Positions 1 to 64,000 of a stretch of 64,000 nt of DNA are shown here, piece after piece. The position numbers and the translations under genes were made by a program. This stretch comes from Escherichia virus TH54. How positions within the stretch are numbered: position 1 is the first letter of the stretch; each line of letters starts with the position of its first letter. The notes beneath the pieces were generated by a model. The model did no database searches and was not told the origin of the DNA. It worked only from the letters and a program-made list of their open reading frames with translations. Location: sequence record MT446420.1; one strand, 5' to 3'.

Positions 1-29
1 TCACCAGCAGCTTTGATTAATTCTAACAT
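1..29 (-). CDS. hypothetical early protein, N-terminal fragment (gene continues left of window)
   Basis: ATG at 29 on minus strand, preceded by GGAG and the conserved early-promoter leader; only about 9 codons visible. Confidence 0.3.
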
Positions 30-32
30 TTT

Positions 33-100
33 ATTCTCCGTTTGTTTATTTGGTAACTCAGTATGGAATCATTATGCATCATGACCATCTGGTTGTACAC
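33..100 (-). promoter_or_regulatory. early promoter cassette (-35 GTGTAC, -10 CATAAT) with conserved 5' leader
   Basis: minus-strand GTGTAC-N18-CATAAT, then leader GATTCCATACTGAGTTACCAAATAAACA..GGAG..ATG shared with cassettes at 19.5k, 20.0k, 20.9k and 57.5k. Confidence 0.55.
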
Positions 101-146
101 ATATACTAAATAAAAATACTTAATAAAACCATAAAGGAGAAAGTTT

Positions 147-893
147 ATGATTTTATCCGGAAGAACTGTTGATGAACTCAATGAAAAAGTCCAGGCTGCC
201 TTGGCTAATAATTGGTATTTGTTTGGTTCGACTATGGTGTTGCCGAATACCCCTACGGATAGCAAAGAGCGTTTTTTCCAAACTATGTCCAGCTCGGAAA
301 CTCAGATACCGGGTCCACCTGGTCCCAAAGGAGAACCGGGTGTACCAGGACCAAAAGGAGACCCAGGTGGGGATGGAAAATCTTCTTATCAGATATGGCT
401 TGACTTGGGAAATACAGGAACTGTTGATGATTTTTTAACTGATACAGCAGGAAAGAGGGAAAAATCCGAGGTGTTTTGGAGTGGTATAAACGTTCTATTA
501 ACCAATGGTGTGACTTCAAACATAATTAGTGTTTTAAAGGGGATTCCACCGACTGCAGGGACTCTATCTCCGTTTTTTAGAACCACTGATGATAAGTTGT
601 GGCCATATAACCAAGACAGAAGCCTAATGTTTAAACTCAACCTTATTGGTAATTTTGCAGGAGCCTCGCAAGCTCGAAGTATAACATTAAATTTCGTTGG
701 AACCAACGGAAACACTTATATACAGAATCGTCCGGAAAATGCTACAGATATTTTGTCTTTTACAACGTTCTTTAGCATTGATAAAGATGGGGCAATGGCA
801 ACCAATGGTACAGCTATAACTGTTATGCCAAATGGCGGCAACTTTACAATAACCTCTGCATTGTTAGTAGCCGAACAAACAGTGACTTCATAA
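147..893 (+). CDS. collagen-like repeat protein with tail-fibre-like motif, opposite strand to neighbours
   Basis: 248-aa ORF, AGGAG 7 nt before ATG; eight G-X-Y triplets (GPPGPKGEPGVPGPKGDPGGDG) followed by KSSYQIWLDLGNTGTVDDFL; GC hairpin just past stop. Confidence 0.5.
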   Translation: MILSGRTVDELNEKVQAALANNWYLFGSTMVLPNTPTDSKERFFQTMSSSETQIPGPPGPKGEPGVPGPKGDPGGDGKSSYQIWLDLGNTGTVDDFLTDTAGKREKSEVFWSGINVLLTNGVTSNIISVLKGIPPTAGTLSPFFRTTDDKLWPYNQDRSLMFKLNLIGNFAGASQARSITLNFVGTNGNTYIQNRPENATDILSFTTFFSIDKDGAMATNGTAITVMPNGGNFTITSALLVAEQTVTS

Positions 894-895
894 AC

Positions 896-920
896 AAAAA
901 AGGGCCGTATGGCCCTTAGA
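896..920. terminator. intrinsic terminator hairpin GGGCCgtatGGCCC, A-run upstream and T's downstream
   Basis: perfect 5-bp GC stem with 4-nt loop; reads as hairpin plus U-tract on the minus strand. Confidence 0.5.
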
Positions 921-1111
921 TTGCACTCCAAAAATTATGGAATCTTATAGTATTGATAGCCCAGTTAACAAACCTGCGAGTTTGCTTGGGAGTTGGTTTG
1001 CATATGTACTTGATATTGACCCGACGACCAGTTTCACGACAGACTGCTTCGAGATACCAGCGGCGACCTTTATGAGGTCTTCCATACGATAAGAAGACCT
1101 TGATTTCCTGG

Positions 1112-2122
1112 TTATCGATAATAGGAATTGTGGTTGTCAAGATATACCTCCTCAACAAACTTGTCCCAGAACTTCATGTCCACCTTCGCAGGCATACCAT
1201 TCTTAGCAGCCCAGATGGCATTAGTTTCGACTTCATCAACGATAGCTTCAAGTTCAGCCTGTACATCTTTAAAAGCATGTAACCCTTGTTTGATTTCAAG
1301 GATAAACGGTGCTGTTCGTAAAGGATATTGAAGGTCACCGGTCATATAAATTTCCTTCAGCTGATATCCAGCTCGATAAGCATGACTCAATGCTTTCCAG
1401 TCAATACCTTCATTCGCTTCGGCCTTACGAGCACGTTCACCATATTCGGCATCAAGTTTATTCAGAGATTGCTTGAGCTCGATTAAAGACAGAGTAGTTT
1501 GGTATTTACGACCGAGGACAGTATAGAACGTTTGAGGACCTGTTTTCTCATGGTTATGAAATACCCATTCACAGAACTCGTTTTCAGGGAGCCGGTGCTT
1601 AATATCTTCTACCTTAGTACGTCGTTGCTTAGTAGAACCATCTTCTTGATAATCGACCCATTGTTCAGGAATCTGGTTAACGATTTCCAATACACCACGC
1701 AGTGCAGCCAATCGAGAACCTTTAACACCATATTTGGAAGCTTGCTTGCGGACATACCCCAAATAGGCTTTCATGTTGGTTGTATAGAACCGCGAACGGT
1801 TATCCTGAATAAACTTCCATACATCTGGTAAATCGGATTTGACAACCAGGTCAGCCGGCGTGTGAATCATGTCCAGAGCAACGGTTTCGCCTTCGGCCGC
1901 CAGTTTAAAGAAATATTTCAGACTATAAAGTTCATGGTCAACATCATCTTTTGTATTTTTGGTAGCCGTGTTATTCGTGTTCAGGTTGGTATGGTTCATC
2001 GCCGTCCCAAGTAGAATATCACGAGGATGTGGAACAAAGATTTCTTTAAAATCGACATCAGATTCTGGGGTACTTGTTCCATAAAGGTGGCTACCGAAGT
2101 AGCCTTTCATAATAGTTTTCAT
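1112..2122 (-). CDS. nucleotidyltransferase-fold protein (Pol-beta superfamily motif GS-x10-SDVDF)
   Basis: 336 aa from MKTIMKGYFGSHLYGTSTPESDVDF; GAGGA SD; 4-nt overlap with upstream gene. Confidence 0.6.
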   Translation of the reverse strand: MKTIMKGYFGSHLYGTSTPESDVDFKEIFVPHPRDILLGTAMNHTNLNTNNTATKNTKDDVDHELYSLKYFFKLAAEGETVALDMIHTPADLVVKSDLPDVWKFIQDNRSRFYTTNMKAYLGYVRKQASKYGVKGSRLAALRGVLEIVNQIPEQWVDYQEDGSTKQRRTKVEDIKHRLPENEFCEWVFHNHEKTGPQTFYTVLGRKYQTTLSLIELKQSLNKLDAEYGERARKAEANEGIDWKALSHAYRAGYQLKEIYMTGDLQYPLRTAPFILEIKQGLHAFKDVQAELEAIVDEVETNAIWAAKNGMPAKVDMKFWDKFVEEVYLDNHNSYYR

Positions 2123-2571
2123 TCTTTGTCCTCGAAGTGGATTACTGGGCACATCTTAAATTTACGAGCTTTAATATATTGAATGAAAACATTTTCTTTA
2201 ATTTCCTTTCCTTCACGTTTAGCTTTAATGCGTTCCCATTCTTTTTCTTCTTTACGTAAATCGTACCAGGCCCATAAATTCATTATACAATATACAATAC
2301 CGACGGCTACCGCTAGAATAAGAGCCAGTGTAACCAGTCCTAAAATAAAACCTAAACTTAAGCCAACAGGAGTACTCAATACAAAGAACTGCTCCAATAT
2401 ACCAGCACCTGCAACAGTTAAGCCGAAAATAGTACTACCTGCAAGCACAGAACACATAAAGCACACCCAAACCATTTTCCAGAAGTATGCGCATAATGAG
2501 CGTGGACGTGAATAACTGGCATAAAAACGGTCGTGTAATTTAACGTGCCAAGAGTTTGAATTGATAATCAT
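2119..2571 (-). CDS. predicted membrane protein, about 3 TM helices
   Basis: 150-aa ORF with long hydrophobic stretches (VWVCFMCSVLAGSTIFGLTVAGAGIL; LGFILGLVTLALILAVAVGIVY); AAGGAAA SD. Confidence 0.5.
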   Translation of the reverse strand: MIINSNSWHVKLHDRFYASYSRPRSLCAYFWKMVWVCFMCSVLAGSTIFGLTVAGAGILEQFFVLSTPVGLSLGFILGLVTLALILAVAVGIVYCIMNLWAWYDLRKEEKEWERIKAKREGKEIKENVFIQYIKARKFKMCPVIHFEDKE

Positions 2572-2581
2572 AATATTTTCC

Positions 2582-3142
2582 TTAAGAGTTCATAGTTGGG
2601 ATAACAGAGTTCAGATAAGAGACTAAAACTTTTAGCTCGTCTTTAGTAAATACCACTTCACTTTCGCCGTCATGTCTTTGGACAATGGACAACAAGTCAC
2701 GGCCGTTATGTTGATGCACAGTCAGTTCAGTATTATAATCTAATTCCTCTTCATCGCCTTCAAACGTTTCGCTAGAGCGAATCAGTGCGTCTTGTCCTGG
2801 GACTTTCCATTCAACTTCTGGTTTACATTCTTCCTGGAACAGTTTGAAAATACAATCAAAGAATTTATCAGAATCGCTGATGCTCAGACATTCAATACCA
2901 TTTTCTAAATTAAACCCGTTTTCGTTTTTATAGATATAGGCATACATATCATCATTGATATCAACAGGAGCACTAGCACGACCATTAAGATAATCGTGTC
3001 TATCCAAAACCATTAAATCATAAAGCGGTTTAATATCAGCGATAGTCAGTACGATTTTATCGTCTTCTTGACAAAGCTCAATTGCGTTATTAACTACTTC
3101 AGCGGTCAGTTCGCCAAACAATTCAGTTGTTTCAATAATCAT
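2582..3142 (-). CDS. hypothetical acidic protein
   Basis: 186-aa ORF in a tightly packed minus-strand gene run. Confidence 0.45.
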   Translation of the reverse strand: MIIETTELFGELTAEVVNNAIELCQEDDKIVLTIADIKPLYDLMVLDRHDYLNGRASAPVDINDDMYAYIYKNENGFNLENGIECLSISDSDKFFDCIFKLFQEECKPEVEWKVPGQDALIRSSETFEGDEEELDYNTELTVHQHNGRDLLSIVQRHDGESEVVFTKDELKVLVSYLNSVIPTMNS

Positions 3143-3152
3143 TTTCTGTTCC

Positions 3153-3368
3153 TCAACGGTTATGTTTTAAAATACTATAAAGTGCTTCTACTTGGCTTGC
3201 ATCCAGGTAAATAACATCATCATCTTGCTCAATGGAAATCCCACCAGTATTACCTTTAACAAAATTACATTCGCACACTTCAACCGGGCGGTATACGTCA
3301 CCAACTGGATGCTCAGGCTCCAGAACAATCACACCATTTTCAGAATTACCACTTGGGTCATATAACAT
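3153..3368 (-). CDS. hypothetical small protein
   Basis: ORF with internal ATG at 3368 preceded by GAGGAA; track start is TTG. Confidence 0.35.
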   Translation of the reverse strand: MLYDPSGNSENGVIVLEPEHPVGDVYRPVEVCECNFVKGNTGGISIEQDDDVIYLDASQVEALYSILKHNR

Positions 3369-3459
3369 TACAGTTTCCTCGCTAACCATGAAAAGAATAA
3401 ACCAATTAAAACAGGCCCTATAGCCATTGTTAACCAAGCCCAAGGTTCAAGATAGTAAA

Positions 3460-3717
3460 TCATCTCATGCTCCTGTGCCAACAATTTCTTGGTTCACGTT
3501 TAAAAATTTCATCATGCATTGATTGACAACCAACACAATATATCACACCCCTAATCGCTTGTCTCCGCGCTTCAGGAATTTTTTCATCGCAGTCAAAACA
3601 GAATTCAGCAGACTCCCTTTCAACTGCAACCTGTGCTCTCGCATGGGTGATAGCGGCTTGTACAACCGCTTCCATCTCTAACTGTTCAGCACCATCTTTT
3701 GCAAATCCAACAGCCAT
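3460..3717 (-). CDS. DksA/TraR-type C4 zinc-finger protein
   Basis: 85 aa with CFDC-x17-CVGC spacing typical of the TraR/DksA zinc ribbon. Confidence 0.5.
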   Translation of the reverse strand: MAVGFAKDGAEQLEMEAVVQAAITHARAQVAVERESAEFCFDCDEKIPEARRQAIRGVIYCVGCQSMHDEIFKREPRNCWHRSMR

Positions 3718-3899
3718 TATTCTTTCAACCCATTCAGATAAGCAATTAATTCTTCTTTAGAACTATTCAAATCACGCTTGCACTGTTCTATTCCAGAATA
3801 TGAATAACCTTCACATAATTCAACAGCCAGGTCATTGGATGCGTTTTCAATGTGCCAAGCAAGTTTGATAATTTTTTCAATCTGTTCAGTAGTTAACAT
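3717..3899 (-). CDS. small helical protein, member of tandem MITLEQA/MLTTEQ paralog triplet
   Basis: 60 aa, MLTTEQIEKIIKL N-terminus; similar to two upstream neighbours. Confidence 0.45.
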   Translation of the reverse strand: MLTTEQIEKIIKLAWHIENASNDLAVELCEGYSYSGIEQCKRDLNSSKEELIAYLNGLKE

Positions 3900-4093
3900 T
3901 ATGCAGTCCTGTAATCAATAATTTCGTCAAGGAACATATCCAATGCTTCCAGAGCATTGTCAACCTTTGCTTCTAATTCTTCACCACCACCAAGCGATGG
4001 GGACCAATACGCAAAGTCATTTAGTGTTTCATCTGCTTCGCGAATCGCTTTTACCAATGCTTTAATTCTATCAGCTTGTTCTAAAGTAATCAT
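3899..4093 (-). CDS. small helical protein, tandem paralog
   Basis: 64 aa, MITLEQADRIKAL; start region DNA nearly identical to the 4278 copy. Confidence 0.45.
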   Translation of the reverse strand: MITLEQADRIKALVKAIREADETLNDFAYWSPSLGGGEELEAKVDNALEALDMFLDEIIDYRTA

Positions 4094-4278
4094 TATTCCA
4101 CCAATGATTCAATGAAGGTATCAAGAGCTGCTTTAGCTTCATCCATTTGTTCTTCACACCGATTTCTGGTGTAATAATCAGATAAATCAGATTCAGATAC
4201 TACAGTAAAGAATCGGACTTCTTTCTTGTAGTTGGCGATAAGTTCTTTAAGTTTTTGAGCTTGTTCTAAAGTAATCAT
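4093..4278 (-). CDS. small helical protein, tandem paralog
   Basis: 61 aa from internal Met MITLEQAQKLKEL; about 30-bp identical DNA repeat at its start. Confidence 0.45.
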   Translation of the reverse strand: MITLEQAQKLKELIANYKKEVRFFTVVSESDLSDYYTRNRCEEQMDEAKAALDTFIESLVE

Positions 4279-4481
4279 TATTCCACCACATATGATAATG
4301 AGAAAATTGCTGATGAAAGATGAGTAGCATCTTCTTCGCACAGTTCAAATGGAGCTTTCTGTAAGAGTTCAACAACTTCTTCATCAGTGGCACTGTCCAT
4401 AAAGATTGCATAATCATTAAGATAGATAACAACCTCATCACCAGTATTAACTGCATCAATCTTGATATTTTTAATTCTCAT
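4278..4481 (-). CDS. hypothetical small acidic protein
   Basis: 67-aa ORF directly downstream of an early promoter cassette. Confidence 0.45.
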   Translation of the reverse strand: MRIKNIKIDAVNTGDEVVIYLNDYAIFMDSATDEEVVELLQKAPFELCEEDATHLSSAIFSLSYVVE

Positions 4482-4483
4482 TG

Positions 4484-4540
4484 TATTCTCCTCAGTAGTT
4501 GATGGGATAATAGTACACCCTTTTTATGAGGATGTAAACC
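4484..4540 (-). promoter_or_regulatory. early promoter (-35 GTTTAC, -10 TACTAT) with GGGATA inverted repeat
   Basis: minus-strand GTTTAC-N18-TACTATTAT immediately upstream of GGAG and ATG at 4481. Confidence 0.5.
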
Positions 4541-4547
4541 CCTAAAT

Positions 4548-4582
4548 GAAAAAAGGTCCACCCGAAGGCAGACCTTTTGAAT
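4548..4582. terminator. bidirectional intrinsic terminator hairpin
   Basis: AAAAAA-GGTCCacccgaaggcaGACC-TTTT; sits after the stop of ORF 4582-4965. Confidence 0.5.
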
Positions 4583-4965
4583 TACTCTAGTGTTAACAGA
4601 TACTTAGTCTGAAAGAAAACTCCAACGATATCGTCCAGAGTCGATTGAATAGCCTTAGGTACAACTTTATAGACTCTTTCCGAGCTTTTAATCATTTCAT
4701 CTAAAAACAAAATTGTATCTTTCGGCAAGTCCGAGGCGGACGGTAATGCAGCTTTGTATTGTTTCCCGCTGTAACCTAACCATTGCTCACTGAACTGGTC
4801 GAGTGGACCTTGGATTTCTGTGAAGTAGAAATCATAAGCTTTATGGCGGGCGTAACTTTTGGTTTCAAGATGGGCGGACTTAAAATAAGCCAAAGAGACT
4901 AACAACCACCCAATATATGAATCCACCTCAGACCCACGACCCGTTACGAAATCATCAAATTTCAT
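4582..4965 (-). CDS. hypothetical protein (rI.-1 position)
   Basis: 127-aa ORF immediately downstream of rI-like gene; followed by terminator. Confidence 0.45.
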   Translation of the reverse strand: MKFDDFVTGRGSEVDSYIGWLLVSLAYFKSAHLETKSYARHKAYDFYFTEIQGPLDQFSEQWLGYSGKQYKAALPSASDLPKDTILFLDEMIKSSERVYKVVPKAIQSTLDDIVGVFFQTKYLLTLE

Positions 4966-5272
4966 CTTCCAATTTTACCTTCATTAATTTAGCGTATTCG
5001 ACTGCAGCAGCACGGCCATCAATTTGACATGTGATTTCATTTACACATTGGCTCTTATTGTTCCATTCAGTTTTAATAAAAGCCCAAAATTGTTCGGACT
5101 GCTCGACGCTGGGTTCTTTGAATTGCGAATAGATTTGCATCGCACTATCTGCATACTGGGTAAATTTACCATCTGTAGCAGAGGACATATTTGGGCCTAA
5201 ACAGCCCATTAGTAATAGACTTAGAGAAAGTCCTCGAATAAGGTCCATAAAGGACTCCTTATTGTTGGTCAT
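4955..5272 (-). CDS. rI: lysis-inhibition regulator rI-like protein
   Basis: N-terminal hydrophobic signal/anchor; C-terminus ...AAAVEYAKLMKVKLEDEI resembles T4 RI ...AEMAQSYARIMNIKLETE; lies next to tk as in T4. Confidence 0.6.
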   Translation of the reverse strand: MTNNKESFMDLIRGLSLSLLLMGCLGPNMSSATDGKFTQYADSAMQIYSQFKEPSVEQSEQFWAFIKTEWNNKSQCVNEITCQIDGRAAAVEYAKLMKVKLEDEI

Positions 5273-5319
5273 GATTACGCTTTGCAGCCTTAACATAGCG
5301 GAATACTAGTTAGTAACTG

Positions 5320-5327
5320 TATTTATA
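5320..5327 (-). promoter_or_regulatory. late promoter TATAAATA on minus strand upstream of rI
   Basis: exact TATAAATA about 50 nt upstream of the rI ATG. Confidence 0.4.
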
Positions 5328-5598
5328 ATCTTTTAAACTTGAAACAATATATTGCAAATAAATCAGAAAAATGGCTATCAACCCATATTCTTTGCACTGG
5401 ACTAGTAACAGTCAGCATATAATGTGCTTTTTGTAAATTTATTCCATTTTTATTCGGACATTCTTTATTAACAGAATGGTACGTGCTTGCTACTATTTCA
5501 ATTTCCCTTTCATATCTCTCGCTATCTGTTTGTGTGGGGATAAATGCAATTCCAGCAATAACAAAAATAGAGATATACGTCCAAATCTTATATATCAT
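5323..5598 (-). CDS. small membrane protein
   Basis: 91 aa with one N-terminal TM helix (ISIFVIAGIAFIPT). Confidence 0.4.
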   Translation of the reverse strand: MIYKIWTYISIFVIAGIAFIPTQTDSERYEREIEIVASTYHSVNKECPNKNGINLQKAHYMLTVTSPVQRIWVDSHFSDLFAIYCFKFKRL

Positions 5599-5605
5599 AA
5601 GGACC

Positions 5606-6178
5606 TCAGCTTGTCAATTCGAGCCAATGTTTCCTGCATAAAGATACGTACGATTCATTCCCACCGACCAATACTTGCTCGCCGTCCTTTACAGCAGCAC
5701 CGTCGATTACTCGAGCGGTCATGGTTGCTTTCCGGCCGCAATGGCAGACGCCCTTTAATTCAACCAGTTTATCCGAAATAGCCAGAAGTCTGGCTGAACC
5801 GGGAAATAACTGACCCCGAAAATCTGTTCTTAGCCCGTAACACATAACGGGGATATTGTAATTATCAACCACTCGTGCTAACTGGTCAATTTGCTCTGGC
5901 AACAAAAATTGAGCTTCATCGACCAGGACACAATGGATGTCCTTTTGAGACTCGGCCCATTTATAGAATTCAAACAGGTTCATGTCGGCCGTTACCAGGT
6001 TTGCTTCCTGGCTAATACCAATACGTGATTTAATTTCAGATTCCGAGTCCCGATTATCAATAACAGGCTTTAGCAAAAGCACACTCATTCCACGCTCTTT
6101 ATAGGAATAAGCGGCAGTCAGCAATGAAGCTGTTTTGCCTGCATTCATTGCTGCGTAATGATAAATTAAACTCGCCAT
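5606..6178 (-). CDS. tk: thymidine kinase
   Basis: 190 aa; P-loop AAMNAGKTASLL, VDEAQF and CHCGRKA zinc motif; near-colinear with T4 Tk. Confidence 0.9.
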   Translation of the reverse strand: MASLIYHYAAMNAGKTASLLTAAYSYKERGMSVLLLKPVIDNRDSESEIKSRIGISQEANLVTADMNLFEFYKWAESQKDIHCVLVDEAQFLLPEQIDQLARVVDNYNIPVMCYGLRTDFRGQLFPGSARLLAISDKLVELKGVCHCGRKATMTARVIDGAAVKDGEQVLVGGNESYVSLCRKHWLELTS

Positions 6179-6187
6179 ATCACCTTC

Positions 6188-6373
6188 TTAAAGCGTATTC
6201 ACATAAGCTATTAATTCGTTTTCTTTCTCATCAAATCGATTAGCAAATTCTTCCAGATGGTCGGCATCTATCGGGCCATATTCATCATAAAAGGCGTTTG
6301 CTTCCGTATGCTCGTCCAAAAGCTCATGGATAAGCTCAAACAATCTACTTTTCTGACTAATACTTAAACTCAT
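6188..6373 (-). CDS. hypothetical small acidic protein
   Basis: 61-aa ORF, overlaps next gene start. Confidence 0.4.
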   Translation of the reverse strand: MSLSISQKSRLFELIHELLDEHTEANAFYDEYGPIDADHLEEFANRFDEKENELIAYVNTL

Positions 6374-6576
6374 TTCAGTTCACCATATCGTACAAATTCA
6401 GGGTGTTCACAATCACCAGAATGGAGACCTTCACCTTCATGGTTAGGACATCCTTTATTAGAACAGTACCACCAGTAATCAAATCCACATTCCATTTCAT
6501 CGTTGCATAAAACTGCGATTACTGGCCATTCGCATTTTTCACATTTGGCCGTTTTAAGAATTCGGGCTTGGCTCAT
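6370..6576 (-). CDS. Cys-rich small protein, probable zinc ribbon
   Basis: 68 aa with CxxC...C...C...CxxC...C pattern. Confidence 0.45.
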   Translation of the reverse strand: MSQARILKTAKCEKCEWPVIAVLCNDEMECGFDYWWYCSNKGCPNHEGEGLHSGDCEHPEFVRYGELK

Positions 6577-7027
6577 AATCCACCACTATTAAATCAATAT
6601 CAGGAGTAAACATGTCGATTAATTTAGAAACCTTATCCCAATCGCCGCCAGCAATACCACAACCAATACGAGGAATATAAATTACCGGTTTAAACAAAAG
6701 GGTTTCTGCCTGTAGATTTAATTCTATCATACAATTTACTAAAGCGCCATAATCAAGATTAGGGCCCGGTTCATATTGGGTGTACAAATTATAACACATA
6801 CCAAACCCAGTAGGCTTATGTTTAAAAACAATAGACATATCACCGAGTTTTTCTCTGGAACCATATTCAGTAGTGGTTTTATCTATTTCTAAAACTTTTG
6901 GATAAGCCTTCGCCAACTGTCCAGCTACGCCAGAACCCATTGTGTGAAAGCAGTTGCAACCATGTGCAATAATATTGCCTTGAAGAAAGAGGGCGACAAT
7001 ATCGCCCTTAATATACTGGGTAATCAT
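6554..7027 (-). CDS. macro-domain protein (ADP-ribose-binding/processing fold)
   Basis: 157 aa; GDIV..GNIIAHGCNCF..MGSGVAGQ and later IGCGIAGGDW resemble macro-domain glycine-rich motifs. Confidence 0.5.
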   Translation of the reverse strand: MITQYIKGDIVALFLQGNIIAHGCNCFHTMGSGVAGQLAKAYPKVLEIDKTTTEYGSREKLGDMSIVFKHKPTGFGMCYNLYTQYEPGPNLDYGALVNCMIELNLQAETLLFKPVIYIPRIGCGIAGGDWDKVSKLIDMFTPDIDLIVVDYEPSPNS

Positions 7028-7383
7028 TTAGAGTTCAATCCTCTATTATATGAATCCACTAACCTGTCAACCATACTGGTGCAGGCCGCCTTATATTTTG
7101 CACTTGAAAGAATGCAATCCATTTCAAATAATTTCTTTTCATATTTGTTGGATAATACATTCTTTTTCAAAAGTGTATGTTCAACATCATTTTGACCATC
7201 TTTATATGCCGCGGTGAGCTTGGCGCTGAACTGGATTACACAATCCACATTGCTTGCTGCGCAATAATCTTTAGCCGTCCTCGTTGCATATTCTATGATG
7301 CTGTTGTTGTCATCGCTCTGTACTGAAGCTATTCCTCCCATGCTGAATACTAACCCTATGGCTAAAGTGATAACTCTTACCAT
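7024..7383 (-). CDS. secreted/periplasmic hypothetical protein
   Basis: 119 aa with N-terminal signal peptide MVRVITLAIGLVFSMGGIASVQS. Confidence 0.45.
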   Translation of the reverse strand: MVRVITLAIGLVFSMGGIASVQSDDNNSIIEYATRTAKDYCAASNVDCVIQFSAKLTAAYKDGQNDVEHTLLKKNVLSNKYEKKLFEMDCILSSAKYKAACTSMVDRLVDSYNRGLNSK

Positions 7384-7385
7384 TT

Positions 7386-7928
7386 TTAATCCACCGTTTT
7401 TAATAGGCCTCGTGATTTTAAGTAGTTAGCTTTTTCTAGGACTTGTGAAGCATACTTATTACCAGCTTTCACATTCCACCCTGCGTTATATGATGATAGT
7501 GTTTTCCTTATATCCCCCTTATGAATATCCAACCAGTATGAAAGCTCAATGTAAGCCCAGCGTGCACTGTTCTCTCTCTTGCTTATCATCTTGATTATTT
7601 CTTTATCTGTCATTGTCCACCCAACCTGTTTCACGCGTTCGCGCACGGTTGGAAGATAATTTTGGAATATACCATATGCATGGTGCTTATCTTTATTTAA
7701 TCCAGTATTAATCCCAGCAGAACTCTCCTGCCAGGTTAAACCAGCCATGATATATCCCAAACCATTATGTTGGTGCGGATTTTCTTTGTACTTACCATTT
7801 TTCTGGAACTGTTCTCCAAACGCATAAGCATATTGAAGGTTTTCCATTTGTTCATTACTGAAAGTAGGCTCTACGCTATGGGCAGACATACTAACTGTCA
7901 ATAGTAAGGTGGCGATTACTTTTTTCAT
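7386..7928 (-). CDS. secreted lysozyme-like / lytic transglycosylase-like protein
   Basis: signal peptide MKKVIATLLLTVSMSAHS; E-S...GIFQ...YNAG pattern reminiscent of SLT domain. Confidence 0.45.
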   Translation of the reverse strand: MKKVIATLLLTVSMSAHSVEPTFSNEQMENLQYAYAFGEQFQKNGKYKENPHQHNGLGYIMAGLTWQESSAGINTGLNKDKHHAYGIFQNYLPTVRERVKQVGWTMTDKEIIKMISKRENSARWAYIELSYWLDIHKGDIRKTLSSYNAGWNVKAGNKYASQVLEKANYLKSRGLLKTVD

Positions 7929-7938
7929 GAATTCCCCA

Positions 7939-8397
7939 TTAGATATAAATCACTTTTGTGCTAATTTTTCCTTCCAGACGATTAGAGTTAACAAACGCCA
8001 TACGGCAACACATGGTTGGAGACTTCCCAGGAATAGCGGGGTTAACTGTCATTCCTAACCATAGGTTCTTGTCCGTGATTTCCAGACGAAGTGGACGGTA
8101 GTTCACATTCGGGTCAATTTGTGCTTCAACTTCCGGGAGTGGTTTCATCTCCAAGAATTCAACGATTTCTTTTACATGTGGTGTGATTTTTCCAAACAAG
8201 TCAAAAACATATTGTTCATCAATTTCACGCTGGATTGCACGGTCCAATAGGTGTGGACTGTACTTAATGAAGAATGCTTCAAGGCCTGCTTCTTTACAAG
8301 CCTTGTTGATAGCATTATTAATTTTGAGGAACTCCGTTTCAAAAATGCGACGAAGTTTATTGCGGCGAATGTAAACACTTGAATCGATAGTAGTCAT
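7939..8397 (-). CDS. regB: RegB endoribonuclease
   Basis: 153 aa from MTTIDSSVYIRRNKLRR; near-colinear with T4 RegB; AGGAG SD. Confidence 0.85.
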   Translation of the reverse strand: MTTIDSSVYIRRNKLRRIFETEFLKINNAINKACKEAGLEAFFIKYSPHLLDRAIQREIDEQYVFDLFGKITPHVKEIVEFLEMKPLPEVEAQIDPNVNYRPLRLEITDKNLWLGMTVNPAIPGKSPTMCCRMAFVNSNRLEGKISTKVIYI

Positions 8398-8399
8398 GA

Positions 8400-8453
8400 T
8401 TATCTCCTTTTGTTTGATGGGATAATCATAACTCATTTCAATCTGCTTGTACA

Positions 8454-8455
<2 letters not shown>
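8400..8455 (-). promoter_or_regulatory. early promoter (-35 TGTACA, -10 TATGAT) with GATGGGATA inverted repeat
   Basis: minus-strand TGTACA-N17-TATGAT upstream of regB SD. Confidence 0.5.
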
Positions 8456-9033
<578 letters not shown>

Positions 9034-9037
<4 letters not shown>

Positions 9038-9252
9038 TTCACTTCCTCGCCAGTTGCGATATCATATTCCACCAAACGAATGCCGTCAGTCCAACCTTGC
9101 ACGGAGATATAAGTAGTTGGATAAATCATTTCTTTACCATTCCACTGACCACCGTCCCAGCATTCCAGAAAGTCTTGTTCACCTGGTCCATTAAACCATT
9201 CAACAAATCTCTTCAAAGCTGCATCAGAACCTTCAATTGTCAATTTAGACAT
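9034..9252 (-). CDS. hypothetical small protein
   Basis: ORF from MSKLTIEGSD; Trp-rich. Confidence 0.4.
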
Positions 9253-9544
9253 ATTTTTTCCAGTCACTAATTAATCGCACATCCTGGTCATACGTCAGGA
9301 GGCTACGAGTTATAATACCCTTACATGGTCCAGAAATAAATTCCAGGGTAAAGTAAGGAACCAACTTCATCAAGCGAATACTCGGAGCAGTGCAACGAAA
9401 TCTGGACCCAATAAAAGGTCCAGACAAAAACACATACTCAAAGAAATTTGCTTTATTAAAGATTTCAAAATTCTTTACGAAATCTTCTGACCTAACCTTT
9501 GGAATAAAATAGATTTGGTCAAAAAGCTCTTCATGGGTCATCAT
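9245..9544 (-). CDS. hypothetical protein
   Basis: 99-aa ORF with ATGA overlap to upstream gene. Confidence 0.4.
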   Translation of the reverse strand: MMTHEELFDQIYFIPKVRSEDFVKNFEIFNKANFFEYVFLSGPFIGSRFRCTAPSIRLMKLVPYFTLEFISGPCKGIITRSLLTYDQDVRLISDWKKYV

Positions 9545-10086
9545 TGCATTCCTATCACAAAGAACAGTGGACGTGTGGTTTGATTGGTTTCTTCACATGA
9601 TGCACGACAGCAATGTTGCACCACCTTTATATGGGCATCGTAAATTTTATCCATATCCGGTGTTTTAATAGGTTCATCAATTATATACAGAATACGTGAA
9701 AGTGATAATCCACGGAATTTGCATGCAGTATTACCAATAAAACTACGAACAGAATCAGTGTACAAACGATACTTAATACTTTCTGTATGGTTATTAAAAT
9801 ATTCCTTTCTGATTGCAGTAGCCGAAACATTAGCATATGCCGTGTTATTAGACAAAATAACAATAGAACCGCCATCAGCTAACCATTCCGTAGCAAAAAT
9901 GGATACCGCTTTAGTTTTACCGGATTGGCGCCCGCCATCAAGTTTTAAGGTGCAGCATTCTTTAAACAGGGTTTGTGAATCGGGTACATAAAACCCACTA
10001 TTACAAATGTGTTCTACTCTAGCATCAGAATGGTTTGCAAAAGCATTCATCAGGGATAGATAACTACCGGTTAAAAACGTTTTCAT
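9541..10086 (-). CDS. small P-loop NTPase
   Basis: 181 aa; Walker A GGRQSGKT and Walker B-like ILYIIDEP. Confidence 0.5.
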   Translation of the reverse strand: MKTFLTGSYLSLMNAFANHSDARVEHICNSGFYVPDSQTLFKECCTLKLDGGRQSGKTKAVSIFATEWLADGGSIVILSNNTAYANVSATAIRKEYFNNHTESIKYRLYTDSVRSFIGNTACKFRGLSLSRILYIIDEPIKTPDMDKIYDAHIKVVQHCCRASCEETNQTTRPLFFVIGMQ

Positions 10087-10087
10087 A

Positions 10088-10155
10088 ATTGTCTCTTTTT
10101 AAGTTGTGGGCCGTTCCTTGGCACATTAATTCATCCATGTATCCGAATGTAAACC
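10088..10155 (-). promoter_or_regulatory. putative early promoter (-35 GTTTAC) for P-loop gene
   Basis: minus-strand GTTTAC with AT-rich -10 region and AAGAG SD before ATG 10086. Confidence 0.3.
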
Positions 10156-10250
10156 CCTTACCGCACTCGGGCTCGACCTTATTACAGGTAGGGAAAGGTC
10201 CATCACTCAGAGGACGCGACGTTCATGAGGAGAGGGTCGGTTTGCCTTTA

Positions 10251-10550
10251 TTAAAAAGAACCAGAGCCTTTAATTGTGTTCTGGCGACCTTTATTTTCTA
10301 ATTCAGAATGGTCGATTTCGTATGCTTGTGCTACACCAAAGGCCTTTTTAACTTTAGCTAAAGAACCTTTAGATGTAACAATATTAAAAGTATTACCTTT
10401 AGTAAAATCAACCAAATCCACTTGTACACCCTGTTTACCGAGGCTTGCTACAATAGCATCAACATATTGTTGGTCTAAATTACCCTGAACCCCAATTTGA
10501 AATGCTTTAGGAGCTTTGACTTCAGTAATAAATTCTTGATAAGTTTTCAT
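10251..10550 (-). CDS. internal-protein-like, N-terminal capsid targeting sequence
   Basis: 99 aa starting MKTYQEFITE, matching the conserved CTS of T4 IPI/IPII/IPIII. Confidence 0.6.
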   Translation of the reverse strand: MKTYQEFITEVKAPKAFQIGVQGNLDQQYVDAIVASLGKQGVQVDLVDFTKGNTFNIVTSKGSLAKVKKAFGVAQAYEIDHSELENKGRQNTIKGSGSF

Positions 10551-10552
10551 TT

Positions 10553-10605
10553 ATTCGCTCCAAGTTGATAGGATAATTATACACTATCCCATCATAAAGT
10601 AAACA
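10553..10605 (-). promoter_or_regulatory. early promoter GTTTAC-N17-TATAAT with -10 inside inverted repeat
   Basis: minus strand GTTTACtttatgatgggatagtgTATAAT; GATGGGATA / TATCCTATC arms flank the -10. Confidence 0.6.
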
Positions 10606-10606
10606 G

Positions 10607-10870
10607 TTATGCTTTACCGCCAGAAACAATACCAAAGGTCTCAAAGTCCCATTCAATATCGTCAACATCAACTTTCTTACCAGCAACCACGAATGCGATT
10701 TCGCGACGTTTTGCATAGGTGACAATTTCTTTACCATCACCACCAAAGAAAGAATAACCATTGCGCTTCATGGTGCCAAAGTCTTCAGCATCACCGGCGA
10801 AGGCGCGGACTTTAAAAGCACCGGTAGGAGCTTTAGCAGATTCAGTAATAAATTCTTGATAAGTTTTCAT
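10607..10870 (-). CDS. internal-protein-like, CTS-bearing
   Basis: 87 aa starting MKTYQEFITE. Confidence 0.6.
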   Translation of the reverse strand: MKTYQEFITESAKAPTGAFKVRAFAGDAEDFGTMKRNGYSFFGGDGKEIVTYAKRREIAFVVAGKKVDVDDIEWDFETFGIVSGGKA

Positions 10871-10883
10871 AATGTCTCTTTAA

Positions 10884-11198
10884 TTACTCTTTAGGGAAAT
10901 CACGCAAAAATGCATCATAAAGTTTATTACCAATGCGACGGAATGCTTTTGCCGCATGAACGTTATCCGGATTTGCAATTTTAATCTGCATTACATGACT
11001 ACCAGCCCATGATTTGGCTTCATCATAATAGCCTTTAATTTCTTTAATAGTCTTACGTTTTCCACCAGGGCCATCAACAGTAATTTTCCACGAACCCGTG
11101 CTCGTTTCACTTGGTGGGGTTAATTGTTCAATCCAGACATAACCACCTTCAACACGTTTTTGGGTAGATTCAGTAATAAATTCTTGATAAGTTTTCAT
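10884..11198 (-). CDS. internal-protein-like, CTS-bearing
   Basis: 105 aa from internal Met MKTYQEFITESTQKR; promoter and SD precede this Met. Confidence 0.55.
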   Translation of the reverse strand: MKTYQEFITESTQKRVEGGYVWIEQLTPPSETSTGSWKITVDGPGGKRKTIKEIKGYYDEAKSWAGSHVMQIKIANPDNVHAAKAFRRIGNKLYDAFLRDFPKE

Positions 11199-11200
11199 TT

Positions 11201-11258
11201 TATATTCCATTGTTTGGTTGATAAAATCATTATACAACCTTTTTAGTTAAGCGTACAC
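11201..11258 (-). promoter_or_regulatory. early promoter (-35 GTGTAC, -10 TATAAT)
   Basis: minus strand TGTACG-N17-TATAAT upstream of ATG 11198. Confidence 0.5.
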
Positions 11259-11663
11259 AGCTTTCCCATAGTATTTGTACCAGGTAGGCTTTTGAGAAAT
11301 TTTCTCATTCAGTCTGGCTTGACTGATTTCAATTGACCAGATTGATGGTTGATAATCATTTTTCCATTCATCAGGAATATCACTTAAATCTTGGGTAGAA
11401 ATATCTTTTATGTTAAACCCTCGCTTTAAACATTCTGCAATAAGTTCTTGATGACGGTTTTTAAGGAACAAAAGTTTATCATAAAAGAAGGTAACATGAC
11501 CAGTCCCTAAAAGAAAAGATGATGGGATTTTAAAGTCAGAAACCTTTTTACCATTTTGCACATGCTTACGAACAGCACCAAACACGCGAGGAAGTTCACG
11601 ATATTCAGCCATAAGATGTTGGTCAGCGAGTTCAGATACCAGGGTTAAATTAATGCGAGTCAT
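11247..11663 (-). CDS. denV: endonuclease V (pyrimidine dimer DNA glycosylase)
   Basis: 138 aa, [34 protein letters not shown]...; near-identical to T4 DenV. Confidence 0.9.
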
Positions 11664-11665
11664 GT

Positions 11666-11719
11666 TTGTTCTCCGTAGTTGATAGGGTCATTATAACCCT
11701 ATCATTTGGAGATGTACAC
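11666..11719 (-). promoter_or_regulatory. early promoter (-35 GTGTAC, -10 TATAAT) inside GATAGGGT inverted repeat
   Basis: minus strand GTGTACatctccaaatgatagggtTATAATgaccctatc. Confidence 0.55.
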
Positions 11720-12207
11720 TAATATGCGTCAAAAGTTCCGGTACGGAACGTTTCTATAACTCGTTTGGCTCGGTTCGGAGTCTGGACTTTATACCATCTC
11801 GAGTCGGCCAGTTCCTTAGCGGCGGCTTCCCACGATTTGGCCTTCAACAATCGCATACCCTTAGGAAAACCAGCTACCCCTGCAACACCCATCTGGAATA
11901 CCATATTAATGAGTGCACAACGACGAACTTCATCCAGTACATCATAAACAGGTTTTAAGACAGGATGCCTCAAGATTCCGGCTTTAGCTTTTTCGACCGA
12001 ACGGTTAAACAATGTTTCAGCTTCGTGCTGGGTTATGCGACCATTGCAAACGCGACCCATGAGCTTATCGAGTTCGGCACGAGCAACATCTTTTGATGGG
12101 TTCTTAGTTATCAGTTGCCCGATACCAATGGTCCAATAGCCTTCAGTATCTTTATACAAATCCAACTTACAACCTTCATCTATGCGTAACATTTCGAATA
12201 TATTCAT
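11719..12207 (-). CDS. e: lysozyme (endolysin)
   Basis: 162 aa, [12 protein letters not shown]...[10 protein letters not shown]...; catalytic Glu11/Asp20 context as in T4 lysozyme. Confidence 0.92.
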
Positions 12208-12234
12208 AATACCCCCTTTATATAGGGGTATTTA

Positions 12235-12693
12235 TTATCCGAAAATTTGAGTCATTACCTTGTACATCGATTTACCCATCACATACTGCCATTGACTCGG
12301 TTTAATCAAAGCAAATGCATCGAACTCTGGGACTGTACTACCATCCGGGAAGGTATGATAGGCAGAGCATTTACTATGTCTGAACTGCTCATGCTCGACC
12401 GGAACCGTGTACAGAAACAGGTGAAGATTTTTGTTATCTGAATAGCGGAATTCACCCAGGTCCTTTAAGAATGCTGGGTCATATTGGGTAAACCCGGTTT
12501 CTTCTTCGGTTTCACGGATAGCAGCTTCAATCGGGGATTCATCAGCTTCAACATGACCCTTAGGGATGTCCCATTTGTGTGCAGGCATACCTGGTTTACG
12601 AGAACCGGTCACACGACCCATGAATAACTCTTTATCTTCAGTCATGAAAATAATGCCAGCAGATAATTCTTTCACCTTGTTTTTCTTACTCAT
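12235..12693 (-). CDS. nudE: Nudix hydrolase
   Basis: Nudix box GHVEADESPIEAAIRETEEETG; start MSKKNKV overlaps upstream stop. Confidence 0.8.
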   Translation of the reverse strand: MSKKNKVKELSAGIIFMTEDKELFMGRVTGSRKPGMPAHKWDIPKGHVEADESPIEAAIRETEEETGFTQYDPAFLKDLGEFRYSDNKNLHLFLYTVPVEHEQFRHSKCSAYHTFPDGSTVPEFDAFALIKPSQWQYVMGKSMYKVMTQIFG

Positions 12694-12922
12694 CGTCACG
12701 TTCCCAGGATTGGTTAAAAATATCACTCATTAAAAATTCAAGTCTATTTTCCAATGAAGGGGATTCACTATCAGAAATTTGAATTCTGTATTCAGAAATA
12801 GGGCGGAACATATCCAAGTCAGTTTCTAAATCATCTTTGATTTTCTCTTCTGATGTACCTGTATCATAGGAATACAGATAAGAATCACACGACTCAGATT
12901 TAATATAAATTGCAATACTCAT
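12686..12922 (-). CDS. hypothetical acidic protein
   Basis: 78-aa ORF, coupled to nudE. Confidence 0.4.
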   Translation of the reverse strand: MSIAIYIKSESCDSYLYSYDTGTSEEKIKDDLETDLDMFRPISEYRIQISDSESPSLENRLEFLMSDIFNQSWERDDE

Positions 12923-13506
12923 TTACGGCATTCCTCAATAAAAGAGTTCAATGTATTTTTCTTGGCGATATCGTCGTATACCTTTTTAACTTTAGAAATA
13001 CGAAAAGGTACTTCAATAACCATAGTCCATAAAAGTGATGCAATAAGTCCAACAGCAGCAGAAGAAATGCACGCGCCCATTACAGCTACAGGTGCTTCAT
13101 TTTTACCTGTCAGGAAAAACCACAGGATTGGTAAAAATAAGATTCCAGCCCATGCATAAAACCTGGAACAAATTAACTTATCAAATTCATCTTTCCAGGT
13201 ACGAAATCCATATTTCTTGCTATAAGAAATTAATGGGTCTGGTGTCTGTTCTTTGAGTGGTTCTGGTTGATGCCCATTAATGATGTATCCCATTTTATAT
13301 TCCTTAATTAAAAGCTCTTTCATATGACGATTGCATCGCGACCAATCAACATTTTCAACCTTGATTCCTTCATCACCATCATCAAGGTTCGCCCAATATT
13401 TTTTGGCAATCATAAATTCGTCTCTTGATACAATTATACCTGTATTTTCTGGGCGACGGATGAAGTTTACATCAACACCCATACACCCAGGTTCATAAAG
13501 GGCCAT
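12919..13506 (-). CDS. membrane protein, 2 TM helices
   Basis: 195 aa; hydrophobic segments AWAGILFLPILWFFL and VMGACISSAAVGLIASLLW; C-terminal FIEECRK shared with paralogs. Confidence 0.45.
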   Translation of the reverse strand: MALYEPGCMGVDVNFIRRPENTGIIVSRDEFMIAKKYWANLDDGDEGIKVENVDWSRCNRHMKELLIKEYKMGYIINGHQPEPLKEQTPDPLISYSKKYGFRTWKDEFDKLICSRFYAWAGILFLPILWFFLTGKNEAPVAVMGACISSAAVGLIASLLWTMVIEVPFRISKVKKVYDDIAKKNTLNSFIEECRK

Positions 13507-14195
13507 TACCAGCCCTCCATGGGGAATTCCAGATATACTTGAGCATTAACGCGGATTTCATTGGTAACTTTATTAACACGGTCAGTTTTACGAGATACGC
13601 GACCAAACCAGCGCCAACCGTTACTAACTGTTTTTGTTCCAGTATGCCAGGTCTGCCAGTTGAATTCACATAATGTGCGGTCAGGAGCTTCTTGAACTAA
13701 AAGTTCACCCGCCTTGATTTTTTCCAGAACTTCCTGGTGCCACTGGCGATAGATAAGTTCGCCATCAGGAATCTGACTGAATTCTGCAGTTCCAAGAGCA
13801 AAATTAGTAGGGCAAACAGAAGCGTTAACCAGACCCAGGATGTGTTCAGAATGGTAACGAGGGTTATCATAATCAGGTTGTCCTGCTGTAATAAAATGTT
13901 GTCCTGCTGGAATATCTGGTCGCGGTACGTCATCATGGTGATATCCAGGGATAGCAGGATACCAACCAGGCATTAACATGTGTACACGGGAATCAAATAC
14001 AATATCAGGGCCACATTGCCAATCTTCAGGCAGGTTTTCAATAAAGCTACGAGTAATAGGACCGCCATGCTTATGCGCAAATTCTGGATAGCAGTTAAAG
14101 AACATGGGCTCATTTTTAATCATATCATTACTGATATCTTGAGCAAATTGACCAACTTCACGCATTTGACTATTAAAAGTTTTTGGACTGTTCAT
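13506..14195 (-). CDS. hypothetical protein with His/Asp-rich motifs
   Basis: 229 aa; GYHHDDVP and RYHSEH motifs; preceded by promoter/stem-loop. Confidence 0.45.
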   Translation of the reverse strand: MNSPKTFNSQMREVGQFAQDISNDMIKNEPMFFNCYPEFAHKHGGPITRSFIENLPEDWQCGPDIVFDSRVHMLMPGWYPAIPGYHHDDVPRPDIPAGQHFITAGQPDYDNPRYHSEHILGLVNASVCPTNFALGTAEFSQIPDGELIYRQWHQEVLEKIKAGELLVQEAPDRTLCEFNWQTWHTGTKTVSNGWRWFGRVSRKTDRVNKVTNEIRVNAQVYLEFPMEGW

Positions 14196-14197
14196 AA

Positions 14198-14252
14198 TAT
14201 TTTCCTCATTGATTGTGGGACCATTGTGTCATGGTCCCACTTGGATGTACAC
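14198..14252 (-). promoter_or_regulatory. putative early promoter with 10-bp inverted repeat GTGGGACCAT
   Basis: minus strand GTGTACA upstream; perfect inverted repeat GTGGGACCATgacacaATGGTCCCAC. Confidence 0.4.
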
Positions 14253-14254
14253 AA

Positions 14255-15214
14255 TTATTTTTCGAAAGGACGAATTAAATGTTGGTTAGCCTTAAAGCGT
14301 TTAACATAGTCTTCATGACCCAGTGTGTTATACATATTAACCACGTCCTGATAATGTTCCCAGGCATACTCACGGAACCATCCAGAAGTAATGGAGGTGC
14401 AGACTTTTTCCAGCGCAATATGGAAGCTCATGGATGGAGAGATATTGAACTCATTAGGAACCTGCGAACGTTCCAGAGCGAGCACACATGCTTCTTCATA
14501 AACCCCTGCCAGTTTAATAACATCAGGCAGTGCTTCAAATTTTTCACGTGAGGTCATGACTTCTGAATCATCCTTCATATAGAACTTATATGCAGGCTTA
14601 TCAGCAAGCGCCACAGCCTCGTGGATGGAGTCATGGTCAAGGGTATAGATTGTATCATTAAAGAAAGTTTTCTTGCCCACATCTAGTTTAGGGTGACTGT
14701 ATGACAGTGTTTCTGCCTGACGCTGCAGCATGATTTTCTGCAGTTCATCATTAAGAACAACACCCTTATTGCGAAGATAATTAATATGACTCATGGTCTT
14801 CAGGAAGAATGGGTTGTTCTTCAGGTAACGATGAGACAATTTAATCGCCAGACAAATATCAGGAGTCGCCCAATAGAAACCTGTAAGACGGTCTTTCTTA
14901 ATATGATTTTCAGCGTATTTCAAGAGACGATAACTTGAGGTGAAATCTTCGTCTTGAAGCTCACCAGTAATTTCTCGTACGTTAGTCAGGGCACGGACAA
15001 TATAAGCTTCAAAATAGGTTTCTTTGCCATTGTACATACATTTAAAAGCTTGGACATCAGGGTTATCCACAGGAACATGAGCACCGAACATACGTGCTTT
15101 AAAGTGGTTCCAAGAACCCTGGTCAGCGATAAAGTCCCAATCAGAGTTTTCAATTTTCTGACTTTCAATCAGACCAGCGTTATGTAATGCACGAGAACCA
15201 ATAACTAACATCAT
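14255..15214 (-). CDS. hypothetical protein
   Basis: 319 aa from MMLVIGSRALHNAG; GS...SDWDF spacing loosely nucleotidyltransferase-like; GAGGAAA SD. Confidence 0.45.
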   Translation of the reverse strand: MMLVIGSRALHNAGLIESQKIENSDWDFIADQGSWNHFKARMFGAHVPVDNPDVQAFKCMYNGKETYFEAYIVRALTNVREITGELQDEDFTSSYRLLKYAENHIKKDRLTGFYWATPDICLAIKLSHRYLKNNPFFLKTMSHINYLRNKGVVLNDELQKIMLQRQAETLSYSHPKLDVGKKTFFNDTIYTLDHDSIHEAVALADKPAYKFYMKDDSEVMTSREKFEALPDVIKLAGVYEEACVLALERSQVPNEFNISPSMSFHIALEKVCTSITSGWFREYAWEHYQDVVNMYNTLGHEDYVKRFKANQHLIRPFEK

Positions 15215-15233
15215 AATATTTTCCTCAGTAAAC

Positions 15234-15473
15234 TTAAATTTCAGCAACGTAATCGTTATGCAATTCCCACATATCATCAGAATTATTCTTAATGATAGGA
15301 ATTATCTCATTAGAGATTTCTTCTGCATAAGGGTCATTGATACAGTGAGCATCTTCAAAACGAACACCATAATCAGACTTCTTATAAGAGAAGCCATAAA
15401 TCTTTTTAAACTTGGCACGAGTAATGCGTACCGGTTCATTAGACTTATCGGACATCGGAGCGTAATACCACAT
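15234..15473 (-). CDS. hypothetical small protein
   Basis: 79-aa ORF. Confidence 0.4.
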   Translation of the reverse strand: MWYYAPMSDKSNEPVRITRAKFKKIYGFSYKKSDYGVRFEDAHCINDPYAEEISNEIIPIIKNNSDDMWELHNDYVAEI

Positions 15474-15585
15474 ATATTCTCCTCATATTGTGTAAAGTAA
15501 TAGTATCGCAGTTTTTTGGAGTTGTATACTGCTTCTGCAATATTCTAAAAATAATTTATCCTCCTATCACATCCTTGTGATAATT

Positions 15586-15819
15586 TTAGCAGCTACTCGG
15601 ATACCAGATTTTACCATCGGCACGAGCAACGAAGGTACGACCAGCTTCTTCACCATAACAAGAGCTGTTCAACCAGTCTTCAAGACGGACTTCGCCGTCA
15701 TAATCATCAAGCTCAACACCAAAATCTTGAGCAGAAGCCATATCTTTTACTTTCTTATACAGTGCAGCCAGTTCAAGGGCAGCTTTTTCTAATTCAGCAT
15801 GTTCAACAGCAGTAGTCAT
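15586..15819 (-). CDS. small protein of C-terminal W-x-SS-C family
   Basis: 77 aa from MTTAVEHAELEK, ends WYPSSC; SD lies in upstream gene's last codons. Confidence 0.45.
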   Translation of the reverse strand: MTTAVEHAELEKAALELAALYKKVKDMASAQDFGVELDDYDGEVRLEDWLNSSCYGEEAGRTFVARADGKIWYPSSC

Positions 15820-15829
15820 TTTTATTTCC

Positions 15830-16057
15830 TTAGCAAGACATAGAGGAGTTAAACCAGAAACCTTTACCATCTGGGATACCATAATCACCGCGAATCCAGT
15901 CATACTCTTCGTATTCTGGACAACCCGCAGGAATATATCGTTGAAGACTGTCAGCATACACATGAAAGTATTCACCAGTTTTATCGGCCAGTTGTTCACC
16001 TTCACAGATTAGTGCACGGATTTGGTCTTCAATTTCTTTAACAGTTTTAGCAGTCAT
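15830..16057 (-). CDS. small protein of C-terminal W-x-SS-C family
   Basis: 75 aa, ends FWFNSSMSC. Confidence 0.45.
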   Translation of the reverse strand: MTAKTVKEIEDQIRALICEGEQLADKTGEYFHVYADSLQRYIPAGCPEYEEYDWIRGDYGIPDGKGFWFNSSMSC

Positions 16058-16066
16058 TTTATTTCC

Positions 16067-16264
16067 TTAGCATTCGTAAGAGGAGGACACCCAGGAGCCA
16101 CCCGTAATTGTAATACAGCCATTGTAAATCGTGATATGACGGTCCAGATGGTTTTCACCTTCGATATAGATGTCGGCTTCTTCACGTTCTTCTTTACAAA
16201 TCTGGATAACGTTTTCAATAGCTGCCGCGGCAGTACGGATTGCACAATCTAATTCACGAGACAT
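16067..16264 (-). CDS. small protein of C-terminal W-x-SS-C family
   Basis: 65 aa, ends GGSWVSSSYEC. Confidence 0.45.
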   Translation of the reverse strand: MSRELDCAIRTAAAAIENVIQICKEEREEADIYIEGENHLDRHITIYNGCITITGGSWVSSSYEC

Positions 16265-16273
16265 AATAATTCC

Positions 16274-16555
16274 TTAACATTCAACAGAAGAGGACACCCA
16301 ACCACCATTTTCCAGGTCAGTTGTATAGTCATGAGTATTAACAATAGCCCATTCAGGATGACCATGTTCTTCCCAATGAGCAAGGTCGGCTTTCAAGGCG
16401 CCAGGAGAATAATAGTCACCGCCCATACCGCGAGCAGGGTATATATTAAAATGAGTCTCATATTTGTCTGCAATTTCCTCGGCACGACGAATAGCTTTAT
16501 GGATATCATTTACTGCGGCCAGAAGCTCTGGTTGGTTATGGTTATCATTCATCAT
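16274..16555 (-). CDS. small protein of C-terminal W-x-SS-C family
   Basis: 93 aa from MMNDNHNQ, ends NGGWVSSSVEC. Confidence 0.45.
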   Translation of the reverse strand: MMNDNHNQPELLAAVNDIHKAIRRAEEIADKYETHFNIYPARGMGGDYYSPGALKADLAHWEEHGHPEWAIVNTHDYTTDLENGGWVSSSVEC

Positions 16556-16556
16556 A

Positions 16557-16847
16557 TTAGCACACCTCAGAAGAGGAAACCCAGGCACCAACAGTAACAA
16601 TGCCGTTTTCAACTTGCCCGCCGTTGTTTTCAATATGGTGGGCGAACCATTCGGAACATTCATAACCGACTGGGTGATATGTACGGCCGGTGCCGTAATC
16701 GCCAGTGCTGAATTCGATACCATATTCATCTGCGATTTCTTCACAGTGTTTTTCAATTTCAGAGGTCTTATTTAGAAGAGAATAGATAGCTTTTTCTGCA
16801 GATTTCTCATCATAATACTTGGGGATAGCAATTTCAATTTTATTCAT
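16557..16847 (-). CDS. small protein of C-terminal W-x-SS-C family
   Basis: 96 aa, ends GAWVSSSEVC. Confidence 0.45.
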   Translation of the reverse strand: MNKIEIAIPKYYDEKSAEKAIYSLLNKTSEIEKHCEEIADEYGIEFSTGDYGTGRTYHPVGYECSEWFAHHIENNGGQVENGIVTVGAWVSSSEVC

Positions 16848-17197
16848 GATTTACATTCCTTAATAAAGGTTTCAAGGTCATTACGTTTTGTTTTGTCTAG
16901 AAACTTATTATACTCAGCCATTGCCGAAGCATATCTCTTACGACTAGGAGCATTCACGGCGTTTGTGTGACAAATATCATACACAACCGGGATAAAATAA
17001 GCCACAATAGCCGGAGCGATTATCATAAAGAAACCCATCTCAATAGGCATGACTCCCTCGATTGCAGCCATAACCGTGGTCATTACCAGACCAACCAAAC
17101 CACCAAGCATGGCGGTGACAATCCCTAATAATAAATTGCCACCAATATCATATTCAGCCAATTGATAAACATGTGAGGCAAGACTAGGCCGTTCCAT
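16844..17197 (-). CDS. membrane protein, 2 TM helices
   Basis: 117 aa from MERPSLAS; AAGGAGG SD; C-terminus TFIKECKS. Confidence 0.45.
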   Translation of the reverse strand: MERPSLASHVYQLAEYDIGGNLLLGIVTAMLGGLVGLVMTTVMAAIEGVMPIEMGFFMIIAPAIVAYFIPVVYDICHTNAVNAPSRKRYASAMAEYNKFLDKTKRNDLETFIKECKS

Positions 17198-17543
17198 TAC
17201 GAACCTCCTTAATAAATTCTTCGGCACATTTAATTTTGTGCTCTTCTTGTAGGGAAACACATTTTTGTTCCCACGCTTTAACTCGCCCGCGATAACCTTT
17301 ATTCATATGATTTTGATGCCACACGTTTATCAATAACATGCTCAGGACTGTAATAAAAGGTGCTGCAATTACTAGCGTCCAGGCGACTCCAACACTAATG
17401 ATATTCATATCTCCACAAAGCACCATCATTATAACCCCAACGATGCACATGGACAGAGCTCCAAATGGAGGCATAAGGTCTTTATCAATCTTGTCTGCGT
17501 ATACAAATTTTTCTGGTTTACTTGGCAGATATAACGTTCGCAT
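17184..17543 (-). CDS. membrane protein, 2 TM helices
   Basis: 119 aa from MRTLYLPSKPEK; AAGAGG SD; C-terminus EEFIKEVRNGTA. Confidence 0.45.
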   Translation of the reverse strand: MRTLYLPSKPEKFVYADKIDKDLMPPFGALSMCIVGVIMMVLCGDMNIISVGVAWTLVIAAPFITVLSMLLINVWHQNHMNKGYRGRVKAWEQKCVSLQEEHKIKCAEEFIKEVRNGTA

Positions 17544-18075
17544 TTTGAACCTCTTTAGCATATTCACGACATTCAGCAATAAAACGATTAAGCTTACGTT
17601 TCCGTTTACGACATTCTAATGTGTACTCAGCCGCCAAATCAAAAAGCTCATCTTTATCATAATTTTTAATATCAGTATAAGTTGGGCGGCGGTCAACCAT
17701 TCCAAAGTGGTCACCATTTTCCAACATCAAATAACACACCAAATGGTCATCATCGTCCGCATTAATAAGCTGCTTATAATCACTTGGTTCATTTAACGCA
17801 TACACAGAATAACTCAGTCCAGCGAATTCCACTCGTTGAATACCCAGATTTACATCAATAATTTCCAAGGCATCTGCGAAAGAAAGGTCTTCAGCTAAAG
17901 CAAAAATAAAAGGCAATTTGGTAGTATCACCGCGACTTGTTGTTCTTCTTAAGAAATCATTGGAATAGCCCAGGTCACCACGGATTCTATAAAGAACTGT
18001 ATTAGTTTCAGTGGCAAGACCGCTACCACCAAACCAGTCTACATTTGATATAAGGTCAGTGTATAAGCTCATAAT
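17518..18075 (-). CDS. hypothetical protein
   Basis: 185 aa from MSLYTDLISN; GGAGG SD. Confidence 0.45.
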   Translation of the reverse strand: MMSLYTDLISNVDWFGGSGLATETNTVLYRIRGDLGYSNDFLRRTTSRGDTTKLPFIFALAEDLSFADALEIIDVNLGIQRVEFAGLSYSVYALNEPSDYKQLINADDDDHLVCYLMLENGDHFGMVDRRPTYTDIKNYDKDELFDLAAEYTLECRKRKRKLNRFIAECREYAKEVQNANVISAK

Positions 18076-18087
18076 TTTCTCCTCTCC

Positions 18088-18107
18088 CAATTAGGGGGCA
18101 AAGCCCC
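18088..18107 (-). other. intercistronic GC hairpin GGGGGCaaaGCCCCC abutting the downstream SD
   Basis: perfect 6-bp GC stem between stop of 18117-18710 and GGAGAGGAG SD. Confidence 0.4.
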
Positions 18108-18116
18108 CATTTTATC

Positions 18117-18710
18117 TTACTTAAGCGAATTGATATATTCTTCAATGTCAGCGGATGTGGTATCCACACCAACCTGTGGGCCTTTGAAGGTTTCAACACG
18201 CATCAGAGTGTCTTCAATATCAATCTTAGTCAATGCAGCGATTTCAACAACATCATCTGCAGTCGCAATACCTAGGGCAGATACTTTACGGGTTTCGCGG
18301 ATGTATTCCAGTTTAACAGCTAGTTCCTGACGAGAGTCATCTAGCTCTTTAACTTTCAATTTAATTTCATTACGCATTTCAACATAATCATCTGCCTTCT
18401 TACGAAGTTGTTTAGCAGTGCGACGATACAGGAGACCCAGTTTAGCATGGACCTGGACATCTGCACCATCAGCAATCAGTTTGCGGATTTCACGCTCTTT
18501 TGAAGCGGCGAGTTGGTCTTTTTCATTCGCTAACTCGCGGATGCGTTTTTCTTCATTAACAGACTTAACGTGGGCAGTCTGGAGCTCAGTAATCTTGTCA
18601 ATCAGGGTAGAAGCCGCTTGAGTATATTGGTCTTCAATAGACAGGTTTTTTGCCATTGCAGTACCCAGTTTGGAGCGGATGAATTCAACAAGTTTCTTTA
18701 AAGTATTCAT
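18117..18710 (-). CDS. coiled-coil protein
   Basis: 197 aa, highly charged heptad-like sequence; weak resemblance to PspA/IM30-type coiled coils. Confidence 0.45.
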
Positions 18711-18711
18711 G

Positions 18712-18772
18712 GTATTTCCTTCAGTTGGTTAATGTTTTATTATCCAGGGAACATACTATCATGTTCCCAGAG
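18712..18772 (-). promoter_or_regulatory. early promoter (-35 GTTTAC, -10 TAGTAT) inside GGGAACAT inverted repeat
   Basis: minus strand GTTTACAaacctctgggaacatgaTAGTATgttccc. Confidence 0.5.
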
Positions 18773-18785
18773 GTTTGTAAACATT

Positions 18786-19184
18786 TTATTTCATTTTTGC
18801 GAGGCAGATTTCATTGGCTTCCCATTGAGCTTGCTTAATAATAGCTTTGGATACAGGAACCTTTTGACCATAAGTTTTTGACGTTGAGAGAACAATATAT
18901 TTGTTTGCCTCATTATGCCAACCCCATGATTTTTCGCCATGAGTACCTTTAACAACAGCTGACACCTCAACAGAACAACCATCAGCGCCAATCTTGGTAT
19001 CAACAATCCATTCATTTCGCTTAATTGCTGCTTCCAATGTTGCTGCTTCCGCCATCCAGTGCGTTTCAGGGTCTATTTGTTCAATCTCACGAGTTAACGC
19101 AACTCCCAGGTCTTTTGCATATTTTTGTTGTTCAGGAGTTAATGAATCATATAACTTCTTCATTTCTTTATCTTCAATATTCAT
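18786..19184 (-). CDS. hypothetical protein
   Basis: about 132 aa from MNIEDKEMKK; GAGGAAA SD preceded by GGGGCgaaaGCCCC hairpin. Confidence 0.4.
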   Translation of the reverse strand: MNIEDKEMKKLYDSLTPEQQKYAKDLGVALTREIEQIDPETHWMAEAATLEAAIKRNEWIVDTKIGADGCSVEVSAVVKGTHGEKSWGWHNEANKYIVLSTSKTYGQKVPVSKAIIKQAQWEANEICLAKMK

Positions 19185-19218
19185 AATATTTTCCTCAAGG
19201 GGCTTTCGCCCCAATCAT

Positions 19219-19524
19219 TTAGATTTTGTTTTCCTGTACACCATAATAAAGCTCATCAGACACAATATCCAGGATGCGGCGAACATATTCATCATGGTAT
19301 TGACAGTCAAAATCAAATGCAACAGTAGTTTCCGCTTCACGAGTGAATTTAACTTGCACATTCAGGTGATTAACAACGTTAGTTAATTTATCAGTAAAGA
19401 ACTCTTTTGCTACCGCCTGTTGGACTTGCACTTTGAACTTGGTGTTACGAATCATATTTTCAGCAGATGCGAAATTACCAGTTTTATCAAAGTCAACAAG
19501 CGCCAGGTTGATGATGAATTTCAT
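19219..19524 (-). CDS. hypothetical protein
   Basis: 101-aa ORF downstream of promoter cassette. Confidence 0.45.
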   Translation of the reverse strand: MKFIINLALVDFDKTGNFASAENMIRNTKFKVQVQQAVAKEFFTDKLTNVVNHLNVQVKFTREAETTVAFDFDCQYHDEYVRRILDIVSDELYYGVQENKI

Positions 19525-19527
19525 TTT

Positions 19528-19600
19528 ATTCTCCAGTGTTTTATTTGGTAACTCAGTATGGAATCATTATGCCTTAAAGCAGGGGGCTTGTATACCCCCT
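19528..19600 (-). promoter_or_regulatory. early promoter cassette; -35 in loop of GGGGG/CCCCC hairpin; conserved leader
   Basis: minus strand GGGGGTATACAAGCCCCC hairpin, CATAAT -10, leader GATTCCATACTGAGTTACCAAATAAAACACTGGAG. Confidence 0.55.
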
Positions 19601-19606
19601 TTTTAA

Positions 19607-20038
19607 TTAAATTTCAAATTCTTTGCGGAAGTTGGAAGCATAAGACTGAACTGATGCTTTGTTGAATCCAAACTCACGCACAATCATATCAATAACAGCT
19701 CTACGAGCAGCACCATTAGACATATTGACAGTTTTGAACATATCATAGCATAAATCTTTGTTGCTCATGCCGGAGCGTTTAGGTGCCTTACGTTCAGCTT
19801 TAGGAGTAGGTTTAACTTCTGGTTTAACCTGTCCATCATTCAGACCTTTAAAAATTTTACCTGCCAGCGTTGCCAGTTTAGCAGCTTCGCCACGAGTGAT
19901 ACCAAATACTGCCGGGTTAAATGAAATACCTTCAGCTGTCAGACGTTTGAAGAACATACGTGCTGCGGATTGTGCTTCAGCTTCAGAAGAGTTGTTTAAT
20001 GCCAGTTTAATGTACTTAACCAGTTTTGAAGTTTTCAT
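19607..20038 (-). CDS. hypothetical protein, paralog of 20491-20916
   Basis: 143 aa; C-terminus ...ARRAVIDMIVREFGFNKASVQSYASNFRKEFEI matches paralog. Confidence 0.5.
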   Translation of the reverse strand: MKTSKLVKYIKLALNNSSEAEAQSAARMFFKRLTAEGISFNPAVFGITRGEAAKLATLAGKIFKGLNDGQVKPEVKPTPKAERKAPKRSGMSNKDLCYDMFKTVNMSNGAARRAVIDMIVREFGFNKASVQSYASNFRKEFEI

Positions 20039-20041
20039 TTT

Positions 20042-20110
20042 ATTATCCCGTTTGTTTATTTGTTAACTCAGTATGGAATCATTATGTCTTAGTTAAATTC
20101 CAAAGTACAC
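20042..20110 (-). promoter_or_regulatory. early promoter cassette (-35 GTGTAC, -10 CATAAT) with conserved leader
   Basis: same leader block as 33-100 and 19528-19600. Confidence 0.55.
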
Positions 20111-20111
20111 A

Positions 20112-20408
20112 TTAATTTTCAGAAGTTGGGAAATAAACTTCAAAGTCATACATGTTTACTACCGCAGACGCGATTGCCTGGTACTGCATACCTAAGAAAG
20201 TTTTCTTATTCTTGCGCCACAAGTTAACCATTTCTGTTTTGATGCATGCCAGGGAATAGTTGGATGCAGGATACTGTTTGATGATTGCAACAACTTCTTC
20301 AGAAGCAGTTTCACACAATTCATTCAGTTGAGCTTCAATTTTAGCAGAAATGATTGCTTTGTTTTCTTCTTGAGCTTGGGTAGCGTGCCATGCAGGTGCG
20401 TTAAACAT
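20112..20408 (-). CDS. hypothetical protein
   Basis: 98-aa ORF flanked by two promoter cassettes. Confidence 0.45.
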   Translation of the reverse strand: MFNAPAWHATQAQEENKAIISAKIEAQLNELCETASEEVVAIIKQYPASNYSLACIKTEMVNLWRKNKKTFLGMQYQAIASAVVNMYDFEVYFPTSEN

Positions 20409-20411
20409 TTT

Positions 20412-20478
20412 ATTCTCCAGTGTTTTATTTGTTAACTCAGTATGGGATAATTATACAATATCCCACCTGGAAGTAAAA
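20412..20478 (-). promoter_or_regulatory. early promoter cassette (-35 GTTTTAC, -10 TATAAT) with GGTGGGATA inverted repeat
   Basis: hybrid of the two cassette types: leader block plus GGGATA..TATCCC arms around TATAAT. Confidence 0.55.
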
Positions 20479-20490
20479 CACTTTTCTCAA

Positions 20491-20916
20491 TTATTTTTGA
20501 GCTTTGCGGAAGTTGGAAGCATAAGACTGAACAACAGTCTTTTTGATATCATGGGTGGTAACCAGAACATCAATCAGAGCGCGTCGAGCTGCATTATCAT
20601 TCATATCAATTTCTGCAAATGCCTGGAAGCAAATGTCACGGGCGTTACCCGATTTGGACCGGATTTTTTCTTCTTTAACTTCTTCAATTGGGAATTCAAT
20701 CATTTCAGCTTGGATTAATTCAATGATAGATTCTTTTGACTGTTTGGTGTTTACCTTCAGTTCAGAATTAAGGGACTTGGCGATGGCAACAATCTGGGTT
20801 GAAGTCAGATGAATAAGTGCATCTTCACGAATGCAGATTTCACATACTTCGTCAGCAACCATTTTGTTGGTGATGCGGGTAACAGAGAATGCAGAGGTCA
20901 GGGTCAGAAAGTTCAT
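20491..20916 (-). CDS. hypothetical protein, paralog of 19607-20038
   Basis: 141 aa from MNFLTLT; shares C-terminal ..VVQSYASNFRK and a 30-bp identical DNA block. Confidence 0.5.
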   Translation of the reverse strand: MNFLTLTSAFSVTRITNKMVADEVCEICIREDALIHLTSTQIVAIAKSLNSELKVNTKQSKESIIELIQAEMIEFPIEEVKEEKIRSKSGNARDICFQAFAEIDMNDNAARRALIDVLVTTHDIKKTVVQSYASNFRKAQK

Positions 20917-20919
20917 TTT

Positions 20920-20998
20920 ATTTCTCCAAAGTTTTGTTTGATTCAGTGTGTAACTCAGTATGGAATCATTATGCACCCGGTCAATTCGGATGTACACT
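20920..20998 (-). promoter_or_regulatory. early promoter cassette (-35 GTGTAC, -10 CATAAT) with conserved leader
   Basis: GTGTACAtccgaattgaccgggtgCATAAT plus leader block. Confidence 0.55.
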
Positions 20999-21039
20999 AC
21001 TTTTTGAAGAAAATTTCAAATTTATTCGGGGTATAAAAA

Positions 21040-21078
21040 AGCCCCAACCTTTCGGGAGGGGCTATACCTTGTCGGGGT
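21040..21078 (-). terminator. intrinsic terminator downstream of ORF 21101-21484
   Basis: minus strand AGCCCCtcccgaaaggttGGGGCT followed by TTTTTTAT. Confidence 0.5.
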
Positions 21079-21100
21079 TCCACCTGCAAGGCAAGTGTTC

Positions 21101-21484
21101 TTATCCGCGAGCGAATGCCATTGCAGCGCGTTCGTTGGCACGGTCGGTGATGTTCAAGAATTTATCACGAGCGATTTCGATTGGAGCGCCAACCCAGTCA
21201 GCAGCACCATTACCCGGAGACTGTTTAGGACGGACCATATAAGTCGAAACTTTGGAACCGGCTAGTTTGGCACCTGGTGCCGCGGCATTTTTAACGTCTT
21301 TGGCTTTGATGCCAAATCCAGTTACGATACCCCAAGAAACGCCATTAACTGGTTTCTTGAACATAACACGGTCACCAATTGAAACACCAGCTTTTTCTGG
21401 AGCCACTAAAGAAAATTTACCAGCTTCAGTCAGTACGGATTCGGTGATGGTATTGCGATTTAAAAATTCTGCATATGTAAGCAT
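21101..21484 (-). CDS. hypothetical protein, possibly late-expressed
   Basis: 127-aa ORF; exact TATAAATA about 30 nt upstream on minus strand; terminator downstream. Confidence 0.45.
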   Translation of the reverse strand: MLTYAEFLNRNTITESVLTEAGKFSLVAPEKAGVSIGDRVMFKKPVNGVSWGIVTGFGIKAKDVKNAAAPGAKLAGSKVSTYMVRPKQSPGNGAADWVGAPIEIARDKFLNITDRANERAAMAFARG

Positions 21485-21515
21485 TTTGTTTTTCCATTAT
21501 TAGGGTTGTTGTTAA

Positions 21516-21523
21516 TATTTATA
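21516..21523 (-). promoter_or_regulatory. late promoter TATAAATA on minus strand
   Basis: exact T4 late-promoter octamer upstream of ORF 21101-21484. Confidence 0.4.
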
Positions 21524-21529
21524 TTCCAT

Positions 21530-21720
21530 AGTACCGGATGCACCATCCGCTCGGATTTCTCATACTACCGGACGCACCGTCCGCTCTGGAAAAAACTCCG
21601 TTAAAAGGATGCGCCGTTTCAGCTGTGATATAAGGGGACATCAACAAATCGTAAAGATTTATTAATGCCAGTCCTTAAACAGGGAACATCAGTCCGACGA
21701 CTTACCGGTAGCGACCCGGT
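21530..21720 (-). ncRNA. candidate small stable RNA region downstream of tRNA-Arg
   Basis: non-coding 190 nt with tandem hairpins CGGATGcacCATCCG / CGGACGcacCGTCCG showing compensatory changes, plus ACCGGgtcgctaCCGGT. Confidence 0.4.
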
Positions 21721-21723
21721 TTC

Positions 21724-21963
21724 TCATTCAATTGTAATAGCTAATTTGACTTTAACAACCTTATAATTGGAATCAAGGTCATTGAATTCCATAAAATTTG
21801 TTGCTAATCTGCGAGTCGGGAAACTTAGATATTTATTATGCTCAGGTGGAGCAGTTAATGCAAACCATGGGACTTGTTTATCATTTTCATCAAACTCATC
21901 AAAGCTATAAACCAGCTCGTTGTTGGTTATATCCATAACTGCATATGATTCACTAATAACCAT
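21724..21963 (-). CDS. hypothetical small protein immediately 3' of tRNA-Arg
   Basis: 79 aa from MVISESYAVMD; GAGGA SD a few nt after tRNA 3' end. Confidence 0.4.
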   Translation of the reverse strand: MVISESYAVMDITNNELVYSFDEFDENDKQVPWFALTAPPEHNKYLSFPTRRLATNFMEFNDLDSNYKVVKVKLAITIE

Positions 21964-21978
21964 AATATCCTCAGTAAT

Positions 21979-22055
21979 TGGTCGGGGTGGTGGGATTCTA
22001 ACCCACAACCTACGGTTTAGAAGACCGTTGCTCTATACAATTGAGCTACACCCCG
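21979..22055 (-). tRNA. tRNA-Arg (anticodon UCU)
   Basis: hand-folded cloverleaf: acceptor CGGGGTG/CACCCCG, D arm GCTC/GAGC, anticodon loop CTTCTAA, T arm GTGGG/CCCAC, 3' ACCA; ends +/- 2 nt. Confidence 0.8.
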
Positions 22056-22057
22056 GG

Positions 22058-22131
22058 TGGCCCCATCCGGACTTGAACCGGAAACCTGCCAGTTATGAGC
22101 CGGATGCTCTAACCAATTGAGCTACAGGGCC
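22058..22131 (-). tRNA. tRNA with CAU anticodon, probably tRNA-Ile (AUA-decoding) rather than Met
   Basis: acceptor GGCCCTG/TGGGGCC with two G-U pairs, anticodon loop CTCATAA, T arm TCCGG/CCGGA; no encoded CCA. Confidence 0.7.
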
Positions 22132-22136
22132 TAAAA

Positions 22137-22406
22137 TTAAATTACAAATCCAGCGGGAGCATTATCATCTTTAACCATATGCTGAATTGTATGATAAGTC
22201 ATTTCTTCTGGTGCAACCAGATAAGCCGCCGTATTAACCAACGGGATTAATTTGACTTTATTGAATGTTGAACAACCAATTGACATAAAGGTTTCGCCTG
22301 TTGGATGCTGAATTTCGCCAAATTGACACTCATACGAAATAGAGCAACGTTTGGTAGTGGTTGTCTTTGTTTTAGGGTCGTAAAAAGCTAATTTTAATAC
22401 TAACAT
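22137..22406 (-). CDS. hypothetical small protein upstream of tRNAs
   Basis: 89-aa ORF ending 5 nt before tRNA. Confidence 0.4.
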   Translation of the reverse strand: MLVLKLAFYDPKTKTTTTKRCSISYECQFGEIQHPTGETFMSIGCSTFNKVKLIPLVNTAAYLVAPEEMTYHTIQHMVKDDNAPAGFVI

Positions 22407-22526
22407 AATACCTCAAGTAAAATTAAGTAAAGTAAGTTTGATTAATAGCACATGCTATTATGAAAGGTTCTTTGAGGGAAGAACCTTTGGTAATAGAGGG
22501 TACTTATTAATAATAACGCGTTTTTA

Positions 22527-23003
22527 TTAAAGCATATCAAGTGCTTTAACGGATGGGATTTGGATTTCTTCTTCAATGATGTATAGCTTAACATAAGAAA
22601 TTACACGCATGAAATCACCATCATATTCACAAGCCATACCTAAAAGTTCGGTCAGGGCTTCATTTAGGTAGTATTCTTCATCATCGCCATTTAGCAATGC
22701 ATCTAAATCTTCTACACCCAGAACCTTACTTAAAAATTCATGGGTTAACTGACCAGATTTTACACCAGATGCAATGTGGGCGATAACCAAGTGTTTAACC
22801 ACATCCCATTCTGAATTACCACATTTATTGTGGTTGTTGCAATGCGAACCATGGAAAAGTTCCAGGATATATTTGTACTGTTGAATTTCTTGTTCTTCTA
22901 CACCAAATACAGTCTGGGTTTTATAATTATCACCATCATTTTCCCAGGTTTCAATTTCAATCACATAACCTTTAGGGATGGTCTGACCAAATTTGATATT
23001 CAT
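22527..23003 (-). CDS. hypothetical protein
   Basis: 158-aa ORF. Confidence 0.45.
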   Translation of the reverse strand: MNIKFGQTIPKGYVIEIETWENDGDNYKTQTVFGVEEQEIQQYKYILELFHGSHCNNHNKCGNSEWDVVKHLVIAHIASGVKSGQLTHEFLSKVLGVEDLDALLNGDDEEYYLNEALTELLGMACEYDGDFMRVISYVKLYIIEEEIQIPSVKALDML

Positions 23004-23389
23004 TCACATGTTCCTTCATCAACAATAGTATGTGTATTGGCATTGACAATCTGCCACCAGTCAAAACGGTTGGAACCATAACAAGGTTTATTCTCGTTTT
23101 CTTTAATGATAACGCGCAGTTCATCTTCAGTCGCAGCCTTTGCGATTAAGTCAGCATAACCGCCACGAGGATAATAGCTATCACCAGCAAAGAGCAAAAA
23201 GTTTGTTTTGATATTCTTGAATTCTTCAAGAGTGATAACTGTTCCACCAGGTTGAACAATATCTACATAACTATATCCTAATTTCTGTGCTTCGTTTACC
23301 GCTTCAAGCAGGGTGTCATGTGCCCATCCAATTTGACAATCTGGTTTTTCAGATGGATTTGCCTGATAATCCGCGTACACTTTATACAT
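23000..23389 (-). CDS. hypothetical protein
   Basis: ORF from MYKVYADYQ; start chosen just downstream of upstream stop. Confidence 0.4.
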   Translation of the reverse strand: MYKVYADYQANPSEKPDCQIGWAHDTLLEAVNEAQKLGYSYVDIVQPGGTVITLEEFKNIKTNFLLFAGDSYYPRGGYADLIAKAATEDELRVIIKENENKPCYGSNRFDWWQIVNANTHTIVDEGTCE

Positions 23390-23390
23390 T

Positions 23391-23576
23391 TTACTCACCT
23401 TTGGAGATTTTATCCATAACAAAAGAGATTGAACCAATTAAAAATGCAACTACTAAAGAGATTATATTCTCAGAAGTTGAAAGCATATTCAACATAAAGC
23501 CAGCAAACATGCTAAAACCAAAAGCGGTAACAGCAACAAGGGCAGTAACATTTCTAATTAATTCGCAACGTTTCAT
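23391..23576 (-). CDS. small membrane protein, 2 TM
   Basis: 61 aa, hydrophobic (VTALVAVTAFGFSMFAGFML; SLVVAFLIGSISFV). Confidence 0.4.
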   Translation of the reverse strand: MKRCELIRNVTALVAVTAFGFSMFAGFMLNMLSTSENIISLVVAFLIGSISFVMDKISKGE

Positions 23577-23579
23577 TTT

Positions 23580-23633
23580 ATTCTCCTCAGTAGTTGATGG
23601 GATAATTATACGCTATCCCATTCAAATGTACAC
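23580..23633 (-). promoter_or_regulatory. early promoter (-35 GTGTAC, -10 TATAAT inside GGGATAG inverted repeat)
   Basis: minus strand GTGTACAtttgaatgggatagcgTATAATtatccc. Confidence 0.55.
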
Positions 23634-23888
23634 TTATTTTTTAGGGATACGATAGTAACGCATCTCAACATCTTTCTGCTTGTGCCACTTTTTGATAAGG
23701 TCTTCAGAACCTTTAATGGTAACGATGTCATAGCGACCATCATGCGATACTTCAGCACTTAACTGCATGAAGTTGTCTAATGAACGGCGGAATTCTTCAT
23801 TAGAAAAACTGCCACGCGGGGAACCAACATAAGCAAACTCAACTTTTGCATCTGCGGCTTCGTTAATAAATTCTTGATAAGTTTTCAT
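23634..23888 (-). CDS. internal-protein-like, CTS-bearing
   Basis: 84 aa starting MKTYQEFINE. Confidence 0.6.
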   Translation of the reverse strand: MKTYQEFINEAADAKVEFAYVGSPRGSFSNEEFRRSLDNFMQLSAEVSHDGRYDIVTIKGSEDLIKKWHKQKDVEMRYYRIPKK

Positions 23889-23889
23889 T

Positions 23890-23945
23890 AGTAGCTCCAG
23901 TAGTTGATGGGATAATTATACTGCAACTATCCCATCGCGTACATT
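23890..23945 (-). promoter_or_regulatory. early promoter (-35 ATGTAC, -10 TATAAT inside GGGATAG inverted repeat)
   Basis: same architecture as 23580-23633. Confidence 0.5.
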
Positions 23946-24243
23946 ACATTTTTGAACCACGAATTACACCATAAGCGGCGAAGTCGTCAGAAATATCTTT
24001 AGGAGAGTTCTTACCAGTTTCAATGAAGGCAATGCTTGACTTCTGACTAAAAGAGGTAATTTTGTTATAGTTGGAGTCAAGGAAGGTATAACCATTTTTA
24101 CGCAGCTGGTCAAAGTCTTCAGCGTCGCCTTTACCTTTGAAGTCAACCCATTTGTAGGTGTTTTTCTTCTGAAGGCCCAGAGGCCAGGTTTTTGCTTCTG
24201 CCAGGTAATTGTTTTCTACCAAAAATTCATGAAAAGTTTGCAT
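23944..24243 (-). CDS. internal-protein-like, divergent CTS
   Basis: 99 aa starting MQTFHEFLVE. Confidence 0.5.
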   Translation of the reverse strand: MQTFHEFLVENNYLAEAKTWPLGLQKKNTYKWVDFKGKGDAEDFDQLRKNGYTFLDSNYNKITSFSQKSSIAFIETGKNSPKDISDDFAAYGVIRGSKM

Positions 24244-24251
24244 TTGAAATC

Positions 24252-24524
24252 CTATTTTAGATAAATTGCATATTTTTTATAACCAGCCGTCTCATGACGG
24301 AGACCCTTGTCATTGGCAAAACGCTCAATGTTATTAATTTGGTTCTGGTCAAGTTCTGAAATGTCAAACGCGAAAAAGTTGCGTTTGTTGCCAATTGTTA
24401 TATGGTCAGTTAAGTCAATGCTATACAGGTGATTGATATTGTCAATCATAGCTTTGACTGCTTTACTAATTTTTACTTCTTCATTCAGTTGGGACTCGTT
24501 GAAAAATTCATTGAAAGTTTTCAT
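24252..24524 (-). CDS. internal-protein-like, divergent CTS
   Basis: 90 aa starting MKTFNEFFNE. Confidence 0.5.
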   Translation of the reverse strand: MKTFNEFFNESQLNEEVKISKAVKAMIDNINHLYSIDLTDHITIGNKRNFFAFDISELDQNQINNIERFANDKGLRHETAGYKKYAIYLK

Positions 24525-24532
24525 AAGAAACC

Positions 24533-24865
24533 TTATTTATAAAGTTTTGCCAGTTCTTTACGTCCGCGAGCAGACATAATAAATTGTTCATCGCCAATTT
24601 TAAAATAAGCCATACCGCCGTCAACAGCGATACCAATTTCTTTAGTACCTTCTTTGCCTTTCCACTTGCCACCAGATTTCAGGACAGCTTCAACTGCAGC
24701 TTTGGAATATTTGGACGTTTGAAAACGTTCATTACCAATCTGAAAGAAAACACCATCTGCATTTTTGGTTAAACCAAATTTCAGAGAGCCTTCACTATCA
24801 TCAATTGATTTGGTCTCATTGATGGCGGATTCGGCTAAAAACTCGTTGTAAGTCTTGATGTTCAT
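24533..24865 (-). CDS. internal-protein-like (ipI locus position)
   Basis: 110 aa from MNIKTYNEFLAE; immediately upstream of 57B as ipI is in T4. Confidence 0.55.
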   Translation of the reverse strand: MNIKTYNEFLAESAINETKSIDDSEGSLKFGLTKNADGVFFQIGNERFQTSKYSKAAVEAVLKSGGKWKGKEGTKEIGIAVDGGMAYFKIGDEQFIMSARGRKELAKLYK

Positions 24866-24867
24866 TT

Positions 24868-24925
24868 TAACTCCGTTTGTTCGTTGGTGTAGGAACATAA
24901 TACTGCACCTACACTCATTTGTACA

Positions 24926-24927
<2 letters not shown>
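24868..24927 (-). promoter_or_regulatory. early promoter (-35 GTGTAC, -10 TATTAT inside GTGTAGG inverted repeat)
   Basis: minus strand GTGTACAaatgagtgtaggtgcagTATTATgttcctacac. Confidence 0.5.
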
Positions 24928-25613
<686 letters not shown>

Positions 25614-25614
<1 letters not shown>

Positions 25615-26291
25615 TATATTACCTTATTAATTTTATCAAAAAGTTCTTCGAGTGTGCCATTGTTTTTAATAACAATGTCACTAGCTAGTGGTGGAAGTCC
25701 AGCTTCCGTAATGTGTGTATCAGTAGAATGATTTGCTTCATCGCGTTCTACAAAAATTATTGTAGCACCCATCGCCCGAAGCGAATCAAGTTCGTTCTTT
25801 TGGCGAACATCAGGGACAACGTAATATTTATATCCAGAATAAAGGTTGTCAAGATAGTCGCATGCAAAAGTTTTAATCCAAAACATGCTGTCGAACTCTG
25901 TACAAACGATGTCAGTTCCAAGGGTCTGCATGAAACGTCTAACCGTCCAGGGCTCAACATTATTTAGTGTGTGAAATTCAATGATTTTACGAACCATATC
26001 TGGATTCGGAAGGTCAAGATTGTATTGTTGTTTCAACCATTCAAGAGCATCAACCAGAAGAATATAAGCTTCGGTGTTGTTCATTATCAAGGTTTTTTCA
26101 CGGTCATAACCTTGTCCATCAAAATTTTCCAGGGTCAAATTGTGTGGTAGGTCTTGACGAATCCACGCTTTATAAAGCGCTTCTTTAATCGGACCCGCAA
26201 GCTGCCACTTTGTTCCGTTTTGACTAATAACATAATCAGCAGTCGTATCTTTACCACTGCGTTTTTTACCCACAATCGCAATTAATTTCAT
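25614..26291 (-). CDS. 1: dNMP kinase (gp1)
   Basis: 225 aa with P-loop GKKRSGKDTTAD; colinear with T4 gp1. Confidence 0.85.
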
Positions 26292-26887
26292 ACGTTTCTC
26301 ATAGATGGATGCATTGACTTAGACCTGATTTCCTGTTGCATTGCTGCATTACTATCAATCTGTGGTCTACCTTCTATTATTATACCATCAATTTCTACAG
26401 CAAAAGACTTGAAGTTGAAAGTTGCTGTTGCGTTGATAGCCGGGTCAGAATCTTCTTTATATGAATACTGAATCTCTGACAGGTCGGACGGCCATGCTCC
26501 ATAGTAATGGATTGACATGACAATTTTGTCCTTGTTGTTATCTAAGATATGAAGCGTGACCGCTTCGGGACGACCCTTCGGATGCCATGCTTTTGATTCG
26601 TGTGTGATGTAGTTGTTGAGCGAGAGCATCCATTTATAGATGTCAAGCCACGCTCTTAAGTCTTTGTCACACAGAAAGTTAACAATCAGTGGGTCGAATT
26701 CTATTGTACTACCAGGAAGACTGGAGCGATTTATACCTTGTGTTCCCCCAGGGACATCCGTCACAGGAATGTGAACTCCAGGGAGGGTAACGTCTTGAAC
26801 GTTGAGTTTAAAGGTCTGTGTGAGGTTTGAATCGCTTACCTCTAATATAAAGTTAGTCGTGTTAGTTTGATTATATAAACCTGACAT
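26288..26887 (-). CDS. 3: tail completion / sheath stabiliser gp3
   Basis: synteny between genes 1 and 2; start placed at internal Met MSGLYNQ, uncertain. Confidence 0.55.
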   Translation of the reverse strand: MSGLYNQTNTTNFILEVSDSNLTQTFKLNVQDVTLPGVHIPVTDVPGGTQGINRSSLPGSTIEFDPLIVNFLCDKDLRAWLDIYKWMLSLNNYITHESKAWHPKGRPEAVTLHILDNNKDKIVMSIHYYGAWPSDLSEIQYSYKEDSDPAINATATFNFKSFAVEIDGIIIEGRPQIDSNAAMQQEIRSKSMHPSMRNV

Positions 26888-26972
26888 AGTGCACCTTGTT
26901 TGCTTTAAAACAATCAGTGTTATAATGGTTCTAGACCTTTTGTCCTTACCAATAACACTGACCGATAATAGA

Positions 26973-27806
26973 TTATGAATTTCTCCATACTTTCTGGGAA
27001 GAGAATCTTTTGCCTTTCGACATAAATTGTTGCAACGGAAGCATAACAACGTTTGCCCAGTCGCTGGGCTTGATTTCAGTGATAGTACCTTTTATATTGC
27101 CAGGTATATATGCTTTAATCATCTGGTCAGCCCCTTTAAATCCCTTCACCTTTGACCAATCAATCTTTAGATGAGTCTTGTTTGTAATCGTAGGGGTATT
27201 AGCATATTGCTTAAGAAGTTCCTCAAGGAACTCTTGGCGTGCCTTCGGTGGAATATAGTGCAAGTTCAAACCATACATCAAATTATGCTTACCTAGACCA
27301 AGATAAATGATTAACGGATATTTGTCCCAGTATGGAAGAGTATCCTTATGCTTTGCATCATAGATATAAGCATAAAGTTTACCTGGTTGAGGTTTAGCCG
27401 TTACGTGGCCGCGAACTGATTTCTTAATTGTCTCTGCGAACCATCTGGCAGATTTGGTGTTGCTTGCAGCGCCTTCGTTGGCAATCTTATCTCTTATGCT
27501 CTTTCTAAAGCTATTCACCATTATCAGCTGGCGTTCTGCCTTCGTAAGTTTACCAGCAGGTTTCTTTTTGAGTTTGGATACTTTATAAGCAGTCTGAATT
27601 CTCGAATTGTATCTTGACATGCTTTTGGTAAAGGTCGAATAGTTGATTCCTTTCTCTTCAGCAAACTTCTTCGAGGTCATTCCCTTTTCTTTTGCTGTAT
27701 AAAATTCAACCCCTATCTCAACCCATTGTTGTTCGGATTTACTGGGTTTCGGACCTGGTTTATCTACAGATTCATTGATAAATGTAAAAATACTCATCCT
27801 TTCCAT
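26973..27806 (-). CDS. 2: DNA end protector gp2
   Basis: 277-aa basic protein in gene 2 position between 3 and 4. Confidence 0.7.
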
Positions 27807-28243
27807 CCTAATTTTTTCAGTGAGTTTTCAGTGATTATCCTGAACGTTATACCCATTTTATCTGCGGTAGCTTGCGCAGCTTTCCATTTGTCAGAGTTAA
27901 CGCTCCAAGTGTACATCTCGTTAATAAATCTCTTTTTACTCGCGGCTGTATTATTGACCGGTTTGGTTGGAGGTCTTGTTTCTTTTAATGGCTTAACTTC
28001 AAAAAAGAACTGTTGTCCTGTATCAAACTTAACCCAGAAATCCATATAATATCTGCGCTTTTTACCTTCAGCATTGCAGAAGTATGGAATAATCACAGTC
28101 TCAGAGCCCCATTGAACAACGTTCGGATGGTTGTCTAGCCATCTCATCAGCCACGCCTCCCAGCTTGACCGGTATTGTATTTTCTTCCAGTCGCCCTTAT
28201 ATTTTTCTATATTAGTGGGCTTAAATTTCCCGGAGTATGCCAT
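27794..28243 (-). CDS. 4: head completion protein gp4
   Basis: 149 aa; T4 gp4 length and position, divergent from gene 53. Confidence 0.8.
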
Positions 28244-28271
28244 ATAGCCTCCTAATAAATATTGATATACT

Positions 28272-28279
28272 TATTTATA
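28272..28279 (-). promoter_or_regulatory. late promoter TATAAATA for gene 4
   Basis: exact octamer on minus strand about 27 nt upstream of gp4 ATG. Confidence 0.5.
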
Positions 28280-28291
28280 AATGGAGGCTTT

Positions 28292-28894
28292 ATGCTTTTT
28301 TCATTTTTTAACCCAATTGATTATGATGCAAAAACAATCAGAAAAAATTCAGCATCATTGACGAAAGAAGACGTCTTAAGCATTCCAATGACTGACATCT
28401 TCAGAAACTACCGTGCTTATTTCGATAAGGTCGCTGCTAATTATACGCCAAAAACCTATTACATCGCAGGAGCTCCGAGGCCTGAAGAATTAGCATATCA
28501 GCTCTATGGGAATACGCAGCTATATTGGGTTCTCCTTATGCTCAATGATATCTATGACCCTTATTATGGTTGGCTCGGCTCTCAGGAATCATCTTACCAG
28601 GCATCTATTCAGAAATATTCGAATGTTGGTGGTAACCAGGTCCTTTATCATGTGAATGAAAACGGCGAGAAGTTCTGGAACCTTGTTTCTTATCCTGATA
28701 ATCCATACACATGGTACGATAAAGGTGATAAGAACAAATTATACCCGCAGTATGAAGGTCCATTAGCTGCGGTGGATATCTATGAAGATGCTATCCGTAA
28801 AAATGAATACAAACGCGAAATAAAAATAATTGACCCGGAAGACATTGAGTCATTTATTTCCGCGCTTATCCGTGAAATGGAGAAGGCATTATGA
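28292..28894 (+). CDS. 53: baseplate wedge protein gp53
   Basis: starts MLFSFFNPIDYDAKT with GGAGG SD; colinear with T4 gp53. Confidence 0.85.
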   Translation: MLFSFFNPIDYDAKTIRKNSASLTKEDVLSIPMTDIFRNYRAYFDKVAANYTPKTYYIAGAPRPEELAYQLYGNTQLYWVLLMLNDIYDPYYGWLGSQESSYQASIQKYSNVGGNQVLYHVNENGEKFWNLVSYPDNPYTWYDKGDKNKLYPQYEGPLAAVDIYEDAIRKNEYKREIKIIDPEDIESFISALIREMEKAL

Positions 28895-30633
28895 TTAATA
28901 TGTCAGATAATGTAAGTTGGTTCGTCGGGGTTGTTGAAGACCGAATGGACCCACTTCAGCAAGGTCGTGTACGTGTTCGCGTATGGGGTATGCATCCATA
29001 TGAGAAAGCACAAGGGCCAGTAAAAGGTATCAGAACTGAAGACCTTCCTTGGATGTCAGTATTGATGCCAACATCATCTGCATCGGTTTCTGGAATTCAA
29101 ACTGCCATGACTGGTATGGTCCCGGGAACCCAAGTGTATGGTCACTTTTTAGACAAGTGGAAGCTCAACGGTCTTGTCATTGGCACATATGGTTCAGCCT
29201 CAAGACAAAAAGCAAATCCTAACGAAGGTTTCTCTGACCCCACCGGGCAATATCCGCTTTATATAGGTAATGATGCTGCTGCGCTTAACCGTGGAGGCGA
29301 AGTCGGTTATGGTGCCACTTCGAACGTAATACAAGATGCAAACCTTGATTTGGGTATTAACCCGGATGGTCTTGATTTGAGTCAGGTTAAACCAGATGAT
29401 AATCCTAATTTCACAATTGAAAATATGCTTCATCGTGATGAAGGTCTTCGTTTGAAAGTATATTGGGACACCGAGGGTTATCCTACTATAGGTATAGGGC
29501 ACTTAATTGCACCACAACCTATTAGAGATATGAATCAGATAAACAAAATATTATCTAATCAAATAGGCCGTGAAGTTAAAGGTAACCCTGGTGCAATATC
29601 AATGGACGAGGCTTCTAAGTTATTCCAGGAAGACCTTAAAAAAGTCCAAAATGATATAGGCAAGCATAGTGTTGTAGGTCCGGTTTACAATAAAGAAAAC
29701 CGTTCGAGACAAATGGCTCTTGAAAACATGGCTTTCCAAATGGGATTAGGTGGATTGGCTAAATTCCGTGGAATGCTTAGTGCAATGTTAATAGGTGATT
29801 ATAAGAAGGCATTTGAGGAAGCTCGCAATTCAGTATGGTTTAACCAAACTAAAGGGCGTGCATCAAGAGTATCAATGATTATCCTTACCGGTAATATGGA
29901 ATCATATGGTATTATGGCCCCTAAAGAAAGAGAATTTAATGGCCGTTCTTATAGGATGATTCAAACCTTTGCAGCCCCTACAAATTCTGACCCGGCCGAC
30001 CCGTGGACTCCAGAAGATACGAGGATTCTGTTTAAAGAACCAGAATCAAGTTACAAGGGTGAATATCCTTACGTGCAGACAATGCAAACTGAAGGCGGTC
30101 ATATTCAGGAATTCGATAATACACCCGGGCAAGAACGTTATCGACTGATTCACCCGACCGGGTCCTATGAGGAAGTTGCACCAGATGGCCGTAAAACTTC
30201 GAAGACTGTTGCCGATGGTTATTATATGACCCAGGGTGATTCGAGTACTTATGTTGGTGGTAATAATAAAGTCAACGTTGGCGGTGATGAAACCTATTAC
30301 AATATGGCTAATGTTCGACGTCAGACTGATGGAAACGAAAGTATTCATATCAGAGGGAATGAAACCAAAACTATCGAAGGTGATGGTACAATTATCGTCA
30401 AAGGTAATGTAAGTATTCTTGTCGAAGGTAATGCTGAAATAACTGTTAAAGGTGATGCAAAAACTCTTGTCGAAGGTAACCATGATTATACGGTAAATGG
30501 TAATGTCAAATGGTCTGTTAATGGAAACGTTGATATGACCGTGGCTGGCAATTGGTCCGAAACAATGTCAACAATGAGTTCAATTGCATCTGGTCAATAT
30601 ACTATTGATGGTTCGAGGATTGACATTGGCTAA
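28891..30633 (+). CDS. 5: baseplate hub / tail lysozyme gp5
   Basis: 580 aa; internal T4-lysozyme-like domain (YWDTEGYPTIGIGHLI) and C-terminal VxGxxxxx beta-helix repeats. Confidence 0.92.
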   Translation: MINMSDNVSWFVGVVEDRMDPLQQGRVRVRVWGMHPYEKAQGPVKGIRTEDLPWMSVLMPTSSASVSGIQTAMTGMVPGTQVYGHFLDKWKLNGLVIGTYGSASRQKANPNEGFSDPTGQYPLYIGNDAAALNRGGEVGYGATSNVIQDANLDLGINPDGLDLSQVKPDDNPNFTIENMLHRDEGLRLKVYWDTEGYPTIGIGHLIAPQPIRDMNQINKILSNQIGREVKGNPGAISMDEASKLFQEDLKKVQNDIGKHSVVGPVYNKENRSRQMALENMAFQMGLGGLAKFRGMLSAMLIGDYKKAFEEARNSVWFNQTKGRASRVSMIILTGNMESYGIMAPKEREFNGRSYRMIQTFAAPTNSDPADPWTPEDTRILFKEPESSYKGEYPYVQTMQTEGGHIQEFDNTPGQERYRLIHPTGSYEEVAPDGRKTSKTVADGYYMTQGDSSTYVGGNNKVNVGGDETYYNMANVRRQTDGNESIHIRGNETKTIEGDGTIIVKGNVSILVEGNAEITVKGDAKTLVEGNHDYTVNGNVKWSVNGNVDMTVAGNWSETMSTMSSIASGQYTIDGSRIDIG

Positions 30634-30643
30634 TATACTTCCA

Positions 30644-31165
30644 ATGAGCACTGACCTAGGAGACTCCATGGAAGGAGCTTCAATCGATGTTACGTTTACA
30701 GCTCAATTAGAAACAAACGAAACATTAGTCGAAATAAATATAACTGAATATGAGGCCACCCTTGGCGTTAATGTTGAGGGTAATCATCTTTATGGTGTTT
30801 ATGAATCCGTGTTCGGATTTGCAGATGATGCGCTTAAATATCGGCTTAATGATGAATTCAAAACTGCTGGTTCATGGGAAGACCTTCCTACAGATAAGAG
30901 TACTCAATTGTATCTCTGGAGGGCCCCAGCGAGCCTCCAGAAGGTCTTTTCATACACGGTAACCCTAACCTATGACTTTCAAGAAGAGAGCTCTGGTGGA
31001 GACACAGGGACCTCTGGTGGCAGTAATAGCCGTACAGGTAATGAGACCGACCCACCTCCTGCTCCAGTAAGAAAGACAATGACAAAAGTTTACACAAAAA
31101 CTATCGTCGGCAACTGGTCAAGATGGGCAGATAAATTGCGTTCATACGTATACGCGAGGGATTAA
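30644..31165 (+). CDS. 5.1: gp5.1-like hypothetical protein
   Basis: ORF from [11 protein letters not shown] between gp5 and gp5.4. Confidence 0.55.
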
Positions 31166-31458
31166 TGGCTGGATTAAGTTTCAATCAATGTGTTACAGCA
31201 GGTCATGAAGCCTGGCCACCGACTGTAATCAATGCAACTCAAGGTAAAGTATTCACCGGGGGAATTCCGGTATTAGTTGCCGGAGACCCTATTACCGAGC
31301 ATACCGAAATTAAAAAACCATATGAAACCCACGGCGGAGTAACACAACCAAGAACTCCGAAGGTATTCGTTACCGGCAAGAAAGCTGTTCAAATGGCAGA
31401 CCCGATTTCATGTGGTGATACTGTGGCTCAAGCCTCATCAAAAGTCTTTATAAAATAG
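31165..31458 (+). CDS. 5.4: PAAR-repeat tail spike tip protein gp5.4
   Basis: 97 aa, position and size of T4 gp5.4. Confidence 0.75.
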
Positions 31459-31466
31459 GAAATAAA

Positions 31467-33425
31467 ATGGCTACTCCTACGAATTACCAATTAACAAGAA
31501 CCGTTAACGCTATCCCAAAAGTATTTGTGGGAGCTACGTTTGAAGAAATTAAAAAGAACATCATCGACTGGCTATCAAGCCAGGATGAATTTAAGGATTA
31601 TGATTTCGTAGGTTCGCGAATGAATATCCTGATTGATATGCTTGCATATAATACATTGTATATGCAACAGTTTGCTAATACAGCAGTTTATGAATCATTT
31701 ATCGGAACTGCAAACCTAAGGTCTTCGGTTGTTCAGGCTGCACAGGATAATGGTTATCTTCCATCTTCGCGTTCGGCCGCAAAGACTTCGGTTATGCTAA
31801 CATGTTCTCATGCTCTCCAACCATCGAATATTGAAATTCCGCGCGGGACCAAGTTCCTGGCTTATGCTCGTGATACATCAGCTGACCCTTATATGTTTGT
31901 CACAACGGATAATGTAATCGCGGTAAAAGACATTAATAACCAATATCTGCCGATTGTATCCCTTGCACAAGGCCGCATTATTCGTACCGAACTTTTGTAT
32001 GACCCGAAACAGCCTATTCTTATTCGTGACCCGGATATTGACCGAAAAGAAGTTAAGCTTTTTGTGAACGGCATCGAGTGGACTGACTGGACAAACAAAT
32101 CAATGGTTCATGCTGGTTCAACGTCCACCATTTTCTATATGCGTGAAACTGTTGATGGTAATACCGAATTCTTCTTCGGTGAAGGTGAATCGACCAAATC
32201 TGTTGCCGGTGGCGTATTGGAAGCAAACTATATTGGTGGACTGAAACCCGTACAGGATTCAACAATTGTTATCGAATATCTTCGTACATCAGGGGCTGAT
32301 GCAAATGGTGCAGTTGACTTCAGCTATGCTGACTCCTTGTCTTATATCACTGTTGACAAGATTACCGAAAACTATAATAATGATAAAGATTACGTTGGAG
32401 CTGATGGCGGCGGTGACCCGGAAGATATTGAACGAATCCGCGAACTGGCTGTAGTTAAACGTGAAGCGCAGATGCGTGCTGTCACCGGGACTGATTATGA
32501 TACCTTCGTATCAGAAAGATTTGGCTCAATCGTACAAGCCGTACAGACGTTTACGGACGCAAATAAACCTGGGTATGCGTTTATATCAGTTAAGCCTAAA
32601 TCGGGCTTGTATCTCACCGCAGTGCAGCGTGAGGACATCAAAAACTACCTTAGTGAGTTCAACGTATCGACAATTACACCATCAGTTATTTCTCCTGATT
32701 ATTTGTTCCTTAAACATAATATCAAAGTGTCTTATGCACTGAATAAATTACAGGAATCTGAACAGTGGCTGCAAGCACAAATCATTAACCAGATTGACCG
32801 CTATTATATCGATGAAGTTGAATTGTTTAACCACAGTTTTGCTAAATCGAAAATGCTCACTTATGTGGATAATACTGACCATAGTATTTTGGGTTCGTCT
32901 GCAACGGTGACAATGGTTCGTGAAGTCTTGAACTTCTTTAAGACTCCAGAATCAGGCATTAAATATTATAATCAATATACTAATAGGTCTGTGGAATCAA
33001 GCGAATTCGAATTTATTCCAACTAACCAAAGCGATACTGTTACCTCATATAACGTCCGTATTGTAGCGACTGACCGCAACTCATCAGGCGATGGTAAAAT
33101 GGTCATTGGTCCGTTCCGTCCAGGTGATGTTCAGCTTAATACGAATATTCAACCTTATACAGGTAATGACTTTAATAAGATGACTGCACCAGCTGACCAG
33201 ACTCAATACTTTGTAATCGGTGAAATTGATTATTGGTCTGATTATATCTTCTGGGACATCGCTGCGATTGGTTTGACTTCGGACCGTTTTGAAGTGCAAT
33301 CAATCGAATTGTATGCAGGTCCAGTCCAGGACAATATCTATACAAAAGACGGTTCGCTTATCGTATTCGAAAATGACCTTCGTCCACAGTATACGACTAT
33401 TAATTTAGAACCAATTACATTATAA
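31467..33425 (+). CDS. 6: baseplate wedge protein gp6
   Basis: 652 aa, T4 gene order 5.4-6-7. Confidence 0.9.
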   Translation: MATPTNYQLTRTVNAIPKVFVGATFEEIKKNIIDWLSSQDEFKDYDFVGSRMNILIDMLAYNTLYMQQFANTAVYESFIGTANLRSSVVQAAQDNGYLPSSRSAAKTSVMLTCSHALQPSNIEIPRGTKFLAYARDTSADPYMFVTTDNVIAVKDINNQYLPIVSLAQGRIIRTELLYDPKQPILIRDPDIDRKEVKLFVNGIEWTDWTNKSMVHAGSTSTIFYMRETVDGNTEFFFGEGESTKSVAGGVLEANYIGGLKPVQDSTIVIEYLRTSGADANGAVDFSYADSLSYITVDKITENYNNDKDYVGADGGGDPEDIERIRELAVVKREAQMRAVTGTDYDTFVSERFGSIVQAVQTFTDANKPGYAFISVKPKSGLYLTAVQREDIKNYLSEFNVSTITPSVISPDYLFLKHNIKVSYALNKLQESEQWLQAQIINQIDRYYIDEVELFNHSFAKSKMLTYVDNTDHSILGSSATVTMVREVLNFFKTPESGIKYYNQYTNRSVESSEFEFIPTNQSDTVTSYNVRIVATDRNSSGDGKMVIGPFRPGDVQLNTNIQPYTGNDFNKMTAPADQTQYFVIGEIDYWSDYIFWDIAAIGLTSDRFEVQSIELYAGPVQDNIYTKDGSLIVFENDLRPQYTTINLEPITL

Positions 33426-33447
33426 GCCTCTTCGGAGGCTTTAAGGA
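33424..33447 (+). terminator. hairpin AGCCTCttcgGAGGCT after gp6
   Basis: UUCG-loop GC hairpin; weak U-tract. Confidence 0.35.
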
Positions 33448-33453
33448 ATCTTA

Positions 33454-36400
33454 ATGACTGTTAAAGCCCCTTCTGTTACTAGCTTGCGGATTGATAAACT
33501 ATCTGCCAACCAAGTTAGTATTAAATGGGATGATGTAGGCTCCAACTTTTACTATTTTGTGGAGATTGCACAAATCACAGAAAATGGAGTACGCATCCCA
33601 ACCAGAGATTTAATTTGGCGTGACCTTGGTTATACCGCAGACAATGAATGGTTCGAGCAGGAATATATTCGTCCGTTAACAAGTTATCAGATGCGTGTGT
33701 CTGTTGCGGCAATGGGCTTCGAACGGTCTGATTGGGAATATACCGAAGAATTTGAAACTTTTGCAACAAACGCATATACTTTTGAACATATGCGTGAATT
33801 TAGTTTGGCTAATAAGTTCATTGAAGAAAAATTCACTAATAACAATCAGAGTTATATCAACTTTAACAATGATGCTATTATGGCCTCATTGATGTCCGAA
33901 GACTTTACATGGACCTCCGCATATTCTCATTTGTCTTCAATCTCGAACTATGTTTTACAAGAAGACCAATATCACGAAATCCAGGGACCGATTCAAGCCG
34001 TCTGTGTTGACCAAAACCGCACGATGCTTGCTGAACTTGGTGGAGTTCTTTATCTGTTTGAACGTTTTCAGCCAATGGTTAAAGTCTCCAATGACAAAGG
34101 CCAGAACTGGTATTACATAAGACTCTTTAACGAGCGGGTCGGTAACCCTGTATCAAGAACTGTATATTACCAGACTGATACCACAACTTACGTTCTTGGA
34201 TATGACCGCATATTCTATGGCCGTCAATCAAGCGATATAAGATGGTCTGCAGATGATGTTCGATTCAGTTCTGAAGATATTACATTTGCTAAAGTCGGTT
34301 CGGATATTAATCTTGGATTTGATATTGAAATCTTCGGTAACTATGCAAGACTTCCGGCTTATATTTCGCAAATAGCAGAAGCTATTACGGTTTCGGATGA
34401 GTTCATTTATGTTGCGGCTCGTGGTCGTGTATATAAAGCAAAAACCTCTGATGCGCCGATTGATACAACCCCAGGGTCTCCGACCTTTGGTGAAAAACTA
34501 TTTGAAACTGGTTACAGTACAATTACGGCGAACCCTAAAGCGGTTTGCTATAAAATGGATTCAGTTCAAGGTCATACGTTTGCATTAATTACTGGTGAAG
34601 TTAAAGAAGAAAGACAAGACCCAACTAAACCTGAAAACGTTGTTGACTCTCTGGATAAAGGCGTTTATAAATTAGACCCTGTTACTGATACATGGACGAG
34701 AGTTTTTGGTAATACAGAAGAAGAACGACGCCGAATCGAACATGGTTATGCGAGCATGTCAACTGATGGCATCGAGGTGTTCTTTAGCTCCAGTAACTTC
34801 AAATATTCGGTTGAGCCTGATACTGAACTCCCTCTTAAATATCCTGATGAAGTTAACGAAGCAGTCAAATATGTTTACGACGAACAATGGATACATGATA
34901 AGCATTACCTGATGATGAGCTTCAGGGCTGGTGAAGATTCTGGCTTCGAAGAGTTCAAACCAGGTCGTATGACTTACTATGCAGAGCCGTTCTTTAACTG
35001 GTCAAGACGTGACGATACTCGTTGTTGGATTACGACTTCAGACCGAGCAATGGTCGTCTATAATGATGTTCTTTATCAGTATATCATCGATACATTTAGT
35101 GGAACTTCCCCGGAACGTATCGTGCATGAATATTGGAACAAAGGTCAAGTAACGATTACTGCACCTAACATCGAATTCAATGGCTTTAAAAAATATGCCT
35201 CCGGGATTATGCTTCATAAAAATACCGGGGAATTAATTGGCTATTTTGAGTTTGACTATCGCGTGCGCGATGAAGTGCGTATCATCTGGAAGCCAAAAGA
35301 AATTATGCTTATGGCCGAACTGCAAAACCAGGAACATGATATTCCATGGACTCCAGAAAATGAGAACAAAGAAAAAGACCCTGACCTGCAGCCATTATTA
35401 ACGAAGATGGTTCCGGATAGTTATCTTTTGCAGGATAGTAAATTTGAAAAATTCTGTGAATATTATTTGCAGTTCATCAGTGATGGTTCCGGTACATATT
35501 ATAACAACCTGCTGAATCTTATTCGTAACCAATATCCACGCGAGGAAGATGCATGGGAATACCTCTGGAGTGAAATGTACAAACGCAACATTTACCTCTC
35601 CAAGGAAAAACGTGACGAAGTTGTTCGATTCTTCCAGGCCCGACAGTCTGATTTTTGGGCAACAAAAGGCACAGAAGCATCTTATAAATTCCTGTTCAAA
35701 TTACTGTATAATGAAGATGTTGAAATTGACATCGAATCCAAGAACGGAACCGAGTATGATATCGTAGTTGAATCTGATAATATCAGTGAAGACATCGTAG
35801 GCCAAACCATTTATACCGCAACTGGTCGCAGTAATGTGACTTATATGGAGCGCGATTATAAAGATGGTAAATTAAGATGGCGCATTACGATTCATAACCT
35901 CCTGGGGCGTTTTATTGTTGGTCAAGAAATTAAATCAGAAAGAACCTCATTCGAGGGGATGATTGTGCAAGGTGTTCGTGGTAAAGAGTTGTTGAGCAAC
36001 AACATCGATTATATTAATCGTAACCGCTCTTATTACGTAATGACAATTAAGTCAAACCTTCCAACCTCTCGTTATCGTAATGATGTTTTGAGATTTGTTC
36101 ACCCGGTTGGATTTGGATTCATCGGTATTACGTTGCTGACAATGTTTGTTAACGTTGGTTTGACTCTTAAACACACCGAGACAATCATTAATAAATTAAG
36201 TAACTATAGATGGTCTTCTGGTATTCCGTCTGAATGGAATGACCGAGTTGCGGTGATTGGTGTTGATGGTACTATTGAGAAAAACCCTACCACAGGCGAA
36301 GCAATATATAACATCGCTCCTAATGCTGGTCAGCCTTTCCCATTACCAGCGGATTATGATGCCGAGAATGATTTCTCCATGTTCTATGGGTTGTTACCGT

Positions 36401-36549
36401 CACAACGTCGTGGAAAATATAGTCCACTGTTTGACCAGTCGGCTGTTACATTCTCAAATTGGAGAGCATTAGTTGACCAACGTCTTAAAGATGATATTGG
36501 TAATCCAAGAGACCCGGTTAATCCTACACAGGTAAATGTAAATGAATAA
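33454..36549 (+). CDS. 7: baseplate wedge protein gp7
   Basis: 1031 aa, matches T4 gp7 size and position. Confidence 0.9.
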   Translation: MTVKAPSVTSLRIDKLSANQVSIKWDDVGSNFYYFVEIAQITENGVRIPTRDLIWRDLGYTADNEWFEQEYIRPLTSYQMRVSVAAMGFERSDWEYTEEFETFATNAYTFEHMREFSLANKFIEEKFTNNNQSYINFNNDAIMASLMSEDFTWTSAYSHLSSISNYVLQEDQYHEIQGPIQAVCVDQNRTMLAELGGVLYLFERFQPMVKVSNDKGQNWYYIRLFNERVGNPVSRTVYYQTDTTTYVLGYDRIFYGRQSSDIRWSADDVRFSSEDITFAKVGSDINLGFDIEIFGNYARLPAYISQIAEAITVSDEFIYVAARGRVYKAKTSDAPIDTTPGSPTFGEKLFETGYSTITANPKAVCYKMDSVQGHTFALITGEVKEERQDPTKPENVVDSLDKGVYKLDPVTDTWTRVFGNTEEERRRIEHGYASMSTDGIEVFFSSSNFKYSVEPDTELPLKYPDEVNEAVKYVYDEQWIHDKHYLMMSFRAGEDSGFEEFKPGRMTYYAEPFFNWSRRDDTRCWITTSDRAMVVYNDVLYQYIIDTFSGTSPERIVHEYWNKGQVTITAPNIEFNGFKKYASGIMLHKNTGELIGYFEFDYRVRDEVRIIWKPKEIMLMAELQNQEHDIPWTPENENKEKDPDLQPLLTKMVPDSYLLQDSKFEKFCEYYLQFISDGSGTYYNNLLNLIRNQYPREEDAWEYLWSEMYKRNIYLSKEKRDEVVRFFQARQSDFWATKGTEASYKFLFKLLYNEDVEIDIESKNGTEYDIVVESDNISEDIVGQTIYTATGRSNVTYMERDYKDGKLRWRITIHNLLGRFIVGQEIKSERTSFEGMIVQGVRGKELLSNNIDYINRNRSYYVMTIKSNLPTSRYRNDVLRFVHPVGFGFIGITLLTMFVNVGLTLKHTETIINKLSNYRWSSGIPSEWNDRVAVIGVDGTIEKNPTTGEAIYNIAPNAGQPFPLPADYDAENDFSMFYGLLPSQRRGKYSPLFDQSAVTFSNWRALVDQRLKDDIGNPRDPVNPTQVNVNE

Positions 36550-37546
36550 CTCTACCGTAGTTTACCGTTCAATTGTTACATCAAAATTCAGAACGGAAAA
36601 AATGTATAACTTCTACAGCGCTATCGGAGATGGCGCAACTGAAAATACAATGTATGTCACGTTTGGCCGTGCAGAACCATGGGCCGCAAACGAAAACGAC
36701 CCGGGCTTTGCTCCACCTTATCCGGTTGATGATGCTCAAGGTGTTGAAGATGTTTGGACCAATATGATGGGCGCAGTCAAGGTTTATAAATCCATGCTTG
36801 ACTGCGTGGTTCCTCGTAAAGATTGGGGTGATGTTCGTTATCCTAACCCGCTGAACTTTCAGATTGGTGAAATTGTCGTAAGTAATACAGCGCCATATAA
36901 CCGAACTGATGTTGGTAAAGGTTGGATGGTTTATCGTTGCGTGGATATTCCTGAATCTGGCACATGTTCGATTTATTCCATCACCAATAAGCAAGAATGT
37001 CTTAAGCTTGGTGGCAAATGGACGTCAGACTATGCTTCCAGTCGTGCTCCATCTGGGACTGGTGACACCGAAGGACGTGTTGATATGGGTGATGGTTATC
37101 TCTGGGAATATCTCTATGAGATTCCGCCTGATGTATCCATTAACCGTTGTACAAACGAATATATCGTTGTTCCATGGCCAGAAGAAATTGCAGAAGACCC
37201 GGAACGTTGGGGATACAAAGATAACCTGACATGGCAGCAAAATGATTATGGTTTAATCTATCGTATCAAGGGCAATACAATTCGTTTCAAGGCTTTCATG
37301 GATTCGATTTATTTCCCTCAATTCAGCCTTCCAGGTAACAAAGGTTTTCGACAAATTTCAATTGTTGCTAACCCTCTGGAAATCAAAGCTGCACCTAATG
37401 ACCCGAACATCAAAGCAACAAAAGAATATTACGATGCTATTGATTTGAGTCGTCATTCTGGTGAAATGATTTACATGGAAAACAGACCACCTGTTTATCG
37501 TGCAATGGACCAAACTGAAGAAGTAAATATTATTTTTGAATTCTAA
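36542..37546 (+). CDS. 8: baseplate wedge protein gp8
   Basis: 334 aa, ATGA-type overlap with gp7. Confidence 0.9.
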   Translation: MNNSTVVYRSIVTSKFRTEKMYNFYSAIGDGATENTMYVTFGRAEPWAANENDPGFAPPYPVDDAQGVEDVWTNMMGAVKVYKSMLDCVVPRKDWGDVRYPNPLNFQIGEIVVSNTAPYNRTDVGKGWMVYRCVDIPESGTCSIYSITNKQECLKLGGKWTSDYASSRAPSGTGDTEGRVDMGDGYLWEYLYEIPPDVSINRCTNEYIVVPWPEEIAEDPERWGYKDNLTWQQNDYGLIYRIKGNTIRFKAFMDSIYFPQFSLPGNKGFRQISIVANPLEIKAAPNDPNIKATKEYYDAIDLSRHSGEMIYMENRPPVYRAMDQTEEVNIIFEF

Positions 37547-37549
37547 CTA

Positions 37550-37571
37550 GGGACCTTCGGGTCCCTTTTTT
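37550..37571 (+). terminator. intrinsic terminator GGGACCttcgGGTCCC + T6
   Basis: perfect 6-bp stem, UUCG loop, TTTTTT. Confidence 0.7.
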
Positions 37572-37575
37572 ATTT

Positions 37576-37583
37576 TATAAATA
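37576..37583 (+). promoter_or_regulatory. late promoter TATAAATA for gene 9
   Basis: exact octamer about 28 nt upstream of ATG. Confidence 0.6.
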
Positions 37584-37610
37584 TAACTATATCAATAATG
37601 AGGCTTACCT

Positions 37611-38480
37611 ATGATTAATCAAACTCCAAAACTTTTAATAGATGTCGGCGAAATTGGTAACGCCAGCACCGGCGATATCTTATATGATGGTGGTCGTAAA
37701 ATTAACGAAGATTTTGATAACATCTATAATACCTTCGGTGACCAACGTCTTTATGCAGTCGATAATGGTCAGAACTCCCAAGTCTTGCATGCTACTGGTT
37801 ATTATCAAAAAGCAACAAACATAATCGAATGGAACACTCCTGTTGCGCTTGGTTCTCTCCGTGATGTTGATACCTCCAAGGGTGTTGTTACTGCCAGGAT
37901 TGCCCGCGGTAAAATGGGTGAAGGTATTATCTTCATTAATTCTAATGGGACTTTATCGCCAACTCAATCTTTAGAAATCGAACTACAAGGCACAGATACT
38001 TTCGTTTCGGCTCCGACCAACAAAATTCGCTTCACCAGCCCTTATACAAAGATTACTCTTTGGTGTATCGATGATGCAAACGGTGTCGGTACCTGGGATT
38101 ATTCAATCGAAAATATGTTTGGTGTAAAACACATTCCTTTGGACCGAACTTATAATATTGGCCTGAACGCAAGAGATATTCCCATTGCATTGCGCGGTGA
38201 TTTCAAAACAATGAAACTTTTGTTAACCGCTATATCTACCGATGAAACTAAATACAAAGCATCAGAGGTCATGCTCTTTGTAGACACTCAAGCTAACCAA
38301 GTGTATAGCACAGAATACGGTGTATTGCGTCGTGGTCACGTGGATGACGATGACGAGTTATATACCATTAACTTTAAAATAGGCGCTGACAACTTCGTTA
38401 CGGCGACCGTAAGCGCACCAGTCTCCATGAAGCTCGCCATTAAGGTAGCCGAGACACAAACCATTGGGGTAGCAATCTAA
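37611..38480 (+). CDS. 9: baseplate wedge / long-tail-fibre socket protein gp9
   Basis: 289 aa. Confidence 0.9.
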   Translation: MINQTPKLLIDVGEIGNASTGDILYDGGRKINEDFDNIYNTFGDQRLYAVDNGQNSQVLHATGYYQKATNIIEWNTPVALGSLRDVDTSKGVVTARIARGKMGEGIIFINSNGTLSPTQSLEIELQGTDTFVSAPTNKIRFTSPYTKITLWCIDDANGVGTWDYSIENMFGVKHIPLDRTYNIGLNARDIPIALRGDFKTMKLLLTAISTDETKYKASEVMLFVDTQANQVYSTEYGVLRRGHVDDDDELYTINFKIGADNFVTATVSAPVSMKLAIKVAETQTIGVAI

Positions 38481-40291
38481 TGAAACAAAATTTAAAAATA
38501 GGCGTGATGGTCGATGATGGCACCGGCGATTATCTTCGTCTCGGCGGTCAAAAAATTAATAATAACTTTGATGACCTTTACTACCAGCTCGGTGATGGGG
38601 AAAATCCTCATGCTGCTGGTGCATGGAAAACATGGTCAGTAGCCGACGGCACAACCCTGGAAGCTGTTATGGGTCGTAGTTATGCAGTGAATACCTCAAA
38701 TGGTATGATTACTGTTAAACTCCCTAAAGGAACACCAGCCGAATATAATTACGTTATTCGTTTGCGTGATGTATTTGCAACATGGCAAGTCTCCCCGGTG
38801 ACGATTGTTCCGGCTGTCGGCGACACAATGAAAGGTTCTCCTGACCCTGTGGTTATTCGTCGTAACCTAGCGGATATCGAACTGGTTTATTGTTCTCCTG
38901 GTCGTTGGGAATATATTGACAACAAACAGATTGACAAGATTTCAAATAACGATGTAGCAACCGTTGAGACTCAGCAATTCATTGCAACAGAAGGCCAAAC
39001 GGACTTCCTGGACGTGTTTAATGGTCGTCCTTATAACATTGCTAGCCTCGAAGTTAAACACCGTGGTAACGACCTGTTTTATGGTAAAGATGATATTTTT
39101 GACCCTGATAATGCTGAATTTGGTTCGCCTGGCGCAGCAGCTGGTGAAATTGTATCCCTTGACGGTCGCAATATTCGTTTACGTATGCCTTGTGCTGCTG
39201 GTGATACAGTCATTGTCAGAACATTCAACGATGGTATTGCTCAGTATCGTAGTTCTTATAACCGTCGAGATGTTCAAATTCGTGATTCGAAATTTACTCT
39301 TGAAACCCCGGTTGAAGGTTCTTTGATTGTAGCTGATTTGTCTACTAAGCACACATTTATGGTTACTGAACTGGCGGTATCTCCGAGCAGTCCGATTAAC
39401 CCGAACGCATGTGAAGTTTATATCAACAGCATATTACAACACGAAGCAGGAACTGCAAACTATCCAGCTTATACCTGCGAAGGTGCTAATGGTGAAACTG
39501 CAGAAGAGTGTACAGATAATGGTGGCCAATGGGCCAAATCGAAAGAAGATTATATAACAACCTTTGATGAAAATAACCGCATCGAATCTTTTGAGTTTGC
39601 TCGTACATTTGAAGATGGTGATATTCTGTCCATAGTTTGGTACAATAACGATATCGGTACCACAATGACTCTTGACGAAATTACAGATGAAACAAATAAC
39701 ATTTATGTTTCTCAAGGTCCAGAAGTTTCAATCACCGGCGATATAAGAATTACGGATTATGATAATCCATTTGCTCCTAACCTGGAACCGGTTGACCCAA
39801 GCGAAATTAAACCATCTGCTGTTTCGATTCTCTTTAATATGTTCCATCCAATTGGCACAATTTACGAGAACACGACTAACCCAAATAACCCCGCAACATA
39901 TATGGGTATGGGGACATGGAAGCGCCTTGAAGAGCGTGTTTTGATTGGTTGGTCTGCTGACCCAGCCTCGAACTTCCATACGAACAATAACGACCTGGAT
40001 TCTTCTGGTGTTCCACAGGCAACTGCTGGGGGTACTGGGGGTAATGTACAAATTCACATTAAACCAACCAATATTCCTAAAATTCAGACCGATGAAAAAG
40101 TATTAGTAGCTGATGCAACTGGCCCAATTATTGTTGGTGGTTGTCAGATTGACCCAGATGCACAAGGTCCGGCTTATACGAACTATCGCGAAGATTATGC
40201 GACTATTAATGAAGCTCTTGACCCACTGGCACAGCCAATAGATATACTTCCTCCATATTTGATTGTTTACCGTTGGGTAAGGATTGCATAA
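38480..40291 (+). CDS. 10: baseplate wedge protein gp10
   Basis: 603 aa. Confidence 0.9.
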   Translation: MKQNLKIGVMVDDGTGDYLRLGGQKINNNFDDLYYQLGDGENPHAAGAWKTWSVADGTTLEAVMGRSYAVNTSNGMITVKLPKGTPAEYNYVIRLRDVFATWQVSPVTIVPAVGDTMKGSPDPVVIRRNLADIELVYCSPGRWEYIDNKQIDKISNNDVATVETQQFIATEGQTDFLDVFNGRPYNIASLEVKHRGNDLFYGKDDIFDPDNAEFGSPGAAAGEIVSLDGRNIRLRMPCAAGDTVIVRTFNDGIAQYRSSYNRRDVQIRDSKFTLETPVEGSLIVADLSTKHTFMVTELAVSPSSPINPNACEVYINSILQHEAGTANYPAYTCEGANGETAEECTDNGGQWAKSKEDYITTFDENNRIESFEFARTFEDGDILSIVWYNNDIGTTMTLDEITDETNNIYVSQGPEVSITGDIRITDYDNPFAPNLEPVDPSEIKPSAVSILFNMFHPIGTIYENTTNPNNPATYMGMGTWKRLEERVLIGWSADPASNFHTNNNDLDSSGVPQATAGGTGGNVQIHIKPTNIPKIQTDEKVLVADATGPIIVGGCQIDPDAQGPAYTNYREDYATINEALDPLAQPIDILPPYLIVYRWVRIA

Positions 40292-40956
40292 TGACTACGT
40301 TGACAAATAAAAAGGCGAGTGTAATATCTCGCCATGCTGGTTACCTCCAGTTTGATTATACAACTACTGATTCCACTGCTGTAGCGGGTAACCGCTATAT
40401 CGGTGGTCCGTCTGCTAACCAGACAAATGATGGTGTATTCTATCCAACAGTCCAAAGTGCAATTGATGATATTGCATTTCGTGCTGAACTTCCTGTTGGT
40501 TCGATAATTACCCGTCATGAGAATACCGCCCCTGGATTTATTAGTCAGTCTGATAAAATTAAGTTCACTGGGTCTATTTCTGGTGAAACTCTTGGCGCAA
40601 CCGTGCTTATTAAAGTATTCGGTTTCCCGGTAGAAGTTATTGTTGGTGACTCAAGCGTGCTGGTTGCATCGAAGGTCAATGATGTTCTTTTGACTGCGAT
40701 TTCACAAGGTCTTATTCTTGCGGAAACATCAATTGATGCACTGGACCAGTCTATATTAAATATTACATATAACGACTATCAGAATCATATATTTGAAACC
40801 AAATCCCAATATGGTTGCGTTATGGAACAAACTATTGTTCAACAACCACGTGCCGGGTATGGACAATGGGAATATCTTGGTTTACAAGATGTAACATTGC
40901 AAGGTGGTTCGGTTAATGGTCCAACATCTCTTTACTACTATAAGCGAGTCTACTAA
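40291..40956 (+). CDS. 11: baseplate wedge protein gp11 (short tail fibre attachment)
   Basis: 221 aa from MTTLTNKKASVISR; TAATG overlap with gp10. Confidence 0.85.
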   Translation: MTTLTNKKASVISRHAGYLQFDYTTTDSTAVAGNRYIGGPSANQTNDGVFYPTVQSAIDDIAFRAELPVGSIITRHENTAPGFISQSDKIKFTGSISGETLGATVLIKVFGFPVEVIVGDSSVLVASKVNDVLLTAISQGLILAETSIDALDQSILNITYNDYQNHIFETKSQYGCVMEQTIVQQPRAGYGQWEYLGLQDVTLQGGSVNGPTSLYYYKRVY

Positions 40957-42491
40957 TGACAACGACTAACACGCTAAAACATATTAGCGATAAATCCGAA
41001 TATAAAACATTTGACCCGGCAGGAACTTCATTTCCTCCGTCGGTAACAAATGTTCAGGAAGCATTGGGAGCTTTGGCTCCTATTGCTATTGATGGATTTA
41101 TCCCAGAATCTACGGTTGCAGTACCAGGTATTATTCGCCTGGCGACCGAACAAGAAGTTATTGATGGCATAGGCAATAACACTGCGGTAACTCCCGAAAC
41201 TCTTAAAGCTCGTTTGAATATTCCAACCCAGGCCACAGAGACTGTTGTCGGAATTACCCGTTACGCAACCGATGCAGAAGCTATTGATGGAACAGTAACC
41301 GATGCGGCTATTGTTCCGTCAAGTCTTAAAGCTTCTATTGATAATACATTTAATACCCGCACTTCTACAGAAGACCGTAATGGTGTAATTAAGATTTCGA
41401 CTCAAGCCGCTGCTCTGGCAGGAACAGATGATACAACGGCCATGACTCCTTTGAAGGTTTCATTGGCCATTGGTGCAGCAACTGCAGCTCTTCCAACTTA
41501 TAGCGCAGCAACAACCACTGTACAGGGGATTGTTAAAATTGCAACCCCGGCCGAGGTTCAAGCTGGTGCAATGAATAACGGTGTGGCAGTTTCTCCACTT
41601 GGACTTATTTCATTGACTGCAAATGCCTCCCGCCGAGGGTTGGTCCAATTGGCTTCCAGTGCTGAAGCAATTACAGGTACGGATGCAACAAAAGCAATTA
41701 CTCCACAAGCTCTTCAGGCAAAAACTGGTAATACCGGACGACTTGGCATTGTCAAACTGACAACTACCGTTGGTTCAGGGGATGGTAACACTGCTCTTGC
41801 ATATAATGCAAACGTAATTTCAACCACTGGTGGTACAATTACTGGAACTCTTAACGTCAATGGAACTTTACGTAGAAATGGCCAGGACGTTGTAACCCGC
41901 AATGAAATTAAAGATGATGTTCCAATCGGAACTATTATTATGTGGGGTGGGCAGACAGGAAATATTCCTTCTGGTTGGGAAATTTGTGACGGTGGTAATG
42001 TCGGTGATGCTGGTTTCCGAAATGTCGTTGGTAGTAAATGGGGCGCAACTGGTAATAAGCCAGATTTTCGTGGATTGTTTCCTCGTGGTTCAAACAGCTC
42101 TAACGATGGTGCTATGAAGGAATGGGAAACAAACATTAATATAAGAAACGCCAAGGGAAATGATTCCAAACAAAAACCTAAATTGGGCCAAGGTGTTGGT
42201 TCATATGGTCACGGTACAGTACAGGCACAACAACTCCGTTTCCACAAGCATGCCGGTGGTTTTGGTGAACATGATAATGCCGGTGCATTTGGTAACACAG
42301 TTCGTTCAAACTATGCAGGCACTCGTAAAGGTTTGGACTGGGATAACCGTTCTTATTTTACGAACGAAGGTTATGAAATCGATGGCGCTGGTAGCCGTGA
42401 TTCTCGAACTACATTAAACAGCGAAGGTCTGATAGGTAATGAAAGCCGTCCATGGTCTATGTCCATTCTTTTTATTATTAAGGTCAGATAA
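40956..42491 (+). CDS. 12: short tail fibre protein gp12
   Basis: 511 aa; repeated V.GI.R.AT..E...G motifs. Confidence 0.9.
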   Translation: MTTTNTLKHISDKSEYKTFDPAGTSFPPSVTNVQEALGALAPIAIDGFIPESTVAVPGIIRLATEQEVIDGIGNNTAVTPETLKARLNIPTQATETVVGITRYATDAEAIDGTVTDAAIVPSSLKASIDNTFNTRTSTEDRNGVIKISTQAAALAGTDDTTAMTPLKVSLAIGAATAALPTYSAATTTVQGIVKIATPAEVQAGAMNNGVAVSPLGLISLTANASRRGLVQLASSAEAITGTDATKAITPQALQAKTGNTGRLGIVKLTTTVGSGDGNTALAYNANVISTTGGTITGTLNVNGTLRRNGQDVVTRNEIKDDVPIGTIIMWGGQTGNIPSGWEICDGGNVGDAGFRNVVGSKWGATGNKPDFRGLFPRGSNSSNDGAMKEWETNINIRNAKGNDSKQKPKLGQGVGSYGHGTVQAQQLRFHKHAGGFGEHDNAGAFGNTVRSNYAGTRKGLDWDNRSYFTNEGYEIDGAGSRDSRTTLNSEGLIGNESRPWSMSILFIIKVR

Positions 42492-42500
42492 GGAATAAAA

Positions 42501-44078
42501 ATGATTAACAAATTAGAATTAGCGAATCTTCCGTTTGTCGATGGTGTACCAGAAGCTGACCAGAAACGAATTGAATGGATTCGAGATGGTGATTGCTTAA
42601 CTGCAGCCACTACCAAATACGGGCACGATGGTGCCCTTAATGCCGCCGCTTTGGGTGTACAGACCAACGTTGAAACTTTGGAAAAGAATGACACGACCAC
42701 TAAGGACAAAGTAAACGAAATAGTCGATAGTGTTAACCAGATTAAAGAAGCTCTGGATATTTCTACCGATACAAGTGTTATTCAACAGATTGAAACCAAC
42801 CGTAAAAATATTGTTGACCTCCAAACTGGTTTAGCCGAAACTGATATTGCTTTACTTGATACCGGCACAAATCTCGGTGAATTACAGGAAGATGTTGGTT
42901 ATTATAACCCGCTGGAAGATGGACCATATTTGACCGTTCGTGCCAATATTAACCGTATTAAGCGTGAAATGGGTCATTATGCAAACCAAGATATCAATGG
43001 CGACCCGTTGCCTGAAGGCGAAACCAATGATGCCACCGGGATGAAACGTATTATCATCGATAACAGTACAGCAATTGCAACCACGCAACGCCGTCTTACT
43101 ATTCTCGAGGAAAATTACAATGATTCTGATGTGGGTGGTCTCACGATTAAATTAAATGAGATACGCGAAGAATTAGGTCCGCGTACAGAAGGTATTGGCA
43201 AATCTCCTGTTTATACTCGTTTAACTGCGGTTGAAGCTAAAGCCGGAACCAATGAAACTGACATAGGGAATATCAAAACTGCAATTGGTTTTGGTCAAGG
43301 TCAAAGTATCGCAAACCGTGTCGGGACTCTGGAAACCAAGGCAACAAATTTAGAAAATACCACATCTGGTATGAATACAAGATTGTCAAAGGTTGAAACT
43401 GATATTGGTACCGATGCCGAACCTACTTCAATTAATGGACGTCTGAAAACGTTGCGTGACGATATGACAGGTGTTCGTGTTGTTATCGGGGAAAATACAA
43501 GCAGCGGTTTGCAGGGACAAGTTGTTGCCCTTAACGTTGCAGTAGGTATTAGCGATAGCCCTGCACCAACTTCCTTGATTCCGCGTATGCGTGAAGTCGA
43601 AACTTCTAGTCGCGCAAATGCCGCGGCCATTCAGGATATTCAGGCTGAAATCGGTAACAATCAGTCAGGTATCAAAGGTTCTATCCTAACGATTAAATCA
43701 CAAATCGACGGAACTAACCCAAACGGTTCGACTGTTGCTGAAAAAGGTATTCTCCCGACTGTCGAAGGTCTGGCCAATGAAATGCCGACTAAGCTTAGTG
43801 ACGCTCCATCTGATACGAAGATATATGGTCGCCGTGACGGTGCTTGGGCCGAAATCGTAGGTGGTGATGTATCTGCTCTGACATTGCGTATGGATGGTAT
43901 CGAAACGCGCACCGATGAAGCCGAGACGAAGATAACTGAACTTGAAGGTAAAGTATTAGCCTTAGAAACAGAACTCGCCAAAAGGCCTCCTGTTGCTCCT
44001 ACGGCTGACGGACTCCCTTATGTGCTCGTTGATAATGCATGGGTTCTTTTGTCGACATTCGTGACTGTTGGACCATAA
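42501..44078 (+). CDS. wac: fibritin (whisker) Wac
   Basis: 525 aa coiled-coil protein with C-terminal foldon-like ...GLPYVLVDNAWVLLSTF. Confidence 0.85.
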   Translation: MINKLELANLPFVDGVPEADQKRIEWIRDGDCLTAATTKYGHDGALNAAALGVQTNVETLEKNDTTTKDKVNEIVDSVNQIKEALDISTDTSVIQQIETNRKNIVDLQTGLAETDIALLDTGTNLGELQEDVGYYNPLEDGPYLTVRANINRIKREMGHYANQDINGDPLPEGETNDATGMKRIIIDNSTAIATTQRRLTILEENYNDSDVGGLTIKLNEIREELGPRTEGIGKSPVYTRLTAVEAKAGTNETDIGNIKTAIGFGQGQSIANRVGTLETKATNLENTTSGMNTRLSKVETDIGTDAEPTSINGRLKTLRDDMTGVRVVIGENTSSGLQGQVVALNVAVGISDSPAPTSLIPRMREVETSSRANAAAIQDIQAEIGNNQSGIKGSILTIKSQIDGTNPNGSTVAEKGILPTVEGLANEMPTKLSDAPSDTKIYGRRDGAWAEIVGGDVSALTLRMDGIETRTDEAETKITELEGKVLALETELAKRPPVAPTADGLPYVLVDNAWVLLSTFVTVGP

Positions 44079-44083
44079 CAAAA

Positions 44084-44101
44084 GGGCTTCGGCCCTTTTT
44101 T
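44084..44101 (+). terminator. intrinsic terminator GGGCttcgGCCC + T6
   Basis: hairpin plus TTTTTT immediately after wac. Confidence 0.65.
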
Positions 44102-44103
44102 CG

Positions 44104-44111
44104 TATAAATA
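44104..44111 (+). promoter_or_regulatory. late promoter TATAAATA for gene 13
   Basis: exact octamer 19 nt upstream of ATG. Confidence 0.6.
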
Positions 44112-44129
44112 CAGTAAAGAGGAAAACAT

Positions 44130-45068
44130 ATGGCAACTGAATCATACAACCCAAAACAATTAAAAGATGCAATCCTTCGTCGTCTTGGCGCTCCAATCAC
44201 GAATATCGAAGTCACGACCGAACAGGTTTATGATTGCATCCAGCGTGCATTAGAATTATATGGCGAATATCATTATAATGGTTATAACAAAGGATATCAG
44301 GCTTTTTATATCGGTCATGATGAAGTTTCTCAACAGAAATTCCGTGATGGTGTTTTCGATTTAAAAGGACGTAATATTTTTGCAGTAACGCAGATTATTC
44401 GTACTAACGTCGGTTCATTAACTTCGATGGACGGTCAAGCAACATATCCATGGTTTACGGATTTTGTTCTGGGACTTGCCGGAATTAATGGTGGGATGGG
44501 AAGTTCGTGTAATAGCTTTGGCCCAAATGCTTTTGGTGCAGACCTTGGTTATTTTACACAGCTTATGCAATATCGTTCGATGATGCAAGACCTGATGGTT
44601 CCGCTTCCTGATTACTGGTATAACGACGATACTGAACAACTTAAAATTATGGGCAACTTCCGTCAGGGAGATGTGATTGTAATTGAAGTTTACACCAAAT
44701 CCTTTAATGGTGTTGATGCAATGGCCAGCAATACTGCAGGTTATGGTTATGCTTCCGGTGATTGTTCAAATCCATGGAATGCTGGTGCGCAGTGGGATAA
44801 CCCGGCTCGCAGAATAAGTGGCATGAGAGCCGGTGAGGACCTTGGACTTCAAGATGGTGCATACAACAACCGTTGGGTTAAAGACTATGCCACAGCGCTC
44901 GTTAAGGAAGTTAACGGCAACGTATTGGCTAAACACCAGGGGATGATGATGCCAGGTGGTACCACGGTTGATGGTGTTCGTTTAATTGAAGAAGCTCGTA
45001 TGGAAAAAGAACGTCTCCGCGAAGAACTTGACCTGCTGGATGCACCGACTCCTATATTGGTGGGCTAA
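44130..45068 (+). CDS. 13: neck protein gp13
   Basis: 312 aa. Confidence 0.9.
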
Positions 45069-45853
45069 TGGCTACTTATGACGCAAGATTATTCGCCCGG
45101 CTCGAAGACGGGACCGGGTATGACAATACCAATGCTACAGAGATATTGAACCCTTATGTAAACTTTATGCATCATGAAAATACCCAGACTTTAGCCGATG
45201 CTATTGTTGCTGAAAGTATTCAGATGCGCGGAATGTCTCTCTATTATATCCCAAGACAATTCGTTAAACCGGATTTGTTATTTGGTGAAGACCTCCAGAG
45301 TAAATTTGATAAAGCATGGAAATTTGCTGGATATCTGGATACGTTCGATGCATATCAGGGTGATGGTTCTATCTTTAGTAAATTCGGTATGACTGTAAAC
45401 GATGAAATTACAATATCGATTAACCCTAACCTGTTTAAACACCAATGCAATGGAACCGAACCTATTGCCGGGGATTTGATTTATTTCCCTCTTGATAACA
45501 GCCTGTTCGAAATTACATGGGTGCAACCTTATGACCCGTTCTATCAGGTAGGTCAAAACGCCATTCGTAAAATCACCGCGAGCAAATACATTTACTCCGG
45601 AGAAGAGCTTAAACCCGAATTGCAACGAAATGAAGGTATTAATATTCCAGAATTCAGTGAGCTCGATTTGCAACCAATCCACAATATCGATGGTCTTACA
45701 GATATCAGCGATATCCCTTATGCTGAATCCAATGAGATTAACGCAGAAGCAGCTGAATATGTTAAACCGTATTTTGTGCAGAATGGTCGTGGTCTTGAGG
45801 CTCCACCTAAGGCAAAACAGGACAGCTTTGACGATAGTTTCTTTGATGAATAA
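45068..45853 (+). CDS. 14: neck protein gp14
   Basis: 261 aa. Confidence 0.9.
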
Positions 45854-45896
45854 ATACATTTATTAATGCGCCCGAACTGGGCGCCTGGAGGTTACT

Positions 45897-46768
45897 TTGT
45901 TTGGGCATTTTTATAATTCGTCTCTGCGTCGCTATATCGTTTTAATGGGCGATTTATTTTCCCATGTACAAGTGGCCAGAACCAGAGAAGACACTGGACT
46001 TAAATATATTAAGGTCCCTATTTCTTATGCTTCAAAAGAAAAATTCATGATGCAGCTTGGAAAATGGACCGCTATTCAGAATACACCGACTCCTGACATG
46101 TCACCACAAGAACGTGCTGCTCAGAAGGCTAAAATCGAGACCGTATTGCCCCGTATGAACCTGCATATGGTTGACTTGATGTATAACGGGCAATATAAAA
46201 CGGCTCTCCAGAATCACACACAGGCGCGATTTGCTAATAACGACCCTCGCAAGCAGATATCTCAATATTCTCCTGTACCGGTCAAAATGATTTTCGAGCT
46301 TGGAATATATACAAGGCATCAAGATGATATGTTCCAGATTATCGAACAAATCATGCCTTACTTCCAGCCGCATTTTAATACAACCATCACCGAACTTTAT
46401 ACGAATGAAATTACGTTCGAACGTGATATAAGAATCGTATTGCAGTCCATAGCAATGGATGAGCAAATTGAAGGTGATGCAATGACTCGTCGTAGACTCG
46501 AATGGTCCATTATGTTCGAAGTTAACGGTTGGTTATATCCACCGGTCAAGGAAGTAGCCGGGGAAATCCGTACTATCTATCTTGACTTCTTTGCAAATTC
46601 CAGAGAGCTTGCACCGGAAGGTAATTTCGAATCTGTTGACTCGGAAGCCGTTCCACGAGACGTCGACCAAGAAGACTGGCAAGGCGAATCTGTTCAAACC
46701 TATTCGCAGGATATTCCTGTACCGGTTGACCCAGCACCTCCAGCTCCAAGAAAAAATAGGGTACCATT

Positions 46769-46772
<4 letters not shown>
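45897..46772 (+). CDS. 15: tail sheath stabiliser / connector gp15
   Basis: 291 aa; [13 protein letters not shown] matches T4 gp15 N-terminus; apparent TTG start after GGAGG. Confidence 0.88.
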
Positions 46773-49079
<2,307 letters not shown>

Positions 49080-49108
49080 AAGTAAAGCAAACTATTAGAG
49101 GACTCAAA

Positions 49109-51088
49109 ATGGCTTTATTATCCCCGGGCATTGAGCTCAAAGAAACAACGGTCCAAAGCACTGTTGTTCGTAACGCGACGGGTCGTGCGGCGCTGGTTGG
49201 TAAATTCCAGTGGGGCCCAGCTTTCCAGGTAACTCAAATTACAAACGAAGTGGAACTTGTCGATTTGTTTGGTGGTCCGAACAATATTACGGCTGACTAC
49301 TTTATGAGTGGAATGAACTTCCTTCAATATGGTAATGACCTGCGCACAGTTCGTGTTGTTAACCGTGAATTTGCTAAAAACGCATCCCCAGTAGCAGGGA
49401 ACATCGAAAGCACAATCGCTACTGCAGGTTCTAACTATGCAGTCGGTGACGTTATCCAGGTTAAACACAACCAGACTGTTGTTGAAACCGCTGGCCGTAT
49501 CACCAAGGTTGACGTTGACGGGAAAATCCTTGCGGTCTTCATTCCGTCTGACAAAATTATTGCCTTTGCAAAATCTGTAAATCAGTATCCTGCTTTAGGC
49601 CCGGCTTGGACTGCTGAAATCCTGACCACTTCTTCAGGTGTGTCTGGTACGATTACCCTTGGAAAAATTGTTACCGATTCTGGTATCCTGTTGACCGAAG
49701 CGGAAAATAGTGAAGAAGCTATTACCTCTCTGGAATTTCAGGCTTCCCTACAGAAATATGCAATGCCAGGTGTTGTTGCTCTTTATCCTGGTGAAATCGG
49801 CTCGACTCTCGAAGTTGAAATCGTTTCCAAAGCTGCTTATGATGCTGGTGCTTCGAAGATGTTGGATATTTATCCAGGCGGCGGTTCCCGTGCTTCTGTA
49901 GCTCGTGCGGTGTTTAACTACGGACCACAGTCTGACGACCAGTATGCAATCATCGTTCGTCGTGATGGTGCTATCGTTGAAAACGTTGTTCTGTCAACTA
50001 AAGAAGGCGATAAAGACGTTTACGGCAACAACATTTATCTGGACGACTACTTTGCAAAAGGTACTTCCAATTACATCTATGCAACTTCTCTGAACTGGCC
50101 AAAAGGCTTTGCAGGCATCATCAATCTGATGGGCGGTATTTCTGCAAACGACCAGGTTACTGCTGGTGATTTGATGCAAGGTTGGGACCTGTTTGCTGAC
50201 CGTGAAGCACTGCATATTAACCTGCTTATCGCTGGTGCTTGTGCTGGTGAAGGTGATGCGACTGCTTCCACTGTTCAGAAGCACGTAGTTTCTATCGCTG
50301 ACGAACGTCAGGATTGCCTGGCATTTATCTCTCCACCGAAAGGTCTGTTGGTTAACGTTCCCCTGACCCGCGCAGTGGATAACCTGATTGACTGGCGTAC
50401 GGGTGCTGGTGCATTTGATACTGATAACATGAATATCAGCACGACTTATGCAGCGATTGATGGTAACTATAAATATCAGTATGATAAATATAACGACGTT
50501 AACCGTTGGGTTCCTCTGGCAGCTGATATGGCTGGTCTGTGTGCTCGTACTGATGATATTTCTCAGCCTTGGATGTCTCCAGCCGGTTATAACCGTGGTC
50601 AGATTCTGAACGTTCTGAAATTGGCAATCGAACCTCGCCAGACCCAACGTGACCGCATGTATCAAGAAGCTATCAACCCAGTTGTTGGTTTCGCAGGTGG
50701 TGATGGTTTTGTTCTGTATGGTGATAAGACTGCAACTAAAGTTCCATCTCCGATGGACCATATTAACGTTCGTCGTCTTACGAATATGCTGAAGAAAAAT
50801 ATCGGTGACGCATCCAAATATAAACTGTTTGAGCTTAACGATAACTTCACTCGTGCATCATTCCGTATGGAAACTTCTCAATACTTGGATGGTATTCGTG
50901 CGCTTGGTGGCATTTATGAAGGTCGTGTGGTTTGTGATACTACTAACAACACCCCGTCGGTCATTGACCGAAATGAGTTTGTTGCTAGCATTTATTTTAA
51001 ACCCGCGCGCAGCATCAACTACATCACTCTTAACTTCGTGGCAACAAGCACGGGTGCGGATTTTGATGAGCTGATTGGGCCACAATAA
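49109..51088 (+). CDS. 18: tail sheath protein gp18
   Basis: 659 aa. Confidence 0.92.
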   Translation: MALLSPGIELKETTVQSTVVRNATGRAALVGKFQWGPAFQVTQITNEVELVDLFGGPNNITADYFMSGMNFLQYGNDLRTVRVVNREFAKNASPVAGNIESTIATAGSNYAVGDVIQVKHNQTVVETAGRITKVDVDGKILAVFIPSDKIIAFAKSVNQYPALGPAWTAEILTTSSGVSGTITLGKIVTDSGILLTEAENSEEAITSLEFQASLQKYAMPGVVALYPGEIGSTLEVEIVSKAAYDAGASKMLDIYPGGGSRASVARAVFNYGPQSDDQYAIIVRRDGAIVENVVLSTKEGDKDVYGNNIYLDDYFAKGTSNYIYATSLNWPKGFAGIINLMGGISANDQVTAGDLMQGWDLFADREALHINLLIAGACAGEGDATASTVQKHVVSIADERQDCLAFISPPKGLLVNVPLTRAVDNLIDWRTGAGAFDTDNMNISTTYAAIDGNYKYQYDKYNDVNRWVPLAADMAGLCARTDDISQPWMSPAGYNRGQILNVLKLAIEPRQTQRDRMYQEAINPVVGFAGGDGFVLYGDKTATKVPSPMDHINVRRLTNMLKKNIGDASKYKLFELNDNFTRASFRMETSQYLDGIRALGGIYEGRVVCDTTNNTPSVIDRNEFVASIYFKPARSINYITLNFVATSTGADFDELIGPQ

Positions 51089-51146
51089 TTATCATCGCTT
51101 AGAATGAATTAACTAGCAGCAAAACCGTAGAACCATTATACAGTGC

Positions 51147-51154
51147 TATAAATA
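51147..51154 (+). promoter_or_regulatory. late promoter TATAAATA inside inverted repeat, upstream of gene 19
   Basis: octamer lies in loop between CCGTAGAACC and GGTTCTACGG arms. Confidence 0.45.
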
Positions 51155-51233
51155 AAAGCATAATCGGTTCTACGGGCTCCTGTGGTTGATTCTGGGAAGC
51201 CATTATCTTGAGATGATGAATCATATTACCTAG

Positions 51234-51241
51234 TATAAATA
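51234..51241 (+). promoter_or_regulatory. late promoter TATAAATA for gene 19
   Basis: second exact octamer about 50 nt upstream of ATG 51294. Confidence 0.5.
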
Positions 51242-51293
51242 CATGCATCAGGGGCGCGTACGCGCGACCTGTGTCTATAAAGAGGATTCCTTA

Positions 51294-51785
51294 ATGGAGT
51301 TGACCGATATCACACGCGCTTTCGAATCCGGTGACTTTGCTCGCCCTAACCTGTTCGAAGTCGAAATCCCGTTCCTGGGTAAAAACTTTGCTTTCCATTG
51401 TAAAGCAGCCCCGATGCCAGCAGGCATTGTAGAAAAAGTTCCTGTCGGTTACATGAACCGTAAAATCAACGTTGCGGGCGACCGTACATTTGATGACTGG
51501 ACTATTACGATTTATAACGACGATGCTCATAAAGTTCGTCAAGCAATTGTTGATTGGCAAAACCTGTGTCACGGTATGACTAACGAAATCACCGGTGCAG
51601 CTCCTGCTGATTATAAGAAAACCGCTACTGTTCGTCAGTTCCATCGTGATGGTAAGACCGTTACGAAAGAAGTTGTTATTACCGGCATGTGGCCAACCAA
51701 CGTTGGGGAAGTCCAGATGGATTGGGACAGTAACAACGAAATTGAAACGTTCGAAGCAACGTTCGCAATTGACTGGTGGGAATAA
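51294..51785 (+). CDS. 19: tail tube protein gp19
   Basis: 163 aa from MELTDITRAFESGDFARPNLFEVEI; near-identical to T4 gp19. Confidence 0.9.
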   Translation: MELTDITRAFESGDFARPNLFEVEIPFLGKNFAFHCKAAPMPAGIVEKVPVGYMNRKINVAGDRTFDDWTITIYNDDAHKVRQAIVDWQNLCHGMTNEITGAAPADYKKTATVRQFHRDGKTVTKEVVITGMWPTNVGEVQMDWDSNNEIETFEATFAIDWWE

Positions 51786-51786
51786 G

Positions 51787-51794
51787 TATAAATA
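51787..51794 (+). promoter_or_regulatory. late promoter TATAAATA for gene 20
   Basis: exact octamer followed by 5' leader hairpin ATGAGGCttcgGCCTCAT. Confidence 0.55.
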
Positions 51795-51842
51795 AAGTTA
51801 TTATGAGGCTTCGGCCTCATTTCCCAAACTTCGGAGACTCTA

Positions 51843-53417
51843 ATGGCAGGTTTTAACACAATACTAAATTTTCTTAAGCCTTGGGCTAAAGAAGATGAAC
51901 AAGAATATAAGCAACAAGAAAAAAATAATTTAGAGTCAATGACCGGGCCGAAGTTTGACGATGGGGCTCGCGAAATTGAGTCACAAGAACAAAACGTCCC
52001 GTATAATGCATTGATGCAACAGATGTTCGGGAGTAATGAACCTGAAGTAAAAAATACCAGGGAATTAATTGACACCTACCGCAACTTACTAAATAATTAT
52101 GAAGTTGATAACGCGGTGCAAGAAATTGTGTCTGATGCTATCGTTTTTGAAGACGGTAAAGATGTTGTAGCTCTTAATCTTGATGCTACCGAATTTAGTC
52201 AGAAAATTAAAGACCGAATCCTTGAAGAATTCGCGGAAGTTAATAACCTCCTTAATTTCGAGCGTAAAGGTTCTGACCACTTTAAACGTTGGTATGTGGA
52301 TTCTCGAATTTTCTTCCACAAAATTATCAACCCAGCAAAACTTAAAGATGGAGTTCAAGAACTTCGTCGTCTTGACCCAAGACAAATCCAGTTCATCCGT
52401 GAAATCGTTACACGCATGGAAAATGGTACAAAAATTGTTGACGGTTACAGAGAATATTTTGTATACGATACTGGTCATGAAAGTTATTGTGCCGATGGTC
52501 GTATATATGAAGCAGGTACTAAAATAAAAATTCCTCGTGCGGCGATTGTATATGCGCATTCTGGATTACTCGATTGTTGTGGCAAGAATATCATCGGATA
52601 CTTGCAACGAGCAATTAAACCTGCAAACCAATTAAAACTATTAGAAGATGCTTTAGTCATTTATCGTATAACTCGTGCTCCAGACCGCCGAGTCTTTTAT
52701 ATTGATACTGGGAATATGCCGTCTCGTAAAGCAGCAGCGCATATGCAACATATTATGAACACGATGAAAAACCGTGTCGTATATGATGCAACCACGGGTA
52801 AAATCAAAAACCAACAGCACAACATGTCTATGACAGAAGACTATTGGTTGCAACGTCGTGATGGTAAAGCTGTCACTGAAGTTGATACTCTTCCGGGCGC
52901 GCAAGGCATGTCGGATATGGATGATGTTCGCTGGTTTAAGAACAACCTATATCAGGCTCTCCGAATTCCATTATCTCGTATCCCTAATGACCAAAACAGC
53001 GGCGTTATGTTTGATGCGGGCTCGACAATTACTCGCGATGAATTGAATTTCTCTAAATGGATTAGGCAGCTACAGAATAAATTTGAAGAAGTTTTCCTCG
53101 ACCCGCTTAAAACCAACCTTATCCTGAAAAAAATTATTTCAGAAGAGGAATGGGAAAAGGAACTAAATAATATTAAAGTTACGTTCAACCGTGATAGCTA
53201 TTTCACCGAAATGAAAGACGCAGAAATCATGGAACGCAGAATCAATATGCTAACGATGGCTGAACCGTTTATCGGTAAATATATTTCGCATCAAACGGCT
53301 ATGAAGGATTTCCTCCAGATGTCTGATGAAGAAATTAATCAAGAAGCTAAGCAAATTGAATTGGAGTCCAAAGAGGCTCGTTTCCAAAACCCTGAAGAAG
53401 AAGAAGAGGATTTCTAA
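51843..53417 (+). CDS. 20: portal protein gp20
   Basis: 524 aa. Confidence 0.92.
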
Positions 53418-53674
53418 TGGATGATTTATTTGAAGCCATTAAATCAAACGACCTCGTAGCCGTTCGCAAATATTTTGCTGAAAACATTGGCCCAGTATGC
53501 GGTAGTTTGATTGAAGAACGTAAGATTGAAATTGCACGTTCCATCATGATTGAAGGCGAAGAGCCTAAAGAAGAAGATGAAGGCAAGGACGACGGCAAAG
53601 AAGAAAAGAAAGACAAAAAAGAATCTGATGACGCTGACGAAGGCGACGATGATGAAGATGAGGACGATGAATAA
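53417..53674 (+). CDS. 67: prohead core protein gp67
   Basis: 85 aa, acidic Glu/Asp-rich tail. Confidence 0.75.
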
Positions 53675-54102
53675 TGTTTATTATCCCTGATGATTACGAA
53701 TTAACTCTTGAAAACATCGAAAGTGTTTCCGAAGAAGCTCAGGGACAATTTGATTCATTATCCGAAGCCTTAGAAAAAGACGATATAAATATTATTGTAG
53801 AAAACATGTTTGCAGCCGGTGAATACGAAAAAGCAACGGTTATCGGCGCACTGAATGAAGGTGTTCAGCTTAACGAATTTATCGTTAAACATGTATCGTC
53901 TCGCGGTGAGTTAACCCGCACAAAAGACCTAGCTACTCGTAAGCGTAATGCTTTCCAAACAACTGGTCTTTCTAAAGCTAAACGTCGTCAAATTGCCCGT
54001 CTGGCTACTAAAACAAAAAGAGCAAACCCATCTACGCAAATCAGAGCAGAGCGCAAGCGCAAAAAAGCTCGAGCTAAGCGTAAAGCATTCGGACTTGATT
54101 AA
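53674..54102 (+). CDS. 68: prohead core protein gp68
   Basis: 142 aa, basic C-terminus. Confidence 0.75.
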
Positions 54103-54740
54103 TGGAACAGAAACCAGAGTTACTAATCGAACACTGGGGTCAACCGGGCGAAATTAAAGATGGTGTACCGATGTTGGAATCTCATGATGGTTCCAGCAGC
54201 GGTTTAAAGCCAGGACTTTATATTGAAGGTATTTTCCTACAAGCTGAAGTTGTTAACCGTAATAAACGACTTTATCCTAAACATATTTTGGAAAAAGCCG
54301 TTGCGGACTATATCGCCGAACAGGTTGAAACCAAACAGTCTCTTGGAGAATTAAACCATCCACCTCGTGCAAACGTTGACCCTATGCAGGCGGCAATTAT
54401 TATAGAGGACATGTGGTGGAAAGGGAATGATGTATATGGCCGCGCGCGTATTATCGAAGGCGACCATGGCCCAGGTGATAAACTTGCTGCGAATATAAGA
54501 GCAGGTTGGATTCCTGGTGTATCTAGTCGTGGACTTGGTTCCTTGACTAAATCAGCAAAAGGTTATAGCATCGTTAATGAAGGTTTTAAATTGACGGTTG
54601 GAGTAGACGCAGTATGGGGGCCAAGTGCTCCGGACGCTTGGGTCAAACCAAAGCAGATTACAGAATCACAAACGGCAGTTGCCGATACCAGTGCCGATGA
54701 CGCCTTTATGGCTCTCGCAGAGGCTTTAAAGACGTTATAA
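54102..54740 (+). CDS. 21: prohead core protease gp21
   Basis: 212 aa. Confidence 0.9.
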   Translation: MEQKPELLIEHWGQPGEIKDGVPMLESHDGSSSGLKPGLYIEGIFLQAEVVNRNKRLYPKHILEKAVADYIAEQVETKQSLGELNHPPRANVDPMQAAIIIEDMWWKGNDVYGRARIIEGDHGPGDKLAANIRAGWIPGVSSRGLGSLTKSAKGYSIVNEGFKLTVGVDAVWGPSAPDAWVKPKQITESQTAVADTSADDAFMALAEALKTL

Positions 54741-54743
54741 ATA
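54736..54743 (+). promoter_or_regulatory. late promoter TATAAATA for gene 22
   Basis: exact octamer 30 nt upstream of ATG. Confidence 0.55.
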
Positions 54744-54772
54744 AATGTATATCTTAACAACAGGACTACAAA

Positions 54773-55591
54773 ATGCTTAAAGAACAACTCATTTCTGAAG
54801 CTCAGAATATCGATGCTTCCGTTGCTCTTGATAGTATTTTCGAATCAGTTAATTTGTCCCCGGAAGCGAAAGCTACCTTCGGCACTGTATTCGAAGCTAC
54901 CGTCAAGCAACACGCCATCAAACTGGCAGAATCTCACATTCACGCCATCGCTGAAAAAGCTGAAGAAGAAGTCGAAAAGAATAAAGAAGAAGCCGACGAA
55001 AAAGCAGAGAAAAAACTGAAAGAATCTGCAGCTAAATTCCTGGACCACGTTGCTAAAGAATGGCTCGCTGAAAATAAACTGGCTGTCGACCGTGGCATTA
55101 AAGCCGACCTGTTCGAATCCATGTTCACCGGCATGAAAGAACTGTTCGTTGAGCACAACGTTGTTGTTCCAGAAGAATCTGTCGATGTTGTTGCAGAAAT
55201 GCAGGAAGAACTGGCTGAACAGAAAGAAGAAACCGCTAATCTGTTCGAAGAAGTTGCTAAGCGTGATGCTTATATCAATTATGTCCAACGTGAAGTTGCG
55301 TTGACTGAAGCGACTAAAGACCTGACTGAATCTCAAAAAGAAAAAGTTGGTTCTCTGGTAGAAGGCATGGAATACTCTGATGCATTCGGTACCAAAATTG
55401 GCGCTATCGTTGAAATGGTTAAAGGTCAGGTAGAAGCCACCGACAAACCAATCACCGAAGCCGCTATAAATAAAAATGTAGACGATGCTGCGGCACTGAA
55501 TTACATTTCAGAAGCAGTTGAAGAAAAAGGCACCAAGCCTACCCTGTCCTTTGCGGACTTGTCTGCTCTCGCAGCATCACGAATTTCTTAA
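54773..55591 (+). CDS. 22: prohead core scaffold protein gp22
   Basis: 272 aa, highly helical and acidic. Confidence 0.85.
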   Translation: MLKEQLISEAQNIDASVALDSIFESVNLSPEAKATFGTVFEATVKQHAIKLAESHIHAIAEKAEEEVEKNKEEADEKAEKKLKESAAKFLDHVAKEWLAENKLAVDRGIKADLFESMFTGMKELFVEHNVVVPEESVDVVAEMQEELAEQKEETANLFEEVAKRDAYINYVQREVALTEATKDLTESQKEKVGSLVEGMEYSDAFGTKIGAIVEMVKGQVEATDKPITEAAINKNVDDAAALNYISEAVEEKGTKPTLSFADLSALAASRIS

Positions 55592-55612
55592 TTTAATAAG
55601 GTTATACAACAC

Positions 55613-57172
55613 ATGAAAAAGAATGCATTAGTTCAAAAATGGTCCGCTCTGTTGGAAAACGAAGCTCTTCCGGAAATCGTTGGTGCTTCCAAACAAGCTA
55701 TCATCGCTAAAATCTTTGAAAACCAGGAACAAGATATTCTGACCGCTCCTGAATATCGTGACGAAAAAATCTCCGAAGCATTTGGTTCTTTCTTGACCGA
55801 AGCTGAAATCGGTGGTGACCATGGTTATGATGCTACCAATATCGCTGCTGGCCAGACCTCTGGTGCAGTAACTCAGATTGGGCCGGCAGTTATGGGTATG
55901 GTTCGTCGTGCTATCCCGCATCTGATTGCGTTTGATATTTGTGGCGTACAGCCTCTGAACAACCCGACTGGCCAGGTATTTGCCCTGCGCGCAGTTTACG
56001 GTAAAGACCCTGTAGCTGCTGGTGCTAAAGAAGCTTTCCACCCGATGTATGCTCCGAACGCTATGTTCTCTGGTCAGGGCGCCGCTCAGACTTTTGAAGC
56101 TCTGGCTGCAAGCAAAGTTCTGGAAGTTGGTAAAATTTATTCTCACTTCTTCGAAGCAACCGGTTCCGCGCACTTCCAGGCTGTTGAAGCTGTAACCGTT
56201 GATGCTGGCGCTACTGACGCTGCTAAACTGGATGCTGAAGTTACCAAACTGCTCGAAGCTGGCAAACTGGCTGAACTGGCTGAAGGTATGGCTACCTCTA
56301 TCGCCGAACTTCAAGAAGGTTTTAACGGTTCCTCTGATAACCCGTGGAACGAAATGGGCTTCCGTATCGATAAACAAGTTATCGAAGCTAAATCTCGCCA
56401 GCTGAAAGCAAGCTACTCTATCGAATTGGCACAGGACCTGCGCGCTGTTCACGGTATGGATGCTGATGCCGAATTGAGTGGTATTCTGGCTACCGAAATT
56501 ATGTTGGAAATCAACCGCGAAGTTATCGATTGGATTAACTACTCCGCACAGGTTGGTAAATCTGGTATGACCAACACCGTTGGCGCTAAAGCTGGTGTGT
56601 TTGACTTCCAGGACCCGATTGATATCCGTGGTGCGCGTTGGGCTGGTGAAAGCTTCAAAGCTTTACTGTTCCAGATTGATAAAGAAGCCGCTGAAATCGC
56701 TCGTCAGACCGGTCGTGGTGCAGGTAACTTCATCATCGCTTCCCGTAACGTAGTTAACGTACTGGCTGCTGTTGACACTTCCGTAAGTTATGCTGCTCAG
56801 GGTCTGGGTAAAGGTTTCAACGTTGACACCACTAAAGCTGTGTTCGCCGGTGTTCTGGGTGGCAAATACCGTGTCTATATCGACCAGTATGCTCGTGCAG
56901 ACTATTTCACCATCGGTTACAAAGGCGCTAACGAAATGGATGCTGGTATCTACTACGCACCATATGTTGCACTGACCCCGCTGCGTGGCTCTGACCCGAA
57001 AAACTTCCAGCCGGTTATGGGCTTCAAAACCCGTTACGGTATCGGTATCAACCCGTTTGCTGACCCTGCTGCTCAGGCTCCGACCAAGCGCATTCAGAAC
57101 GGCATGCCGGACATCGTTAACAGCCTTGGCTTGAACGGTTACTTCCGCCGCGTATATGTTAAAGGAATTTAA
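55613..57172 (+). CDS. 23: major capsid protein gp23
   Basis: 519 aa. Confidence 0.95.
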   Translation: MKKNALVQKWSALLENEALPEIVGASKQAIIAKIFENQEQDILTAPEYRDEKISEAFGSFLTEAEIGGDHGYDATNIAAGQTSGAVTQIGPAVMGMVRRAIPHLIAFDICGVQPLNNPTGQVFALRAVYGKDPVAAGAKEAFHPMYAPNAMFSGQGAAQTFEALAASKVLEVGKIYSHFFEATGSAHFQAVEAVTVDAGATDAAKLDAEVTKLLEAGKLAELAEGMATSIAELQEGFNGSSDNPWNEMGFRIDKQVIEAKSRQLKASYSIELAQDLRAVHGMDADAELSGILATEIMLEINREVIDWINYSAQVGKSGMTNTVGAKAGVFDFQDPIDIRGARWAGESFKALLFQIDKEAAEIARQTGRGAGNFIIASRNVVNVLAAVDTSVSYAAQGLGKGFNVDTTKAVFAGVLGGKYRVYIDQYARADYFTIGYKGANEMDAGIYYAPYVALTPLRGSDPKNFQPVMGFKTRYGIGINPFADPAAQAPTKRIQNGMPDIVNSLGLNGYFRRVYVKGI

Positions 57173-57190
57173 TCCTAGATTAAGTTAAAT

Positions 57191-57222
57191 AAAAAGGGAC
57201 CCTTGAGGTCCCTTTCTTGTTT
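57191..57222. terminator. bidirectional intrinsic terminator GGGACCcttgaGGTCCC
   Basis: perfect 6-bp stem flanked by A5 and TTTCTTGTTTT. Confidence 0.7.
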
Positions 57223-57504
57223 TCATACCATACCATTTAAATGAACTTCTACCCGGCGCTTGATAAGGTCTCTGAAGTTAACATTGTTTTCTTGAAGTTT
57301 CAACCAGTTACCATTTTTATCTTTAGTGTGAGTAGAATAATTACCATTCCACCAGAAATCAGTGTCATATGCTAAGTTTTCATATTTTTTAACTAGTTTG
57401 TTCAGAGCATTGCCATTAACACCATTTGGGTATTTGTTGACCAATGCAATAACTTCAATTTCCAATTTTTTAAAGGTATTCAGAAGGAAAGTTGCTTTGT
57501 TCAT
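57223..57504 (-). CDS. small hypothetical protein inserted between genes 23 and 24
   Basis: 93 aa from second Met (MNKATFLLNTFKK), which is preceded by GGAG; early promoter cassette upstream. Confidence 0.45.
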   Translation of the reverse strand: MNKATFLLNTFKKLEIEVIALVNKYPNGVNGNALNKLVKKYENLAYDTDFWWNGNYSTHTKDKNGNWLKLQENNVNFRDLIKRRVEVHLNGMV

Positions 57505-57506
57505 TT

Positions 57507-57571
57507 TAGACTCCATTGTTTGGTAACTCAGTATGAAATCATTATGTCTTATCTTAATCGGGTTGTAAACA
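57507..57571 (-). promoter_or_regulatory. early promoter cassette (-35 GTTTAC, -10 CATAAT) with conserved leader, inside late module
   Basis: same leader block as cassettes at 33-100 and 19.5-21 kb. Confidence 0.55.
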
Positions 57572-57576
57572 ACTTT

Positions 57577-57584
57577 TATAAATA
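57577..57584 (+). promoter_or_regulatory. late promoter TATAAATA for gene 24
   Basis: exact octamer 27 nt upstream of ATG. Confidence 0.55.
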
Positions 57585-57610
57585 AAGTATATCACAAAAG
57601 GAAAGCGCAA

Positions 57611-58891
57611 ATGGCAAAGATTAACAAATTACTGCGCGAGTCAACTATTACTACCAGCAACTCCTTGGGCCGCCCGAATCTTGTTGCTTTGACCCGCGCT
57701 ACGACTAAATTGATTTACCGCGATATCATCGCTGAACAACGTACTAACCAGCCTGTTGCTGCACTGTATGGTGTTAAATATCTTACTCCTGATAACGAAT
57801 TCAGTTTCCAGACGGGCGCTACTTATGGAGGTGAAGTCGGTTCTAAAGACCGTACAACTATTCCAGAGTTAGCTACAGCCACTCAGCCTGTGGCTAAAGG
57901 CGAATATGTAAAATACCAAAATATCGTTTACAAAGCTCTGGTTGATAATCCATTTGCATCGACCACAGAAACAGTGTTATCTGATGTTCTGCAAGAAGGT
58001 CTTATTGCATCGACTATTCGCCTTGTTCCTGATGCAGCACACACCGAGAAATTTGAAACCGGTGATGTTGAAATTAGCAATGCTGTATTCCAGGTTAACA
58101 AATGGAATGCTCCGGTTAAAACACGTAAATTGAAAACTGCATTAACTGTTGAACTTGCCCAGGATATGGAAGCAAATGGTTTTAATGCTCCTGCTTTCTT
58201 AGAAGACCTGCTTGCCACTATTATGGCAGATGAAATTAACAAAGATGTTCTTCAGTCTCTTATTACCGTTTCCAAGCGTTATAAAGTAACTGGCGTTTCT
58301 GACAATGGTTCGGTTGATTTGACATATGATGCAGCCCCGGAAGGCGCACGTAAACTGTATGAACTGGTTTGCGAAATGAACTCCGAAATTCAGAAAACTA
58401 CATCTTATTCCGGTACCTTTGTTGTTGCCTCTAGCCGTGTTGCTGCTATGTTGGCCGGTTCTGGTTGGTTGAAACACAGACCAGAAGATGAGCAATGGCT
58501 CCCCGAAACCGCTTATGGATATTTGATTAATGGTCTCCCTGTATTCTGTGATGTTAACAGCCCATTGGATTATGTAACCGTTGGCGTTAAAGAAAATTAC
58601 GGCGGAAACGAAGTCGTAGGTTCAATCTTCTATGCTCCTTATACCGAAGGCCTGGACTTGGATGATGAAGAGCACGTGGGCGCGTTTAAGGTCATCGTGG
58701 ACCCAGACAGCTTGCAGCCATCTATCTCCCTGATGGTTCGATATGCACTTTCAGCCAACCCTTACACCGTTGCTAAAGACGATAAAGAAGCTCGTATTAT
58801 CGATGCAACCAATATGGATTTAATGGCCGGTCAGAGCAACATGTCTTATCTGCTCGGTGTTAAACTTCCGCCAATCATTTATGAGGCGTAA
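57611..58891 (+). CDS. 24: capsid vertex protein gp24
   Basis: 426 aa; MAKINKLLRESTITTSNSLGRPNLVALTRATTKLIY close to T4 gp24. Confidence 0.9.
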   Translation: MAKINKLLRESTITTSNSLGRPNLVALTRATTKLIYRDIIAEQRTNQPVAALYGVKYLTPDNEFSFQTGATYGGEVGSKDRTTIPELATATQPVAKGEYVKYQNIVYKALVDNPFASTTETVLSDVLQEGLIASTIRLVPDAAHTEKFETGDVEISNAVFQVNKWNAPVKTRKLKTALTVELAQDMEANGFNAPAFLEDLLATIMADEINKDVLQSLITVSKRYKVTGVSDNGSVDLTYDAAPEGARKLYELVCEMNSEIQKTTSYSGTFVVASSRVAAMLAGSGWLKHRPEDEQWLPETAYGYLINGLPVFCDVNSPLDYVTVGVKENYGGNEVVGSIFYAPYTEGLDLDDEEHVGAFKVIVDPDSLQPSISLMVRYALSANPYTVAKDDKEARIIDATNMDLMAGQSNMSYLLGVKLPPIIYEA

Positions 58892-60175
58892 ATGCAAAAG
58901 ATTAATGCACTAATTCACGAATCAACATTAACGGCGGCCAACCAGGTCGCCCGTCCTAATTTGCTTTCTTATACACAGGCTACGAATAAACGAATTTTTA
59001 AAGCACTCGTGGCCGAGCAGAAAACTACCCAGCCTGTTGCAGCGCTGTATGGTGTTCGTGTTCTGAACCCAGATGATAAAATGACTTATCTCGGTGGAGC
59101 AACATTCGCGGGCCAGATTGGTATGTTCGAGCGTAAGAATATCCCAGAATTTACGAACAAAGACGAAGCTTATGCAGTCGGCGATATGTTTCAGTTTGAA
59201 AGTGTTGTATTCAAAGTTCTGGAAGCTTCACCCTTTGCCGGGACACTCGAAACTGATTTAGGTGAAGTTATTTCTGAAGCCATTGCTGCTGGACATATAA
59301 GAATGATGTCAGATGCTGCTTTCACTGATAAATTTGAAAAGGGGCATCCTGAAATTGCTGAAGCTGGGTTCCGTATCGATAAATGGCAGACTGAAGTTAA
59401 ATCCAGAAAGTTGAAAACTTCTTTAACTGTCGAGCTTGCCCAGGACCTGGAAGCAAACGGTTTCGATGCAACAGACTTCATCGATAATATTCTCGGCATT
59501 CAAATGGCAGAGGAAATTAATAAGGATGTATTGCAATCCCTTATTACTGTTAGTTCCCGCTTCAAGGTACAAGGTGTTTCTGAAAAAGGCGTCCTGAATC
59601 TTACTGACCCGAAATATGATAACGCACAGGACCGCGCACGAACCCTGTATTATTATATGTGTGAAATGAATTCTGCAGTTCAACGTCAGACTTCGTTTGC
59701 TGGTACATATGCGGTTGCTTCTTCCCGTTGTGCAGCTATTTTAGCCGCTTCTGGTTGGGTTGAGAAAAAGGAAGACCAAGATGAATTAGCCTATGGTGTT
59801 CTGAAGAATGGTTTGCCTCTTTATGCGGATATGAATAGTCCATGCGATTATGTTATTGTTGGTGTAAATGCGGATATGGGCGAGGGTCAGACGGTCGCAT
59901 CTTTGTATTATGCGCCTTATACGGAAGGGCTTAGCGAAGTTGATGATGAGGGTGATACCTCGGTTGGGGAATTCAAGGTTATTGTTGACCCTGAAAGCTT
60001 ACAGCCTACGGTTGCACTGTTAGCTCGTTATGCTTTGACTGCTAACCCTTACACCGTTGCTAAAGACGATAAAGAAGCCCGCATTATTGATGGAGCTGAT
60101 ATGGATAAGATGGCCAACCAAAGCCAATTGAGTTCTTATCTTGGTGTTAAACTTCCACCACTGGAAAAAGAATAA
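58892..60175 (+). CDS. second gp24-like capsid vertex paralog
   Basis: 427 aa colinear with upstream gp24 (shared SRKLKT..TVELAQD, LQSLITVS, YAPYTEGL, ANPYTVAKDDKEARIID) but more divergent. Confidence 0.85.
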   Translation: MQKINALIHESTLTAANQVARPNLLSYTQATNKRIFKALVAEQKTTQPVAALYGVRVLNPDDKMTYLGGATFAGQIGMFERKNIPEFTNKDEAYAVGDMFQFESVVFKVLEASPFAGTLETDLGEVISEAIAAGHIRMMSDAAFTDKFEKGHPEIAEAGFRIDKWQTEVKSRKLKTSLTVELAQDLEANGFDATDFIDNILGIQMAEEINKDVLQSLITVSSRFKVQGVSEKGVLNLTDPKYDNAQDRARTLYYYMCEMNSAVQRQTSFAGTYAVASSRCAAILAASGWVEKKEDQDELAYGVLKNGLPLYADMNSPCDYVIVGVNADMGEGQTVASLYYAPYTEGLSEVDDEGDTSVGEFKVIVDPESLQPTVALLARYALTANPYTVAKDDKEARIIDGADMDKMANQSQLSSYLGVKLPPLEKE

Positions 60176-60196
60176 GGGCCTTGCGGCCCTTTTTTA
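60176..60196 (+). terminator. intrinsic terminator GGGCCttgcGGCCC + T6
   Basis: hairpin and TTTTTT directly after second gp24 stop. Confidence 0.65.
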
Positions 60197-61201
60197 TTCA
60201 CTAATTAATGCAATCCAAACATGTCTTAATGTTTCTCTTACATTTGCGATAAGTTGCTTTTTAACTTCAACAGGATTTTCTGTTTGGGTCAATTCAAGGC
60301 CTTCACGACCCGCTTCTTCCAGGATATCCTGGACAGTCAAACCCATTACCTTCCCAAAATCCTTTGGCGATACTTCCCCAATCTTACTGATAACATTATT
60401 GATGCGGTTAACAGTCACATAATCAGTGAACTTCCATAAAATATCCAGGTCTTCCTGGGACAACACAACAGCAGCCTTAATAGGCTTATCAGACTTTTTC
60501 TTTTCACTGAATTTAGAGTTCTTGCATTTAATCGCCACACGCTCGCCGTTAGGTAACCAGGCAGGAACATCAGGTTTTAATACAAATCCTTCAGCAGTGA
60601 ATACTTTACCTTCCACCTTTGCATCAAAATCAGTGGTATTTGCTGTAGTCAATCCTGCGTTATCCACTGTAAAATTGTAATCAGGGACCACAGAATCCAG
60701 GTCATTAGGTAGCTTAATTAATTCTTCAAAACTACCTGTAGCCAGGCGCGGAGCAACTTTAAACTTATGAATAATACAAAAGGCTTCCATAAGTGTGTCA
60801 GTCAGGACGGATTCAGAGCCATCTTCCTTAGTAACGCGAATATCAAACACATAGAAATCTTTATCACCGTAATCCACATTCTTCTGGATACCTGACCCGG
60901 CAAACTCACCATAAATCTGATATGCCTGGTAATTAATATCCTGCAAAAGTTTCTGCACAGATTTAATAGAATCTGCGTAGTTCTTTAATACAATTTCATA
61001 ACCATAGAAATCTTCTGCAGGTAGGATAGGTCCAGTGCGTTTCGCGCATGTCACATTGTCTTGTTCAATAATTAATGAAAAATTGGTACCATGAATTTTC
61101 TCACGGGCTACCCATTCACCGCTGGTGAAGCCTTGTAGGCGAATTTTTTCAATGAATTTGTTGTTATAGTGATTTTCAAGGCTGTTATATTTCTTAAACA
61201 T
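60194..61201 (-). CDS. rnlB: RNA ligase 2
   Basis: 335 aa; [19 protein letters not shown]...[12 protein letters not shown] with ligase motif I KxHGxN. Confidence 0.9.
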
Positions 61202-61330
61202 ATTCTCTCACTTTTGATGTTATAAATATCATTATAAATTAGACCCACTATACTTTCTTTCTCTGAAAGGAATTAATAGTCGTAAAGGGTCTAGAACCAT
61301 TATACCGCATTTTTATTTGAAGCAAAAAGG

Positions 61331-61594
61331 TCAGAATTTTACATACAGCATTGGCTTGCCTTCTTGCCAATCATAATTCCAGGTAAAAGATGTAAATTTT
61401 TCTGCTCGCAGAAATTCAGATATCTTTGTGCGGTTTCCTTCTTCATACTCTTTTTCAGAAACTGCCATATTAACAGCATCTTTGCCATTCTCGGCGGCGG
61501 CAATAGCCACTTTGCGAAATATAGAAATAAAGTCATTTGCAACTTTATCTTGTGACTCTTTGGCTATTTGGCGTAGTTCTTCTGCGAATGTCAT
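61331..61594 (-). CDS. hypothetical protein (24.2 position)
   Basis: 87-aa ORF. Confidence 0.5.
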   Translation of the reverse strand: MTFAEELRQIAKESQDKVANDFISIFRKVAIAAAENGKDAVNMAVSEKEYEEGNRTKISEFLRAEKFTSFTWNYDWQEGKPMLYVKF

Positions 61595-61794
61595 TTCTTC
61601 ACCTTTTTGTTATTCAAACGTTTACGATAAACAATCTTTTCTTTCGCTTTAAATTTAGCTTTAGCTTGCTCTACATCAACCCAGGCCTTTGCCATCTCTT
61701 TAGCAGTCCCGCCTAATACCTTGGCGATTTCAATAAATGTCATGCCAGATTCATGCAGAAAATGTACTTTAACCTTATCCATAATGATTCTCAT
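61591..61794 (-). CDS. hypothetical small basic protein (24.3 position)
   Basis: 67-aa ORF with ATGA overlap to next gene. Confidence 0.5.
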   Translation of the reverse strand: MRIIMDKVKVHFLHESGMTFIEIAKVLGGTAKEMAKAWVDVEQAKAKFKAKEKIVYRKRLNNKKVKK

Positions 61795-61795
61795 G

Positions 61796-61842
61796 TTGAG
61801 TTAGTGAAGCTATCTTAACATGGAATTTTTAACTTGTAAACA
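61796..61842 (-). promoter_or_regulatory. early promoter GTTTAC-N17-TTAAGAT
   Basis: minus strand GTTTACaagttaaaaattccatgTTAAGAT upstream of ATG 61794. Confidence 0.45.
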
Positions 61843-61933
61843 TGTTTTTATGCCAGATGAACAATTGTTATGGTATGACCACAAGGACTTACCGGAAGGG
61901 GTCCAGGCAACGTTTGCTCAGTACCATAAAAAT

Positions 61934-61960
61934 AAAGGGACCCGAAGGTCCCTTTTTAAT
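61934..61960. terminator. bidirectional terminator GGGACCcgaaGGTCCC
   Basis: perfect 6-bp stem, A-run and T-run flanks; follows hoc stop on minus strand. Confidence 0.65.
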
Positions 61961-63093
61961 TAATAAACGTAATCGTATATAATACCAGCTTCTAAAGCGG
62001 TGCGATGAATAATTCGACCATTACGAGATTCTTGCACATCAACCTCTGGATAGTCGGTAATCATTTTTTGAAGTGTGTATCGGTGCAAATAATATGGGCT
62101 ATTTGGGTCATCGGTTTTCCAGTCTTGTCCAGCAAGAGCCATTTTCTGAATTTCATCCATAACCCACCAACCACACCAGATATAAGCTGAATTACGTACC
62201 GGCAATGGATGAACGTAAGGTAATTCGCCATCTGGAACTGGTGCGACTTTAGCCGTGACTGTTACATTACCGGTTTTTGTGACAGTCGCCGGGTCATAAT
62301 CAGTCGCCGAAACCACAACAGAAACTTCAATAACCTGGGAACCTTCGGTGCTTGTGTCGATTACTAGAGTATCCGTGGTGCCAACTACAGGAGAACCGTC
62401 TTTCTTCCAAGAATATGCAAAAGTAGCACCAGCAGGCGCGCCAACCACATCTGCTTGAAACGAAGCTGGAGTACCTTCCGGAACATTAATTGATTCTGGA
62501 GTTAATGTAACAGAAACACCCGACATAGTTTTCTTAACAAAAGTTACCGCAGCTCCTTTAGATGCGGTACCATTATTATAATCGGGTGCAGAAACAGTAA
62601 CTTCACAGTTCAATGTATAATTTGCTTCAGCCGATTCGGTGATGGTGATTGTTTTACCAGTTTGCCCTGGGATTACATCGGCATTTCGTTTCCATACATA
62701 AGAAGCAGACGCTCCATCTGGTTGCCCGCTGATATTAGCTGTAACAACTTGAGATTGTCCTATTTCTTTAGTAACAGAGGCTGGGTCTAAAGTCAGCGTG
62801 ATTGCCGGCATTGTTTTATTCTGGATAGTTAAAGTCGTCTCAGCTTCAGCAGTTTCCGGTTCGCCTTCCGCTGGTGTAGTTGTTGCAACAACTTTAATAG
62901 TCTTGCTGCCTGCTGGACCAACAGCAACATAATCCATCGCAGCGGTCACAGAAGATTGAGGAACGCCATCAACGGTCCAAACAAATGATTCAGTACCTTC
63001 AGCTGCAGCACCGGAACCGGTCGCAGTGAAATTTGTTGTTGCTCCAATAACGGCCGTAGCCGCCAAAGGAGCAATATCTACGGTATAAGCCAT
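61960..63093 (-). CDS. hoc: highly immunogenic outer capsid protein Hoc
   Basis: 377 aa with three tandem Ig-like repeats and C-terminal ...ELPYVHPLP..SAYIWCGWWVMDEIQKM as in T4 Hoc. Confidence 0.85.
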   Translation of the reverse strand: MAYTVDIAPLAATAVIGATTNFTATGSGAAAEGTESFVWTVDGVPQSSVTAAMDYVAVGPAGSKTIKVVATTTPAEGEPETAEAETTLTIQNKTMPAITLTLDPASVTKEIGQSQVVTANISGQPDGASASYVWKRNADVIPGQTGKTITITESAEANYTLNCEVTVSAPDYNNGTASKGAAVTFVKKTMSGVSVTLTPESINVPEGTPASFQADVVGAPAGATFAYSWKKDGSPVVGTTDTLVIDTSTEGSQVIEVSVVVSATDYDPATVTKTGNVTVTAKVAPVPDGELPYVHPLPVRNSAYIWCGWWVMDEIQKMALAGQDWKTDDPNSPYYLHRYTLQKMITDYPEVDVQESRNGRIIHRTALEAGIIYDYVY

Positions 63094-63102
63094 AATAAAC
63101 CC

Positions 63103-63771
63103 TTATTTTAAAGTGACAAAAGATGAGTTACGAGTTTCTCGTACTAGAACAGACCCATTACGATTGATGTAATAAATCAAACTGAATAGAGTTTGGTGCG
63201 CGGTGGGATGTGGGAAACTAGTTGGGTGTTCTTTCCAATCTGGTGTCTCGGAAATCCACTGATAAATCCACCATGGAACAGTACAGAATCCAGGGTTCTT
63301 ACCAATAAGCATAAGATTTGGACTAAAGTTTTTTGGCAGAGCAAATACAGGTTTTTCAGATTCGATAACCTTGGCTACAGCCTCTTTGAATTTCTCTTCG
63401 ACAAAGGGAACATCTTCTTCAACCAAAACTGTTGCAGGCTTTTCGATTTCTACAACTTCAACCTTTGCTTCGGCCGGAGCATCAAATAATAGTTTGGCTT
63501 CTTCTTTAGCAGACTCATCGCCTTCGAATTTAGCACCAGATAATTCATCGTCAGCATCAATAAGGTCAGTAATGCTCAGGCCTTCATTATCATCAGGCAT
63601 AGGCATGTCAGCAAATGCTTTAAGTCCTGCTTCCAGGTCAGCCAACATATTATCAAAGGTTTTTGTTTTCTTAACATCAACGCCAAGTGATGCTGCGTAT
63701 TCGGCTAATTTTTCTTTGGCTTCTTTTTTCTCGAGGACACGAATTTCCTCAATGTAGTTCTTGTCAATCAT
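63103..63771 (-). CDS. inh: Inh, inhibitor of prohead protease
   Basis: 222 aa in the hoc-inh-uvsW position. Confidence 0.7.
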   Translation of the reverse strand: MIDKNYIEEIRVLEKKEAKEKLAEYAASLGVDVKKTKTFDNMLADLEAGLKAFADMPMPDDNEGLSITDLIDADDELSGAKFEGDESAKEEAKLLFDAPAEAKVEVVEIEKPATVLVEEDVPFVEEKFKEAVAKVIESEKPVFALPKNFSPNLMLIGKNPGFCTVPWWIYQWISETPDWKEHPTSFPHPTAHQTLFSLIYYINRNGSVLVRETRNSSFVTLK

Positions 63772-63789
63772 GATGAACCTCGGTTAGTG

Positions 63790-63797
63790 TATAAATA
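63790..63797 (+). promoter_or_regulatory. late promoter TATAAATA upstream of uvsW
   Basis: exact octamer 30 nt before ATG. Confidence 0.5.
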
Positions 63798-63826
63798 TAG
63801 ATATATTTATTACCTTGGAATCATCA

Positions 63827-64000
63827 TGGATATTAAAATCAACTTTCTAAATTTTAGTCACGTGCATGTTGAATGTGAAGATGGAATCTTCTACGAACTC
63901 CGTGATTACTTCAGCTTCGAAGCTGAAAACTATCGCTTCAATCCAAAATTCAAGCAGGGAGTTTGGGACGGACGAATCCGCCTCCTGGATTACAATCGTA
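63827..64000 (+). CDS. uvsW: UvsW helicase, N-terminal fragment (continues right of window)
   Basis: MDIKINFLNFSHVHVECEDGIFYELRDYFSFEAENYRFNP... matches T4 UvsW N-terminus. Confidence 0.8.

Follow-up and report, generated by a model that had tools for sequence, protein, structure and literature searches.

An expanded ipI locus in a Gaprivervirus phage encodes four candidate CTS-tagged internal head proteins

Between gene 57B and trna.4, T4 carries only ipI, whereas the DNA analysed here carries four small genes in the same slot, which raises the question of what kind of proteins such an expanded locus encodes. The window, that is, the whole 64-kb stretch under analysis, comes from a T4-like coliphage of the genus Gaprivervirus (VR7/SP18-like, about 97% identity to EAWsc9). 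Its gene order, 1-57A-57B-[A B C D]-trna.4-trna.3, corresponds to 1-57A-57B-ipI-trna.4-trna.3 in T4, so that the assignment of the locus to the ipI slot in the initial annotation is confirmed. The left anchor of the locus is the conserved gene 57B (24926..25381, minus strand), which encodes the Acb1 anti-CBASS phosphodiesterase (Pfam Acb1, E 1.5e-59) and occupies the same position as 57B of T4. The conserved right anchor, trna.4 (23391..23576, minus strand), encodes a small hydrophobic protein of 61 aa (phrog_1692, E 7e-34); it bears this name in both VR7 and T4, and its counterpart in SP18 is annotated as a predicted membrane protein. The four genes had been described as lying upstream of 57B, which is correct in plus-strand coordinates only; in the direction of transcription they are downstream of it.

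The four small ORFs announced in the initial annotation are indeed present on the minus strand with the N-termini given there. Gene A (24533..24865, 110 aa, phrog_3966) begins with MNIKTYNEFLAE, followed by SAINE; gene B (24252..24524, 90 aa, Ip9 family, phrog_7673) with MKTFNEFFNE, followed by SQLNE; gene C (23944..24243, 99 aa, phrog_2667) with MQTFHEFLVE, followed by NNYLAE; and gene D (23634..23888, 84 aa), a diverged member of the Ip6 family in the variable promoter-distal slot, with MKTYQEFINE. Gaps of 8 nt separate A from B and B from C, and Shine-Dalgarno-like sequences are found 5-8 nt ahead of each ATG. The mechanical ORF of gene A extends to an ATG at 24898. Since this codon lies inside the promoter -10 and a GGAG precedes the ATG at 24865 by 5 nt, the latter was taken as the start. 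The plus-strand ORFs across the region do not exceed 62 aa, mostly remain below 50 aa, and none of them has support.

All four proteins open with a peptide, x-T-[YF]-x-E-F-[LIF]-x-E, that resembles a capsid targeting sequence (CTS). When the 64-kb window is translated in six frames, the core motif T[YF]xEF occurs eight times, in 8/8 cases at an ORF start, 2-4 residues past the Met opening a minus-strand ORF; none of these ORFs is shorter than 84 aa. Among frames that begin with Met and reach 60 aa or more, 8 of 528 have it, and in each of 200 shuffles none does; its frequency is far beyond chance. Three of these genes form a first array, whose starts are confirmed at 11198, 10870 and 10550. 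The initial annotation had counted seven candidate injected proteins over both arrays; this count is right, and an eighth CTS-bearing candidate is located at 21104-21484. All seven array genes have T3, E6, F7 and E10, with Y or F at position 4 and I, L or F at position 8. In the CTS of T4, the aromatic residue 4 and Phe7 are critical for targeting, the hydrophobic residue 8 and Glu10 for processing, and the cleavage motif of gp21 is L/I-X-E (PMC9026906). The codon table of A-D shows that all four keep the aromatic residue 4, Phe7, the hydrophobic residue 8 and Glu10, which bears out the earlier description of their N-termini as versions of the CTS. The targeting residues are Y4/F7 in D and F4/F7 in B and C; in A, where two additional residues precede the CTS and the ancestral ATG is now ATC, Y and F are found in the same register after this extension. 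Past the first ~10-20 residues the bodies of A-D are mutually unrelated.

Such diverse internal proteins (IPs) that share only a conserved CTS represent the T4-type pattern (PMC3012670). Their occurrence at two variable loci flanked by such cassettes, 57B-trna.4 and the one next to e/denV, goes back to Repoila 1994, which PMC2839356 summarises. IPI-III of T4 offer the closest comparison. Indeed, A-D occupy the slot type of ipI and have like N-terminal peptides (MKTYQEFIAE in IPII and IPIII, MKTFKEF...ITE in IPI) with the same L/I-x-E cleavage motif; the proteins are small and, B apart, predicted to be basic once processed, both phages have the gp21/gp22 machinery, and T4 ipI is flanked by the same early-promoter/stem-loop element. 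On the other hand, there are four genes here and one in T4, A has its 2-residue extension before the CTS, B combines Phe8 with a near-neutral mature form, and B and C, unlike ipI, are without a cassette of their own. Homology of A-D to IPI, IPII and IPIII beyond the CTS was sought and rejected; with IPI*, BLASTP matches cover only the first ~7 residues. Likewise, the Pfam scan returned no IPI-family match, and IPI* was not among the top fold-search matches of A and B. We consider it likely that A-D make up an expanded Gaprivervirus ipI locus, in which each gene encodes a small internal head protein composed of an N-terminal CTS of ~10-17 residues and an unrelated body; their packaging, cleavage, injection, targets and promoter use we infer largely by analogy. 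CTS-tagged internal proteins at a variable anti-defence locus are a textbook, already described kind, and the present locus is an ordinary new instance of it.

The head-assembly genes gp67, gp21, gp22 (scaffold) and gp23 are all found within the same window, with the gp21 prohead protease at 54102-54740 (Peptidase_S77, E 6.6e-102) and the gp22 scaffolding core protein at 54773-55591 (T4_CASP, E 4.8e-91). As with IPI-III of T4, the CTS would dock each protein on the gp22 core during prohead assembly, and gp21 would then cut after L/I-x-E. Two such sites exist in A (LAE12, INE17) and in C (LVE10, LAE16), either of which may be used, and one in D (INE10). Gene B has Phe, not Ile or Leu, at the processing position 8, and its FNE10 is non-canonical; a canonical site, LNE15, follows further on and would be the expected one, with FNE10 as the other option. 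With the cuts set at residue 12 in A, 6 in B and C and 10 in D, the predicted mature forms have 74-98 aa, that of A being the one of about 98 aa. Mature proteins of about this size would remain in the head with the DNA and be injected along with it, and such a delivery would allow them to act before any phage gene is expressed. Their likeliest targets would be host nucleases that attack modified phage DNA.

How these genes may be transcribed is partly indicated by the elements around them. The pattern TGTAC-N16/17-TAT(A/T)AT with an embedded stem-loop was used to search for early promoters, and six T4-early-type matches are present in the window against 0.58 expected. Contrary to the claim that each gene has its own promoter cassette, cassettes precede only A, D and trna.4; directly upstream of B and C there is no promoter/stem-loop, the 8-nt intergenic gaps simply following the preceding stop codon. 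The promoter match before A (24897..24925, minus strand) consists of TGTACA, 17 nt and TATTAT, with the -10 in the loop of a stem-loop at 24887-24914 (GTGTAGG...CCTACAC); the 70-nt intergenic stretch has a folding energy of -15.2 kcal/mol, and T4 ipI shows the same layout. The promoter match before D (23915..23943, minus strand; TGTACG, 17 nt, TATAAT) lies inside a 13-bp stem-loop at 23906-23936 (GATGGGATAGTTG...TAATTATCCCATC), and the 62-nt intergenic stretch has a folding energy of -17.3 kcal/mol (z -2.6). A near-identical module stands before each variable gene in VR7 and before D in EAWsc9. The third copy, before trna.4 (23605..23632, minus strand; stem-loop 23594-23625), has an exact 24-nt repeat in common with the cassette of D, and T4 has an equivalent cassette ahead of its trna.4.

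These cassettes resemble the PeSLs of RB49/phi1-type phages (Arbiol et al. 2010, PMC2839356; Comeau et al. 2014, PMC4122927), which are likewise short repeats made of an early promoter and a stem-loop, border variable genes and are linked to gene gain, loss and replacement between close relatives. The elements of IP loci have been described as analogues of PeSLs, not homologues, with T4-type early promoters and weaker, AT-rich stems (PMC2839356). The stems found here (GATGGGATA.../GTGTAGG...), with the -10 in or beside the loop, fit this description. Transcription would start from the stem-loop-embedded promoters before A and before D, and A, B and C would form one transcription unit, possibly with a late boost from TATAAATA before B. 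The latter, a match to the T4 late-promoter consensus (24534..24541, minus strand), overlaps the end of the A reading frame, stop codon included (TAT AAA TAA), and its own end lies 9 nt ahead of the B start codon. EAWsc9, VR7 and ECML-359 all conserve it, and the window contains 19 such matches against 5 expected; the one before B could be a by-product of Tyr-Lys-stop coding. Apart from it, the locus has no late-promoter match, so that the sequence does not account for late expression of A and D. The same applies to T4 ipI, which by sequence has an early-type promoter only. The repeated module, comprising promoter, stem-loop, ribosome-binding site and CTS codons, probably provides the homology for recombinational gene swaps at the distal slot.

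The distal slot is where the locus varies. It can be occupied by D, ip5, ip6 or ORF153c and is the sole one that differs between near-identical genomes; D itself is found at 90% identity or more in only 14 records. A gene-by-gene comparison with three Gaprivervirus relatives shows 94-100% conservation for A, B and C. Annotations of B and C as internal head proteins exist in relatives. The families of A, B and C, with 55, 172 and 193 phage records respectively, are spread over several genera. The proposal of lineage-specific effectors is, as regards lineage specificity, retained for the slot of D only, A, B and C being conserved members of widespread families. Its other part, the effector reading, gains support from the homology of D. 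D matches phrog_8111, 'internal virion protein' (E 7e-15), and is 46% identical to bas37_0260 (Ip6; E 4e-17), or 39% without the CTS (E 2e-10). The latter is an ipI-locus protein that inhibits McrBC and carries a packaging signal (preprint 10.1101/2025.11.20.689424). In Bas37 (KarlGJung) its gene is, like D, the last IP gene before trna.4, and the two proteins have near-identical CTSs and homologous bodies; bas37_0260 counts 77 aa against 84 aa for D, whose C-terminal 16 residues are unrelated. This similarity leads to a specific prediction, namely that D inhibits a type IV restriction enzyme. Since the identity outside the CTS is only 39%, the target may differ, and D could act on a type IV enzyme other than McrBC.

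For none of A-D did the Pfam and NCBIfam scans return a match above threshold. B matches phrog_7673, 'internal head protein', over positions 1-90 of 90 (E 1.7e-56) and is a full-length member of the Ip9 family of RB15/RB32-type T-even phages, with 79% identity to RB15 Ip9 and 79-87% to other Ip9 proteins. Most Ip9 members begin with MKTYQEFI[AST]E, whereas the CTS of the Gaprivervirus B has drifted to MKTFNEFFNE. A Kagunavirus siphophage encodes a CTS-less homologue of B (72 aa, 51% identity) with stop codons upstream, at the head of an operon that is made up of small hypothetical genes and divergent from the replication genes; the homology begins at residue 19, just past the predicted cleavage site, and CTS-less forms are present also among metagenomic representatives. 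C matches phrog_2667, 'internal head protein' (E 2e-21), and is a paralogue of a first-array gene, 10607-10870 (33% identity, E 4.5e-16). Its homologue in Morganella phage MP1, gp136 (41% identity), was found in virions by mass spectrometry with 6 peptides and 59% coverage (PMC5384007). Since proteins that are clearly not structural, among them ligase, clamp and dNMP kinase, were detected in the same preparation (PMC5384007), this evidence is supportive, not decisive. In EAWsc9, C is labelled 'homing endonuclease', for which no scan gave support.

Could the N-terminal motif be partly a passenger of recombination, some of the proteins, especially B and A, being early cytoplasmic products made after injection and left unpackaged? 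D and the first-array genes E, F and G indeed have identical DNA over their first 8 codons and similar cassettes upstream, which speaks for it. However, A, B and C have diverged from this shared DNA module and yet keep the CTS residues through synonymous codons (AAG, TAC, GAG), which implies selection on the peptide beyond DNA identity; moreover, B and C have no cassette, so that hitch-hiking with it cannot explain their N-termini. The early-type promoters before A and D would suit early cytoplasmic proteins, but T4 ipI has no other type and IPI is nevertheless packaged and injected (PMC3012670). Relaxed constraint, or tolerance, at the CTS is suggested by the VR7 variants, whose targeting residues include Leu4 in C and Leu7 in B, and Phe8 of B and the extension of A also fit the passenger explanation, as does the CTS-less homologue of B that evidently works from a siphophage genome. 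Against this, distant homologues of A (~52-71% identity) and of B all keep the CTS while their bodies diverge. For instance, MKTY[NQDK][ED]F...E[SA] is found at or near the start of 10/10 aligned homologues of A, one of them with an upstream extension. On balance, we regard this explanation as improbable.

It is also conceivable that the proteins are packaged but serve mainly a structural or charge-neutralising role in the core, as scaffold filler or DNA counter-ions, rather than as host-directed effectors. Once processed as predicted, A, C and D would be basic (pI 9.3, 8.8 and 9.0), as are the T4 IPs, of which ~1000 molecules lie within the DNA packaged by T4 (PMC3012670), and the model of A weakly resembles Whirly-like nucleic-acid-binding folds; mature B, with a pI of 6.3, would not be basic. 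The occurrence of the B body without a CTS in a siphophage, which has a different capsid system, points to a function independent of the T4-type head. Furthermore, the family of D includes a demonstrated McrBC inhibitor, IPI inhibits GmrS/GmrD (PMC3012670) and IpII the fused GmrSD, and the turnover of the distal slot among near-identical genomes is typical of arms-race genes. A mainly structural role seems, all in all, quite improbable. Finally, that A-D are fortuitous ORFs or pseudogenes of a non-coding spacer can practically be dismissed: despite their small size and the lack of an annotation for C or D in some GenBank records, each of the four has a significant PHROG match and full-length homologues of 41-75% identity in other genera, besides Shine-Dalgarno-like sequences and 8-nt gene packing, and AF2 gave compact models for A and B (pLDDT ~78).

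Beyond the reading of A-D as CTS-tagged internal head proteins, a broader proposal can be put forward, though only tentatively and with more doubt than confidence. It holds jointly that the CTS may be a portable delivery tag grafted onto effector domains that circulate among unrelated phages, that phrog_3966 may represent a family of IPs so far not recognised as such, with a Whirly/PUR-like fold in which a four-strand-plus-helix unit is duplicated, and that the ORF at 21104-21484, putatively driven by a late promoter, may be an IP gene outside the two canonical IP loci. phrog_3966, annotated as 'unknown function', comprises A and the first-array gene 10884-11198, and its other members have a canonical MKTYxEF[LI]xE start. 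The AF2 model of A is a duplicated four-strand-plus-helix unit (pLDDT 78.7) with a weak resemblance to MRP1/MRP2 (E 8e-3 to 4e-2, TM 0.53-0.60). We did not adopt a fold assignment for A, since its Foldseek matches in PDB and BFVD, Whirly-like (MRP1/MRP2) or sliding-clamp fragments, were all weak, with E of at least 8e-3, and are to be taken as a lead only; nor do the fold searches support 'profilin', as A is labelled in EAWsc9. For B, the AF2 model compared with PDB by Foldseek (best E 0.04) allowed no assignment, and the Ip9 alignment had no match in a PDB sequence-profile search. The ORF at 21104-21484 has no homologues outside Gaprivervirus in the phage collection and IMG/VR.

To our knowledge, internal proteins alone, among the anti-defence factors of T4-type phages, are delivered ready-made along with the phage DNA, and we know of targets for 3 of the more than 30 described IP variants, namely IPI, IpII and bas37_0260. 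The present locus adds nothing new in principle; it supplies four concrete candidates, including, with A and its first-array relative, a family without internal-protein annotation so far. The tag-less siphophage relative of Ip9 represents a natural control for distinguishing delivery from effector function.

The interval between 57B (24926-25381, minus strand; Pfam Acb1, E 1.5e-59) and trna.4 (23391-23576, minus strand; phrog_1692) contains a single gene, ipI, in T4, whereas four genes occupy it in the window. These genes are arranged head to tail on the minus strand across 23634-24865, namely A (24533-24865, 110 aa, N-terminus MNIKTYNEFLAE), B (24252-24524, 90 aa, MKTFNEFFNE), C (23944-24243, 99 aa, MQTFHEFLVE) and D (23634-23888, 84 aa, MKTYQEFINE). 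Their coordinates and N-termini are as described in the initial annotation, and its placement of four genes with a start resembling a capsid targeting sequence (CTS) at the ipI locus is confirmed by the 57B-trna.4 slot and by the motif at all four ORF starts. These genes lie upstream of 57B in plus-strand coordinates only; in the direction of transcription, 57B directly precedes A, and trna.4 follows D. The window also encodes head machinery, including gp67, the prohead protease gp21 (Peptidase_S77, E 6.6e-102), the gp22 scaffold protein and gp23. It is probable that A-D are packaged, gp21-processed and injected internal proteins (IPs), and our confidence in this reading is higher for C and D than for A and B.

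Six-frame translation of the window yields eight occurrences of the motif T[YF]xEF, each 2-4 residues past the initial Met of a minus-strand ORF 84 aa or longer: A-D, a first array of three genes (starting at 11198, 10870 and 10550) and an ORF starting at 21484. Among the 528 frames of 60 aa or more that begin with Met, 8 contain it, and no hit arose in any of 200 shuffles. The T4 CTS is MKTYQEFIAE (PMC8442874); according to Mullaney and Black (1996), as reported by PMC9026906, residues 4 and 7 matter mainly for targeting and residues 8 and 10 for processing, gp21 cleaving after L/I-X-E (PMC9026906). All seven array genes have T3, E6, F7 and E10, with Y or F at position 4 and I, L or F at position 8. 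B, which carries the Phe at position 8, has a canonical LNE at 13-15, and the majority of Ip9 proteins, the family of B, begin with MKTYQEFI[AST]E. A has an extra Met-Asn before the CTS, then Ile at the initiator-Met position of its homologues; each of the ten homologues aligned has MKTY[NQDK][ED]F...E[SA] at or near the start, one of them with an upstream extension. The DNA of the first eight codons is identical in D and the three first-array genes. In A, B and C it has drifted, while synonymous changes (AAG, TAC, GAG) keep the key residues, which argues for selection on the CTS peptide and not merely for a recombination block. In phage VR7 (L002), the copies of C (2358-2657, MQTLHEF) and B (2666-2938, MKTFNELF) have Leu at CTS positions 4 and 7, respectively, the two reported as most important for T4 targeting.

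The early-promoter pattern TGTAC-N16-18-TATNAT has six matches in the window against 0.58 expected, and half of them lie in the ipI locus: before A (24897-24925), D (23915-23943) and trna.4 (23605-23632), all on the minus strand. In these three cassettes the -10 element sits in the loop of a stem-loop or next to it, and the intergenic regions fold at -15.2, -17.3 and -11.9 kcal/mol, respectively. The same design, composed of GTTTACAT, a stem-loop and then TACTAT, stands upstream of T4 ipI and T4 trna.4. PeSL-like elements at the two variable IP loci were seen by Repoila (1994), as cited by Arbiol et al. (PMC2839356), who describe them as PeSL analogues built on T4 early promoters, their stems being weak and AT-rich, and count more than 30 known IP variants. 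Every variable gene of VR7, and gene D of EAWsc9, has a nearly identical ~85-nt module (promoter, stem-loop, GGAG, CTS codons). On the other hand, a search for a cassette before B and C found none, and both start 8 nt past the preceding stop codon. Upstream of B there is only TATAAATA (24534-24541), overlapping the Tyr-Lys-stop codons of A and conserved in three relatives; it is a putative, unproven late promoter. The initial interpretation, which gave each gene its own promoter cassette, is therefore supported in part: the ipI slot and the CTS-like N-termini stand, but the cassette is found for only two of the four genes, A and D.

By megablast, the region belongs to Gaprivervirus (VR7/SP18-like Tevenvirinae), with EAWsc9 and ECML-359 as top matches (~97% identity). 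Gene-by-gene comparison with VR7, EAWsc9 and ECML-359 shows 94-100% identity for A, B and C, and turnover confined to the promoter-distal slot. The gene order is A-B-C-D in the window, A-B-C-ip5-D in EAWsc9 and A-B-C-ORF153c-ip6 in VR7, whose slot is annotated ip6, ORF153c, ORF154c ('internal head protein' in RefSeq), ip9 and ORF156c; ECML-359 likewise has the additional ip5 between C and D. Upstream of EAWsc9 ip5 (L001 2289-2333), a GGGGATAATTATCCCC hairpin followed by TTTTTAT is terminator-like and not a promoter cassette. Annotation of B and C as internal head proteins already exists in relatives; in the Gaprivervirus records examined, A and D are hypothetical or mislabelled. The locus is thus of a known kind, correctly recognised, and A and D are best described as additions to the known kind of IP. 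The product of 57B being an Acb1 anti-CBASS phosphodiesterase (Pfam), the IP genes directly adjoin another counter-defence gene.

Past the first 10-20 residues, A-D are mutually dissimilar, and comparison with T4 IPI, IPII and IPIII revealed no relatedness. A belongs to phrog_3966 ('unknown function'; 55 records), together with the first-array gene 10884-11198 (minus strand). This family occurs in phages of Escherichia, Shigella, Yersinia, Edwardsiella, Citrobacter, Serratia, Pectobacterium, Salmonella, Erwinia and other hosts, next to 57B in some and to the endolysin gene in others. C belongs to phrog_2667 ('internal head protein'; 193 records), as do the minus-strand first-array genes 10607-10870 (33% identity to C, E 4.5e-16) and 10251-10550, the latter with the same GATGGGATAGTGTATAATTATCC cassette upstream; all three first-array genes are paralogues of second-array genes. 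B is Ip9 (phrog_7673, E 1.7e-56; 79% identical to RB15 Ip9; 172 phage records). For D (phrog_8111, 'internal virion protein'), only 14 records have a copy with at least 90% identity; across most of its length, D shares 41-49% identity with the widespread Ip6 proteins.

A homologue of the Ip9 body is encoded by the Kagunavirus siphophage UTEC10 (PP291582; 72 aa, 51% identical, E 5e-30; window 24255-24479, minus strand, against L006:2504-2722). It aligns to B residues 19-90, with in-frame stops just upstream, and is the first gene in an operon of small hypothetical genes divergent from the replication genes. Siphophages with the tag-less body have genomes of roughly 45 kb. An exhaustive HMMER search recovered members with a tag (MKFNEFLTE..., MKSFKEYLTE...) as well as untagged ones of 66-74 aa; among metagenomic representatives, P0036, P0037 and P0040 are tag-less, and P0035 (MKFNEFLTE) and P0039 (MKSFKEYLTE) carry variant tags. 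Homology begins directly past the predicted gp21 cut. This is how a grafted delivery tag would be expected to look, and it speaks for a role of the Ip9 body that does not depend on T4-type head structure. Ip7 of Escherichia phage OLB35 (P0034) has only the C-terminal ~35 residues in common with Ip9 (80% identity to B) and a different N-terminal half, which points to mosaicism not only between IP genes but also within them.

Fused GmrSD was identified as the target of IpII by Silas et al. (bioRxiv 10.1101/2023.04.06.535777), who noted that a target had until then been known for just one other IP. Phage Bas37 (KarlGJung, MZ501089) carries bas37_0260 at its ipI locus; the phage needs this gene on McrBC-proficient K-12 and becomes sensitive to McrBC when it is deleted, and bas37_0260 has only the N-terminal packaging signal in common with IPI-III (HIDEN-SEQ preprint, 10.1101/2025.11.20.689424). 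This 77-aa gene directly precedes trna.4 and its product is 78% identical to VR7 ip6. Since D is 46% identical to bas37_0260 (E 4e-17), and still 39% (E 2e-10) with the CTS removed, D is by homology a diverged member of a family whose anti-type-IV-restriction function was demonstrated for bas37_0260. Bas37 shares with EAWsc9 the pairing of an ip5-like gene and an Ip6 gene (bas37_0261, bas37_0260). For C, the gene adjoining 57B in Morganella phage MP1 encodes a 96-aa protein starting with MKTFQEFINE and 41% identical to C; from its calculated mass, 11,213 Da, this protein is recognised as gp136 of PMC5384007. There, gp136 was detected in purified virions (six unique peptides, 59% coverage); since obvious non-structural proteins were also in the preparation, this detection is supportive only.

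The AF2 model of A (pLDDT 78.7) has a duplicated four-strand-plus-helix unit, and the repeats GVFFQIGNERFQTS and MAYFKIGDEQFIMS each form part of one such unit. The one informative Foldseek result was a weak similarity to Whirly-like MRP1/MRP2 (E 8e-3 to 4e-2, TM 0.53-0.60), and none of the searches reproduced the 'profilin' label that the EAWsc9 copy bears. B is predicted (pLDDT 78.3) to consist of the CTS helix, a flexible linker and a helix-strand-strand-helix-strand-strand domain, with no significant match in a PDB fold search. IPI* was absent among the top matches of the fold searches with A and B.

The eighth CTS-like ORF (21104-21484, minus strand) encodes 127 aa starting with MLTYAEFLNRNTITE/SVLTE/, an N-terminus resembling the long IPI-type propeptide MKTFKEF...ITE, and its predicted mature pI is 10.1. 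PHROG and Pfam searches gave no family match, and the ORF occurs in 15 Gaprivervirus genomes only, annotated 'hypothetical' in every one. A perfect late-promoter motif TATAAATA (21516-21523, minus strand) ends 31 nt upstream of its ATG. The ORF lies outside both canonical IP loci, about 500 nt downstream of two tRNA genes (21979-22131, minus strand), Arg-TCT and a CAT-anticodon tRNA (Ile2 per the EAWsc9 annotation); these are the only two there, whereas T4 has eight in the corresponding region.

Follow-up and report, generated by a model that had tools for sequence, protein, structure and literature searches.

The stretch of DNA analysed here, hereafter the window, comprises 64,000 nucleotides of Escherichia virus TH54 (MT446420.1) and belongs to the genus Gaprivervirus, within the SP18/VR20 group, sharing 91–97% identity across the region with SP18, VR20, VR25, VR7 and other phages. 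Using annotated relatives, we identified two plus-strand ORFs as gene 18 (tail sheath, 659 aa, 49109–51088) and gene 19 (tail tube, 163 aa, 51294–51785), which are separated by a spacer of 205 nt. This spacer contains a hairpin block bounded by the 5′ arm CCGTAGAACC (51125–51134) and the 3′ arm GGTTCTACGG (51166–51175), both given on the plus strand and both invariant in 14 relatives, with VR26 lacking them. The arms are perfectly complementary, as stated in a first-pass annotation that had placed a 10-bp inverted repeat between genes 18 and 19 at 51121–51180; these limits do enclose the element, while its loop measures 31 nt instead of the 32 nt given there. An exact TATAAATA was found in the loop at 51147–51154 (plus strand), in agreement with the same annotation, and the second copy that it had reported downstream is also present (51234–51241, plus strand), at a distance of 87 nt from start to start and not 80. 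Closer to gene 19, a GC-rich hairpin with the core palindrome GCGCGTACGCGC (51251–51274, plus strand; fold z = −1.5 only) would lie near the 5′ end of a transcript initiated at this second copy. The Shine-Dalgarno sequence of gene 19, AAGAGGA (51280–51286), which together with the ATG at 51294 makes up a plus-strand feature at 51280–51296, is invariant and located outside the hairpin.

A probable late promoter within the loop

The ATG of gene 19 is on the same strand as the loop TATAAATA, which precedes it by 140 nt. T4-type late promoters need the TATAAATA core, do not need a −35 element, and depend on gp55, gp33 and gp45. Across the window, TATAAATA occurs at 19 sites compared to 5.0 expected (~4-fold), with every copy on the strand of the local late genes, and gp55, gp33 and gp45 are annotated in the congeneric VR7, their genes falling outside the window. 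The loop copy is invariant in 15 of 15 aligned relatives including VR26, where the corresponding core TATAAATA is the sole late promoter between the post-gene 18 hairpin and genes 19.1′-19, whilst the second copy is invariant in those relatives that have that segment. The exact consensus, the right spacer and strand, and the invariance in three spacer architectures (see below) thus support the earlier proposal that the loop TATAAATA is a late promoter, and we accept this sequence-based call with fairly high confidence as a genuine, distal late promoter for the tail tube gene, located at the hairpin apex, with the second TATAAATA as the putative proximal one. Since TATAAATA is in the loop and transcription would start a few bases downstream of it, transcripts from the distal late promoter would lack 51125–51134. 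The accompanying idea that DNA or RNA structure occludes or exposes the promoter fared less well, as nothing indicates such an effect and the hairpin includes neither a Shine-Dalgarno sequence nor a start codon. The plus strand also contains a weak sigma-70-type promoter match (TATACA-N16-CATAAT), which is changed by a 2-nt insertion in the VR7 group and on which we did not rely.

Predicted folding of the inverted repeat on plus-strand RNA

Perfect 10-bp inverted repeats with loops of 3–40 nt number 6 in the window, compared to 3.3 ± 2.0 expected from first-order Markov simulations, and the repeat by itself is therefore not significant. The fold of the 61-nt RNA was estimated at −20.1 kcal/mol, against −6.6 ± 2.1 kcal/mol for shuffled sequences (z = −6.5; none of 200 shuffles reached this value), and this score, in combination with the conservation of the block (see below) and the enrichment of TATAAATA, implies that the element is not due to chance. 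Beyond the 10 bp, the predicted hairpin extends over a 1-nt bulge into three further pairs and an apical helix of 5 bp that closes a 9-nt loop (AUAAAUAAA), and folding of the whole spacer adds a possible lower helix of 10 bp, pairing about 51106–51115 with 51183–51192. The lower helix, the 10-bp stem and the apical helices together form a predicted extended structure (51106–51194, plus strand) on transcripts that read through from gene 18.

Two observations bear on the strand on which such pairing would operate. The apical and lower helices use G·U pairs, which become A·C on the opposite strand, and among ten relatives with the same gene order as the window (type A, see below) 99.1% of the pairing cells were retained on the plus strand versus 88.0% for the minus-strand mirror structure, a comparison that is biased by the structure having been predicted on the plus strand. 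In addition, a metagenomic contig carries the 5′ arm CCGTAGAATC alongside an unchanged 3′ arm, which turns a C-G pair into U·G in plus-strand RNA only and breaks the symmetry of the DNA. The G·U pairs and this C-to-T arm variant favour a modelled RNA hairpin on plus-strand, gene 18 read-through transcripts. Covariation did not serve to prove the stem: its main part consists of 13 pairs without any variation, which are thus uninformative about pairing, while the outer helix, with one compensatory change and several wobble changes among relatives, gave no excess over shuffled controls (161/500). The hairpin-bearing relatives are all 85–98% identical. An intrinsic terminator on the plus strand was ruled out, given the lack of a U-tract, the 31-nt loop, the GGGCUCCUGUGG that follows the hairpin and a terminator scan that made no call. 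On the minus strand, the RNA has UUUU directly after the hairpin, where the scan flags nothing either, and a search of 50900–51450 against Rfam retrieved no covariance-model match at E ≤ 1 on either strand.

Conservation of the block across spacer architectures

The region between genes 18 and 19 was found in three architectures among relatives. Type A (the window, SP18, VR20, VR25 and others) consists of gene 18, the spacer and gene 19. In type B (VR7, RZ, DK-13, TH57 and DCP80), the stop codon of gene 18 is directly followed by an inserted 201-aa ORF, 19.1, with the hairpin coming after this ORF. In type C (VR26), a different small hairpin (GGGGA-TGAAAG-TCCCC with a T-rich tail) comes after gene 18; next are ~40 bp of loop sequence lacking both arms, a 227-aa homolog of 19.1 (35% identity) and finally gene 19. 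Yet another ORF is inserted at the spacer in Bp7. We found no Pfam or PDB sequence match for ORF 19.1 and a weak PHROG hit to endonuclease VII, and we regard its possible identity as a homing endonuclease as a lead from sequence similarity.

For types A and B, the 51-bp block (51125–51175) has 2 variable columns out of 51, in comparison to 44 out of 94 in the flanking spacer (Fisher p = 1.7 × 10−8), plus one 2-nt insertion. The block therefore represents a conserved island whose loop is no less conserved than the arms, which were scored in 14 relatives. Its sole variable positions, 51143 and 51146, are among six bases that belong neither to TATAAATA nor to the −10 hexamer and MotA box described in the next section. 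The first-pass annotation had pointed to comparison of this spacer among T4-type phages as a check, with loss of the repeat in relatives counting against its proposal; the repeat turned out to be conserved within the genus. What VR26 retains is exactly the segment that begins with the MotA box and ends just past the −10; this segment is 91.7% identical and lies between flanks that are unalignable. The fold of the VR26 spacer does not differ from shuffles (z = −0.7), showing that the core exists without the repeat. Scans for the promoter core in IMG/VR and a metagenome collection brought up nothing besides three isolates already known and a single contig, the one with the 5′ arm variant described above, and no more divergent copies. 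Outside the genus, the 18-19 spacer of T4 has two TATAAATA, each directly after a small hairpin, and in Serratia phage PS2 the 3′ arm of a post-gene 18 hairpin continues into TATAAATA. On the basis of T4, PS2 and VR26, a hairpin after gene 18 together with late promoters for gene 19 is the general T4-like pattern.

A middle-promoter-like element on the minus strand

The first-pass annotation overlooked that the minus strand of the block reads TTATGCTTTT-N13-TATAAT-GGTTCTA, a MotA-type middle-promoter-like element (minus strand, 51135–51160) with its MotA box TTATGCTTTT running from 51162 down to 51153, a 13-bp spacer and a −10 from 51140 down to 51135. The MotA box consensus is (a/t)(a/t)(a/t)TGCTTtA, with its centre near −30 and at 12 ± 1 bp from an excellent −10, and single deviations are tolerated (PMC2988021). 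Here, the TGCTT core is exact while the final base is T instead of the consensus A, the spacing falls within the 12 ± 1 bp range and the sigma-70 −10 TATAAT is perfect. Since motA and asiA are annotated in VR7 (outside the window), box, spacing and phage-encoded MotA/AsiA are all in place for a MotA-dependent promoter at the sequence level. Transcription is predicted to start near 51128 and to run antisense into the 3′ end of gene 18, and downstream of the block the minus strand holds only the antisense of gene 18 and no gene. The putative promoter has thereby no gene to serve and could have arisen as a by-product of a promoter cassette and be tolerated. The late TATAAATA is nested within the spacer of this element, which is the only part of it that a substitution of TATAAATA by TATACATA would alter.

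The pattern TGCTT-N15-TATAATGG has exactly three spacer occurrences in the window (26901 on the plus strand, 51160 and 61324 on the minus strand), and TGCTT-N14-GTATAATGG with up to one mismatch was found at these three places only, all of them spacers. The copy at 61324 is just upstream of rnlB, on the rnlB coding strand. A middle promoter for rnlB, PrnlB, has been mapped in T4 (PMC2988021), although it is equivalent in role alone: the T4 promoter is inside gene 24.2 and has a deviant box, and we rejected it as a sequence ortholog of the rnlB promoter in the window. A census of TATAATGGTTCTA in the window and the remainder of the VR7 genome (≤1 mismatch) retrieved seven cassette copies with nearly identical start regions. 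Four are in sense orientation, as promoters for uvsY (the T4 oriF position), rnlB, cd.3 and nrdC.6, and three are antisense in spacers of co-directional genes, namely modA/srd, gene 2/gene 3 and gene 18/gene 19. Hence, at the sequence level, the block is a member of a middle-promoter family of this phage group, pointing back into the 3′ end of gene 18.

The arms are related to this cassette. Read on the minus strand, the 5′ arm is GGTTCTACGG and constitutes the start-site region directly downstream of the −10, whereas the 3′ arm is an inverted copy of that start region shortly upstream of the MotA box. CCGTAGAACC occurs a single time in the window, such that the arm sequence does not define a repeated element. 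Both arms carry a terminal CGG where the other cassette copies have GAC, which means that the arms follow each other and not the family consensus; selection for pairing would give this outcome, and so would an inverted duplication.

Inverted repeats at antisense copies of the cassette

All three antisense cassettes are located in or against a perfect 10-bp inverted repeat (51125/51166 and 26914/26952 in the window, 11622/11685 in VR7), versus none of the four sense cassettes with a repeat of 9 bp or more. In about 177 kb there are 21 such 10-bp repeats (loops of 3–60 nt), or roughly 0.013 per 160-nt segment, from which three out of three would be expected by chance at ~2 × 10−6. This association is a new regularity that calls for explanation. 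The arms of the three repeats are unrelated in sequence and differ in position relative to the −10, which argues against a single DNA-binding protein as well as against the terminal repeats of one mobile element, and fits a sequence-independent structural role. The repeats differ in other respects too: the one at modA/srd is simply the −10 regions of two divergent promoters, and the one at gene 2/3 forms a predicted hairpin of −23.9 kcal/mol on late-sense RNA, followed by a U-rich run.

The 18-19 spacer of the sister genus, Dhakavirus (JS98 and relatives), has an unrelated 8(+5)-bp repeat, TCCCAGGC/GCCTGGGA, bracketing an antisense sigma-70-type TGTACG-N18-TATAATGGTTTTAGG in a block that is nearly invariant. 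Because the late TATAAATA of this spacer is outside the repeat, the arrangement shared between Gaprivervirus and Dhakavirus is a bracketed antisense promoter and not a bracketed late promoter. One way to account for these cases would be that bracketed antisense MotA-type cassettes are a distinct functional class in both genera, acting as extra R-loop origins of the oriF/oriG type or as middle-time sources of antisense RNA against upstream 3′ ends, with the perfect 10-bp repeat as a structural part. We consider this broader reading unlikely.

Interpretation of the block and its alternatives

We lean, with moderate confidence, towards a reading in which 51125–51175 serves as a compact and conserved bidirectional promoter module with dyad symmetry, its arms pairing into an RNA hairpin on transcripts reading through from gene 18. 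The plus-strand centre would act as a gp55-type late promoter which, together with the second TATAAATA 87 nt further on, re-initiates late transcription for the tail tube gene, a layout of two promoters that the 18-19 spacer of T4 shares. Read on the minus strand, these bases would form a MotA/AsiA-type middle promoter that fires ahead of late transcription, back into the 3′ end of gene 18, giving rise to an antisense RNA or perhaps to a primer of the origin type. Once late RNA polymerase continues through from gene 18, the arms would pair as the base of a long hairpin at the place where other T4-like phages have a small stable post-gene 18 hairpin, and by analogy with these the hairpin is most likely a 3′-end or processing structure for the gene 18 mRNA. 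Transcripts from the internal late promoter would begin in the loop and could not form it. The signals are of known kinds and their arrangement is new, each promoter having been called from sequence.

T4 late promoters located in hairpins (e, soc, 49, I-TevI/II/III and segB, as well as mobE of Aeh1) work by sequestering the ribosome-binding site, with the Shine-Dalgarno sequence or the AUG of the controlled gene caught in the hairpin (PMC3014915, PMC2988022). The block resembles the e/soc/I-TevI type in that TATAAATA is within an inverted repeat, the read-through RNA can fold and the late transcripts would be without the 5′ arm (PMC3014915, PMC2988022). It differs in that its hairpin holds no ribosome-binding site, the Shine-Dalgarno sequence of gene 19 being over 100 nt away, and in that its read-through RNA is itself late, while that of the known cases is early or middle. 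We thus rejected sequestration as in e or I-TevI for this hairpin (51125–51175, extended to 51194), inside which no ORF starts. The classic layout does occur in the VR7 group: upstream of its ORF 19.1, a TATAAATA is enclosed by a 9-bp repeat that also abuts the Shine-Dalgarno sequence.

A simpler explanation would be a plain intercistronic RNA hairpin with a late promoter in its AT-rich loop, the minus-strand match then being an inactive coincidence or a fossil. T4-like phages generally put a stable hairpin beside a late promoter after gene 18, and the block has the same position after the stop as in T4, PS2 and VR26, with a stable predicted RNA hairpin paired with TATAAATA. The hairpins of those phages are short and GC-rich with 4–6-nt loops, the promoter following or overlapping the 3′ arm, whereas the hairpin of the block is enlarged and has both promoters in its loop. 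The strong thermodynamic signal and the minus strand without a downstream gene are likewise what a plain hairpin would predict, and in T4 no middle promoter has been mapped between genes 1 and rnlB (PMC2988021), leaving no equivalent at the 18-19 position. Against this, the loop is conserved like the arms and the bases that it conserves coincide exactly with the −10, the MotA box and TATAAATA, the 19-base spaced match to two other spacer promoters is not chance, and VR26 keeps the core from MotA box to −10 while losing the hairpin. On balance, a plain hairpin seems to us improbable, and the bidirectional module with its read-through hairpin is the reading that we retain.

The minus-strand element could alternatively mark a replication origin of the T4 oriF/oriG type, in which the antisense middle transcript persists as an R-loop within the AT-rich spacer and primes the leading strand, with the repeat structuring displaced or single-stranded DNA. 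The T4 record offers precedents: oriG is a middle promoter inside late gene 34 with a primer RNA opposite to the gene, and oriA is at the gene 56 promoter, where the mapped middle promoter P56/69 lies (PMC2988021). The latter placement led us to reject the antisense srd/modA cassette of VR7 as an oriA homolog. The oriG promoter of T4, P34i, reads TTTGCTTCA-N13-TATAATGGT on the strand opposite gene 34, and the VR7 copy is near-identical. The block has the cassette type of P34i and of the VR7 uvsY promoter, sharing with P34i and the uvsY and rnlB promoters of the genus a TGCTT box, 13 bp, a perfect TATAAT and then GGT, and it is also antisense to a late gene as P34i is. Unlike P34i, it is located outside coding sequence, in a spacer, has a late promoter nested in it and is bracketed by an inverted repeat. 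The 36 nt downstream are variable spacer, and the 60-nt windows that cover them have 33% G+C in contrast to 42–48% in adjacent ones. The spacer has no demonstrable unwinding element, however, one arm is upstream of the promoter and so outside any R-loop, and T4 has no origin here, making an origin at this position doubtful and, in our estimate, somewhat less probable than a plain hairpin.

The block might also be a mobile regulatory cassette resembling PmSL, or else a site that the 19.1 insertions targeted or left as a scar, in which case it would matter for recombination and gene shuffling and not for expression of genes 18 and 19. The PeSL and PmSL cassettes of T4-like phages (Arbiol 2010; Comeau 2014) are composites of a stem-loop and a promoter near indels (PMC4122927), and the block is similar to them in combining a stem-loop with an early- or middle-type promoter, in having seven conserved cassette copies and in the 19.1 indels on both of its sides. 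The spacer is an insertion hot spot, with the 201-aa ORF before the block in VR7, RZ, DK-13, TH57 and DCP80, the 227-aa ORF after the core in VR26 and the additional ORF in Bp7; the minus-strand UUUU after the hairpin and the nearly identical start regions of the cassette copies could be taken in the same sense. Yet in PeSL and PmSL the stem-loop is immediately upstream of the promoter, as a terminator, and the composite ends with a downstream gene's Shine-Dalgarno sequence and start codon, in hyperplastic regions, while in the block the arms enclose the promoter (−35 to −26 and +6 to +15 relative to the first −10 base), which points away from genes in a conserved structural module. The block is furthermore identical in phages with and without the insertion, and ORF 19.1 has no confirmed nuclease family, leaving a mobile cassette as a quite improbable account. 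A DNA-level operator, raised in the first-pass annotation as a protein-binding palindrome and entailing two 10-bp half-sites that bind a dimeric phage or host protein switching the divergent promoters, is very improbable despite its perfect dyad symmetry, the invariance of both arms and half-sites whose centres are 41 bp apart (close to four helical turns), since the repeats of the three antisense cassettes have unrelated arms at differing positions from the −10, JS98 uses a different repeat, the VR26 core has none and the natural metagenomic variant breaks the DNA symmetry while keeping the RNA wobble pair.

If the bidirectional reading is correct, the sharing of 51 bp by an RNA hairpin and two promoters, one late and the other middle and antisense, would be a clear case of dense regulatory packing in T4-like phages. 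Should the antisense promoter be silent, the block reduces to an ordinary intercistronic hairpin with a late promoter, which is a routine finding. Should it be active, there would be a middle-time RNA against the 3′ end of the tail sheath message, or a start of replication there, neither of which has been described for T4 at this position. As oriA, oriF and oriG of T4 each fall on a middle promoter, unexplained antisense promoters of the middle type in the spacers of late genes are candidates for additional origins.

Antisense cassettes in other spacers

Beyond the gene 18/gene 19 spacer, a consensus MotA-type promoter (TTTGCTTTA-N13-TATAAT-GGTTCTAGACC) occupies the + strand of the gene 2/gene 3 spacer (both genes on the minus strand) at 26899-26961 of the window and is antisense to the late genes. 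It sits within a perfect 10-bp inverted repeat (26914-26923 / 26952-26961), which on the late-sense RNA folds at -23.9 kcal/mol (z = -4.3), with UUGUUUUAAA after it. A third antisense cassette, with a CGCTT box and TATAATGGTTCTA, was located in the modA/srd spacer of the relative VR7 (11622-11700 of locus L021). Here the two arms of a perfect 10-bp inverted repeat are the -10 region of the cassette and the -10 of an early-type promoter that serves srd in the divergent direction (TGTACA-N16-TATAAT-GATTC).

The gene 18/gene 19 spacer

Around the second TATAAATA ahead of gene 19, the sequence at 51199-51267 looks like a tandem duplicate of the first late-promoter block that has diverged. The core identity of the two blocks is 22/32, and they share a 15-nt direct repeat whose copies lie 87 nt apart and are 87% identical. 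The minus strand of the second block carries a decayed box and -10 (TGCAT ... TAATAT-GATTCAT). Directly downstream of this proximal late promoter lies a GC-rich palindrome, GCGCGTACGCGC (51251-51274), which by its position just 3' of the promoter would be close to the 5' end of the corresponding gene 19 transcript. In JS98, of the sister genus Dhakavirus, the equivalent position is taken by a different 8-bp hairpin.

The gene 18/gene 19 spacer is also a hot spot for insertion of ORF 19.1, the relevant stretches being 890-1495 in VR7 (L003), 2643-3326 in VR26 (L004) and 282-334 in Bp7 (L025), and the insertion point differs between phages. The ORF (phrog_5104) encodes either 201 or 227 aa, with 35% identity between the two forms. 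The motif DHKVSI...NLE..WE.NR.K looks HNH-like, the sole support for this reading being a weak PHROG match to endonuclease VII (E = 9e-4); Pfam returned no match for the ORF. In the VR7 group, ORF 19.1 has its own TATAAATA upstream, enclosed by a 9-bp inverted repeat ahead of the ORF (arms UGCGCGUAU / AUACGCGCA; L003 850-889 in VR7) that adjoins the Shine-Dalgarno AAGGA, the same layout as is classic for the late-expressed homing-endonuclease genes of T4.

Other promoters and a gene duplication

Near-identical early-type promoters, (G)TGTACA-N17-CATAATGATTCCATACTGAGTTAC, form a minus-strand family at window positions 76, 19571, 20086 and 20973, with a related copy at 11234. Their start region, GATTCCA, is similar to the GGTTCTA of the middle cassettes. 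Inside VR7 gene 34, a near-identical minus-strand copy of the T4 P34i/oriG promoter (TTTGCTTCAAGAATATTCAGCGTATAATGGTCCCAGAG; about 1930-1970 of L020) indicates that an oriG-type antisense promoter is conserved in the genus. In the rnlB promoter region (window 61238-61305), the -10 and start motif recurs as a degenerate second direct copy, GTATAGTGGGTCTAA. The region also has a 7-bp repeat, TAGACCC/GGGTCTA, that would give the rnlB transcript a hairpin in its 5' leader. Finally, two ORFs of about 427 aa each adjoin one another (window 57611-58891 and 58892-60175); both of their VR7 counterparts (L022 1-2067) carry the annotation capsid vertex protein gp24, which amounts to a tandem duplication of gene 24.

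Follow-up and report, generated by a model that had tools for sequence, protein, structure and literature searches.

An antisense small gene with an early-type promoter between head genes 23 and 24 of a VR7-like T4-type phage

The gene 23-24 interval

The window, which is the whole 64,000-nucleotide stretch of DNA that was analysed, carries a small minus-strand gene in the interval, or slot, between the late head genes 23 and 24. The gene comes with an early-type promoter, a ribosome-binding site and a terminator, and the locus has the following features:

55613-57172, plus strand: gene 23 (gp23, major capsid protein), the left flank of the slot
57191-57217, both strands: bidirectional intrinsic terminator, common to gene 23 (plus) and the small ORF (minus)
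57223-57504, minus strand: 93-aa ORF, stop codon included; the same as VR7ORF190c and JS98 orf173; PHROG 6003
57223-57516, minus strand: longer frame of the small ORF, 97 aa, with two in-frame ATGs
57514-57511, minus strand: Shine-Dalgarno GGAG, 6 nt upstream of the ATG at 57504
57519-57546, minus strand: class A block CATAATGATTTCATACTGAGTTACCAAA, the -10 hexamer and first ~20 nt of the leader
57541-57570, minus strand: T4-type early promoter, GTTTACA (57570-57564), 17-nt spacer and CATAAT (57546-57541), with no TGn
57577-57584, plus strand: late promoter of gene 24, TATAAATA
57611-58891, plus strand: gene 24(1) (gp24, capsid vertex protein), the right flank of the slot
58892-60175: gp24(2), same layout as VR7

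A 1-kb query over the locus matches Gaprivervirus genomes along its whole length, with Escherichia phage EAWsc9 as the best match (98.3%) and VR7 at 94.8%. The gene order of the window is that of VR7, whose annotation of the region reads 21, 22, 23, VR7ORF190c (minus strand, hypothetical), 24(1), 24(2) and rnlB. Judged by these matches, the window is a VR7-like T4-type phage (Gaprivervirus).

The initial annotation had placed a bidirectional terminator after gp23, a minus-strand 93-aa ORF and the late promoter of gp24 in this interval, and all three are present. The product of the ORF is assigned 93 aa from the ATG at 57504, because the PHROG profile and all homologs begin at that Met. The hairpin at 57191-57217 is G+C-rich, has a T-run on either strand and scores as a terminator on both, with folding energies of -17 and -15.9 kcal/mol and z-scores of -2.7 and -3.2. 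T4, JS98, Shf125875 and RB27, a phage in which the slot is empty, have a homologous hairpin. An Rfam search of the window returns two tRNAs only, with no match at the cassette.

Back-to-back promoters and a putative RegB site

The minus-strand promoter of the slot, TTTACA-17-CATAAT, agrees with the sigma-70 consensus at 10/12 positions, in line with the early-promoter cassette proposed to drive the ORF. It also matches 11/12 positions of the T4/PST consensus TTTACW-N17-TAYWAT of PeSL (promoter-early stem-loop) cassettes, a kind of element known from T4-type phages (Arbiol et al. 2010, PMC2839356; Comeau et al. 2014, PMC4122927). Within 1 kb around the slot there is one promoter-like match against 1.7 expected, which alone is not above chance; the significance of the promoter comes from repetition and conservation, not from a single match. 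Its -35 box is kept in VR7, JS98, Shf125875, L014, L016 and T4, and the junction between late promoter and -35 box is conserved irrespective of cargo, T4 segD included.

The early and late promoters of the slot stand back-to-back. The T4 late-promoter motif TATAAATA lies on the opposite strand six bases past the early -35 box and 27 nt from the gene 24 ATG (57611), and all aligned phages keep this late promoter. On the minus strand, the A/T-rich CTTTATTTATAAAAGTT adjoins the -35 box on its upstream side; it doubles as the gene 24 late promoter, and late-promoter DNA thus occupies the UP-element position of the early promoter. In T4, the early 'uber' promoter consists of an UP element, a -35 box, TGn and a -10 box (PMC2988021). 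The slot promoter has the -35 box and the A/T-rich upstream region and lacks TGn, which is present in the JS98, Shf125875, L014, L016 and T4 versions. It may be weaker, since it is without this extended -10 of other genera and its -10 box begins with C. A MotA-dependent middle promoter was rejected, there being no TGCTT box at -30, and no TATAAATA is found upstream of the small ORF on its own strand. Together with the analogy to T4 segD, the promoter type suggests that the small ORF is transcribed early.

The ribosome-binding site may also be a point of control. The strong RegB site has the consensus GG*AGRAYARAA (PMC3014915), and the slot site, GGAGTCTAAAA, agrees with it at 9/11 positions, making its GGAG a possible RegB cleavage site. 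The canonical ribosome site of the cassettes, GGAGAATAAAA, fits the consensus perfectly. Perfect GGAGRAYARAA sites occur four times in the window against 0.23 expected, all at cassette ribosome sites: three paralogous class A cassettes and one class B cassette reach 11/11. The window also encodes regB (7939-8397). A weak, non-significant hairpin (z = -0.6) could pair with the slot GGAG.

A genus-specific cassette family

The initial annotation had recognized in the slot the conserved leader of the accessory region, and this is borne out. The pattern ATAATNATYYCATACTGAGTTA has six matches in the window, all on the minus strand, against 0.00 expected; the five outside the slot lie at 54-75, 19549-19570, 20064-20085, 20433-20454 and 20951-20972. 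They belong to these elements:

22-125, minus strand: paralogous class A cassette with promoter, leader and GGAGAATAAAATG
19517-19620, minus strand: paralogous class A cassette, with a GGGGG/CCCCC stem-loop across its -35 box and a ribosome site that fits the RegB consensus at every position
20031-20135, minus strand: paralogous class A cassette
20400-20503, minus strand: hybrid cassette, class B -10 with stem-loop, then class A leader
20908-21022, minus strand: paralogous class A cassette, preceded by a terminator hairpin

BLAST of the slot block against the other copies gives E values of 5e-9 to 5e-6 for four of the five and a 17-nt match (E 0.075) for the fifth. The -10/leader segment of the slot is identical at 27/28 positions to copies c19594 and c99, at 26/28 to c20109 and at 23/28 to c20477. 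All six aligned copies have in common the -35 and -10 boxes and the invariant CATACTGAGTTA; the TAAA..GGAGAATAAAATG tail occurs in five of the six, the slot copy being the one that differs.

Altogether, the minus strand of the window has about 14 early-type promoters with two leader classes. The class A sequence is CATAAT-GATTCCATACTGAGTTACCAAA. That of class B is TAtAAT-tatcccatcaactac-GAGGAG, and the class B -10 box is often bracketed by an inverted repeat. VR7 has eight class A copies, most of them before small hypothetical genes and two before 30.8 and nrdC.8. Gaprivervirus genomes have 9-13 copies each; other phages among the matches listed usually have one and at most four, and by these counts the class A cassette is essentially genus-specific. 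The slot leader of JS98 is of class B type and matches 507 phage records across several genera, which identifies it as a general T-even early motif. Folding of the leader RNAs gave no significant secondary structure, and a riboregulator reading of the leaders was dropped for this reason.

A small, fast-evolving protein family

The small ORF encodes a protein of 10.9 kDa and pI 9.6, whose 17% Asn and 12% Lys agree with the Asn/Lys-rich N-terminus described initially. It matches PHROG 6003 with E = 1e-46 (profile positions 1-90/90 align to residues 5-94 of the 97-aa frame) and is 100% identical to proteins of EAWsc9 and vB_YenM_P8. tblastn finds one homolog copy in each of 237 phage records, of which 31 fall in the 90-100% identity band (example checked: VR7, Gaprivervirus), 83 at 60-80% (JS98, Dhakavirus) and 123 below 60% (Shf125875, Mosigvirus). 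One Acinetobacter phage is matched as well.

Conservation extends over the full length of the ORF down to 30% identity, and no full-length relative that was aligned or fetched has a broken frame, their ORFs measuring 84-93 aa. The dN/dS ratio is 0.17 against VR7 and 0.29-0.33 against distant alleles, compared with 0.03-0.15 for gp23 and gp24. Purifying selection acts on the ORF, a genuine accessory gene that evolves fast.

An AlphaFold2 model built on a 19-sequence alignment is compact and confident (pLDDT 94, pTM 0.81). It consists of a helix at 3-24, a helix at 31-48, a beta-hairpin at 52-71 and a helix at 77-90, with an invariant NGN motif in the loop joining the first two helices. The same fold is predicted for the ABPH49-type relative (TM-score 0.86-0.90). 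A fold search gave no significant match among solved structures, nor in BFVD outside the protein's own family.

Sequence searches are equally sparing. The ORF has no Pfam match at E <= 10, in keeping with the initial statement that GIY-YIG and HNH motifs are absent, and no match in NCBIfam, PADLOC or PDB sequences. An identical protein of EAWsc9 bears the label 'glycosyl hydrolase family 25'; the label was rejected, as a 93-aa protein with no Pfam, NCBIfam or fold match does not bear it out. An exhaustive HMMER search of 1.8 billion representatives returned nine matches and adds almost nothing to PHROG 6003, so the family is small. Among these matches, the long repeat proteins P0025 and P0026, which match through biased repeats such as SNSNGNQ, were judged spurious, and so was P0023, which looks like the product of a chimeric contig. 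Scans of IMG/VR gave no match with P0010 and, with P0006, only genome-length contigs (155-172 kb) with close homologs. A literature search on the ORF names found nothing.

Four states of one slot

Homologs of the ORF occupy the same slot in the same orientation in VR7, JS98, Shf125875 and the uncultured T4-like phages L014 and L016. In ABPH49, classified in Vequintavirinae, and in L018, the homolog lies among arrays of small genes, and the stretches examined hold no T4-type head genes. T4 itself has segD in this interval, as the initial annotation stated, on the same strand as the small ORF; Salmonella phage CGG4-1 has segD only. The slot is empty in RB27, which has just the late promoter and terminator and no GTTTAC, and in Klebsiella phage Mineola (Jiaodavirus). 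In LF82-31 and JK45, reached through a tblastn search with SegD, an 88-aa ORF homolog is followed after 3 nt by a 219-aa segD-like gene on the same strand. The comparison across T4-type genomes that the initial annotation had proposed therefore reveals four slot states: empty, ORF, ORF plus segD-like gene, and segD alone. A megablast search with the T4 interval found 53 records that cover >=80% of the query; other Tequatrovirus rows among the matches listed collapse to about 270 bp, which suggests that the slot is empty in most Tequatroviruses.

Every occupied slot examined has a GTTTACA-type promoter beside the late promoter. In T4 this is TTTACA-N17-TATTAT with TGn, followed by the leader ATACAAACGGAG. 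A 2010 review reported that no segD-specific promoter had been found in T4 (PMC2988022). Time-resolved omics places T4 segD in the class 'early-RNA_middle-Protein' (PMC9697503 supplement), and by analogy this early RNA indirectly supports early activity of the homologous slot promoter.

Exchange within the slot

A recombination junction is visible in LF82-31. By its neighbouring genes this phage is a Mosigvirus, with gp23 100% and gp24 98% identical to those of Shf125875, and its ORF is 93% identical to that of JS98 and 32% identical to the Shf125875 allele. Its promoter and leader follow the Shf-type sequence as far as GAGGAG; beyond that point, and on through the 3' flank to the end of the terminator, the sequence is JS98-type. 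This switch, together with the JS98-type 3' flank, indicates that the imported block comprises ORF, segD and terminator, with one junction at the ribosome site. The crossover fits PeSL cassette shuffling, endonuclease co-conversion or both. L014 also joins unlike parts: gp23 and gp24 are 92% and 90% identical to those of the window, and its ORF allele is Mosig-type, 30% identical to the window and 61% to Shf125875.

The leader of the window is itself composite. In the window and VR7, the -35 box and late-promoter junction are of the common type, and the -10 box and first part of the leader are class A, without TGn and with about 7-9 extra bases. The class A stretch in the slot spans only about 30-45 nt, from the -10 box to ACCAAA, and the 3' part of the window leader, ACCAAACAATGGAG, resembles the L016 and L014 versions. 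The simplest reading of these sequences is that the multi-copy cassette of Gaprivervirus replaced the slot leader in place, with a junction in ACCAAA.

Proposed explanation and its alternatives

Taken as a whole, the locus is probably a compact, self-contained early unit that runs antisense between late genes 23 and 24. Host sigma-70 RNA polymerase would start at GTTTACA-N17-CATAAT immediately after infection, with the A/T-rich DNA of the late promoter serving as an UP element. The expected transcript of about 330 nt would have a leader of about 35 nt and a GGAG site, and would encode the 93-aa basic protein. Transcription would stop at the shared hairpin, so that gene 23 would not be covered by antisense RNA, and RegB could cut GGAG, probably shutting the message off after the early period. 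The protein most likely acts on the host early in infection, for example in takeover or counter-defence. Such a role fits because the gene diverges fast, exchanges alleles and, as empty slots exist, is dispensable. The slot itself would be an exchange point at which recombination takes place within the conserved sequences of promoter/ribosome site and terminator, with endonuclease-driven co-conversion as a probable second route. In the Gaprivervirus lineage, the -10 box and leader of the resident promoter would have been overwritten by the multi-copy, PeSL-like class A cassette.

Several other readings bear on the ORF itself. The initial annotation had suggested a remnant of a mobile endonuclease, and a degenerate SegD-like protein, for example a DNA-binding tail, would account for the presence of segD at the same position and strand in T4 and CGG4-1 and for promoter and terminator flanks homologous to the segD locus. 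However, BLASTP of the ORF shows no similarity to T4 SegD (E = 3) or to the LF82-31 segD-like protein (E = 5.2), and no GIY-YIG, HTH or NUMOD match is found in it, whereas both SegD proteins match SegE_GIY-YIG and HTH_17. The truncated C-terminal SegD fragment or pseudogene that was looked for did not appear: frames are intact in relatives, the length of 84-93 aa is kept, the fold is confident and dN/dS is below 1. Moreover, LF82-31 and JK45 have both genes in tandem, the ORF homolog beside a segD-like gene. A remnant is thus barely credible. That the frame arose by chance, and that the interval is no more than a regulatory spacer, has a probability close to nil; the small size, the Asn/Lys-rich and A+T-rich composition and the lack of an annotated function would suit it, but full-length conservation to 30% identity, purifying selection, the high-confidence fold and homologs in the unrelated phages ABPH49 and L018 all speak for a real gene. 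A late or structural head-related protein, such as an assembly factor or internal protein, would suit a gene embedded in the head-gene cluster and syntenic with genes 23 and 24 across genera. It is nonetheless very unlikely, because the gene lies on the strand opposite to the late genes, has an early-type promoter with no late motif on its own strand, and shares its slot with T4 segD, which is early at the RNA level (PMC9697503 supplement). On inspection, the N-terminus has neither an (L/I)-x-E gp21-cleavage motif nor an internal-protein targeting sequence, and an internal head protein was rejected on that ground. Since the slot is empty in RB27, Mineola and, by survey, most Tequatroviruses, the ORF appears dispensable for head assembly.

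A further alternative concerns the history of the unit. The ORF had initially been proposed as novel cargo brought in by the cassette, and in its strongest form this reading has a mobile class A (PeSL-type) cassette insert together with the ORF, recently, into an empty Gaprivervirus 23-24 interval. The near-identity of the -10/leader to c19594 and c99 of the same genome (27/28 bases) favours this, as do the empty slot of many T4-type phages, the position of accessory-region homology boundaries against VR7 near cassettes, and the documented shuffling of PeSLs through mini-circles (PMC2839356). The part of the proposal that stands is the genus-specific -10 box and leader. The part that does not is the novelty of the ORF, which has long occupied the slot of three or more genera and of uncultured relatives: orthologs with 62% and 36-37% identity sit in the same slot of Dhaka- and Mosigviruses behind leaders that are not class A, and the -35 box and late-promoter junction are common to those genera and T4, whatever the cargo. 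Because class A is limited to the -10/leader and the rest, including ACCAAACAATGGAG with its resemblance to L016/L014, is of common type, replacement of the leader in place fits better than insertion of a whole cassette, and recent arrival as cargo is improbable.

The early-unit reading can be carried further, into a proposal that is rather unlikely as it stands. PHROG 6003 would be an early effector with a new fold, the slot a landing pad for its alleles, and the class A block perhaps a genus-specific regulatory signal. If so, rapid divergence and allele exchange between genera would reflect an arms race, and the conserved promoter and terminator, together with visiting segD-type endonucleases, would move alleles between T-even genera. 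The class A block (-12 to about +16) would then be a signal read by a phage factor, beyond its use as recombination homology.

Significance

These results clarify a puzzle about segD expression, as a conserved early-type promoter is present in every occupied 23-24 slot, T4 included. The T4 slot promoter agrees with the omics classification of segD RNA as early (PMC9697503), where the 2010 review had no promoter to report (PMC2988022). The slot also offers a natural example of modular exchange in the core head module, with four states and one junction at the ribosome site, and it ties the PeSL model to endonuclease-associated exchange. With its compact predicted fold, the 93-aa orphan family is a reasonable candidate for screens of early host interaction and counter-defence. 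Current concepts are unchanged by the slot findings, and the side results are modest.

Comparison with known systems

A PeSL cassette is built from an A/T-rich stretch and an early promoter, together with a stem-loop, a Shine-Dalgarno site and an ATG; such cassettes are repeated, adjoin variable ORFs and have their recombination points between -10 box and ATG (PMC2839356, PMC4122927). The slot unit resembles them in its A/T-rich stretch, its -35 and -10 boxes with a 17-nt spacer, and the GGAG-N6-ATG that follows. Like PeSLs, class A cassettes are multi-copy and concentrated before small ORFs in hyperplastic regions, and they lie at insertion, deletion and replacement boundaries between relatives. 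The evidence for such boundaries comprises the four slot states, the ribosome-site junction of LF82-31 and the accessory region, where homology with VR7 ends near cassettes. The LF82-31 junction also parallels the documented PeSL crossovers between -10 box and ATG (PMC2839356).

Several distinctions remain. Unlike a PeSL, the slot copy has no stem-loop at its promoter: neither in the 70 nt upstream nor across the -10 box is there a G+C-rich hairpin, and the terminator stands after the ORF and is common with gene 23. A promoter stem-loop is present in the paralogs c19594 and c20996 and in class B elements. Without a stem-loop beside the promoter, the slot copy is at best half a PeSL. It also sits in the conserved core head module and not in a hyperplastic region. 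In addition, Gaprivervirus class A has an unusually long near-invariant block, from the -10 box to ~20 nt into the transcript, of a kind not described in the PeSL papers (PMC2839356, PMC4122927).

Compared with T4 RegB-sensitive early initiation regions, the slot site shows the same GGAG, lack of significant predicted structure and A-rich 3' side; it differs from strong T4 RegB sites in reaching only 9/11. The T4 segD locus shares the slot, the antisense orientation, a homologous late-promoter/-35 junction and a homologous terminator, and its leader ATACAAACGGAG is homologous to the L014 leader ATACCAACAAACGGAG and aligns with L014 and L016. The cargo is unrelated, with 223 aa, GIY-YIG and HTH in SegD against 93 aa and no detectable domain here, and the two genes stand side by side in LF82-31 and JK45 instead of replacing each other. 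As a member of PHROG 6003, beside VR7ORF190c and JS98 orf173, the window ORF shows no difference from its family. The feature combines elements of known kinds: an early cassette resembling a PeSL, a hypothetical family with existing annotation and a slot that endonucleases visit. It is of an ordinary kind for these phages.

Distribution and exchange of the small-ORF family

The family of the 93-aa ORF between genes 23 and 24 (57223-57504, minus strand) recurs in that slot among T4-type phages and also occurs outside them:

EAWsc9 (L002), 1824-2105: 100% match to the window protein, labelled 'glycosyl hydrolase family 25'
LF82-31 (L027), 1931-2860: ORF homolog and segD-like gene, 23-24 slot
JK45 (L028), 1931-2860: ORF homolog and segD-like gene, 23-24 slot
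Acinetobacter phage ABPH49 (L005), 3001-3267: distant family member
L018 (outside the T4-type phages), 4001-4264: distant family member

In LF82-31 and JK45, the ORF homolog is followed, after a 3-nt gap, by a segD-like GIY-YIG gene. LF82-31 carries a Dhakavirus-type ORF allele, whereas its backbone is Mosigvirus; the changeover in sequence falls precisely at GAGGAG, the ribosome site. The ABPH49 and L018 members, at ~30% identity, lie in small-gene arrays of unknown function; their position outside the T4-type phages shows that the family has moved between phage groups.

Domain, family and fold searches give no support to the glycosyl hydrolase label of the EAWsc9 protein. Among the HMMER matches, P0023 (160 aa, from a 701-bp contig) joins a 30-residue piece of the family to unrelated sequence, a fusion that probably arose during assembly. 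The long repeat proteins P0025 and P0026 each have several matches to the NGN-helix region; these matches were rejected as products of biased composition.

Neighboring gp24 genes and the T4 segD promoter

Flanking the slot and in T4 are the following features:

57611-58891 and 58892-60175: two tandem gp24 (capsid vertex) paralogs
T4 (L012), 834-900, minus strand: segD promoter, TTTACA-N17-TATTAT with TGn

By annotation, VR7 and JS98 also have the tandem gp24 pair, and the uncultured contigs L014 and L016, together with CGG4-1, have two tandem Gp23-family genes at the gp24 position; Shf125875, LF82-31 and T4 have a single gp24. Among the phages compared, the duplication and the small ORF do not co-vary.

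In T4, the segD promoter comes with a leader that carries GGAG and shares homology with the ORF cassettes found in other genera. A review from 2010 found no segD-specific promoter (PMC2988022), and 2022 omics data place segD RNA in the early class (PMC9697503 supplement).

Early-promoter cassettes in the window

39, 19534, 20418 and 23586, minus strand: perfect GGAGRAYARAA matches
7939-8397: regB
19849-21099, 21599-21724, 21962-22143 and 22452 onward: VR7-homologous blocks, syntenic position
21982-22055 and 22058-22131, minus strand: adjacent tRNA genes (Rfam)
23632, 14251, 11718, 10603 and 4538, minus strand: -35 boxes of class B early promoters

All four perfect matches to the strong RegB consensus (0.23 expected) are Shine-Dalgarno sequences of cassette-driven genes. 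Within 18000-22500, only the four listed blocks are syntenically homologous to VR7, and the boundaries of these blocks fall ~100-250 nt or less from class A cassettes. Neither 21100-21599 nor the genes downstream of the class A cassette c19594 have a VR7 counterpart, the latter yielding only a 32-nt match elsewhere in that genome. The corresponding VR7 region has a single annotated tRNA-Met, against two tRNA genes here. At all five class B promoters, an inverted repeat brackets the -10 box (for example, GGGACC..CACAAT..GGTCCC), which is the classic geometry of the promoter-early stem-loop (PeSL) cassette.

Follow-up and report, generated by a model that had tools for sequence, protein, structure and literature searches.

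A conserved tandem pair of gene 24-type capsid vertex genes in Escherichia virus TH54 and related T4-type phages

The stretch of DNA analysed here (the window) comprises 64,000 nucleotides of Escherichia virus TH54 (sequence record MT446420.1) and carries, downstream of the gene for the major capsid protein gp23, two adjacent vertex-protein genes, referred to as c1 and c2 (Table 1). A sequence-only reading had described them as tandem paralogues of gene 24, and this description is borne out: the open reading frames lie exactly where they had been placed, and their products align colinearly over their full length with 55% identity and 75% positives (BLASTP, E = 9e-173) and three short indels, a likeness far above chance. 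As had also been noted, c2 starts on the nucleotide directly after the c1 stop, the TAA at 58889-58891 abutting the ATG at 58892 (TAA-ATG) with a spacer of 0 nt. Of the sequence blocks listed as common to both proteins, LQSLITVS, YAPYTEGL and ANPYTVAKDDKEARIID are indeed found in the two copies, but SRKLKT is exact in c2 only, the c1 version being TRKLKT.

Table 1. Genes, expression signals and shared tracts at the vertex-gene locus (window coordinates)
Feature	Position	Strand	Remarks
Terminator-like hairpin 3′ of gene 23	57193..57215	.	Bidirectional; stem of 9-12 bp with 5 G-C pairs, predicted on both strands
T4-type late promoter box TATAAATA	57577..57584	+	Exact match; 26 nt before the c1 start codon
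Shine-Dalgarno-like AAGGA for c1	57598..57602	+	8 nt before the ATG at 57611
c1, capsid vertex protein gene, 426 aa	57611..58891	+	ORF; orthologue of T4 gp24 = JS98 24a = VR7 24(1)
35-nt tract in c1, codons for NPYTVAKDDKEA	58757..58791	+	Identical to c2 60044-60078
Shine-Dalgarno-like GAGG for c2	58883..58886	+	Within the last c1 codons; 5 nt before the c2 ATG
c2, second capsid vertex paralogue, 427 aa	58892..60175	+	ORF; = JS98 24b = VR7 24(2) = 'capsid vertex protein II'
35-nt tract in c2	60044..60078	+	Partner of c1 58757-58791
Intrinsic terminator, GGGCC-TTGC-GGCCC hairpin and T-run	60174..60197	.	G+C-rich hairpin with T-run at 60174-60191; bidirectional; overlaps the c2 stop

Both proteins are members of the T4 gp24-type vertex family and resemble T4 gp24 clearly more than gp23. 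Over about 424 aa, c1 is 69% and c2 55% identical to T4 gp24, while each is about 28-29% identical to the gp23 of the window over the C-terminal 250-284 aa. Both match PF07068 (Gp23 family; 330 bits for c1 and 328 bits for c2) and phrog_138, and no NCBIfam model was found for either. The fold of c1 is not in doubt, given its 69% identity to T4 gp24. For c2, an AF2 model with a mean pLDDT of 74 predicts an HK97-like fold with the T4-specific insertion domain: among solved structures its best Foldseek matches are gp24 chains, namely the T4 gp24* chain 5vf3_a (TM 0.86, E = 7e-54), 7vrt (TM 0.75) and 1yue (TM 0.68), with gp23 chains scoring lower (0.52-0.63).

The two products also share a predicted prohead-protease site of the form L/I-x-E10↓S11, which reads LLRE10↓S11 in c1 and LIHE10↓S11 in c2; E10 and S11 are invariant in 72 aligned homologues, and the protease itself, gp21, is encoded in the window at 54102-54740. 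In T4, gp24 loses 10 residues to gp21 (PMC9958956). The mature proteins would have masses of 45.4 kDa (c1) and 45.7 kDa (c2) and pI values of 4.65 and 4.63, respectively. The fold core and the C-terminal region are highly similar between the copies, and 14 sites are fixed differently between the c1 and c2 lineages, half of them (7/14) in residues 26-68; the substitutions fixed in c2 include T32N, L34R, Y36F, K56R, Y57V and T68G, and a further difference (L in c1, Y in c2) lies at 414-416. Judged by alignment, these differences cluster in what would be the N-arm and I-linker contact segments. In the T4 capsid, gp24* uses residues 26-29 to pair with an I-domain linker of the adjacent subunit, and its residues 11-20 extend onto the adjacent hexamer (PMC9546572).

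The pair follows gene 23 within the late head-gene cluster and is served by a late promoter, the gene order being 20-67-68-21-22-23-(small minus-strand ORF)-c1-c2-rnlB, as in T4. The hairpin 3′ of gene 23 is the upstream boundary of the vertex-gene transcription unit. Late boxes TATAAATA occur 19 times in the window, against 5.0 expected, and an exact-match scan of the window found none within c1 or ahead of c2. Since c2 is without its own promoter and the terminator is shared, the two genes form one late operon. The terminator that had been ascribed to c2 as its own is indeed found at the end of that gene, but is not private to it: it closes the entire c1-c2 transcript and also serves the convergent rnlB (60194-61201, minus strand). 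The abutting stop and start codons are a layout typical of translational coupling, and c2 is probably coupled to c1. In all 13 two-copy loci compared, which represent five named genera plus metagenomes, the gap between c1 stop and c2 start lies between -4 and +1 nt (overlapping, abutting or 1 nt apart), the value in the window being 0 nt. Codon adaptation (0.58 for c1 and 0.52 for c2) was dropped as a proxy for stoichiometry, the two values being too close to interpret.

The pair is not peculiar to the TH54 genome but is already known, being old, conserved and annotated in related phages. The window is up to about 97% identical at the nucleotide level to known Gaprivervirus-like coliphages, and in GenBank the two genes appear as 24a/24b in JS98, as 24(1)/24(2) in VR7 and as 'capsid vertex protein I/II' in VR5, VR20, VR25 and VR26. 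A 'gene 24 duplication in JS98' is reportedly mentioned in the 2004 abstract of Chibani-Chennoufi. Two gp24 copies are present in about 118 of 1,417 gp24-bearing phage records, and the pair extends over at least five genera (Dhakavirus, Gaprivervirus, Gelderlandvirus, Marfavirus and Roskildevirus) as well as metagenomic relatives; in all of these c2 lies directly downstream of c1, and c2 without c1 was found in none of 13 contexts. The hosts and sources of two-copy phages are diverse and include E. coli, Salmonella, Klebsiella, Erwinia and Yersinia. Full-text searches of the literature other than the JS98 papers (Chibani-Chennoufi 2004; Zuber 2007), the VR7 genome paper and Fokine (2005) found no discussion of the second vertex gene, and neither the literature searched nor the PDB yielded a virion proteome or structure of a two-copy phage.

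In neighbour-joining trees built on simple distances, c2 forms one clade with 100% bootstrap support, and all c1 sequences fall into a clade (95-96%) together with the single-copy gp24 of T4, Karamvirus and Kanagawavirus. Each copy is orthologous to the matching copy of other two-copy phages; c1 is the orthologue of the single T4 gp24, and c2 is a separate lineage that exists only beside a c1. The grouping of c1 with these single-copy proteins therefore implies that c2 was later lost or exchanged. The deep position of c2 has a weak bootstrap value (70%) and varies by region, the divergence being complementary: in the N-arm it is c2 that stands apart, in residues 100-300 crown c1. The single gp24 of the Jiaodavirus JD18 was considered as a c1/c2 hybrid left by the collapse of a pair, which was rejected as the simplest reading because Acinetobacter-phage and other basal gp24s share its pattern of a c1-like N-arm and a c2-like middle. 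This pattern in the basal proteins fits complementary divergence of c1 and c2 from the ancestral state.

As regards origin only, it is conceivable, although unlikely, that c2 arose not by duplication in place but by acquisition from a distant T4-like phage, with insertion behind the resident gene 24. With RB49 as root, the remaining gp24 proteins, those of Acinetobacter phages among them, group to the exclusion of c2 (70% bootstrap), and residues 100-300 of c2 group with basal lineages (62%). The gene-24 region is, moreover, mosaic: the metagenomic relative L005, whose gp21-23 are Jiaodavirus-like (94-96% to JD18), has c1 and c2 at the position where JD18 has one gene. On the other hand, no phage, including those of the 13 contexts, was seen with a c2-type gene as its sole vertex gene, so that a candidate donor lineage is lacking. 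The derived C-terminal motif S-A-NPYTVAK-D-x-KEAR is common to c2 and crown c1, in contrast to S-V-NPYT-x-G-L/I in basal lineages, and the conflict between regions is equally well explained by complementary divergence after an in-place duplication.

Some exchange of sequence between the copies may have occurred. No exact c1/c2 match in the window is longer than the 35-nt tract listed in Table 1, which may reflect a short stretch of gene conversion; a match of 41 nt occurs in CF-SP2, and long exact matches sit at different places in different genomes. A sliding-window test returned about 36 genome-windows with z > 2, against about 20 expected by chance, the strongest being in L016 (columns 41-60). 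This within-genome excess of c1/c2 similarity is only suggestive, with genome-specific codon preference as a confounder.

Both copies bear the marks of selective constraint. Values of dN/dS are 0.05-0.06 for c1 and about 0.02 for c2, and in the comparison of the window with VR7, in which dS (0.35-0.39) is unsaturated, they amount to 0.051 for c1, 0.022 for c2 and 0.067 for gp23. The dN of c2 is lower than that of c1 in 40 of 45 genome pairs, and dN/dS does not exceed 0.14 in the distant Erwinia group. Between Gaprivervirus and Dhakavirus (window versus JS98), c2 is 96% and c1 88% identical, and the within-genome dN between c1 and c2 is constant, at 0.37-0.39, in eight genomes. The c1 and c2 reading frames are intact at every locus, with none of the signs of a pseudogene (frameshift, stop or dN/dS near 1; values were 0.02-0.14). 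Taken together, these substitution patterns indicate that both genes are kept by strong selection and that c2 is neither a recent nor a decaying duplicate. The earlier characterization of c1 as T4-like and c2 as the more divergent copy thus holds against T4 gp24 (69% versus 55%), but not among two-copy phages, where c2 is usually the better conserved.

The best reading of these observations, and one that is likely to be correct, is that c1 and c2 constitute an old conserved pair of functional vertex (penton) proteins, encoded in one operon, with divided roles. The two genes would be transcribed together from one T4-type late promoter to one terminator, with c2 probably translated by coupling, and both products would enter the prohead shell as vertex subunits and be processed there. 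Less certainly, the two may have split the work between them, with c2 assembling into separate pentamers at some of the 11 non-portal vertices, where it would not be interchangeable with c1. Separate c2 pentamers are proposed because the fixed differences lie mostly in the N-arm and I-domain-linker segments, which in T4 mediate intra-pentamer strand pairing between neighbouring subunits and contacts to the surrounding hexamers (PMC9546572). Since strand pairing is largely backbone-mediated, substitutions in the N-arm need not enforce homopentamers. Geometry alone does not demand two vertex proteins either, because the T4 gp24* subunits are all alike and T4 manages with c1 only.

A more specific and doubtful version of this proposal would place the c2 pentamers in one geometric class, either at the apical vertex opposite the portal or in one ring of five. 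If so, the 11 non-portal vertices of the prolate head would be chemically non-equivalent, and the capsid would gain an intrinsic marker of polarity, or a distinct site of attachment or weakness; in some relatives, the products of the collagen-like and short Hoc-like genes immediately behind c2 might be anchored there. Such a phage would be the first tailed phage shown to have two different dedicated penton proteins.

Among the alternatives concerning function, the one that fares best, though improbable in itself, is that the subunits are interchangeable and that a stochastic mixture of c1 and c2, as mixed or randomly placed homopentamers, occupies all 11 vertices, the pair being maintained for the sake of dosage or robustness and not for distinct positions. 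The tightly linked expression of two genes that share an operon and have a coupled stop and start would suit such a mixture, as would the very similar size and charge of the mature proteins, the close likeness of their fold core and C-terminal region, and the structural equivalence of the T4 vertices, in which all 55 gp24* subunits are alike (PMC9546572). However, redundancy seldom holds copies that are 55% identical at dN/dS values of 0.02-0.06 across genera; the lineage-specific fixed differences in the contact segments and the complementary regional divergence also argue against free exchange, and single-copy relatives meet the dosage with one gene.

Still less probable is that the two proteins are conditional alternatives, one being required in a particular host or setting (for example a certain temperature, the chemistry of the gut, or a host defence that senses or attacks the vertex protein) and the other serving as a back-up. 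The VR-series two-copy phages are called low-temperature coliphages in the title of a paper, and in GenBank annotation T4 gene 24 has the alias 'os'. The alias refers to osmotic-shock-resistant mutants. In T4, gp24 helps the particle to withstand low pH and digestive enzymes (PMC10580926). Against a conditional use, no route to differential expression is apparent for genes with a shared promoter and probable translational coupling, the hosts and sources of two-copy phages differ widely, and the failure to find c2 alone in any of the 13 contexts would be unexpected if either copy sufficed.

It is highly improbable that c2 acts solely as an assembly factor, be it a transient vertex or initiation protein or a protease activator, and is absent from mature heads. 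The attachment of gp24 to the prohead vertices is thought to trigger activation of the gp21 protease in T4 (PMC9958956), and c2 depends on the presence of c1, but the gp24 fold is complete in c2, with the insertion domain and every region of shell contact; c2 is also strongly constrained over its full length and carries the predicted protease site, as proteins that remain in the matured shell typically do. Finally, that c2 is a decaying or neutral duplicate, for which its lower identity to T4 gp24 and nothing else speaks, has a negligible probability: this scenario of the sequence-only reading is excluded at the sequence level by a c2 frame intact in every lineage, retained in at least five genera, better conserved than c1 between Gaprivervirus and Dhakavirus, and evolving at a dN/dS below those of c1 and, in the closest comparison, gp23.

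The interest of the pair lies in the position of T4 as the reference for large prolate capsids, the model of which assumes one vertex protein for eleven corners. A second vertex protein, under selection as strong as that on the first or stronger, is kept by about one in twelve of the T4-type phages sequenced, among them therapy candidates from the JS98 and VR7 groups. If c1 and c2 sit at different corners, one axis or ring of the head would be chemically marked, with consequences for how head length and polarity are set, for the stability of the particle in the gut and for display systems that use the vertices. If the two are simply mixed, the pair would offer a clean natural example of a duplicated structural gene retained over the long term.

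The closest known systems are JS98 and VR7: in both, gene 23 and rnlB flank the two genes, which are arranged in the order seen here and likewise abut at their junction. The c1 of the window is 88.5% identical to 24a of JS98 and 96.5% to 24(1) of VR7, and its c2 is 95.8% identical to 24b and 98.6% to 24(2), respectively. VR7 differs in carrying a collagen-like gene further downstream, which the window does not have; nothing else of substance differs. In the Erwinia phage Cronus and four or five metagenomic relatives, a pair of collagen-like and short-Hoc genes lies directly after c2 on the same strand, a module that the window lacks. The idea that c2 is functionally tied to these genes was considered and set aside, the association not being exclusive: the module is located elsewhere in VR7, in JS10-type phages and in Aeromonas phage 65, where it lies away from any vertex gene.

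With T4 gp24 (PDB entries 1YUE, 5VF3 and 7VRT/7VS5), c1 and c2 share the family, length, genomic slot and the motif of the N-terminal protease site, but T4 uses one gene for all 11 vertices whereas the window has two, c2 being a separate lineage with three short indels. A duplicated head-surface gene is likewise found in the T4-type Aeromonas phage 65, as hoc-1 and hoc-2, although these encode a decoration protein and not a shell subunit. A further precedent is the vertex protein itself, which in the accepted view was derived from the major capsid protein gp23 by an older duplication (PMC9958956). In gp23 and gp24 of T4-type phages, duplication of a shell protein was followed by specialization for a different lattice position, and c1 and c2 would represent a second such round. 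The identity between gp23 and gp24 is no more than about 20-29%, and the two have been shown to occupy hexamer and pentamer positions, respectively, whereas c1 and c2 are 55% identical and a difference in position is proposed for them.

The two gp24-type genes of the window, c1 (the upstream copy) and c2 (the downstream copy), are intact, co-transcribed and strongly constrained, and each has orthologues in several genera. The sequence-only reading had described them as adjacent, colinear ORFs encoding homologues of the T4 capsid vertex protein gp24, a description that is confirmed at the coordinates it gave, as the ORFs, the gp24 identities and the matches to Pfam PF07068 (330 bits for c1, 328 bits for c2) and phrog_138 agree. 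The two proteins align end to end with 55% identity and 75% similarity (E = 9e-173; three short indels) and share 69% (c1) and 55% (c2) identity with T4 gp24; the gp23 of the window matches both with only 28-29% identity, over the C-terminal two thirds. As had also been claimed, the second ORF begins right after the first, the c1 TAA being followed directly by the c2 ATG. The pair is not novel, since the records of close relatives annotate the same feature, as 24a/24b in JS98, as 24(1)/24(2) in VR7 and as 'capsid vertex protein I/II' in the GenBank entries of VR5, VR20, VR25, VR26 and CJ20. Over these 3.2 kb, identity is 91-97% with Gaprivervirus-type coliphages (pEC-M719-6WT.2, UPEC07, the VR series and Yersinia phage P8) and about 81% with Dhakavirus (JS98 group).

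Features of the head-gene locus and of the collagen-like + short Hoc module in other two-copy loci
Feature	Locus	Position	Strand	Remark
gene 20	window	51843-53417	+	T4-type head cluster
genes 67 and 68	window	between genes 20 and 21	+	T4-type head cluster
gene 21	window	54102-54740	+	T4-type head cluster
gene 22	window	54773-55591	+	T4-type head cluster
gene 23	window	55613-57172	+	T4-type head cluster
97-aa ORF	window	57223-57516	-	between gene 23 and c1
c1	window	57611-58891	+	gp24-type ORF, 426 aa
c2	window	58892-60175	+	gp24-type ORF, 427 aa
rnlB	window	60194-61201	-	convergent to c1-c2
module	L019 (Cronus)	5001-6516	same as c2	after c2
module	L018	7326-8841	same as c2	after c2
module	L016	2634-4140	same as c2	after c2
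module	L017	4890-6427	same as c2	after c2
module	L007	6331-7856	same as c2	after c2
module	L004	2676-4506	same as c2	after c2

The 97-aa ORF upstream of c1 matches phrog_6003, lacks a Pfam match and has no assigned function; its slot is occupied in T4 by the homing endonuclease gene segD, and its homologues are hypothetical in VR7 and JS98 and labelled 'glycosyl hydrolase family 25' in one relative, EAWsc9.

A T4-type late promoter box, TATAAATA, is located at 57577-57584, 26 nt 5' of c1. This box occurs 19 times in the window against 5.0 expected (none of 100 shuffles gave 19 or more), mostly on the coding strand shortly 5' of structural genes (for example at 51787, 54736 and 57577), and a scan of the whole window found none inside c1 or ahead of c2. 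Terminator-like hairpins lie on both sides of the pair (57193-57215 and 60174-60191). With a single late box, flanking hairpins and none of the boxes before c2, the two genes form one bicistronic late operon. The terminator that the sequence-only reading had assigned to c2 is indeed a hairpin following this gene, but it is bidirectional and common to the ends of c2 and rnlB, and closes an operon that c2 shares with c1. A GAGG lies 5 nt 5' of the c2 ATG, within the end of c1, and the stop-start layout suggests that translation of c2 may be coupled to that of c1.

With c2 as the query, tblastn located gp24-like genes at 1,535 places in 1,417 phage records, which puts the number of records with two copies at about 118 (8%). 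Thirteen two-copy loci were compared: the window, VR7, JS98, Salmonella phage CF-SP2 (Gelderlandvirus), Klebsiella phage F48 (Marfavirus), Erwinia phage Cronus (Roskildevirus), an Erwinia FBB1-like contig and six further metagenomic contigs. The gene order 23, c1, c2 is kept in all 13, with -4 to +1 nt between the c1 stop and the c2 start, and no c2 without a directly upstream c1 was seen among them; the apparent dependence of c2 on c1 is newly established here. Single-copy loci were verified in T4, Karamvirus Entb_43, Kanagawavirus PEi20, Jiaodavirus JD18, Acinetobacter phage Meroveus and RB49.

The second copy, held by the sequence-only reading to be the more divergent, is so with respect to T4 gp24, but among two-copy phages it is usually better conserved than c1, which is newly established here. 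Simple Nei-Gojobori estimates, saturated for deeper pairs, gave dN/dS values between the window and VR7 of 0.051 for c1 (dS 0.35), 0.022 for c2 (dS 0.39) and 0.067 for gp23 (dS 0.17); against JS98, the values of 0.060 (c1) and 0.018 (c2) are rough because dS is above 1; the proteins of these two phages share 88% (c1) and 96% (c2) identity. The dN is lower for c2 than for c1 in 40 of 45 (non-independent) pairs of two-copy genomes (medians 0.21 and 0.28), the exception being the Cronus-like Erwinia group, in which c1 is slightly better conserved and dN/dS is at most 0.14 for both copies. Decay of the duplicate, which the sequence-only reading had set against its own proposal, is excluded by these low ratios (about 0.02; at most 0.14 in the Erwinia group), which place c2 under strong constraint.

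Comparison of 25 c2-type with 107 c1-type or single-copy sequences revealed 14 positions conserved within both groups but occupied by different residues, and none conserved in the c1-type sequences but free in c2. Half of these differences (A26S, T32N, L34R, Y36F, K56R, Y57V and T68G) fall in residues 26-68; the others are at 204, 261, 267, 288, 328, 335 and 415 (T4 numbering). In T4 gp24*, the form found in the head, residues 26-29 pair as a parallel strand with an I-domain linker of the adjacent subunit of the same pentamer, and residues 11-20 reach onto the adjacent gp23* hexamer (PMC9546572). Given these N-arm contacts and the seven differences in residues 26-68, the fixed differences are concentrated where subunits recognize their neighbours; that c2 seems to differ from c1 chiefly in contact segments is newly established here. 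The L/I-x-E10|S11 motif is kept in both copies, with E10 and S11 invariant across 72 homologues; in T4 gp24 the prohead protease gp21 cuts at E10|S11, removing ten residues (PMC9958956). Superposition of an AlphaFold2 model of c2 (mean pLDDT 74, 33 N-terminal residues disordered) on T4 gp24* gives a TM score of 0.86. After the predicted cleavage at Glu10, the masses of c1 and c2 would be 45.4 and 45.7 kDa (pI 4.65 and 4.63). The mature proteins would run together on SDS gels, a possible reason for a second vertex protein having gone unnoticed in virion protein patterns.

In neighbour-joining trees (Kimura protein distance, 300 bootstraps, RB49 root; distance-based methods only), c2 forms one clade (100%), and a crown clade (95-96%) unites every c1 of two-copy genomes with single-copy gp24 from T4, Karamvirus, Moonvirus Merlin, Kanagawavirus and others. 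The node separating c2 from every other gp24, the Acinetobacter phage sequences among them, has a bootstrap of only 70%. In gp21-23 relationships, two-copy phages are interspersed among single-copy phages. On the simplest reading, the pair would predate the crown-group radiation, and the lines leading to T4, Karamvirus and Kanagawavirus would later have lost c2, or c2 would have passed from phage to phage; that the second copy is old, as judged from these trees, is newly established here. The phylogenetic signal is not uniform along the protein. Over residues 1-75 it is c2 that stands apart, all non-c2 sequences being monophyletic (71%); over residues 100-300 it is crown c1, with c2 grouping with basal and Acinetobacter sequences (62%). 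Plain identities repeat this pattern. C-terminally, c2 and crown c1 have in common the derived motif S-A-NPYTVAK-D-x-KEAR, the basal lineages having S-V-NPYT-x-G-L/I. We read this as complementary divergence of two copies that arose by duplication, probably close to where the crown group begins. That c2 is a captured distant gene is unlikely: the c2 clade holds no single-copy lineage and thus offers no visible donor.

The gene-24 region is also exchanged between T4-type phages, since a metagenome contig (L005) matches JD18 in gp21-23 (94-96% protein identity) yet carries c1 and c2 in place of the one basal-type gene 24 of JD18. Its c1 shares 91% identity with JD18 gp24 over the first 50 residues and is much less similar beyond them; the junction possibly lies inside gene 24. 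Within single genomes, c1-c2 dN is steady at 0.37-0.39 (8 of 8 tested); there has thus been no wholesale homogenization of the two lineages. A 35-nt tract of the window is identical in c1 (58757-58791) and c2 (60044-60078; codons NPYTVAKDDKEA), synonymous sites being otherwise saturated, and similar exact tracts occur at other positions in other two-copy genomes (for example 41 nt at gene position 622 in CF-SP2). The tracts could reflect short gene conversion, of which a sliding-window test is only suggestive; genome-specific codon preference is a confounder.

Cronus and five deep-branching relatives carry two further genes after c2, on its strand. The first encodes a collagen-like protein of about 335 aa that has Gly-X-Y repeats and is a homologue of VR7 ORF196w; the second encodes a short Hoc paralogue of about 166 aa, comprising one Ig-like domain and the Hoc capsid-binding C-terminus, which matches the window Hoc (61984-62475). 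This module is located elsewhere in VR7, JS10-type phages and Aeromonas phage 65 (labelled hoc-2) and is absent from the window, and is for this reason a lead rather than evidence. The hoc gene of the window is T4-like (61960-63093, minus strand, 377 aa, repeated Ig-like segments), whereas the otherwise very similar VR7 carries plus-strand collagen-like and Hoc-like genes at this position (L001 7725-9199); the head-decoration locus thus varies among close relatives.

Both c1 and c2 probably encode functional shell proteins, incorporated into the prohead and processed. More tentatively, c2 might build pentamers of c2 alone at some of the 11 vertices; stochastic mixing of c1 and c2, conditional use of either and an assembly-only role for c2 are rival explanations. 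No account of the role of the second vertex gene was found in a literature search that did not extend to the key JS98 and VR7 papers, and the gp24 structures found are from T4 only, none being from a two-copy phage. Against c2-only pentamers at some vertices stands the example of T4, in which the 55 gp24* subunits are all alike (PMC9546572) and one gene is enough.
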